Shown here: piece by piece, positions 1 through 33,736 of the stretch
Numbering within the stretch: position 1 is the first letter of the stretch
Layout of the letters: every line of letters starts with the position of its first letter
Assembly (NCBI GenBank): GCA_013265495.1
Contig: MU057666.1
Span: 35,933 to 69,668, forward strand
Origin: Vicugna vicugna
Lineage: Eukaryota
Length of the DNA: 33,736 nt
Reading direction: 5' to 3'
Position numbers and translations under genes: made by a program
The notes under the pieces: generated by a model
Databases searched by the model: none
What the model was told of the DNA's origin: nothing
What the model saw: the letters and a program-made list of their open reading frames with translations, nothing else

Positions 1-130
1 GAATGGAAGGATCCTATCTGCCCAGGGCTGTAGGCCCGTCTCAGTCTGGCCCTTGAGGCTGCTAAGCCCTTCGGTGCAGACGCAGGTTTCGCCTCTGCCC
101 CCGCCTGGGTGTTACAGAAGCTGTCTTCTT

Positions 131-157
131 TTTGTTGTTGTTGTTGTTGTTGTTTTT
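131..157. repeat. (TTG)n microsatellite
   Basis: tttgttgttgttgttgttgttgttttt. Confidence 0.85.
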
Positions 158-159
158 CT

Positions 160-300
160 ACAACTCAGGTCCTTCAACTGTAAAGTGCGAATAATAACAA
201 TGACAACAATAATAATAACAGTGCCCATTTCATACCGTTGAGGATTCAGTATTAAGCACTCAGGAGAGTGTCTGGCCACAATAAATCCTATATGAGTGCT
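160..300 (+). mobile_element. MIR SINE fragment
   Basis: ctcaggtccttcaactgtaaagtgcgaataataac...gaggatt...aagcactcaggagagtgtctggc resembles the MIR core and 3' part. Confidence 0.55.
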
Positions 301-619
301 CTAAAATTTAAAAAAAAATTATAAAATGGACTTCCATGTACAACTTCTTAAAAAAAATTTGTGGTTGAATAATTTTGAAAACAATTCATTTGCAGTGGTT
401 TTGCCCCCTAGGGCTTGGATTTTCCCTCTAAGGCTGGGTCTCCGTGATCAGTGGAAGTGACCTGGGGCACCTGCAGCCAATCTGGCTTTTCCTGTACCTT
501 GCTCAGTTTGTTTGTTTTGGTGCCTAGGACGTATCGTCTGATATTTGCTTGTCTCCCAGAATTAAGTGTTCACCAGAATGATTCTCATTATCAGTATTCA
601 AGTTGAAGTATATTATCCC

Positions 620-1116
620 TGGAAATCTCATTACTTAAATCCTCCTCTTTTACAAAGGTACAGTCAATTTTAGGGACATTAACCTAAGACCTAATCAGGT
701 GAGCCCAGAGAAAGGACTAGGCTCTTCCTGCAAAAGGAGGTTCAAGGAGAGAGAGAGGGATGTGACATGGGGAGTCTCCACTGCTGGGTTTGAAGATGGA
801 GGGGTCTCGGGGTAAGAAATTCAAGTCTCTGGAAGCTGGGAGAGGCCCCAGCTGACAGCTGACAAGGAAGCAGGGACCTCACTTCTGCAGCCCTGGGACC
901 TGGGTCCTGCTACAACCACGTGAGCTTAAGAGAGGAGTTTGAGCTCCAGAACAGAGGGCAGCTGCTGACAGCGTGAGTCCAGCCTCGTGAGAACCTGAGC
1001 AGAGAAGAAATCACCCTGCTTGACTCCCAACCCCAGGAGACTGGCAGATAGTAAATGGGTGTTGTTTTAAGCCGCTGTTTGTGGCAGTCTGCTCTGCAGA
1101 AACAGAGACCTAATAC
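620..1116 (+). mobile_element. MaLR LTR (MLT1E-like)
   Basis: Typical MLT1 motifs: gctgggtttgaagatggagggg, cagctgacagctgacaaggaagcagggacctca, aaatgggtgttgttttaagccgctgtttgtggcag...ctaataca. The 5' boundary is uncertain. Confidence 0.75.
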
Positions 1117-4100
1117 ATTATCCCTAGCCCAGAGCACACGCTGGGCTTCTCCAGGCACAAATCCACCTGCTTAATCCTCCCCAGCTGTGGCTGGTGGGGG
1201 AGCTGGTTTTCTCTACAAACCTCTGCAGACAATTGGAAAGCTGGGGCATGGTCACCGTTGCATTTGGGGTTTTGCTGCTTAGCTGACAATGAACCCGTGG
1301 TGGGGAAACAGAGATCCATCCCCTTCACCCTCAAAGATCCTACAGCCAGAATCATGTCCTTTCCTTGTCCACTGTACTAAACCAGCAGGGAATTCCAGGT
1401 GGGTTACATCACAACGCCCTGTCTCAGAGTCCACACAGAGGAAATAAAAGAGAAGAGGACACTTCTGTAGGACATGTGGTGTAAAAGGATATCTTGTTCA
1501 TAGGACAGAAGGAAGGAAGTGGCAACGCTATCCTTTTGCCCTAGTGCCATTTAAAAGACAAACAGATTCTCTTTACACTCTTGCTGGGGAAGTTTTTTAA
1601 GGCCTCAAAGAGAGTGTGGAATTCACTGATCTAACATAAAATTCTACCCCTTGGCTAACTCTTCATATGAAGTAAATGAACTGACAGAACATTGTGGAAC
1701 ATTTTTTGAGCTATTTCTGCACAACCAGACAAACTTCCCCTCCTAGTAGGAGTTCCAATGGTGGGCTCATTCTGTGCTTCTGGGATTCACCCCAGTTGTC
1801 CAACAAGCACATAAGCAGCAATAGGGCAAAGATGCAATGCCTGTCCCTTTGCTTGCTAACCCCCACCTTAGGTCCCCCCGACACACACACAAAGACCAGG
1901 TAGAAGTCTTTAACCCCCAGCACAGGTGATTAATCACGGACGGAGGAGCCCCTCAGTTGAAAGCCAGCAGAGCGTAGCACCACCATCTGTTTTACATTAG
2001 CTATTGCTGAAATGCCAGTGGCCTGAAACGATTTAGAAAATGCCCCTCTCCGTGCCTTCTGTCTCTTTCTCTGCCTCTCTCTGCATCTCCAGCTGGTAAC
2101 CAAGTGACAAAGATATTTCGGGAGCAGCAGCTCTGTCCTCCCTCAATGATGCAGTGAGCCTTGGATGCTGGGGGCCTCAGACAGCCCATCTTGGGTGGGA
2201 TTCTATTTGGACTCCTCTGCTTCATTGAGGGATTTCAAAGCGGTAGAACTAACAATGTTTCTGGGTTTGGGGGGAAGAAAAGAACTTGTAGGAATTCTGT
2301 TTTTTATCCACTGAACTCTCCACCAAGGTAGATGCTGAGAAGACCTTTAAAAACTCCGCGTCTAATGACCCTAGCTTCATCTCCCTGATCACCGTCCTTA
2401 TGGTCCTCACTGTCTCCTCTTCACAGAGATCCTGGGTGAAGAGTAACTTACCAAGACCATCTGTAAGATAAGCTTGATGGTTCAGATGGAAAAGGGTAGT
2501 TTGCAGCCCTAAACAGCTGGCTCTGCAGAAGAGCATCATCTTACGAAAGTAGTTTGTGAATGGATCTCATGTCAAATATAAACAGTAGGAAAGTGAGAAA
2601 ATTCCACACGGGAGAGAGAACGGCTGTCACCCCGTGTACTCTTTTCTTTCCCCCTTCAAAGCCCTAAATCCTCCCAGTCACTCACATTTTTTTAAACCTA
2701 TCAAACTCAAGTGTAAAAATATGTGTGCCCTGTTCCAGGGATCACAGCAAAGGTCCAAGGTCACAGCTGGAAGGCACGGGGGCCACTTTCTCCAAGTCCA
2801 TGTCGGGTTACAAGCAGGGTCAGTACCTCACCTGCCAATTTCATGATAAGATTTCACAAATGATCAGGATGAAAGAAATAATCCAGACAAAATAATGCAA
2901 TAAGGAAGTCTGGCTGTATTTGTCAGTGCAAATGCATTATATTTTAAATCTTTTATCTTAATTTCCTCTCCAGAGGGTAAAGAAAGAAAAATGATTGAGA
3001 TACATGAATTAATGAAGTTACTTGAAAGACCTAGCCATTTTATTCAGCTCCTTCTAATAACTGAATTTAACAAAAAACAGAAATTTAAGACTTTTGTATT
3101 TATAAAAAGTTTTTATAAATGTATAAAAACATAAAAACTTTTTAATAAATTCTGTACCCAGAAATGGTATAGAATGAGTTATCTGGAGTGAACTTGCCTG
3201 AGTGGACGTAACAACAGAGGCACACAGCTTCTACTGCTTCCCAAAGCAGATGAAATACTCAGAGGGATGTTGATCAGAATCATATTTTCATTTAAATCCA
3301 GTCTCGCTATGAAGTTGCTAGCTTTATTTCTCTATCTGGGCTCAGAATTCAGTTTTCTCTCTTGACTTTGTTACTTTGACTAGTCGTGTGCTGGGTGCCA
3401 ATGTAATGAACATCAGAGGTTTGATAGTTGTTTAAGCCCCTTAGCCTCTTTTTAGTCCATGGTCTCAATAGAACCACAGTGTGGCTGAATGAGAGTTGGG
3501 GCGACTCAAAATAACCCCATCCAATTCAGATAACTAACCTAAATGTCCATGCTCTTAAATGTCATGTTTTAAATTGTAATTTACAATTTACTGATAACGA
3601 TGCAATTTATAACTTTCTGTCTCATCACATCCTCCGTTCCAAAAAAATGTCCTGAATTTCTGAGAGTGTGTTACTACTTCCAAAATATACACTCTTTCCT
3701 GTTCTGGCCAGTCTTCCAGAGCTATTCCAATTTCTCGTCTTTTAAATTTTCTCTTGGGAAGCACTATGCCCAGGGTCCACTTTCTGCCTCCAAAAAGTAC
3801 ACAGTATTGGGGGAATTTAGCACCATAATAATGGGAACAGTCTCAGTATCTGCCATGGCCTGGGACTAGGTTCTGTGAGAAAAAAGCAGAAGGGCTTGTA
3901 GTAAAAGCCAGCCAAGAAGCCCTGAGAGTCCCTGTAAAAGGAAGAGATTCATCTTCAATCCTTTGAACATTGTTTTTCTTTTTTCCTTTAGCTACTTTTA
4001 TTCCATTCCAGGTCAAGAGTTTATTTACTAAGTCAATAGAGAAAGATTGGGAAACTGTCTAAAATATACGACGTCTTCCCACAGCCTACGTCCATCAGAA

Positions 4101-4137
4101 TGTCTGGGAAAGAATGTCCCAGACTGAGGTTAAGCAC

Positions 4138-4546
4138 TGTGGCAAAGATTGGCTAACTGTTCACCGAAGCCATTTCCTTCTCCCAGGAAGACAGTTAACT
4201 TCATTTCCCAGGATCCTTTGTGGTTAGGCAAGGGTCACATGACTGAGTTGTGCCAATAGGATGTGGGAGAAATGAAATGTGCTTTTATGGCCCCTGAAAA
4301 CATCACACACATGATCCTCTATGCTCCTTACCCCTTTGGTGGCAATGTTGGGAGCCATATGTTGAAGCTGGAGGAGCCACAAGAAGGAAGAGGCTGAGTT
4401 CCTAGAAGAGAACTATCTGCCTGACAGGAGCACCCATTTTGGACTTTATATCTGCAACATATGCATCTATTGTGTTATATCTTGGAGTTTGTCTGTTACA
4501 ACAGCTTAATAACCTGGTTACAAGTTAGTTAACCTTGACCAATACT
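4138..4546 (+). mobile_element. MaLR LTR (MLT1J-like)
   Basis: Starts tgtggcaaagattggctaactgttcacc; contains catttcccagg...ggtcacatgactgagtt; ends gtttgtctgttacaacagc...accaatac. Confidence 0.7.
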
Positions 4547-5642
4547 GGCCTTGTAAAGAAAGATACCGTGAAAATTTTCAAGGATTCAAGACTCTAATGC
4601 CTTTTTACTTTTCAGTAGCTGAATGGTGTAAATTCTTAATTCTCCTGTGGGAATTTTAGTTTCTCAACCTCTCATTACTAGTCACCAGTAATGTCATGAA
4701 AACATGAAGTTTCTTGACTGAAAAAGATCCTAAGTGCAAGTCATCTTTAAGACGGGGGAGAGGAGGGAAGGAGGTTCCTCCTGTGTACTCAGTGGGAAAT
4801 GCCATTTTTGATGCTTAAGAATCAACCTACTCACCTCTATTTGGAAATATAATTCAACTTGAACAGAGAGGATTAGCTGGTGCCCAGTCCTTGCTGATGA
4901 CTGGGTATAAAAGACTCAAATGCACTTTTGAGCTTTGGATGGTGTCTCCATAGGAAATCTTAAGTGAGGGACTCAGCTAACTGCCTGGATAATTAATGGA
5001 AAAACTCCATTTCTGTTTCTGCTATTTGAGTAGCATTGGCTTGATTTATCCAGCTTACTTCTGTTTTAGATGGTTCTAGACAAAGCCTTAGAGAACGTAA
5101 TAATGCAAAACCATTTGCTTGTTGAAAGAATAGAAGAGGAATTCGAGATTTTGGCCTATGCATTTACTTACCAGGGGAGTGCTTTTAACTCCAGTATTTG
5201 AACCATAATAATTCTATAGGTAACCTCTAAAGAAATGATATGGTCATTGTTTATAGAGGGTGATTAGATTCCAAGCCTTGTCCAAGAAATTTGCTTGGCC
5301 CCAAATCAGGCATTCAGTATTCATTCATTCACATATTTGATGCTTAAGACACCATTAAGTAATCACTACTATTTAAAGGACTGGGTTAGAGAGTGTGTGA
5401 TGAACACAGGAGCAAAGTTTGCATGAAACATGCAGGGAAGGATTATTTCCTGACTGAGGATACTAAGATAGGGATGAGAAGGCTGAACAGGGGTTCAAGA
5501 GATAAAGAATGTGCTTAGAGTGTTGTAGGGGGAGAGATGAGGGTCTTCCAGAGAGAGGAAATACCACACCTGTGCAGGAGGGCGGTACCAGTGCCTTTTG
5601 TGAATAGTTGATGGGATAGGCCAGAGGCTTATATTGAATGGA

Positions 5643-5900
5643 ATCATTCGTTCAGCCAACATACACTGCTTGAGGTTGGGGACAGTGTACCTGCCCTCAT
5701 GGTACTTATGTTCTCCTAAGGGGGACAGACAATAACCAAGGAACCAAGGACATAACTCCAGGTGGTGATCGGTGCTGTGAGGGAAAATGGTGCAGAATAA
5801 GGGACTAGATAGAGTCACCCATGAGGGAGGGGGTGACCTTTTAGAAAGGGTGGTTAGGGGAGGTCTCTCTGGGTTGGTGGCTGGAACTGGAAGTGTCACT
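5643..5900 (-). mobile_element. L2 LINE 3' fragment
   Basis: cattcgttcagccaaca...cctgccctcatggtacttatgttct...ggggacagacaataa...gtgctgtgagggaaaat is an antisense L2 3'-end signature. Confidence 0.65.
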
Positions 5901-6369
5901 CTATCATGAACCTCTGTTCCAAGCTATTCTGAGTCCAGATTTTGCTTGGTCCCCAAATTTGGGTATGAGCCTGTTCTGAGAGATGAGCTGAAGTAGCAGA
6001 AAACACAAGAGCATTTGTGTCTGGGGTCAGGAGCAAGGAAGGTCTTTGTGGTGGTCAAGGGGCCAAAATGAGGGAAGGAAATCAGAGAGGACACCAATTG
6101 TTTTCTAGGATTTTAATGTTGACTAATCTGTGGGTTTGAACATGATCTGAACTTCTTCAACTAACAGTACATCCCCCTTTTCCACTGCTGTTCCTTTCTG
6201 CACAGAAACCACAGTCATCTTTCACCCTGTGGATATTCTTGTAGACCAGAACCAGGGATTTTGCAGAGAAGGGACAGAATACTCAGTTTTAATTTTAGAA
6301 TAGGCAACATCACGGTAAGTAGTGACTTCCATAATAGAACCAAACATGGATTTAAAAGACCTCACCCAA

Positions 6370-6696
6370 CGAATGAATTTATTTTCAAAACAGAAACAGA
6401 CTCTCACACATAGAGAACAAACTTGTGGTTACCAGGGAGGAAGAGGGGTTAGAGGGGATAAATTGGGAGTTAGAGATTTGCAGATACTAACTGATATATA
6501 TAAAATAGATAAACAACAAGTTCATGCTGTATAGCACAGGGAACTGTACATGATGTCTTGCAGTAACATATGTTGAAAAAGAATATGAAAAACAAATATA
6601 TGTATGTTCATGTATGACTGAAGTATTTTGCTGTACACCAGAAATTGACACAACATTGTAAACTGACTATACTTCAACTAAAAAAAATATATATAT
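6370..6696 (+). mobile_element. 5'-truncated L1 3' end (camelid/artiodactyl type) with 15-bp TSD
   Basis: aaacagaaacagactc...gagaacaaacttgtggttacc...ctgtatagcacagggaact...gctgtacaccagaaattgacacaacattgtaaactgactatacttcaa followed by an A/TA tail. Perfect TSD aaagacctcacccaa at 6355-6369 and 6697-6711, at a TTT/AAAA site. Confidence 0.92.
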
Positions 6697-8537
6697 AAAG
6701 ACCTCACCCAAATCTCTCCATCCCAGAGGCTGAAACTCAGAGTGAAAAAGATCAGTGATCCCACGAGCTGAGAGTCCTCGCTCCCCAGCCTCAACAAAGA
6801 CAGCTTGGGACATGCGGACAGATTCTTTCGGGCTGAGGTAACAGCTTCTTTGCAGACAGAATGTTTTGAACATTTCTCAAGTCATACAAGAAGTAGAACC
6901 TCAGTTAGAGTCCGTGTGAGGAGGCCCTCTGTTGGGCTGATGCAATTCTGATTTTCCAAAGGGCAGCGGATGTCCAGCTTGAGGAAGATCCCCTGTACTG
7001 AAACAGTGGACGGGGGTTTTTAGCTCTAATTTTTGATTCAGTTTCCCCATCTTTCTCTTATTGGCTTTCCTGCTAAAATTCACCCAAGCCTAGGTCTCCA
7101 TACTCTGACAGGCTAATTAAGCTTTTCCTTCATACTGAAAGTGGAGAATTGAGGTAATTATCTAGATAGTAAGTTTGATTGATAATTTAAAGATGACGGG
7201 GGAGGGATGCTAGAAATCCCCTCAGATCATGTCTCATCTTTTTGCAGCAATAATCCCAGAATACTATACTCAGAAAACACATTAAATTAAAAAGATAAAA
7301 TGCCTCATTGTGTCCCATCCTGTCAAATTTGTATATTTTTGAGGAACCTGATACCTAATTGCTTTATATCCAGGAAGAACATGATTCATTATTCCATCTT
7401 AATTTGAACTTTAGTATTTCTCTACCTATACAACATGCAGACACATTTGCCCGCCTCTCCCACCCAGAAACTCCTTCCCTTTAAGGAAAGGGCAAAGAGG
7501 GGCAAGTGTGATTTTGAAGAAAAATAGAAAATTCTATTTTTCTTAACTTCATTGTTTAAGCACAGGAGATTTTATAAGCGATGATGAAGGTGTAGTCTAC
7601 TGAAATCGGATCCTATACATTAGGAATTGGGACTCTGTATTTATTTTCACTTGTAAGTGTATTTCCACCACTATTTTCCTCTCCAGGAAAACACTGCTGA
7701 CCACTCAATTATAAACAAATCAAACATGTTCATGCATATGATAGCAACGGGCGGTTTTGCAATTCACAAAGTTGGTTTTATCCCATCAGCCTCTCCCAGA
7801 AGTCACAGCAGGAAAAGTTGACTGAATCAAGGGATTATTTTCCTACAGCCGTTTTGGTGAGATAAGGAACGTGTTAGCCATGGAGTGATCCTCTGTCTGC
7901 TCTGACGTGGAGAGGTTTTCATCACCTTTTCAGTGACTCTGATACAGGCTCGAGTTTCAGAAGCACGTTTCTACATAACAGAAAGGAAACAGAGGGGCAA
8001 TTTGTGCAGGAGGAAATGCAAAGTGGGCAGAGGACAGAATACTGACAAATGCAAACAGGGAAGAGGACCTAGCAGCAAAGGGGAGGAAGAACAGACAGAG
8101 AAATAGAGAACCAGAAAAGAGGAGCATCTTCCACAATGAAGGGAAGACTGTTCTCAAGGAGAGAAAGGACATGAAGAGCTCGGTCAAGTCTGGAAGGAGG
8201 AGGGCCAGCAGGGTAGGTGGGCATCTGGGACCTCTGAGGGAGCAGACCCATGGAGACAGGCAGAGGATGAGGGCTGATGGCGGAGTGGGGAGGATGAGGG
8301 GGAGTAGGCAGAATGGGCCACTCTTTTGAGAAGATTTGCAGCAAAGAAATGGGTGTGACTCAGTGGCTGTTGAAATGGAAGAAGGGATAAGGTGCAGCTT
8401 TTTAGGATGAAGGAAATGAACGAGTTCATGGTTGAGCAAAGGGGCCGGTGCCTTTAGAAGGTGGTTAGAGAATCAAGCACAGAGATGTGAAGGGGATGAA
8501 GGTGGTTTATCTGCTGAGCTAAGAAGGAAAGAGAGGA

Positions 8538-9285
8538 GTCAATGAATATTTGGTGAGAACTCGTAATTGCCAGGCTCTGTTCTCAGTGTGATGAACAAAA
8601 CAGACAAAATGCTTGTTCTCCTGGAGTTTATACCCTAGGGAAACCAGAAAGTGAGCAGAGGCATATATGATTTATCAGCTGTTCATAAATGGTATGAAGA
8701 GTGAAGCAAGGTAAGGAGAGTTGGCGAGACACAGAGGTGTGTGCCATTAAGGATACAGCTGCTCTGCTCCTAAGGCTGATTTTGAGTAAAGATGGGAGGA
8801 CAGTGAGGAGTGGGCCACATGGGTGTTGGCAGACGCGCTGTTCTAGAGAGGCCAGCAAGTGCAAAGGCCCTCTGTGGGAGCTGTTTCCCGAGTTCTAGGA
8901 AAAACCAGGATGCCAGCTGCTGGAAGTGGACCAAGCAAGGGCAGGAGTTGGGGGAAACATGGAAACCACGCCCCGAGAAGCCCTGAAGGGCTGTCTGGAC
9001 TTTACACTGAATAAGATGGGAAGCAGTGGAAAGTTCTGCGTGGAGGTCAGAGCAGCTTTTTTTTTTTAAAGATAACTTTGGCTTCTGTGTAGAGAACAAG
9101 TCAAGGGCAGGAGTGAGGAGACTGTTCAGGAGCCGCTCCAGGGATTAAGGGGAGAGCTGATGGAGGCTGTGGCAGAAACAGGGAGAGGCGACCCGATTCC
9201 AGGAATATGGCAAAGGTAGTGCTGCAGGATTTGCTGGTGGAGTAGGTGTGAGCCTGAGAGACAGGAAGATTCCAGGATGAGGAGA
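8538..9285 (-). mobile_element. L2 LINE fragment
   Basis: tcaatgaatatttggtgagaact...tgccaggctctgttctcag...gatgaacaaaacagacaaaat...ggactttacactgaataagatgggaagc...aagataactttggcttctgtgtagagaa is antisense L2. Confidence 0.7.
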
Positions 9286-9329
9286 AAATATTGGAAAAAT
9301 TGGAGAAGGAAGATGCATTAAAAGTAACA

Positions 9330-9545
9330 GTAATTGTTCACCTTTTCTGAGTGTTCACTAAGCATCCAGCATCAAAGGAAGTTCACCATCTATATTACAT
9401 CCTTTAATCCCCCCCACAACCCCAACTTACAAGCATAGAACTGAGGCTAGAGAGGGTAGGCAACTTGCCGTTCATGGAGCCAGTGGTGGGTCAGAGACTG
9501 GGCCCCATGCAGTCTGGCTGCAAAGCACACGCCCTAAGTCCTCCT
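9330..9545 (-). mobile_element. MIR SINE
   Basis: ttctgagtgttcactaag...tttaatccccccacaac...gaactgaggctagagagggtaggcaacttgcc...cagtctggctgcaaagcac is antisense MIR. Confidence 0.65.
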
Positions 9546-11569
9546 CGCCGTCCAACTTTTATTTTCTCTGAGAAGTGAGCGGTTACCCTGAGTTGGGGGA
9601 ACGGAGGGTAGGGACACAGAGCCAAAATTGGAGGTTCAAAAAGAATGTTGAATAATTAACTGAAAAATATGCATCAAAGATTTAAATAGATAAAAGACGA
9701 ACGCCGACAGTGCTTTCTTTAGGGGAGTGGTGGTCGTGGTTTGGGGCTCACCCTCCTGTGATTATTTGTGCCACATCTAGATGAAGAAAATGACCGAGCT
9801 GCCATCATTCTGGGTCTTTTCAAAAGTGATGTCCTTCCCTGAGGGGTCCCTGTGCCCAAGGGCTCCCTGCAGCTGCCACAACTGGTGTGGGCCTGACTTC
9901 CAGCACCCTGTCCTGTGAGAGAAGCACCCCTCCATCTTTTTAGCATAAACAGACCTGAAATCGGGTGTATCTGCAAGATGGAAGTTGAGTCATGACATAT
10001 TCATTAAGCCTGGCAAGTGGGTTTGACACTCAGAGGAACCCCAAATTAATTCAAGGCACAGTTCTTGCTGTTAAGGAGTTTGCAGTGTTAGTCTGGCTGG
10101 TGGACCCCCCCAACATCCATTAGAATGGAGGGACCAAGTCTCCACTTCGGACTCACCATGCTACATAGGGTGACAGCAGGGAGACTAAAAGTGCCTCCGG
10201 GCCTGGGGAAGGCACGGGCCATCGCAGTCCCTCAGCTCACGTGCATTAACGCTGCCAGCAGCCTGGCGGCAGGGTGAGGGTGGCTGTTTGTGCATAAACA
10301 CTGTCATTTCACGGGACTGCTATTTCATCTTTGAACCTTGGCTTCAAAGGAACACTGACCTTATTCCTGTTGCCTGCCTTTCTTTGAAGCGTATGGCTTT
10401 GCCTTGCAGATGAAAGTGAAGACATTCATCAAGGAACAGATCCAGCCAACAGCTCCCTAAAGTCAGCCCAAAACAAAGCCTCGGAAGGCTCCAATCACAG
10501 CTGCAGGGGAGAGGGTGGAAGCTGAAGGCTGGGGTGAGGCTCTGTCGCAGGTCCCCTAAGGCAGCTCTGGCTTGATATACTGTGCCCCTTTGAGCTCTGG
10601 GCAACTTTGCCCTGAGAGTTGGTCTGTCTCTGTAGAAAGGGGTGAGTCAATGCAAAGTTCCCCACCAGTCATTTTTATCTTATTTAAAGCAGGCATTGTC
10701 GTCAGTGCGGCTGGCGTGGTCACTCACTGTGTGCCTTTGATGCTTCTGTCAGTTTCTTTCCTACCACTTTCTTTTGTCCATTCCTTTGAAAAGAAACTGC
10801 CCAATCTTTCTCCCTGATTCTCCTATCTTAACCCTAAGTCTGTATGCACATAACTTCCCCTGCTGTTTATTTATTTCTTTTCTCTCTCAAGATGGCAAGA
10901 AGAATGAAGAGAGAAACTTTAATGGGAAGTTAAAAATAATAACCAAACAATTCTTTAGTTATCAGGCTAAGAGCGAGAACCAAGGGAAGTATCGCCCACC
11001 ATGGAGGAAGGAAAACTGATGATAGACAGCTATCAACGGACCTGTGATCACATCTTTAAATGTAATTTTTCTGTGGATCTTTTCTGATCAGATAAACAGA
11101 GTGAGTTGTCTGTGATCAAGTGGTAAAGCAGCACAGAGGCTGGAAGGAAATGATTGTCTAACTGGGTACATGTTAATCAACTGATTCTGATTACATACAC
11201 CCTACAGGGCTTAAGAACTTAGTGATCCGTATTGAGACATAGACAATTTCCAGAGTTACTTTTTTTTCTAGTTATTCATCTTTAAAATAAGACCAATGGA
11301 TAATTTGGGTCATTTTAGGACAATATATCTAGCTTGCATTTTAGCTTAAGTCTCAGATCACTGTTTTCCATTAAGAAATGCACAAGATTGAGAAGATCAT
11401 TAAGATGACCTTGTGAGAAGCCAGTGGTTCCAGACCAGTTTTTTCACACAACCTGACAGCTCCTGTGGGAATGGAGACAGCTCTATTTTTAGCTTCAGTT
11501 TTGAAAGTTTGAATGCTATCTGCTTATTCTTATCTATATCCATGTCCCTTACCTTACTACCTCCACTCC

Positions 11570-11862
11570 CTGAAATTTGGGTGGGCCTTGTGCCTGGCTT
11601 TGGACAATGGATTGTAAGCAAGGTGGTGAGTGTCACTTCCAGGCTGATGCTTTCTCATTGTGGGGGCCACGTGGCGAGATGGCCAAGCCTCAAGCTAGCA
11701 GCAGCTTGAGTCACTTCCCATGGAGGGGCAGTGTGCAGAGAGGGGTCCACTTTGCATTAGATCTGGTGCAAGCAAGAGGTAAACCCTGGTTCAGTTAAGC
11801 CACTGAGATTGTCAAGGTTTATTTGTTACACTGGCCTAATTTCACTCATCCTCACTGATCCA
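11570..11862 (+). mobile_element. MaLR LTR fragment (MLT1K/L-like)
   Basis: gtgtcacttccaggctgatgcttt...gttaagccactgagatt...tttatttgttacac...ctcatcctcactgatcca is an MLT1 3'-end pattern. Confidence 0.55.
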
Positions 11863-11999
11863 GGAGCTTGAAGGAAATCTAGTCTTACCTCACTTCCAAC
11901 AGAGGAATCCTTCCTACAGCATTCCTGAGACACAGCCCAAATACTTCTTGGGAATAAGACCAAGTAATGTAGCAGGCCATTATATAATGCTTACGATAT

Positions 12000-12255
12000 A
12001 TAACATTGTTTTCAGTCAAAATGTAAAGTATTTTATATGTCTTAATTCACCTAAGCCTCACAAAAACCTTAACTCTTCGATATTCTCTTCTTATTTTACA
12101 GCTGGAGGAACTGAAGCACAGAGAAATAAACTTGCTCGGGGTTGAACAGATAAGTTAAGTCACGTGCCTAAGGCCACACAGCAAGTCAAGTAGTCTCCCA
12201 GGGGTCAAGTCCAGGCAGCTGCTCTCCGTTTGCGCCTGTAACCACTGCACCATGC
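12000..12255 (-). mobile_element. MIR SINE fragments
   Basis: ttattttacagctggaggaactgaagcacagagaaataaacttgctcgggg...cctaaggccacacagcaagt. Confidence 0.6.
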
Positions 12256-13456
12256 AGCCTCCCTGAACTGGGTTCTGATTGCCTTTTCTCACAGACTATT
12301 CAGTAAGACACAGAATCATAGATCCCAAAAGACGAGGCTGGAAAGGAACTCAGAGCTCAATCAATTGTTTCATTTCACATGGAGGAACAAAATCACCCTG
12401 AAAGCCATTTTCTTGCTTTAGAAAAAAAAGTTTCTCCTTTTTTTTCAACCCAGTGACCTGGGGAGCACTGTGGCTCCAGAAAAGGGCTTTCAGGAACCAT
12501 CAGTTTGGAGGAAGGTGGAGATACAACTTCATCCAGACCAGCCCTGTACTAATCCATTTTATACAGCAGGCTTCTGTGAATAAGGCCTTCTGCTGCTTTA
12601 ATTAAATTGAAAAATGATGGGTCGTCCTTACTTCTGCTCAAATAGCAGACTTGGAAGTCTGCACTAAACAAGGCAGAGCTTCTCATCAGCTGGGAGTTCG
12701 CAGAACATGGCTTTTACAGCCCAGCGGGAAGGTCTGGGGCTGGGATGACTTGTTGCTTCCACAAATGCATTCACTAGATTGCCTTTTCATCACTATTCAT
12801 CACTATAGTAGGATATAAACTGTAGGATAGAAAGAGAGTTACCAGAGCCTTTGATGAAACAATTTTTCAAATAAAAGTTTAAGCTCATTTGAGTTGAAAA
12901 AAGTAGCCACCTTGGCTGTGGGGACCCAACATCAGAGAAATGGCTGGGAAGTTACCATTGTGAGTGTTCTGTCCATGTGTCCTTAAGTGGGCTGCAGTGG
13001 AATTCTTCTTTCCCATCCCTGACTGGTAATGAATGATGAATGAATGAATAGATAGATGGGTGAGTGGATGAAAAAAAAATGTATATTGAACTGATTAGTT
13101 TGTTCTCGGGGAAACACAATTTACAGTCTCAACCAAGCACACCAAGGTTTGCTCCATTTTAACACAACTAAACAAGATTATCCACATTTGCTGGTCATGT
13201 TAAGTGGTGAATTAGAAAGCTTTCTTTGCTTTCAAAACCCCCGTCTTTGTGCTGAGAGCAGTTCTAGTACATTTCTTCTCCCTCTACTATTATGTATTAT
13301 GTACTGTTGATGTACAAATGGCGTGGTTTACAAATTGGTTATGTCAAGAAAAAGGTGTATATTTGACAAGGGGGGAGGTTGATGGAGCAGAAGAGAGACA
13401 GGAAAAGGTCTAGGAAAGGAGTTCAGGGGAGGTGTGCTCACTGCAGACCCTCTTAC

Positions 13457-13583
13457 CTTGCGTGGTCCCATCCAGTCCCATGATGAATTTCACTGATCTG
13501 ATGATTTGCTCTGCTATCGGGGGGCTCATGGATGTAGCATATGCAGTGCTGTGCAAGTAAACCCGTAAATAACCCACAAGGTC
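13457..13583 (-). CDS. SPTLC3: SPTLC3-like coding exon (about exon 9) with a non-canonical (GG) acceptor
   Basis: Translates as [43 protein letters not shown], matching SPTLC3 [43 protein letters not shown], which directly follows ...AGRK. Donor CAAG|GTAAGA is intact; the acceptor reads ttattaaGG|GAC. Confidence 0.88.
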
Positions 13584-14789
13584 CCTTAATAAAGGAGGGA
13601 AATCTAAAAAGAAGGCAAATGACTCTCCATGTTGGTGGTGAGAATCACATCTAGTCCTGTCTCCATCCATCATAGCACAAGGTATTTAAGTCCTGAATAT
13701 GATGTGCTTTCCAATGGGCATCACCAAACTTTTGTTTTCTCGATCCCTTCTTCTTAGTCTCTCCCTTAAAAGCCTAGAAGATCTACAAAAATGGGATGCT
13801 GCAAATTTGGAGTTGAGGTCTGTAAGGCAAAACCAGATGTGTAAAGGAAAGATGGCTTCCTCAACATTTGTTTGAGTACCTGGCCTATAGGAACACTAGG
13901 TTAGTACTCAGGAGTGTCCAGAGAATACAGGTTGTGATTTTTGCCCTGAGCGTGTTACAGTTGATTGTGCCCATAATGGCAGGAAAAGTAGCAAGACATG
14001 CAAACTCGTCTATGCAGGGAGGCTAAGAGACTGCAGGGGATAGAGACAGGTTATGGCCAGCGGGAGTAGATAAGGGAGGCTCCAGTGAGAACCTGGAGTG
14101 AAGTCTTGAGGAAAGAAGGCAGATAAAGATAAAAAGAAACTTCCAGGGGAGGGGAGTGGCAGAAGGGAGAGGTGAGAAGTTAAACCAGAGTGGAGGTGAG
14201 GACCAGATGAACTCTGGTTGTGCCTGGGCAGGAGGGAGCTACTGGAATTTTCTTGCAACACTATTTGGAGTTCTGACCCCCTGCAGGACTCTGCTCTGTG
14301 CTGTAGTGGGCATGATTCTCCACCTGCAGGCTTGGGCGCTGAGGCCAAACATAAGGTCCCAGGTAACCCCTCTAGGAGCCCAAAGAAGCTCCGATAACCT
14401 AATTCTCCGTAGTGGAGTGGAGGAAGGGTCTCAGACCTGACATCTGGAGGCCCTTGGCTCTGGCTGGGCAGATGTGGGACATTGTGCACTGTCCCACAGC
14501 CTGGGAGGCTCGGGCTGTCCTGCAGGAAAGCTAGCGGCCCATGATGGCTCTGAGTTAGCAGTAGGGTCTGCAAAGGATCAGCCACCTTCTCTTCCAGGAA
14601 AACGAGGCAGCTGAGAATCCCACTTAAATGTCTTCTCTGATCATCCCCTTGAAGATGAACTTGGGGGAGCTCTGCTTTCACCCCCTTTCACCGGCCACGT
14701 TCACTTCTTCCTCTGCCCCTGGGACTGTGCCCGCCTTCACTTTTCTCTCTCTGAGGGTGTGGGTGTCATGGTTGTTACCCAAGCATTTT

Positions 14790-14875
14790 TTTTTTAATTT
14801 TTAAATTTTTTAAAATTGAAGTGTAGTCAGTTTATAATGTTGCCTTAATTTCTGGTGTACAGCATAGTGATTCAG

Positions 14876-14910
<35 letters not shown>

Positions 14911-15080
14911 TTCCTTTTCATATTCTTTCTCATCTTTATAGGCAATTGCAAGTTATTGCATATAGTTCCCTGTGTGCTACACAGTAGGACCTTCCTGTTT
15001 CTCTATTTTATATATAGTAATTAGTACCTGCAAATCCCAAACTCCCAATTTTTCCCTCCACCCATTCCTTCCCCACCCTA
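14790..15080 (-). mobile_element. 5'-truncated L1 3' end with internal (TA)n and 16-bp TSD
   Basis: Poly(T) followed by attgaagtgtagtcagtttataatgttg...ttctggtgtacagcatagtgattcag...atatagttccctg...aatcccaaactcccaattt. TSD gttacccaa(g/a)catttt at 14774-14789 and 15081-15096. Confidence 0.9.
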
Positions 15081-15289
15081 GTTACCCAAACATTTTAAAT
15101 GTTCATAATTCATCTTTGTATGAACTAGTAACAGAAGTTATTAGCTCAGTAAGTAGAGAGTACCTAAGGTTAGCAGGAATTTTACTGAACATTCATAGTA
15201 ACGTGAGTGGCCTGCATCGCGGGTGGTTGGTGATGTGATGCTGCTACCTGGACCCCCGGGGGGACCTGGCAGCTTTGCTCTGTCGCCCC

Positions 15290-15580
15290 CTCCTCCAACA
15301 AGTCCCTCATCCTAAACCCCCTCCTCCACGCTCTTTCCTCCCCGACTTCCTTTCTCCTTCATTTCACACTCTTCATGCCTTGTTTTGTTTCTACCTTTCC
15401 TTCCCCATTCTGCCTACTCTGATTCCCTCTTCACTTCCTTTCATTTTAAATTCTCCATTTAAGTCTTTCTTCTCTCCTTTCATAAGTATTTCCTCCCTTC
15501 CTCCCTCCCTTCCTTCCTTTGTTCCCCCTCTCTCTTCTCTCCCTTTCCCTTCACCTCATTCCTTCCATCTTTCCTTCCAG
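15290..15580. repeat. Pyrimidine-rich (CT-rich) low-complexity tract
   Basis: Runs such as cctcccttcctccctcccttccttcctt. Confidence 0.7.
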
Positions 15581-16264
15581 CAAGTTGGTACAAGGCCTTG
15601 CTCTGGGCTCTGTTCTGGATGCAGGGGTCCCAGAAGAGGGGGGCAGAAAGCCTGGTCCCTGGCAGCCCTCCTCTTGATTAAATCAGGGTTAAATTTCTGT
15701 CCGTTCTTTCATTTAGCGAATCTCATAAAAACGGTTGGGTGTGTTTCACCATATCTGACAAGGACGTGCACGATCTTGGCCTGACCTGAGGCCCAGGTCA
15801 CGTGGTACCCAGGGAGCCCACTTTGGAGGATGGGGGGCAGTGGGGAGGGGTTGGGGAGAGCGAGGTGGTCATTTTCCAGAGTGGCTGCAGCCAGGCAGCC
15901 CTTCAGACTCCTCCGTGAGCAGCAGCAGGGTTTTCTTTCTCTGTTGAGAGCAGGTGCCTCCCCACAGGATGCCAGGAATGTCAATGAGGAGGGAGTGGGT
16001 GGGACACAGAAAACAGGATGATGGGGGCTCATGTAGACCTGAGTCAGAAAAGGGCTGTTTTGAGGAGCTGATCTGAACTTGAAGGATGGGGAGATTGTTG
16101 CAGAGGAGGACAGGGGCAGGGACACATGCTAAAATTAGGAATGAAGATGATGCCTTAATCAGCAAAGGATGGAGGAGGCAAATGGGGGTAGAGGGAGAAA
16201 CTACTGCCTCCAAGAAAGGTAATGAGGGCTTGTTCCCTTGAGGGCAGATCTGACAGCAAAGTTA

Positions 16265-16490
16265 TGAGACAGGCTCTGGAGCCTGGATCACGTGGGTTCA
16301 AATCCTCGCTCTGCCACTTACTGATATGTGACTGTGAGCAAGTTACTAAACCTCTCTGTGCCTTACCTGTCTTCTCTGAAAAATGAGATAATGGTAACAT
16401 TTATCTCAGGGACATTATGAAGATTAAATAAGTTTATACCGATACGGTGCTTAGAAAAGCAGCAGGTACGTAGTGAAGACCTGACGCTGT
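16265..16490 (+). mobile_element. MIR SINE, near full length
   Basis: ggctctggagcctg...gggttcaaatcctcgctctgccacttactgatatgtgactgtgagcaagttactaaacctctctgtgcct...aaaatgagataatggta...gaagattaaataag...gtgcttagaa closely follows the MIR consensus. Confidence 0.9.
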
Positions 16491-16839
16491 TGGCAACGAT
16501 TGTTAATGGATTGCCAACTCAGAGATTCTCAAAACTGGAGCGCAGAGTGGGAGGAGGGGACCAAAAACTAAAAACTTGTTGGAATGTCTTTATTCCAGCT
16601 CCTTCATTTTGCAGAGGGTGATGCTGTAGCTTATGTAACTGCACTTGGGGAGCCTTAGAGATCAAAGCAAAGATTTTTCAGCCCAGAACTTCCTCCATCC
16701 TTATTGGGCAGTAGCAGTAGGAGTGAAAGGAAAGGAAAAGAGAGGCATTTTAAAGAAAGGACAGCACAAACCTGATGACAGATTGTATGACTCTGCAGAG
16801 ATAGGAGAGCTGATATATTCACTGACAGGCCCAGAGCTG

Positions 16840-17050
16840 ATATTCATTGGCTGCTTGAGGCTTCACTTGAAGAACTTTACATGTATTAACTCATTTTAGC
16901 TTCACAGTAACACTATGATGTAGGCTCTATTTTTTATCTCCATTTTATAGGTGGGATCACTGAGTCACAGAACAGCTTAGAAAATTATCTGACCAAAATG
17001 TGGTTGGATAATAAGGATCTAGACTCAGAAAGTCTGGCTATAGATCAACC
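16840..17050 (-). mobile_element. MIR SINE
   Basis: actttacatgtattaactcatttt...cacagtaacactatgatgtagg...atctccattttatagg...actgagtcacagaa. Confidence 0.7.
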
Positions 17051-17504
17051 CTTCCCACCCCACCTTGGCACCACAGTATATGACTTCTTCAGACCAGAGG
17101 AGCTGGCTTGGCTTGAGTGAGGGAAGACTCGGAAAGCAGAGATCACCTTCACTGCTACTTACCCCTGTGGTGTTTCCCTAATCCACAGACTGTGCCTGTG
17201 GAGGAGGAGGGGAAGGGGAGCATTCTTAATATACTCAACTATTCATAGTCGAACCACAGAATGAACTGCATCAGTCTTAAAAGTTTTCACATGTATTAAC
17301 TTTTACTTCAGAAAAGAGACTGGAACCTCCTTGAGAGCAAGGAGCAGAGTTAGACACTTTATTACACCCTCACTTAAACCCATAGAGATGGGCACTTAGT
17401 GGGGGTCTGGTAAATACTGATGGTCTAACAGAAAGCAGAGGGGTTTAGGGACTGAGGAAGGATAGTGAGGGTCCCTGAATTATAGAGGAGGCACAAAGCT
17501 GCAT

Positions 17505-18131
17505 TCTTAGGAACAGGTGTAGCTATTGTGGGCAAGAGGGTCTTGTCACAGAAAGAATTCAGAGACAAGACACAGAGGTTAAGAAAGTAAAGATTTATTA
17601 AGAGATGGATAGTACACTTTCGAGGGGAGAGTGGGCAGGCTCAGTTGAGCAGCTGCCCTGAGTTTCCTTGGCAAGCTCGGTTATATGGGTGCAAAAGTGA
17701 ACGGGCAGAATAGTCATTGGCAGGGAGGGCTTTGGGGTTGTCTTTCCTGATCTTCATCCCAGCTCCACCTCCCCAGGTGGGGAGGAGGGATTTTTTTGTC
17801 TTTATTTAGTCTTGATTGGGAAGTTGGATGAGGTCATAATGAACAAAAGGTTACATTTGGGTGGGGCTCTCATAAGCAAAATGGTTACATATGGATGGAG
17901 GTCATAATGATCGAAAGGTTACATTCGGATGGTGAGGATTCCTGTCCTGTCCCACCCTTCTGCCTCCAGGATGCTTATCAACCCAGAAGGTATGGCTTTT
18001 TATCAGTCCAGAGGACTCCATTTTTCTTAGTCTGTCCAAGGACCCCTGTTGTTTACAGGATGTACGGTTTTCTACCATTTGCCCATGCCCCCCTTTCTCT
18101 GCTCGTATCTAGCTACCTGCCTGCTCTAACA
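17505..18131 (-). mobile_element. ERV-type solo LTR, sense to SPTLC3
   Basis: The minus strand starts TGTTAGAGCAGG; the other end, tcttaggaacagg, forms an imperfect terminal inverted repeat. Minus-strand ATATAA at 17681-17686 and AATAAA at 17594-17599. U3-like tandem repeats (gaggtcataatga...aaaggttacatt) at about 17827-17933. TSD not resolved. Confidence 0.7.
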
Positions 18132-18341
18132 TAGCAATATTCTCCTAGTGCTGGGGCATCACTGACAAAGATCAAAGAAGCAAAACAAAGCTGCTTTTTA
18201 TCCCTAAAGGGCTCCTTATGTCCCCAGCCCCCAGTTTTCCTTTTCAAATCAAGGAATTTCACAAAGCCAAGGTCATGTGTATCCTTAGTTTGAATTAGTA
18301 CCTCATCAACTCAGTATCACTTCCTTTTGACACTGAGACTG

Positions 18342-18959
18342 TGAGACAGGATGGAAGGGAGTAGAGCCATTCAATGAATGCTACATCAATTAACATCAAA
18401 ATGGTGAAAGATTCAACCCCCAGTAGGCCTTGAGCTCAGGATGATGAAAGATTTAACTTCTAGTAGATCTTGAGCTTCATTATACACCCATTGTTAGTAT
18501 TAACATGGTGAATAACATACCCACAGGCACCATGGCAGTCCCAAGGCTAACCACAAAAGGTCAAAGCATGGAAATGGCCAACTCCCTGGGAATCCCTGCC
18601 CCTTCCCCTTAGACTGGTCCTTCCACTTATTAGCATATGAAGCCACCAAGCCCATAAAAACCAGCAACATGGCACCTCACGGCCGCCCCTCTCTCCCTCT
18701 CTTTGGAAAAGGCCCGCATTCTGTCTATGGAATGTGTACCTACTTTTAATCAGAGCACCCAACCCCCACACCTCATGGCCTTTTTCTTGCCTTTCAATGT
18801 ATCTCTCTGAATAAATCTACCTTTACTCAACTGTGGCTTGCTCTTGAATTCTTTCCTGCACAAAGCCAAGGACCCACGCTTGGCGGGGCACATCCCAGGG
18901 GCTCAACCGAAGCCTGGGACACAGCCCTTCTCATGCTCCATATCTGTTTTCCTGCATCA
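18342..18959 (+). mobile_element. ERV1-type solo LTR (copy A)
   Basis: TG...CA ends (tgagacagg ... tttcctgcatca); cataaaaa at 18653-18660; AATAAA at 18810-18815; 4-bp flanks actg/gctg; clearly homologous to 30586-31245. Confidence 0.85.
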
Positions 18960-21029
18960 GCTGTATTGTCCTTAATCTTACTTCTTTCAGACTGAGTCCA
19001 CCTTCTCTCAGAGTCTGAGTGTGTGGATGGGAGCTAATTTGCTTGTGTGGTTCAGAAAGTAGGTCTCTTGGAGTAACTTCTGCAGAGTATCAGGGGAGCC
19101 TCGGCTCCTGGTTTCTGATTCCCTCCTGTCACTCACCCACTGGGCGCCATGAGCAATTAAGAGTTGGCTTTGGTCTCTGGCAAGGCGGGTCTGGGTTGTG
19201 TTTTCCTTTGGGAGTGGGGTGGGGTGGGGGTGTTACAGGTCTCCTCAGACCGAGTTTCCAAGGCCATTAGTAAGTGCAAAACTAGAGCCTAGAGTTCAAG
19301 GACAAAGGTGGCTTTTCTGAGGAAATCAGACAGGAGACTCTCAGAATAAACATCTTGGTGTTCATTGCACGACCCCCATTTACTTCAAAGCGCTGTTTAA
19401 AACAGCCAGGCCTGAGCACACAGGGCAGAGCTGGCTTCTGCCTTGGTCTGTTGCCAGGCTCCTGGGGTAACACTCACTCCAAACCTGGCTGCCCTGCCGC
19501 ACCTCCCTCCTCCAGAACCCCAGCCCTGCAACCCAGCAGTCAGGAGGGTTGCCTTGTCCCCATTCGTTCGCCAGTGCCTGGCCTTGTGGAGGCTGTGAAA
19601 GCCAGTGGTCAGCCCCAGGCAGGCAAGAGGACTCAGGATCCTGCCTGAGACAAATCTGGACCCAGAACCTGGGGTCCACAGTGTCATCCACATCTCAGAG
19701 ACTGGAGCAACACAAATTAAAAAATAAAATAAGGAAACTAGCCCTGTCAACTCAGACTTCCTTCAAAGAAGCCGTTTATGGAGGGGAGCTCTGAGAGGTG
19801 GAGAGAAGTAGGGACCTGGCATTTCACTGAAGGTCTGGAAAGAACGGAATACTTCAAGTTGGGTTGTTCGCAGGTCATCTCCAGCACCTCCAAACTCACA
19901 GGGAGCAAAACAGCAAAACCTTTCTGGCTCTTGAGAGACTGTATTTGCAGGTTCCCTGACGTGGGGAGAGTTGGTCTGGCCAGGGCAGGAAACTCCAAGA
20001 GCAGAGATGAACTGCAGGATGTTTTGTTACTGGAAGGCTGAAGCCAAGACAAAATCTCTCCTCTCTGTTGTCGTATCTTAGCACCAAACCACTTTTTCTC
20101 TTGTGTGTTTCCAAATATATTTTCTTATGTGACACATCTTGTTGCTAATGGGTGCAGTTCCGACCTTGATCTGCTCCATAAAGATTTCTAGAGCCTCCTA
20201 GAAACTGTTACTAGGAATATCGTCCCTCTACCACTAACACGGATGTTGACAGTTAAAAGGAGAGTGAAGAGCTAGGCAGTTTTATAGTTTTCTAGATTTT
20301 TGGACCCAAGTGATTATTTTCAGATCTCAAGATTTACTAGAAACCCTATGAACACTGGAATTATTAAGATTTTGGAGAAATGTAAAGAAAGTCCTTTAAC
20401 ATTTATTTTAAAATATCCAGGAAAAAATATGTATAACGATACTCGGAAAACTAAACTCTAATTATTTAAATATATAATAGGAAGAGTTTTTTCAAACAAA
20501 GATCTTTAGCATTTCCCCAATCCTGCGTCCTATCAAAAGCGTAGTTTACAACAAACTTAAAGTGAGAATTCTTCACAAAATTCTTCAAAGTTCAGGAGAA
20601 TCAAAACTATGATTTAAATTGAAACTACACATAAGTTAAAATTAACATAATGTAACAAATTAAAGGCACAGAGGAGCAGATGAATAAGTTCCATTAACTC
20701 ATAGGCTCCTGAGGCTAGAAGGAAACCAGTTTCCCTGGGTTTATCACAGTCTCACCAAATGATTCCAGACAGGTGTTTACCTGACTGATTTTAAAATCAC
20801 CAGCAAACAACATATGCAGACATTTTCTCAAGGGACCTCCTATCTCGTGCGCATGCACCACATCTTGAAGATTGTTCCGTTTTCTAGGTTTTGTGTCTTG
20901 CTACTTCAGACCAGCAGGTACCAGCTAAAGTTAGTTAAAAGTTAAAGTTAGATCCAGCTAAAGAGCCTCCGCCAAAGGCGCTCTGATTCTTGCTGCCACC
21001 TAGTGGTAAATTCAGAGACTGCAGTGTAA

Positions 21030-21140
21030 CACGGAGGCGGGGAGACGGAGGAATTGGGGAGGAGGAAGTGGGTAGGCGGTAGGGGAGGGAGGATGAGGAG
21101 GGGAAGGGGTGGGGAGAAGGAAGGAAAGGAGGAAGAATGA
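21030..21140. repeat. Purine-rich (GGA/GGGGA) low-complexity tract
   Basis: ggggagggaggatgaggaggggaaggggtggggagaaggaaggaaaggagga. Confidence 0.65.
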
Positions 21141-22973
21141 TGCAGCCCTCTGGGTCCAAGTATGCACAGAATGAGTTTTTAAAGAGCAAAAATATTTTGC
21201 ATACTTTTTCTTCATCCTGATTAATGTAAATAATCACAATTGCTCAGTATCTACCCCAAATCAATAAAGGTTACATAAACAAGAACACATACACTTTTAA
21301 ATTAATCCACCAGACTTCAGGATGGAGTGTACGAGAGAGAACTACACTGAACTGGTCGGAACTTCGGGCTGTCAGGAGTCCTTGTTTCAAGCGGGTTTCA
21401 ATGAAGGAACTCTAAGGGGAAAATTGTGACAGCTACCAAATTTAACAGCATTTCAAGGATCCACTCACTTCAGTTTATTCAGGTGCCTTTGGTTCAGGAA
21501 GTAGAGTTACACTTGGTGAAAAAAATCTGTAGCTCAGAACTGCTGCTAAAGTCATCACAAAACCACAAGCTAACAGAGGAGAGTAGCCGGGGTGAGGGCG
21601 CTTCTAAGTTCGAGACCTTCTGATCCCATGGCTTTGACAGTCGAGGAGAGGAACATTTAACCTCTCACCATATTCAGCCGAGTTCTGTAGCATCCTGGGC
21701 ACCCCTATGTTTTTAGCATCTCCCAGCTAACTCTTTCAGGCCAGAGGGGGGAAGATGAACAACAACGTGCTGAGCTCGGAAGATAGTGATGCTTATGGAA
21801 GGGTGAAGACCACTGAAAGCTCTGGACATTTTAAGCATTTGTGCACCACATGGCAATGTGAGTGGCCACAATAAAATCTGTCATTTTAAACCATGGGCAA
21901 TCAGATGGATTTTGGCTGTACTCCCTGGTTTGTCTAACTGGTTTCCCAAGAGTCTGAACTCCTGTTCCTGCTGGTGACAATGAGTAAGGATTTCAGAATT
22001 TCAGATGAGCCATTAGCCACCACCTGCATGCACTCCTTTTGGGCTGCTGTACCCTTGTAGGTGGAACCAACACCATCCTGACAGTCTCTTGGGACAGGTG
22101 TAGGCCTGTAGAGATAGCTACTAGGATTTGGACAAAACTGTCGTACAAGGGAGCAGATAACTGCGTCTTTTATCCCTCAAACCTAGGTTTTAACATTTCG
22201 TTTTCTTTCTCTCCTTCCCCTCCCTCTTCTTTTAAAATTCTCTTGAACATTTCTTTTATATTGGTAACCCCCTTGGTGATATTGGCACTAGAAAGACAGG
22301 GGTAACAGTCTAATTCCATCAGATCAGAATCTGAAGTCATGTAGATAAGAAGTTGGAAGATGACAAGGCTTGACCCATGGCTTATCCAAAATTGTGGGAG
22401 AGAATTATTTTGCAGAGAAAAATCTTGAAAAAAAGACATTTCTGATCTTGCTACTATTTTGATTAAAACTCTTAAACCCCACAACTTATAGCACAGGGTC
22501 TGCCTTCTTAACACCTCACCTTTGACCACTGTTTCTACCACCCACCTTGTGTTTTTCTTGCCACACAACCAAGCTACTTACAGTTTTGTGACATCCCTTA
22601 TCACTTCTGTGGTGTGATATTCATTATCCCCTCTTTCTGAAATATAACCCCCCCATCATTTGTCTGCAAGACTGACATTCATTCTAAGACTTCTTAGATT
22701 CTGCCCAGCAGAGGTCGTCATCCCTCTCCTTTGTACTAAGTCTGTGCCTGTGAACACAGTGCTGTCTTTTTATGCTCATGTGATCACTCATCACAGGCTC
22801 CTCTGCTCTAACAGAGAGTGAGCTCCTCGACCTTCTGGGCCTGGCTTGGCTGTGACCATGCTGCGGCTACCCTGCGCTGATGGATCGGGGTGTGCTGAGC
22901 TGAACTGGAGCGCTCATGGGAATCACAGAACCCCGAAGACTGCCTTCCCAGACACAAGGGACCTCTCTCTTAC

Positions 22974-23193
22974 CTTCCTTCCAGCTGTGTAACCTCCTAA
23001 GGCTCCAAAGCTTTTGGTGAATGTGCCCATGCACACATCAACATCTCTGGGGTCCATTCCAAAGAACTCCACCACACCATGACCGCTGGTGCCCACAGAT
23101 CTGATACTGTGAGCTTCATCTATGTAGAGGTAAGCCTTGTATTTCTTCTTGAAGGCCACAATCTGGGGCAGACGCACGATGGAACATTCCATA
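22974..23193 (-). CDS. SPTLC3: SPTLC3-like coding exon (about exon 8; PLP-binding region), probably part of a degenerate duplicate
   Basis: Translates as (S)[73 protein letters not shown], matching SPTLC3 [32 protein letters not shown]...[20 protein letters not shown] acceptor at 23195-23194, donor AAG|GTAAGA at 22974/22973, length 220 bp. Confidence 0.9.
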
Positions 23194-23195
23194 CT

Positions 23196-23762
23196 AGAGC
23201 ATAAGCCTCCTGGGACGTGTGGATTCTCATGACCTCTCCCAGGGACTTGAGCACTTTTAGTATCTCTGCCATCTCCTCTTGTTTAGACTGCAGGAATCTC
23301 CCTTTCTTCAGTTCTTTAACCAGAGAATTGAGTTCCTTCCTCAAACTCAGGTTGACCCTCATCATTTTTCTGTAAGTATCAGCGAGGCTAAGTATATTTA
23401 CTGAATCTTTGTCGAACCTGGCATTCTCTACAGATGTCTCCATCCCAGCGTTCTCCTTTTTAGCAGCACAAATCTTGTCAATGAGTTGGCATTTCTCCTC
23501 AATCAGAGCAGCCGGCGTTTTTTGCCAACTTCTCTTCATGTCTTCCATAAAGTCAACTTCTATAAGACGGAACAAGTCTGAAAGTACATAAGACACACAC
23601 CAATAAGCTGATGACAGGTGGACATGCCAATGTCTGCCCTTCTAGGTTCTGGGAAGACAACCATGAACTCAGGCCATTGGGCAGCAGCAACACCACGACC
23701 TCACTCAGCTTCCCAAAGACGAGCCCTAAGCCAAGCTCCACAGAGGACGGCAGCCCCTCCAT
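23196..23762 (-). pseudogene. MIA2: Processed cTAGE5/MIA2-family retrocopy (N-terminal hydrophobic segment plus first coiled coil), 3'-truncated
   Basis: MEGLPSSVELGLGLVFGKLSEVVVLLLP...ISLLVCVLCTFRLVPSYRS*LYGRHEEKLAK/TPAALIEEKCQLIDKICAAKKENAGMETSVENARFDKD...[32 protein letters not shown] resembles cTAGE5 MEEPGATPQPYLGL...RSVRSRLYVGREKKLA...LIEEK..LLEKFSLVQKEY...SEQDELMADISKRIQSL. It is continuous across several parental exon junctions. TGA at 23555-23553; +1 frameshift in the T6 run at 23518-23523. Confidence 0.8.
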
Positions 23763-23900
23763 GGCACTGATCCACCACAGGGCTCTGCCCTGTTACCATG
23801 GATCCCCCAGCCACGACAAGCCCCGGGGAACACACCAACATTCCACCTGGAACCCAGCCAGCAACTGACACCCTGGATTGGCCAGGGATCTTGTCAGTGT
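23763..23900 (-). promoter_or_regulatory. Putative 5' UTR and proximal promoter of the cTAGE-like retrocopy
   Basis: Kozak context agtgccATGG; GC-rich leader (ggcttgtcgtggctgg); CCAAT on the minus strand (ATTGG at 23877-23881); X-box-like GTTACCATGGATCC at 23792-23805. Confidence 0.4.
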
Positions 23901-24188
23901 TGGAGGAAGGGCTGTGTCAGAGGAGAGGTTTGTAACAAAATTGTAATTTTCTCCATTATGGTCATATGGTCATTTTTTCTTCCCTCTTTCCTTTGGTGTT
24001 TATCTCAATACACAATACAAATGAAAAAAAAAAAAGAAAGATGAATGAAGAACCCACAAAAGAACTTTAAGAAAGACAGTATTAATTAAAGCATAGGAGA
24101 ATGCCCCAGGCCCTCCTGTTCAGTCCTCAGGAGCCCAAATGCTTATTTGTGGTGCCTGGAGTGTCCCTGCTTTCTCTTCCCTTAGGGC

Positions 24189-24359
24189 AGTGGGTCTCCG
24201 TCCTGAGTGAGCACCAGGATCCCTTGAATGGTTTGCTGGGCTCCACCCCCAGAGTTTCTGACTGAGAGGATCTGAGGTGGGCTGAGAATTTGCCTTTCTA
24301 CCAAGCGCCGGGCAGATTCTAGTACTGCTGGTTGGAGACAGCACTCTGAGAACCTCTGC
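24189..24359. mobile_element. MER5A-like hAT-Charlie DNA transposon
   Basis: cagtgggtctc...tgctgggctccacccccagagtttctga...gggctgagaatttgcctttcta...gctgg...cactctgagaacctctg, with terminal inverted repeats. Confidence 0.8.
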
Positions 24360-24885
24360 TCTAGATAAACTTTTGTTTTAGTCCCAGCTGCTTATTTTTC
24401 ATGGTATTAGTGTAATTTGGTAAATTTACATGGTATTGTAAATTGCAAGAACATTTCAAGTCCTCCAGCAAAAGGAAAAATAGGGAGTAAATAAGCACGG
24501 AAAAATGGCACCTCTGGAGCCCAATGGATTTAAAAGAACTTTTGTCTTTAATCAGTTCTCAGAACACTTTGTCAGCCATGTCTACACCGCACACAGTTTT
24601 GGCTGCCCTGACAGGTGAGTTCTAAGAAAATACAGACTCGCACTCTCACCCCACGAAGGGGCTTTTCAAACAATTCAGACAATCCATCGATTTAGTTCAA
24701 GAACTAGTCAATTGATACAGAGAGTTGAATTTCTCCCTTCTTCTTAATTAGTTTATTTATTAAATTTAATGTATTAAAAAAATAAGTGTTGGGTCAATTC
24801 AATTAAAACAGTCCGGCTTTTGTATAGTCACCCAGACCTATGGGTGTTGGATGTAGCAGTTATGATTATAAAAAAATTTAAAGGA

Positions 24886-26060
24886 TTTTATTTTTCAGAG
24901 CAGTTTTAAGTTCACAGCAAAATTAAGTGGAGGGTACAGAGATTTCCCACATACCCCCTGCCCCACATATGCCTAACCTCCTCCATTATCACCGTCACCC
25001 ACCAGAGTGGTACGTATGTTACAGCTGATACACCCGTATCATCCAACCCATACATCATCATCTAAAGCTCGTAGTTTATATTAGGGTTCACTCTTGGTGG
25101 TGTAAATTCTGTTGGTTTGGGCAAATGTAAAATGCCATGTATCCATAGTTATAATATCCCACATTTTCACTGCCCCACAAATCCACTGTGCTCCAGCTCT
25201 TCATCCCTCTCCCCACCCAACCTCTGGCAACCAGGGATCCTTTTGCTGTGTCCATAGTTCTGCCTTTTCCAGAGCATTATGTGGCTGGAATCATATACTA
25301 TGTAACCTTTTCAGATTGGCTTCTTTCACTTTAGTAATACGCATTCAGGTTTCCTCCATGGATTCTCACGCTTCCATAACTCATTTCTTTTTAGTGCTAA
25401 ATAGTACTCCACTGTCTGGATGTTCCATAGTTTATTTATCCATTCACTGACACTAAAGGGCATCTTGGTTGCTTCCAAGTTTTGGCAATCGTGAATCAAG
25501 ATGCTATAAACATCTGTGTGCAGGGTTTTGAAAACACAAGTTTTCAGCTCCTCTGGGTAAATACCAAGGAACAGGATTGCTGGATTGTAAGATGAGAGTA
25601 TGTTTGTGAGAAACCACCAAACTGTCTTCCAAAGTGGCTGCACCATTTGCATCCCCACCAGTAGTGAACGAGAGCTCCAGGTTGCTGCATCCTCGCCAGC
25701 ATTTACTGTTGTCAGTGTTCCTGACCTTCTGATAGATGTGTAGTGGTATCTTACTGTGTTAATTTTCATTTCCTTATTGGCATATGATGTGGGGCATCTT
25801 TTGACATGTTTATTTCCATCCATAAATCTTCTTTGGTTTAGTATCTTTTAAGGTCTTTGGCCCATTTTTAACTCAGTTGTTTATTTTCTTATTGTTGAGT
25901 TCTAAGAGTTCTTTATATCTTTTCCATAGCATTCCTATACCAGATGTATCTTTTGCAAATATTTTCTCCAGTCTGTGGCTTTTCTTCTAATGCTCTTGAC
26001 ATTGTCTCTCAGAGCAAAGGTTCTTAATTTTAATCCAGACCAGCTTATTGCATTTGTGTT
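24886..26060 (-). mobile_element. Old L1 (L1M-type) 3' UTR plus degenerate ORF2 C-terminus
   Basis: tttatttttcagagcagttttaagttcacagcaaaatt...; the minus-strand ORF 25326-25823 (NKHVKRCPTS...EMKINTVRYHYT...VQPLWKTVW...YNPAILFLGIYPEELK) matches the L1 ORF2 C-terminus. Confidence 0.88.
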
Positions 26061-26082
26061 TTCACAAGGTCATTCTGAATGG

Positions 26083-26208
26083 CTGTTTTCAGATTTTATT
26101 TATTTATTTATTTATTGTTTGTTTGTTTGTTTGTTTGTTTTGTTTTCAGATTTTATTTATTTATTTATTTATTTATTGTTTGTTTGTTTGTTTTGTTTTC
26201 AGATTTTA
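26083..26208. repeat. Tandemly duplicated compound microsatellite [gttttcagat(ttta)n(ttgt)n] x2 plus a partial third copy
   Basis: The anchor gttttcagatttta occurs three times, separated by (TTTA)n(TTTG)n. Confidence 0.85.
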
Positions 26209-26384
26209 ATGAAATGAAGATCAAATAGCATTATAGAGTTCTCTTCAAATAGAGTTCTCTTATGTAAGTTTGCAAGTTAATTCCAGTATTTCCTTAGGGA
26301 ACTGCTTGTTAAAAGTTGTTTCCATTGAGAAGGAAGAGGTTCACCTGTCTGATGGCCCACACTGAGATGGTAGCCACACCACTT

Positions 26385-26540
26385 GCTAACTGAGGACTTG
26401 AGCAACTTACACGATGTTCTCTGCCTCAGCTCCCTAGGATGTAAAATAAGCACGATGGGGTCACGCTGTTCCTAAAGTCTTTATAAGGACGACTAGAAAC
26501 AATGCTGGTAAAGTGTCTGACACGCGATGAACTCACATTG
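26385..26540 (+). mobile_element. MIR fragment
   Basis: gacttgagcaacttac...ctctgcctcagctccc...tgtaaaataag...ggtaaagtgtctgacac. Confidence 0.55.
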
Positions 26541-28164
26541 GGTTCTCTCTGTTCTCAGGAGGAGTTCAGATGGAAGTGGCTGCAAAAAAGAAGCCTAATC
26601 TGAGAAATTGGGAACTCTTGCCAATGCTCTGTGTTGAATTTTCTAGGAAAAATCATACGGGTGTCTTACAGAGTAAGCGGCTGTATGCCTTCAAAATTCT
26701 AGAATCTTCTTCTCATCTTTTAAAATGTTATGAGTTGGTAACACAAACAGGCCAGAAATGGACATGTCGCAAATAGCCACTCTTTGTTCTGGAACTGAGT
26801 TTGGCAGGAGCCAGAGTTAAAGTTCAACAGTTTGCAGACACTCAGGGCAGCTAATTAGCCATCCTTGCTGGGGCTGGCCTAGCTGATGTTAGGAGTCTGC
26901 TCACCTGGTTTATATTTCTTCCTCTAAGATTAATGACTCACCCATACTGCCAATTTCTGGAGTTAATGCAGGGCACACATGAGTCCAGAGAGAATTCAGT
27001 TTTTATAAAGAGTTATATTCACCCACACTAAGTTTTCATTTTCTCAATGTGACCAGATTTGAACTGAACCTTTTCCTATAGTGGGATATGGAGTTTGTGT
27101 GCATAGCAAGGCTATCTGTGTTATTCCTGTGGATTGCTGTCAAATAACTGTGCCAAAAATGGTAAAGAAAACAAGAACAGCATTTTATTCTTTCTTCCTG
27201 ATTGGAAGTTTGTGTTTTCTTTTGATTTCAATAGAAAAAAATCCACTAAAATACAACTGTAGGTAAAGATAATTCCACCAGTTAATTTGAAGCCCTGTGC
27301 AGGAACCTGAATTATTCTTACACCAGCAAGCCAGTCAGTAATTTCTTTGTATCTTTTCTATTACATAACGTATTAGCTAAGCGACGAGACTCCTTTTAGA
27401 AATCTCCCTCTCACCACCCTCTCCTCCATATAAAAAACATATTACCCACTGGTAGCGTTGGGAATTAAACCACTGGTTTGCCAACTTACATGGTGGGAAA
27501 ATCTCCTTGGTGGCCAGAAGTATAATTCAGGAGAAGAAAGGGAGGTGGAGAGAGAGGGAGTAATGGAGTTAAGATCGATTAAAGGTAAAGTAACTACTGT
27601 TTTCTTTTTCTTTGTCTTTATTTGTTTAAACATATAGATATGGGTTAGAGTTTACCACCGAGGTTCTCAATCCTCGATTTCAATGTTTGTTTATATATGT
27701 ATTTTTTGAAAAGGCTGGATAGGTATTTCTCGATCAGTTTTATTTTGAAAGTTCGGGCTCCGGTATGCTGGTTTATACCCCAGGATATTTGGGATCCCTC
27801 TCCCCATCTCTAGTGTATTTTTGAATAATATTGAGATTTCTCAGCCACAAGGAATTGACAACTAGACTTCTCAGAGACACAAAAATAGAAGAGTGTGGCT
27901 AAAACAACACAAAGGGAAATGAAGTTGAGAACACTAAAATAATGCTATTGTACTTTTAAACCCCAAATCATGGAATCATGGAATCATGGAACTCTAGACT
28001 TCACATTTCAATGTCCCTATTTTACAGATGCAGAAGCTGAGCCCTAGAGAGGTTAATGGAGAAAGTCAAATGGATGACCTTGCATTTTCCATGTTTACTT
28101 CATTGGATGTGGACATGTGGGCTGACTGTCTGTTTACACTGGGCCTCCGCCCCAGCAGGGCCAC

Positions 28165-28340
28165 TTGGTTTGAATCCCAGCTCTGTTTTATCTCAGTTAT
28201 CTCCGCTGGGGCAAGCTCTCTAGGCCTTGGAACCTCAGTGTCTTTATCCTCACAATAACCTCAAGAGTCCTGGGGGAGCTGACCCGGGTCAGTCCACCTG
28301 AAATATTTAACAAGGAGCAGACACATGATAAATGTGAGCC
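28165..28340 (+). mobile_element. MIR fragment
   Basis: ggtttgaatcccagctctg...ggggcaagctctctaggccttggaacctcagtgtctttatc. Confidence 0.55.
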
Positions 28341-28454
28341 CTGTCCTCTGACACCCATCCTCCATGTGTCAAACAGTTTCACTGTGCAGATGGATTATTG
28401 TCTTCCAAGTTGCAACTTCTTCAACCGCAAATAAATTTAATGATGGAGACAACT

Positions 28455-28600
28455 ACCCTTGTTTGTGGGTTCACTGTGGGCTGGGCTTCTGCCAAGCACT
28501 AGTTTCTATAATCTCATTTAATTCTTACAAAAGAACCCTATGAAGGGCACATATCTGTAGGCAGCAACACAGGATTTGAGCCCATGATCCAGGCCTCCCC
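28455..28600 (-). mobile_element. MIR fragment
   Basis: tgggttcactgtgggctgggc...aagcact...atctcatttaattcttacaaaagaaccctatgaag...ggatttgagccc. Confidence 0.55.
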
Positions 28601-29289
28601 TTAAATCCTGACTCCCCTATATTCTATATACAAATAATAATACATACATGATTTATGTATTGTGACATTATTATTGTTACTAATATTGTAACTGCTTTTG
28701 TGGAATTTATTGCCTTCCCAGACTTGGTATGTAGCCTTTCTATTTTAATACCTACCTGAAAATGTCTGATTTGGTTGGTTGCTCTTTTTTCGAGTTTTGA
28801 AAATTGATTTATGTGAGTTGTCTGTGGTGGGGGGACTTTGCCCATTGGGGCAAACCACAAGTCAGAGATAAAAAAGATCTGGGAGGGAAAACTCTGAGGA
28901 GGCTTTGTGTAGACATCCACAAAGTATGTGTCCATAACGTCTCTAAAAAGTAGAAGGGCATTGTGGACCATTGATTTCATGTTTCTAAACCTGACCCCTT
29001 GGAAAGTTTTGTGCGAAATAATTTCATTTTCCGGTGATAGCAGCAAATAAGAACACCCACATGTTCCTGAGCTCTAGTCTAGGCTAGCTTTATTCTACAG
29101 ATGAGGAAACTGAGGCCACAAGAGGTACGGAGGCCTGTCTGAGAGGTGCCTTGTTTCCAGTCTTTTAGGTCACAATCTCATTTAGAGGCAAGATTCCTGT
29201 GCAAGTGACATAAAAGAAACCACTCTGTGAACCACATCCACAGACAGTGGAGACATCTCTCTGTATATAGATCAGGTTGCTTGAGGTGC

Positions 29290-29828
29290 TGTGGTAGATT
29301 GCCCTCAAAGGTGGCTGTCTGCAAGTCTTCCCAGCCCAGTACACACAAGCCAACCCTCCCACATAGTGGTGGGGTCTATTTCCCCTCCCCTTGAAGCTGG
29401 GCTGCCCTGGGGACCAGTAGGGTATGGCATAGTGATGCTGTACCAGTTCAGGGCCTAGCCCTTAAGTGCTGGCAACTTCTGCTTTCATCCTCTTGGAAGC
29501 CAGCTGCCGTGTTGTAAGGAAGCTCCAGCTAGACTGCTGAATGACAAAAGCCTGCAAGACAGAGACAACAGCTTCCCAGGAAGAGGAGGAAATAAGGCAC
29601 CTCAGTTTACTGCCAGTACCAAGAGCCCAAATGTGTGAGTGAGGTCATTTTGGAAGCTCCAGCCCCAGCTGAACACTTCATTGAATGTGGCCCCATAAAT
29701 GACCCCAAGCCATGCCAAGTGGAGCAGAACTGCCCAGCTGGTCCAGATACCACACCGAGGCGTGAGAAGTCCTCACTCACTGTAGTGCCTTGAGGTAGTT
29801 CGTCTCACTGGGCAATCACCACTGCTAG
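29290..29828 (+). mobile_element. MaLR LTR (MLT1F/G/H-like)
   Basis: tgtggtagattg...gtggggtctatttcccctccccttgaagctgggctg...cttctgctttcatcctcttggaagccagctgcc...gtgagtgaggtcattttggaa...gtggagcagaactgcccagctg. Confidence 0.75.
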
Positions 29829-30303
29829 TGAACCCTCATCTGCAGTTTGGTGCCACACTGTCTTGGAGCCAAAGTCCAGACCTGGCTCCCCTGTTCTCCT
29901 GGGATCACAGTAGGACCCAGGCCCAGCACCGCCATTAAGAAGCACTGCCACTGGGGTGGTTTCTCTGGGTAACTGGTGGGGATATTTGACAGTGAACCCC
30001 TGGTAGTCCACTTAACGTCAGCCATGATCAAAGGACTGAGAACCCAACTGCCCTTCAGTGGAGCTGAGTTCTGTTTATGTGCAGTTGGGTTCTGTTTCCT
30101 CTGGTTAAAGGAGCTTCCCTCCCTCAGTGGACCCAGGCCTGGCTGACGGGTGTTTAGACAAGGGCTCCCGTCCCAGACTGGCATCTGGCACACATCACCC
30201 AGGGAGAAAGAACAAGGCTTGAGGTTACAGCAGCCAAAAATCAAGATGAGATTATTTCCCAAAAGGAGCACGTTCAGGGCTAGTGAGTGGCTAAACTCTT
30301 CTA

Positions 30304-30500
30304 CAGCAGGGTTTCTCAGCCTGCACACTTTGACATGGGGAGCCAGACAATTCTCTGTTTTGGCGGACTGCCCTGTGCATTGTGGGAGGTTTAGCAGCAT
30401 CCATGGTCTCTGTCCACCAGATGCCAGGAGTCCCCTGTTGCAGTTGTGTCAGCTGAGAATCGCCCAGCCTGCCTGGGTGGTGCACTCAGGGCTGGTTAGA
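30304..30500. mobile_element. MER20-like hAT-Charlie DNA transposon
   Basis: cagggtttctcagcct...ccagacaattctctgttttgg..gactgccctgtgcattgtgggaggtttagcagcatcc.tggtctctgtccaccagatgccagg. Confidence 0.8.
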
Positions 30501-30585
30501 TCAGCTACCTGAAAGAAATGCTGCTTCTGCTCTCCAGCATCCTTTGCAGCCACACTCCTCCTTGCTGGGAGTTAAGCCCTCATTC

Positions 30586-31245
30586 TGACACAGAAGGAAG
30601 GGGGCCAGGCACAGCCATTCAAGGAATGACACAGAAATTAATATCAAAATGGTGGAAGATTCAACTCCCAGTAGGCCTTGAGGCTCAAGATGGTGGGAGA
30701 TTTGACTTCCAGTAGACCTTAAGCTTCATTATACGCTCATAGTAATATATTAGCATGGTGAATAACATGCCCACAGGCACCAAGGCAGTCCCAAGGCTAG
30801 CCACAAAAGGTCAAAGAGTGAGCAATGGCCAACTTCCTGGGAATCTCAGCCCCTTCCGCAGGGTAGTTGGAATGGTTCTCCCACTTATTAGCATATGAAA
30901 CTATTAAGCCCATAAAAACTGGCAACACGGCATCTCGTGGTCATCTCTCTCGCTCCGTCCTCTTCAGAGACGGCCTGCACTCTATGGAGTGTGTACCTAC
31001 TTTTACTTTAACCTGAGCACCCAACCCCCACACCTCATGGCCTTTCTCTTGCCTTCTGAAACAGCCTATACTCCATGCAGTATGTATCTCTCTAAATAAA
31101 TCTACCTTTACTCAACAGTGGTTCACTCTTGAATTCTTTTCCTGCTCAAAGCCAAGGACCCAGACTTGACAGAGCATGTCCCAGGGGCTCCATCAAGACC
31201 TGGGACATGGCCCTCCTCATGCCCATATCCATTTTTCCTGCATCA
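30586..31245 (+). mobile_element. ERV1-type solo LTR (copy B, same family as 18342-18959)
   Basis: TG...CA ends; shares cccacaggcacca.ggcagtcccaaggcta.ccacaaaaggtcaaag and aataaatctacctttactcaac with copy A; AATAAA at 31095-31100. Confidence 0.85.
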
Positions 31246-31829
31246 CTCCAGAGAGATGATGTGAGTCCTAGGCTTCACACAGGAAGCTCTCGCATTTCCA
31301 TACTGCAACCTTCCACCTGCAATGAGTCCACAAGGTATTTCTTTGAAATAGGACTTGGATGTAATATTTTAAAATTGATTGAATACATTTGAGCAAATTA
31401 CATTTAAATCAGGGTACCGGCAGGAGAAGCAGAGAAAATGTGTGTGAACACGATTAGGGGGTGCTATGTTCTAGGAATCTTTCTTGGAAATCCAAGCATT
31501 AGTGATAGCATACTCTTTGATATCCTCTGACAAGAAAACTAACAATATAAGTAATAAAGAAGAGGAATAGTTATTGGAAATAGCTTCTGTGTAGTATGCT
31601 GTCGATAGTACCTGGCATGATATGGGAACCAATGCACACATCAGATGTCATTTCTCTTCCTTTAACAAAAGCCAGAGACTGATTCTTTAGCTGATGCATC
31701 AGGTTGAATGTGAAATCAATCCATTTCACCAAGATAATACAAGGGCTGTGAAAGAAGAAATGGAAGAGAAAGGGGTCTTCATTTTATTTTATCCTGTGTT
31801 TTCATCTGCAGAACAGGCATAATGATACT

Positions 31830-32360
31830 CCTGGAGTCAGTGTTGTGTCCTGGTCATACAATGTTTCCTCATTACAAAATGTACCAGACTTTTTTCATCC
31901 TCATCCTCTTGACATGCGGGCAGCAAGTGACACAGTTACACACACTTGAGTTCTCAGCTTCTCCTTTCCAGTGTCTGGAAAATTCTTTGGTTTTCTCTTA
32001 TTCCCCTTCTCTTCCAGTATCCTTTGTGGGGGCCATTTCTTCTTTTTCACCCTTTTCCTTTTGAAACTTCCTTCCTGGTCCTTTTCTCTGTTTTGTCATT
32101 TGCCTGCCAGTGGGTCTCACACTTCAGTGAACATGAGTCATCTTCTGGGGAACTAGTTACAACGTGGATTCCCTGGCTCACTCCCAGAGACTCTGAACCA
32201 GTTGGTGTGGGGTGGGCTCTGCAGTGTGCATGTTCAGGATCTTAGGACCCCTGGGTCCATCACTCAAAGCCAGATCTCTGTTTTGAACTATATAATGATT
32301 TTCCTACCACATTTTAGACAAACCCACAGATACCTGAAACTCAGCATTTCCGAGATAGAT
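31830..32360 (+). mobile_element. L2 fragments, possibly interrupted by a MER5-like piece (about 32108-32250)
   Basis: ctcatcctcttgac..cagcaagtgacacagtt; cacagatacctgaaactcagcatttccga; internal cagtgggtctcacactt...cccagagactctgaaccagttggtgtggggtggg. Confidence 0.5.
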
Positions 32361-32362
32361 CT

Positions 32363-32774
32363 TGTGGCAGACTGCACCACCAGCCTCAGTTCCTACACCC
32401 CCCATTCCAGTCCTTTGACATGTGACTTCACAGTCCTTCCCACCAAAGGGTGGAGACTGTATCCCTGCCTCTGATGTGGGTTCAGCCAAGTGACTTGCTC
32501 AGGCGAACAGAAGCCAGGGAAGACAGCAAGCTAGTCCCAGGCTTGGTTCTAAGAGGACTTACATGTTCCTGCTTTTCCTCTCAAGCTTCTACCAGTAATA
32601 TGAAGAAAGCACTGCCAGACTAGCCCATTGGCCCTGGGAGAGTCCCAGAGAGGCTGAGAGACAAGAAGGGCACAGTCAGCCCAGCCCTCTGCAGTCATGA
32701 GTGAGAAATGTGTGCTATTTGTTGGATGTCACTGAGGTTTTAGGTTGTTGGTTGGTAAGAGCTATCTAATGCCA
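32363..32774 (+). mobile_element. MaLR LTR (MLT1I/J-like)
   Basis: tgtggcagactg...tttgacatgtgacttcacagtccttcccacc...agccaagtgacttgct...gtgagaaatgtgtgctatttgttg...cactgaggttttagg. Confidence 0.7.
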
Positions 32775-33014
32775 TCTCAAAAGCCCCTTCCCATCTGACC
32801 CCTGGCCAACTTCCTGATGTGGTTTCTCAGTGTTCCCCACCACACAGCCTCCCAGTGCTCGCTCCTCTGTGCTTCCCCTCTCATCTGCCTGGAGAAACTC
32901 CACACACCACTGACACTCTTCCAGCCAACAAAACAGATTTTCTTCCTTCTCAGTGTCCCTAATGACTCATCGATTATTTCTTTTTTAAGCACTCATTTCG
33001 TTGCTCATCATTTG

Positions 33015-33137
33015 TTTTTTTTTTTTTCTTTTTTGTGGGGGAGATAATTGGTTTATTTATTTACTTATTTTAATGGAGGTACTGGGGATTGAACCTAGGT
33101 ACAGCATGTACTTTAACATTGAGCTCTACCCTCCCCT
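33015..33137 (-). mobile_element. tRNA-derived SINE (Vic-1-like, camelid)
   Basis: The minus strand reads ggggagggtagagctcaatgttaaagtacatgct...ctaggttcaatccccagtacctccattaaaataagtaaataaataaacc...poly(A), with A- and B-box-like motifs. Approximately 16-bp TSD cgttgctcatcatttg (32999-33014) / cattgctcattatttg (33140-33155). Confidence 0.85.
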
Positions 33138-33422
33138 GACATTGCTCATTATTTGATCTCATTTCCTTCCATGGAAGGCAGGGACCTTATCTTAGTCATC
33201 CTTTTAGCCTTAGTCCTGATGCCCAATATTAGCACTAAATTGATATTTGATAATTGAATACTTTTTCTTTTCATGAATTGAATATGTTTTCTTTTCATGT
33301 AGAAGATTGTAGACCAGGAAACAAGAAAGAGAATGGCATTTTTAGATCTAAACAGGAAATATGAGAAAGAATAACTGCCTCATGCCTGCAATCATATTTT
33401 TTTAACTAACTGTGTTTTTGGC

Positions 33423-33736
33423 TTTTTTTTTAACATTTTTTATTGATTTATAATCATTTTACAATGTTGTGTCAAATTCCAGGGTTCAGCACAATTTTTC
33501 AGTCATTCATGGACATATACACACTCATTGTCACATTTTTTTCTCTGTGATTTATCATAACATTTTGTGTATATTTCCCTGTGCTATACAGTGTAATCTT
33601 GTTTATCTATTCTACAATTTTGAAATCCCAGTCTATCTCTTCCCACCCTCTACCCCCCTGGTAACCACAAGTCTGTATTCTCTGTCCATGAGTCTATTTC
33701 TGTCCTGTATTTATGCTTTGTTTTTGTTTGTTTGTT
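33423..33736 (-). mobile_element. L1 3' end (camelid type), runs off the window
   Basis: Poly(T) followed by aacattttttattgatttataatcattttacaatgttgtgtcaaattcc...atttccctgtgctatacagtg...ctggtaaccacaagtctgtattctctgtc. Confidence 0.88.

What the first reader, a model, noticed from the sequence alone, without database searches (positions are those of the whole stretch)
22974..23900. cTAGE5/MIA2 retrocopy fused directly, on the same strand, onto an SPTLC3 exon: candidate chimeric gene
Seen in sequence: on the minus strand, a cTAGE-like leader and ORF (ATG at 23762) runs without a gap into the 220-bp SPTLC3 exon (...cacacgtcccaggaggcttatgctctAG|TATGGAATGTTCC). There is no polypyrimidine tract before the AG, while the exon's GT donor is intact. 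Established knowledge: cTAGE5 is an ER-exit-site transmembrane coiled-coil protein of the TANGO1 family, and SPTLC3 is an ER serine palmitoyltransferase subunit. Inference: the retrocopy plus the SPTLC3 exon could act as one composite first exon splicing into downstream SPTLC3 exons, i.e. a new gene built from a retrocopy and a partial gene duplicate. The cTAGE ATG is exactly 570 nt (190 codons) from the SPTLC3 Met codon at 23192, so the two share a net frame. However, that frame contains stops, and the cTAGE coiled-coil frame is offset by 1 nt at the junction.
Basis: partly seen in the sequence, partly recalled or inferred. Interest (0 to 1): 0.85.

Follow-up and report, generated by a model that had tools for sequence, protein, structure and literature searches.

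The report
Dead retrocopy beside SPTLC3 pseudogene exon
A broken piece of a much-copied MIA2/cTAGE5 retrocopy lies just in front of one exon of a decayed extra copy of the SPTLC3 gene in a camelid genome; it looks like a fused gene, and a camel annotation already lists it as one, but here both halves are broken, so it is ordinary genomic debris.

Summary
On the minus strand, 818 bp of an MIA2/cTAGE5-type retrocopy (24023..23206, ATG at 23762) is followed by 11-12 nt of leftover intron and then a 220-nt SPTLC3-type exon 8 (23193..22974) with an intact GT donor.

- **The upstream half is a broken processed pseudogene.** It belongs to a family with at least 40 scored copies (269 candidates) in this genome. 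It lacks the family's last ~600 bp and poly(A), and carries a TGA and a 1-nt insertion.
- **The host is a decayed gene duplicate.** It is a third, segmentally duplicated SPTLC3 copy, not the real gene. Exon 7 is deleted, exons 5, 11 and 12 were not found, exon 3 is frameshifted, and the exon 9 acceptor is AG>GG.
- **The frames do not join here.** The coiled-coil frame enters exon 8 out of frame and stops after 27 codons.
- **The chimera is already annotated in another camelid.** A Camelus ferus Gnomon model (XP_032318232.1, 'LOW QUALITY PROTEIN') maps colinearly onto the window. It keeps five more retrocopy codons, so the tight abutment here is probably a later deletion.

RNA evidence could not be obtained. 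Verdict: an old, dead retrocopy-in-pseudogene chimera of low interest.

The parts
24024..24035 (-). T12 run (A12 on the plus strand) exactly at the 5' junction between SPTLC3 intron 7 and the retrocopy. It may be an expanded native T-rich intron stretch (the paralogue reads ...ccttcttttcat...) or a trace of the integration.
23763..24023 (-). 5' leader of the MIA2/cTAGE5-family retrocopy. Similarity to other family copies starts between 23932 and 24023.
   Evidence: 7 of 7 family loci
23206..23762 (-). Coding part of the retrocopy fragment. It has an ATG at 23762, an N-terminal/TM-like piece up to TGA at 23555-23553, an extra A in the A-run 23523-23518 (frameshift), then the coiled-coil piece MKRSWQ...SQEAY (23539-23201). 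It breaks off about 600 bp before the family's ATTAAA and poly(A) end.
23194..23205 (-). Remnant of SPTLC3 intron 7 (cttatgctctag) with the acceptor AG at 23195-23194. It matches the intact gene's intron end at 11 of 12 positions. The C at 23205 is shared with the retrocopy (1-nt microhomology).
22974..23193 (-). SPTLC3-type exon 8 (pig SPTLC3 residues 305-379), 220 nt. The PLP-lysine motif TFTKSFG is kept. There are eight private amino-acid changes, including G>R in HSIG. The GT donor lies at 22973-22972.
13457..13583 (-). SPTLC3-type exon 9 (residues 379-422). The canonical acceptor at 13585-13584 is GG instead of AG; an AG one base upstream would shift the frame. The donor is intact.
12951..13025 (-). 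Weak match (52% over 25 aa, E 0.004) to the fourth block of the C. ferus chimeric model.
9129..9257 (-). Match (88% over 43 aa) to the last block of the C. ferus chimeric model.
30330..31608 (.). The place where the segment carrying exon 7 is missing. The flanks pair with C11792:6308831 and 6313937, and exon 7 of the intact gene lies between them at 6311285-6311422.

Best explanation
This is a non-functional relic made in four steps.

1. SHOWN: SPTLC3 was segmentally duplicated in the camelid lineage. This genome has a complete gene (C11792), a second copy (C11420), and a third, more diverged copy on the window's contig.
2. SHOWN: a transcript of a highly amplified MIA2/cTAGE5-derived family was retrocopied into intron 7 of the third copy, in the same orientation as the gene. 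INFERRED: the copying was L1-mediated and the insert was originally longer.
3. INFERRED: in the lineage of this genome, a later deletion with one base of microhomology removed the retrocopy's 3' ~600 bp, its poly(A), and all but the last 11-12 nt of the intron. This left the retrocopy almost touching exon 8.
4. SHOWN: both partners decayed. The retrocopy carries a stop and a frameshift. The host copy has lost exons, has a frameshift in exon 3, and has a spoiled exon 9 acceptor.

Any transcript from here could encode at most a ~140-residue coiled-coil fragment ending out of frame inside exon 8, not an MIA2-SPT fusion protein.
For: - **SPTLC3 copies.** A pig SPTLC3 query finds all 12 exon blocks on C11792:6267494-6435648, residues 197-548 on C11420, and only 7 blocks on C621. 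tblastn adds a gapped exon 1 on C621, a frameshift inside exon 3, and no match for residues 207-238, 272-305 or 468-548.
- **Segmental duplicate.** The window is colinear with C11792:6286489-6315196 at 82-93% identity, with the exon 7 segment missing.
- **Family size.** 40 of 269 candidates were scored and all 40 matched. 0 of the 39 other copies extend past query position 598, that is, into the exon.
- **Where the window's copy stops.** 7 of 7 fetched copies stop matching the window at 23205 or 23209, yet share about 600 bp more with each other in all 21 pairs.
- **Processed-retrocopy ends.** All 7 end in an A-run, 5 of 7 preceded by ATTAAA, and their 5' ends are ragged.
- **MIA2 identity.**
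- **Paralogues.** Both keep a normal intron and pyrimidine tract before exon 8.
- **Defects in the window.** TGA at 23555-23553 and an extra A absent from 7 of 7 family copies. Exon 9 acceptor AG>GG.
- **C. ferus model.** P0006 maps colinearly in five blocks, four at 85-93% and one weak at 52%. It shares the derived MECS, VGTS and GGYT residues with the window's exon. It also reads AFTNHSG before MECS; AFSNHSG is the family's continuation, and 7 of 7 copies read ...ttcaaaccattcagg at the nucleotide level. So the ancestral insert ran past the window's breakpoint.
Against: - Private changes on the window's lineage in exons 8-9 give N 14: S 11, pN/pS 0.38. The numbers are small, the classification is single-step, and my exon 9 slice included a few intronic bases. 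This is below 1, so the copy may have been constrained for part of its history, or patched by gene conversion (90-93% identity patches among ~82% sequence).
- The PLP lysine motif, the exon 8 acceptor AG and both donors survive.
- An automated pipeline did build an open 298-codon chimeric model in C. ferus.
- The later-deletion step rests on one protein model, not on C. ferus DNA.
- The A12 on the plus strand at the other junction could instead point to an inverted (twin-primed) integration.
Confidence: 0.8

Rival explanations
1. It is a real, expressed chimeric gene. The retrocopy supplies a promoter, leader and start, and the composite exon splices from the exon 8 donor into exon 9 and two novel downstream exons. 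This yields an MIA2-coiled-coil/SPT-fragment protein or a regulatory RNA, at least in Camelus.
For: The C. ferus Gnomon model XP_032318232.1 has this exon structure and an open 298-codon frame. The exon 8 donor and exon 9 donor are intact here. pN/pS is 0.38 on exons 8-9.
Against: The model is flagged LOW QUALITY PROTEIN, and its 90% cluster has 1 member, so no second camelid model was found. In this genome the frames do not join, the retrocopy has a stop and a frameshift, and the exon 9 acceptor is GG. A 120-residue slice of a PLP fold (residues 305-424 of about 550) cannot form an SPT active site on its own (inference). The host gene copy is otherwise dismantled.
Confidence: 0.06
2. The tight junction at 23206/23205 is the original integration junction, not a later deletion. 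An L1-mediated, twin-primed (inverted) insertion was primed on the T-run at 24024-24035, with a target-site deletion of about 150-470 bp of intron. The product is still a dead chimera.
For: A12 on the plus strand lies exactly at the end of the insert. The insert lacks its own 3' end, which ordinary 5'-truncating retrotransposition does not produce. About 148 bp (compared with C11420) or about 460 bp (compared with C11792) of intron are missing.
Against: The C. ferus model keeps five family codons (TNHSG) beyond the window's breakpoint, so the ancestral insert was longer on that side. The paralogue has a native T-rich stretch at the same place, so the T12 need not be a poly(A) trace.
Confidence: 0.12
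3. Assembly artefact: two unrelated sequences were joined by mis-assembly.
For: The family is highly repeated, which can mislead assemblers.
Against: Intron similarity to both paralogues continues on both sides of the insert in the right order and orientation. An independent species' annotation contains both halves in one model. 14 of 24 listed runs, from 8 studies and 5 organism labels, hold at least 0.58 of the 118 sampled words of 22850-24100.
Confidence: 0.02

Closest known systems
XP_032318232.1, 'LOW QUALITY PROTEIN: 8-amino-7-oxononanoate synthase-like' [Camelus ferus] (P0006)
   Same: It has the same two halves in the same order. Four of its five blocks map colinearly to the window at 84-93% amino-acid identity and the fifth (window 13025-12951) only weakly, at 52% over 25 aa, E 0.004. 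It shares derived residues in exon 8.
   Different: It keeps five more retrocopy codons (TNHSG) before MECS and has an open frame, whereas the window has the 11-12-nt intron remnant and broken frames. It is a computed model whose support I could not see. Its name hides the MIA2 half.
Processed pseudogenes and retrogene families of MIA2/cTAGE5 (the primate cTAGE family; recalled, not tested here)
   Same: Copies of the cTAGE5-type N-terminus (TM plus first coiled coil) with poly(A) ends, dispersed in the genome.
   Different: The family here is camelid, much larger (269 and 236 candidate places), only 26-33% identical in protein to a carnivore MIA2 isoform, and derived from a short transcript of about 1.5-2 kb.
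Classical chimeric retrogenes such as jingwei, TRIM5-CypA and PIPSL (recalled from the literature, not read here)
   Same: A retrocopy landing inside or beside a host gene, on the same strand, so that the two can share a transcript.
   Different: Those have intact fused reading frames, expression and signs of selection. Here the fused frame is broken and the host is a pseudogene.
SPTLC3 (serine palmitoyltransferase long-chain base subunit 3)
   Same: Exons 8 and 9 are 80-86% identical to pig SPTLC3. The window is colinear with the intact gene.
   Different: This is a third, decayed genomic copy, not the gene itself.

Membership tests
MIA2/cTAGE5 (TANGO1-like) family | Sequence similarity to the cTAGE5-type N-terminus (TM segment plus first coiled coil) | tested here: met
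   Window pieces align to residues 1-68 (E 0.001) and 86-183 (E 2e-9) of an 806-aa MIA2 isoform. Profile A1: hhalign probability 97.2%. Of 10 representatives looked up from 133 profile hits, 5 clusters carry MIA2 names.
MIA2/cTAGE5 (TANGO1-like) family | Intact reading frame | tested here: not met
   TGA at 23555-23553, an extra A at 23523-18, and the 3' part missing.
Processed (L1-type) retrocopy | Poly(A) tail after a polyadenylation signal; ragged 5' ends; dispersed copies | tested here: met
   For the family: 7 of 7 copies end in an A-run, 5 of 7 after ATTAAA, with different 5' ends, on different contigs. For the window's copy itself the 3' end is absent, so this is membership by sequence only.
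Processed (L1-type) retrocopy | Target-site duplication and absence of the parent's introns | not tested
   The 3' flank of the window's copy is deleted. The multi-exon parent gene was not located in this genome.
Functional chimeric retrogene | One open frame across the retrocopy and the host exons | tested here: not met
   The ATG frame is closed at 23555-23553. The coiled-coil frame enters exon 8 out of frame and stops at 23120. The exon 9 acceptor is GG.
Functional chimeric retrogene | Transcription across the junction | not testable with these tools
Functional chimeric retrogene | Purifying selection | tested here: inconclusive
   pN/pS 0.38 from 14 N and 11 S private changes in exons 8-9. 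These are small numbers and there are radical changes, such as G>R in HSIG.
Functional SPTLC3 gene | Complete set of 12 coding exon blocks in frame | tested here: not met
   On C621 only blocks for exons 1-4, 6 and 8-10 are found. Exon 7 is deleted, exon 3 is frameshifted, and exon 1 has a 9-codon gap.
Functional SPTLC3 gene | PLP-binding lysine motif in exon 8 | tested here: met
   TFTKSFG is retained.

The most novel reading that the evidence does not exclude
In Old World camels the same locus is still an intron-containing, open, transcribed chimeric gene, with an MIA2-type coiled coil spliced to SPTLC3 exons 8-9. It would have been born more than 15 million years ago from a retrocopy landing in a duplicated SPTLC3, and it has died in the lineage of this genome. 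That would make it a dated birth-and-death example of a retrocopy/duplicate fusion between two ER proteins.
Probability: 0.06. Interest if true: 0.45.

Novelty: new member of a known kind. Interest (0 to 1): 0.2.

Why it matters
It matters little for biology. It is one more retrocopy fragment inside a duplicated pseudogene.

It is useful as a caution for annotation. The same locus has produced a misleadingly named RefSeq model ('8-amino-7-oxononanoate synthase-like') in Camelus ferus, and that model is in fact an MIA2-retrocopy/SPTLC3-pseudogene chimera.

Two side observations may deserve their own look. First, camelids carry at least two apparently well-kept SPTLC3 copies plus this dead one. 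Second, they carry an MIA2/cTAGE5-derived family with hundreds of places, including arrayed copies.

Tried and rejected
- **RNA and DNA reads.** There is no read-level evidence for or against transcription or the junction.
- **Word-indexed protein search.** With the window's cTAGE-like ORF and longer proteins only, it found P0006 alone among 416 candidates. MIA2 was reached only through the exhaustive profile search.
- **Pfam.** It gave no significant family for the cTAGE-like pieces; the best hits were chance-level, below their cut-offs.
- **Rfam.** No match at gathering score anywhere in the window.
- **Earlier findings of this scan.** Nothing.
- **Literature (listings and abstracts only).** No paper on a camelid SPTLC3 duplication, a camelid cTAGE/MIA2 retrocopy family, or this chimera. 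PMC9604959 (passages read) uses SPTLC3 only as a synteny landmark for a carnivore ERV.
- **Rejected idea.** I first read a 3-nt (CTT) microhomology at the breakpoint. The base-level comparison shows only one shared base.
- **Other failed steps.** get_proteins with a PDB chain id failed and was not needed.

Full report
**What is there.** Read on the minus strand, the region consists of five parts:
- SPTLC3-type intron sequence down to about 24043;
- a T12 run (24035-24024);
- 818 bp of a cTAGE-like element (24023-23206);
- twelve bases, cttatgctctag (23205-23194);
- a 220-nt exon (23193-22974) followed by GTAAGA.

The ATG is at 23762 and the exon's Met codon at 23192, 570 nt apart and in the same frame. 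That frame is closed (TGA 23555-23553). The long coiled-coil ORF (23641..23120) is in a different frame.

**The downstream half.** The exon's translation matches human SPTLC2 residues 319-391 (E 9e-32) and Pfam PF00155. Its best database relatives are camelid SPTLC3 and SPTLC3-like proteins at 86-90% identity, then pig SPTLC3 at 86%. No protein was identical to it.

**The upstream half.** Pfam gave nothing, and a word-indexed search found only one protein. I therefore built a small alignment from unaltered translations of the window and of family copies (A1) and ran the exhaustive profile search. It gave 133 hits at E<=1e-3. I looked up 10 of them:
- 5 clusters are named melanoma inhibitory activity protein 2 (MIA2). 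These include an 806-aa cTAGE5-type isoform hit at residues 12-182 and long isoforms hit internally.
- 2 are Camelus ferus proteins.
- 1 is a squirrel hypothetical protein.
- 2 are unnamed.

Direct comparisons agree. The window's two frame pieces align to residues 1-68 and 86-183 of the 806-aa isoform, and hhalign gives 97% probability.

**It is one copy of a big processed-retrocopy family.**
- The 827-nt query across the junction found 269 candidate places in the window's own 2.03-Gb genome. All 40 that were scored matched, at 77-88% identity. None of the 39 other copies continues past query position 598 into the exon.
- Seven fetched copies stop matching the window at 23205 (six) or 23209 (one). 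They share about 600 bp more with each other in all 21 pairwise comparisons.
- All seven end in an A-run, five of them about 20 nt after ATTAAA, and their 5' ends differ.

That is the signature of retrotransposed copies of a short polyadenylated transcript. The window's copy lacks that 3' part. Against all seven family copies it also has one extra A (23523-23518), and it has TGA where three copies read CGA, two CAA, one CGG and one also TGA.

**The host is a dead SPTLC3 duplicate.**
- Exon 8 with its downstream intron occurs three times in the genome (3 of 3 candidates scored).
- Pig SPTLC3 mapped on the genome finds all twelve exon blocks on C11792 (168 kb) and residues 197-548 on C11420 up to that contig's start. 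On the window's contig C621 it finds only seven blocks.
- tblastn on 120 kb of C621 adds an exon 1 with a 9-codon gap and shows a frame change inside exon 3. It finds nothing for exons 5, 7, 11 or 12. That stretch contains three N runs, but none lies where those exons are expected.
- The window is colinear, in the same orientation, with C11792:6286489-6315196 at 82-93% identity. The 5-kb segment that carries exon 7 is replaced by 1.3 kb of unrelated sequence at 30330-31608.
- The acceptor of exon 9 is GG here and AG in both paralogues.
- All 25 private substitutions counted in exons 8-9 fall on the window's lineage, against 0 for C11792 and 4 for C11420. The split is N 14: S 11, pN/pS 0.38. 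That figure is approximate: the classification is single-step, and my exon 9 slice included three intronic bases at one end and eight at the other.
- That ratio is not neutral-looking, so the copy may have been constrained for a while or patched by gene conversion. The structural damage is nonetheless unambiguous.

**The junction.** Both paralogues have an ordinary intron end...catttcttcttatgctccag|catgg. The window keeps only its last 11-12 bases. At base level the window follows the family up to ...gtcccaggaggc and the intron from c|ttatgct, so the two share one base. About 148 bp (compared with C11420) or about 460 bp (compared with C11792) of intron are absent.

**The chimera is old and already annotated elsewhere.** One hit, P0006, is XP_032318232.1, 'LOW QUALITY PROTEIN: 8-amino-7-oxononanoate synthase-like' of Camelus ferus.
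- Its 298 residues are the cTAGE-like coiled coil, exon 8, exon 9 and a novel tail.
- tblastn places five blocks colinearly on the window's minus strand. Four match at 84-93% identity. The fifth, at 13025-12951, matches only weakly (52% over 25 aa, E 0.004).
- It shares derived residues with the window's exon 8 (C in MECS, T in VGTS, T in GGYT).
- This genome has only one locus with those features, so I take the two loci to be orthologous.
- The roughly 7-15% amino-acid difference implies a camelid lineage other than Camelus for the window (inference).

**How the abutment arose.** P0006 reads ...SQEAFTNHSG|MECS. AFSNHSG is what the family encodes just past the window's breakpoint, and 7 of 7 copies read ...ttcaaaccattcagg at the nucleotide level. 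So the ancestral insert extended further than the window's copy.

The join of ...cattcagg to the first base of exon 8 is what splicing to the native acceptor would give. I therefore infer that the ancestor held a longer, sense-oriented retrocopy inside intron 7. In this genome's lineage a later deletion then removed its 3' part and nearly all the remaining intron.

The alternative is an inverted, twin-primed integration with a target deletion. It is suggested by the A12 on the plus strand at 24024-24035. However, it fits the C. ferus model less well, and the paralogue has a native T-rich stretch at that spot. Only Camelus DNA can decide between them.

**Function.** I find no basis for a working gene here. 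The longest ORF a transcript could offer starts in the coiled-coil piece and ends out of frame 27 codons into exon 8. Exons 8-9 alone are a 120-residue slice of a ~550-residue PLP enzyme.

**Novelty.** Literature searches (listings and abstracts only) show nothing on this locus or on a camelid MIA2/cTAGE family. Retrocopy-in-gene chimeras are a well-known kind, and this is a decayed example. Interest is low.

Noticed in passing
G000:C9118:104246-147986; C2580:21117-85885; C10531:18238-24093; C8486:74161-80033: Besides the dispersed copies (84-88% identity), the 3' part of the MIA2/cTAGE-like unit occurs in clustered copies spaced 5-10 kb apart on small contigs, at 73-79% identity (236 candidates, 40 scored). 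This looks like an arrayed, possibly ampliconic gene family that could be the source of the retrocopies.
   Followed up: no
G000:C11792:6267494-6435648 and G000:C11420:9185-118984: This genome has a complete SPTLC3 and a second copy with well-kept exons 5-12. Exon 8 differs by 1 N and 3 S changes, and exon 9 is identical at the nucleotide level. An alpaca 'SPTLC3-like' protein model also exists (P0004). Camelids may have two working SPTLC3 genes.
   Followed up: partly
G000:C11792:6518592-6531476 (+): An inverted partial duplicate of SPTLC3 exons 2-4 lies about 83 kb from the intact gene, near the end of the contig.
   Followed up: no
window 18961-20372, 22303-23205 and 28711-30329: Patches of 90-93% identity to the intact SPTLC3 locus lie among ~82% sequence. 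This suggests gene conversion between the paralogues, with one patch ending exactly at the retrocopy junction.
   Followed up: no
L010 2205-2665 (C11792, intron 7 just upstream of exon 8): The intact gene carries about 320 bp that the C11420 copy lacks at the place where the window has the retrocopy. I did not determine whether this is an insertion or a deletion.
   Followed up: no
P0127, P0128 and P0260 (squirrel proteins): The camelid family profile also hits hypothetical and 'MIA2-like' low-quality proteins of ground squirrels at E 1e-36 to 1e-37. This hints at independent MIA2/cTAGE expansions in other mammals.
   Followed up: no
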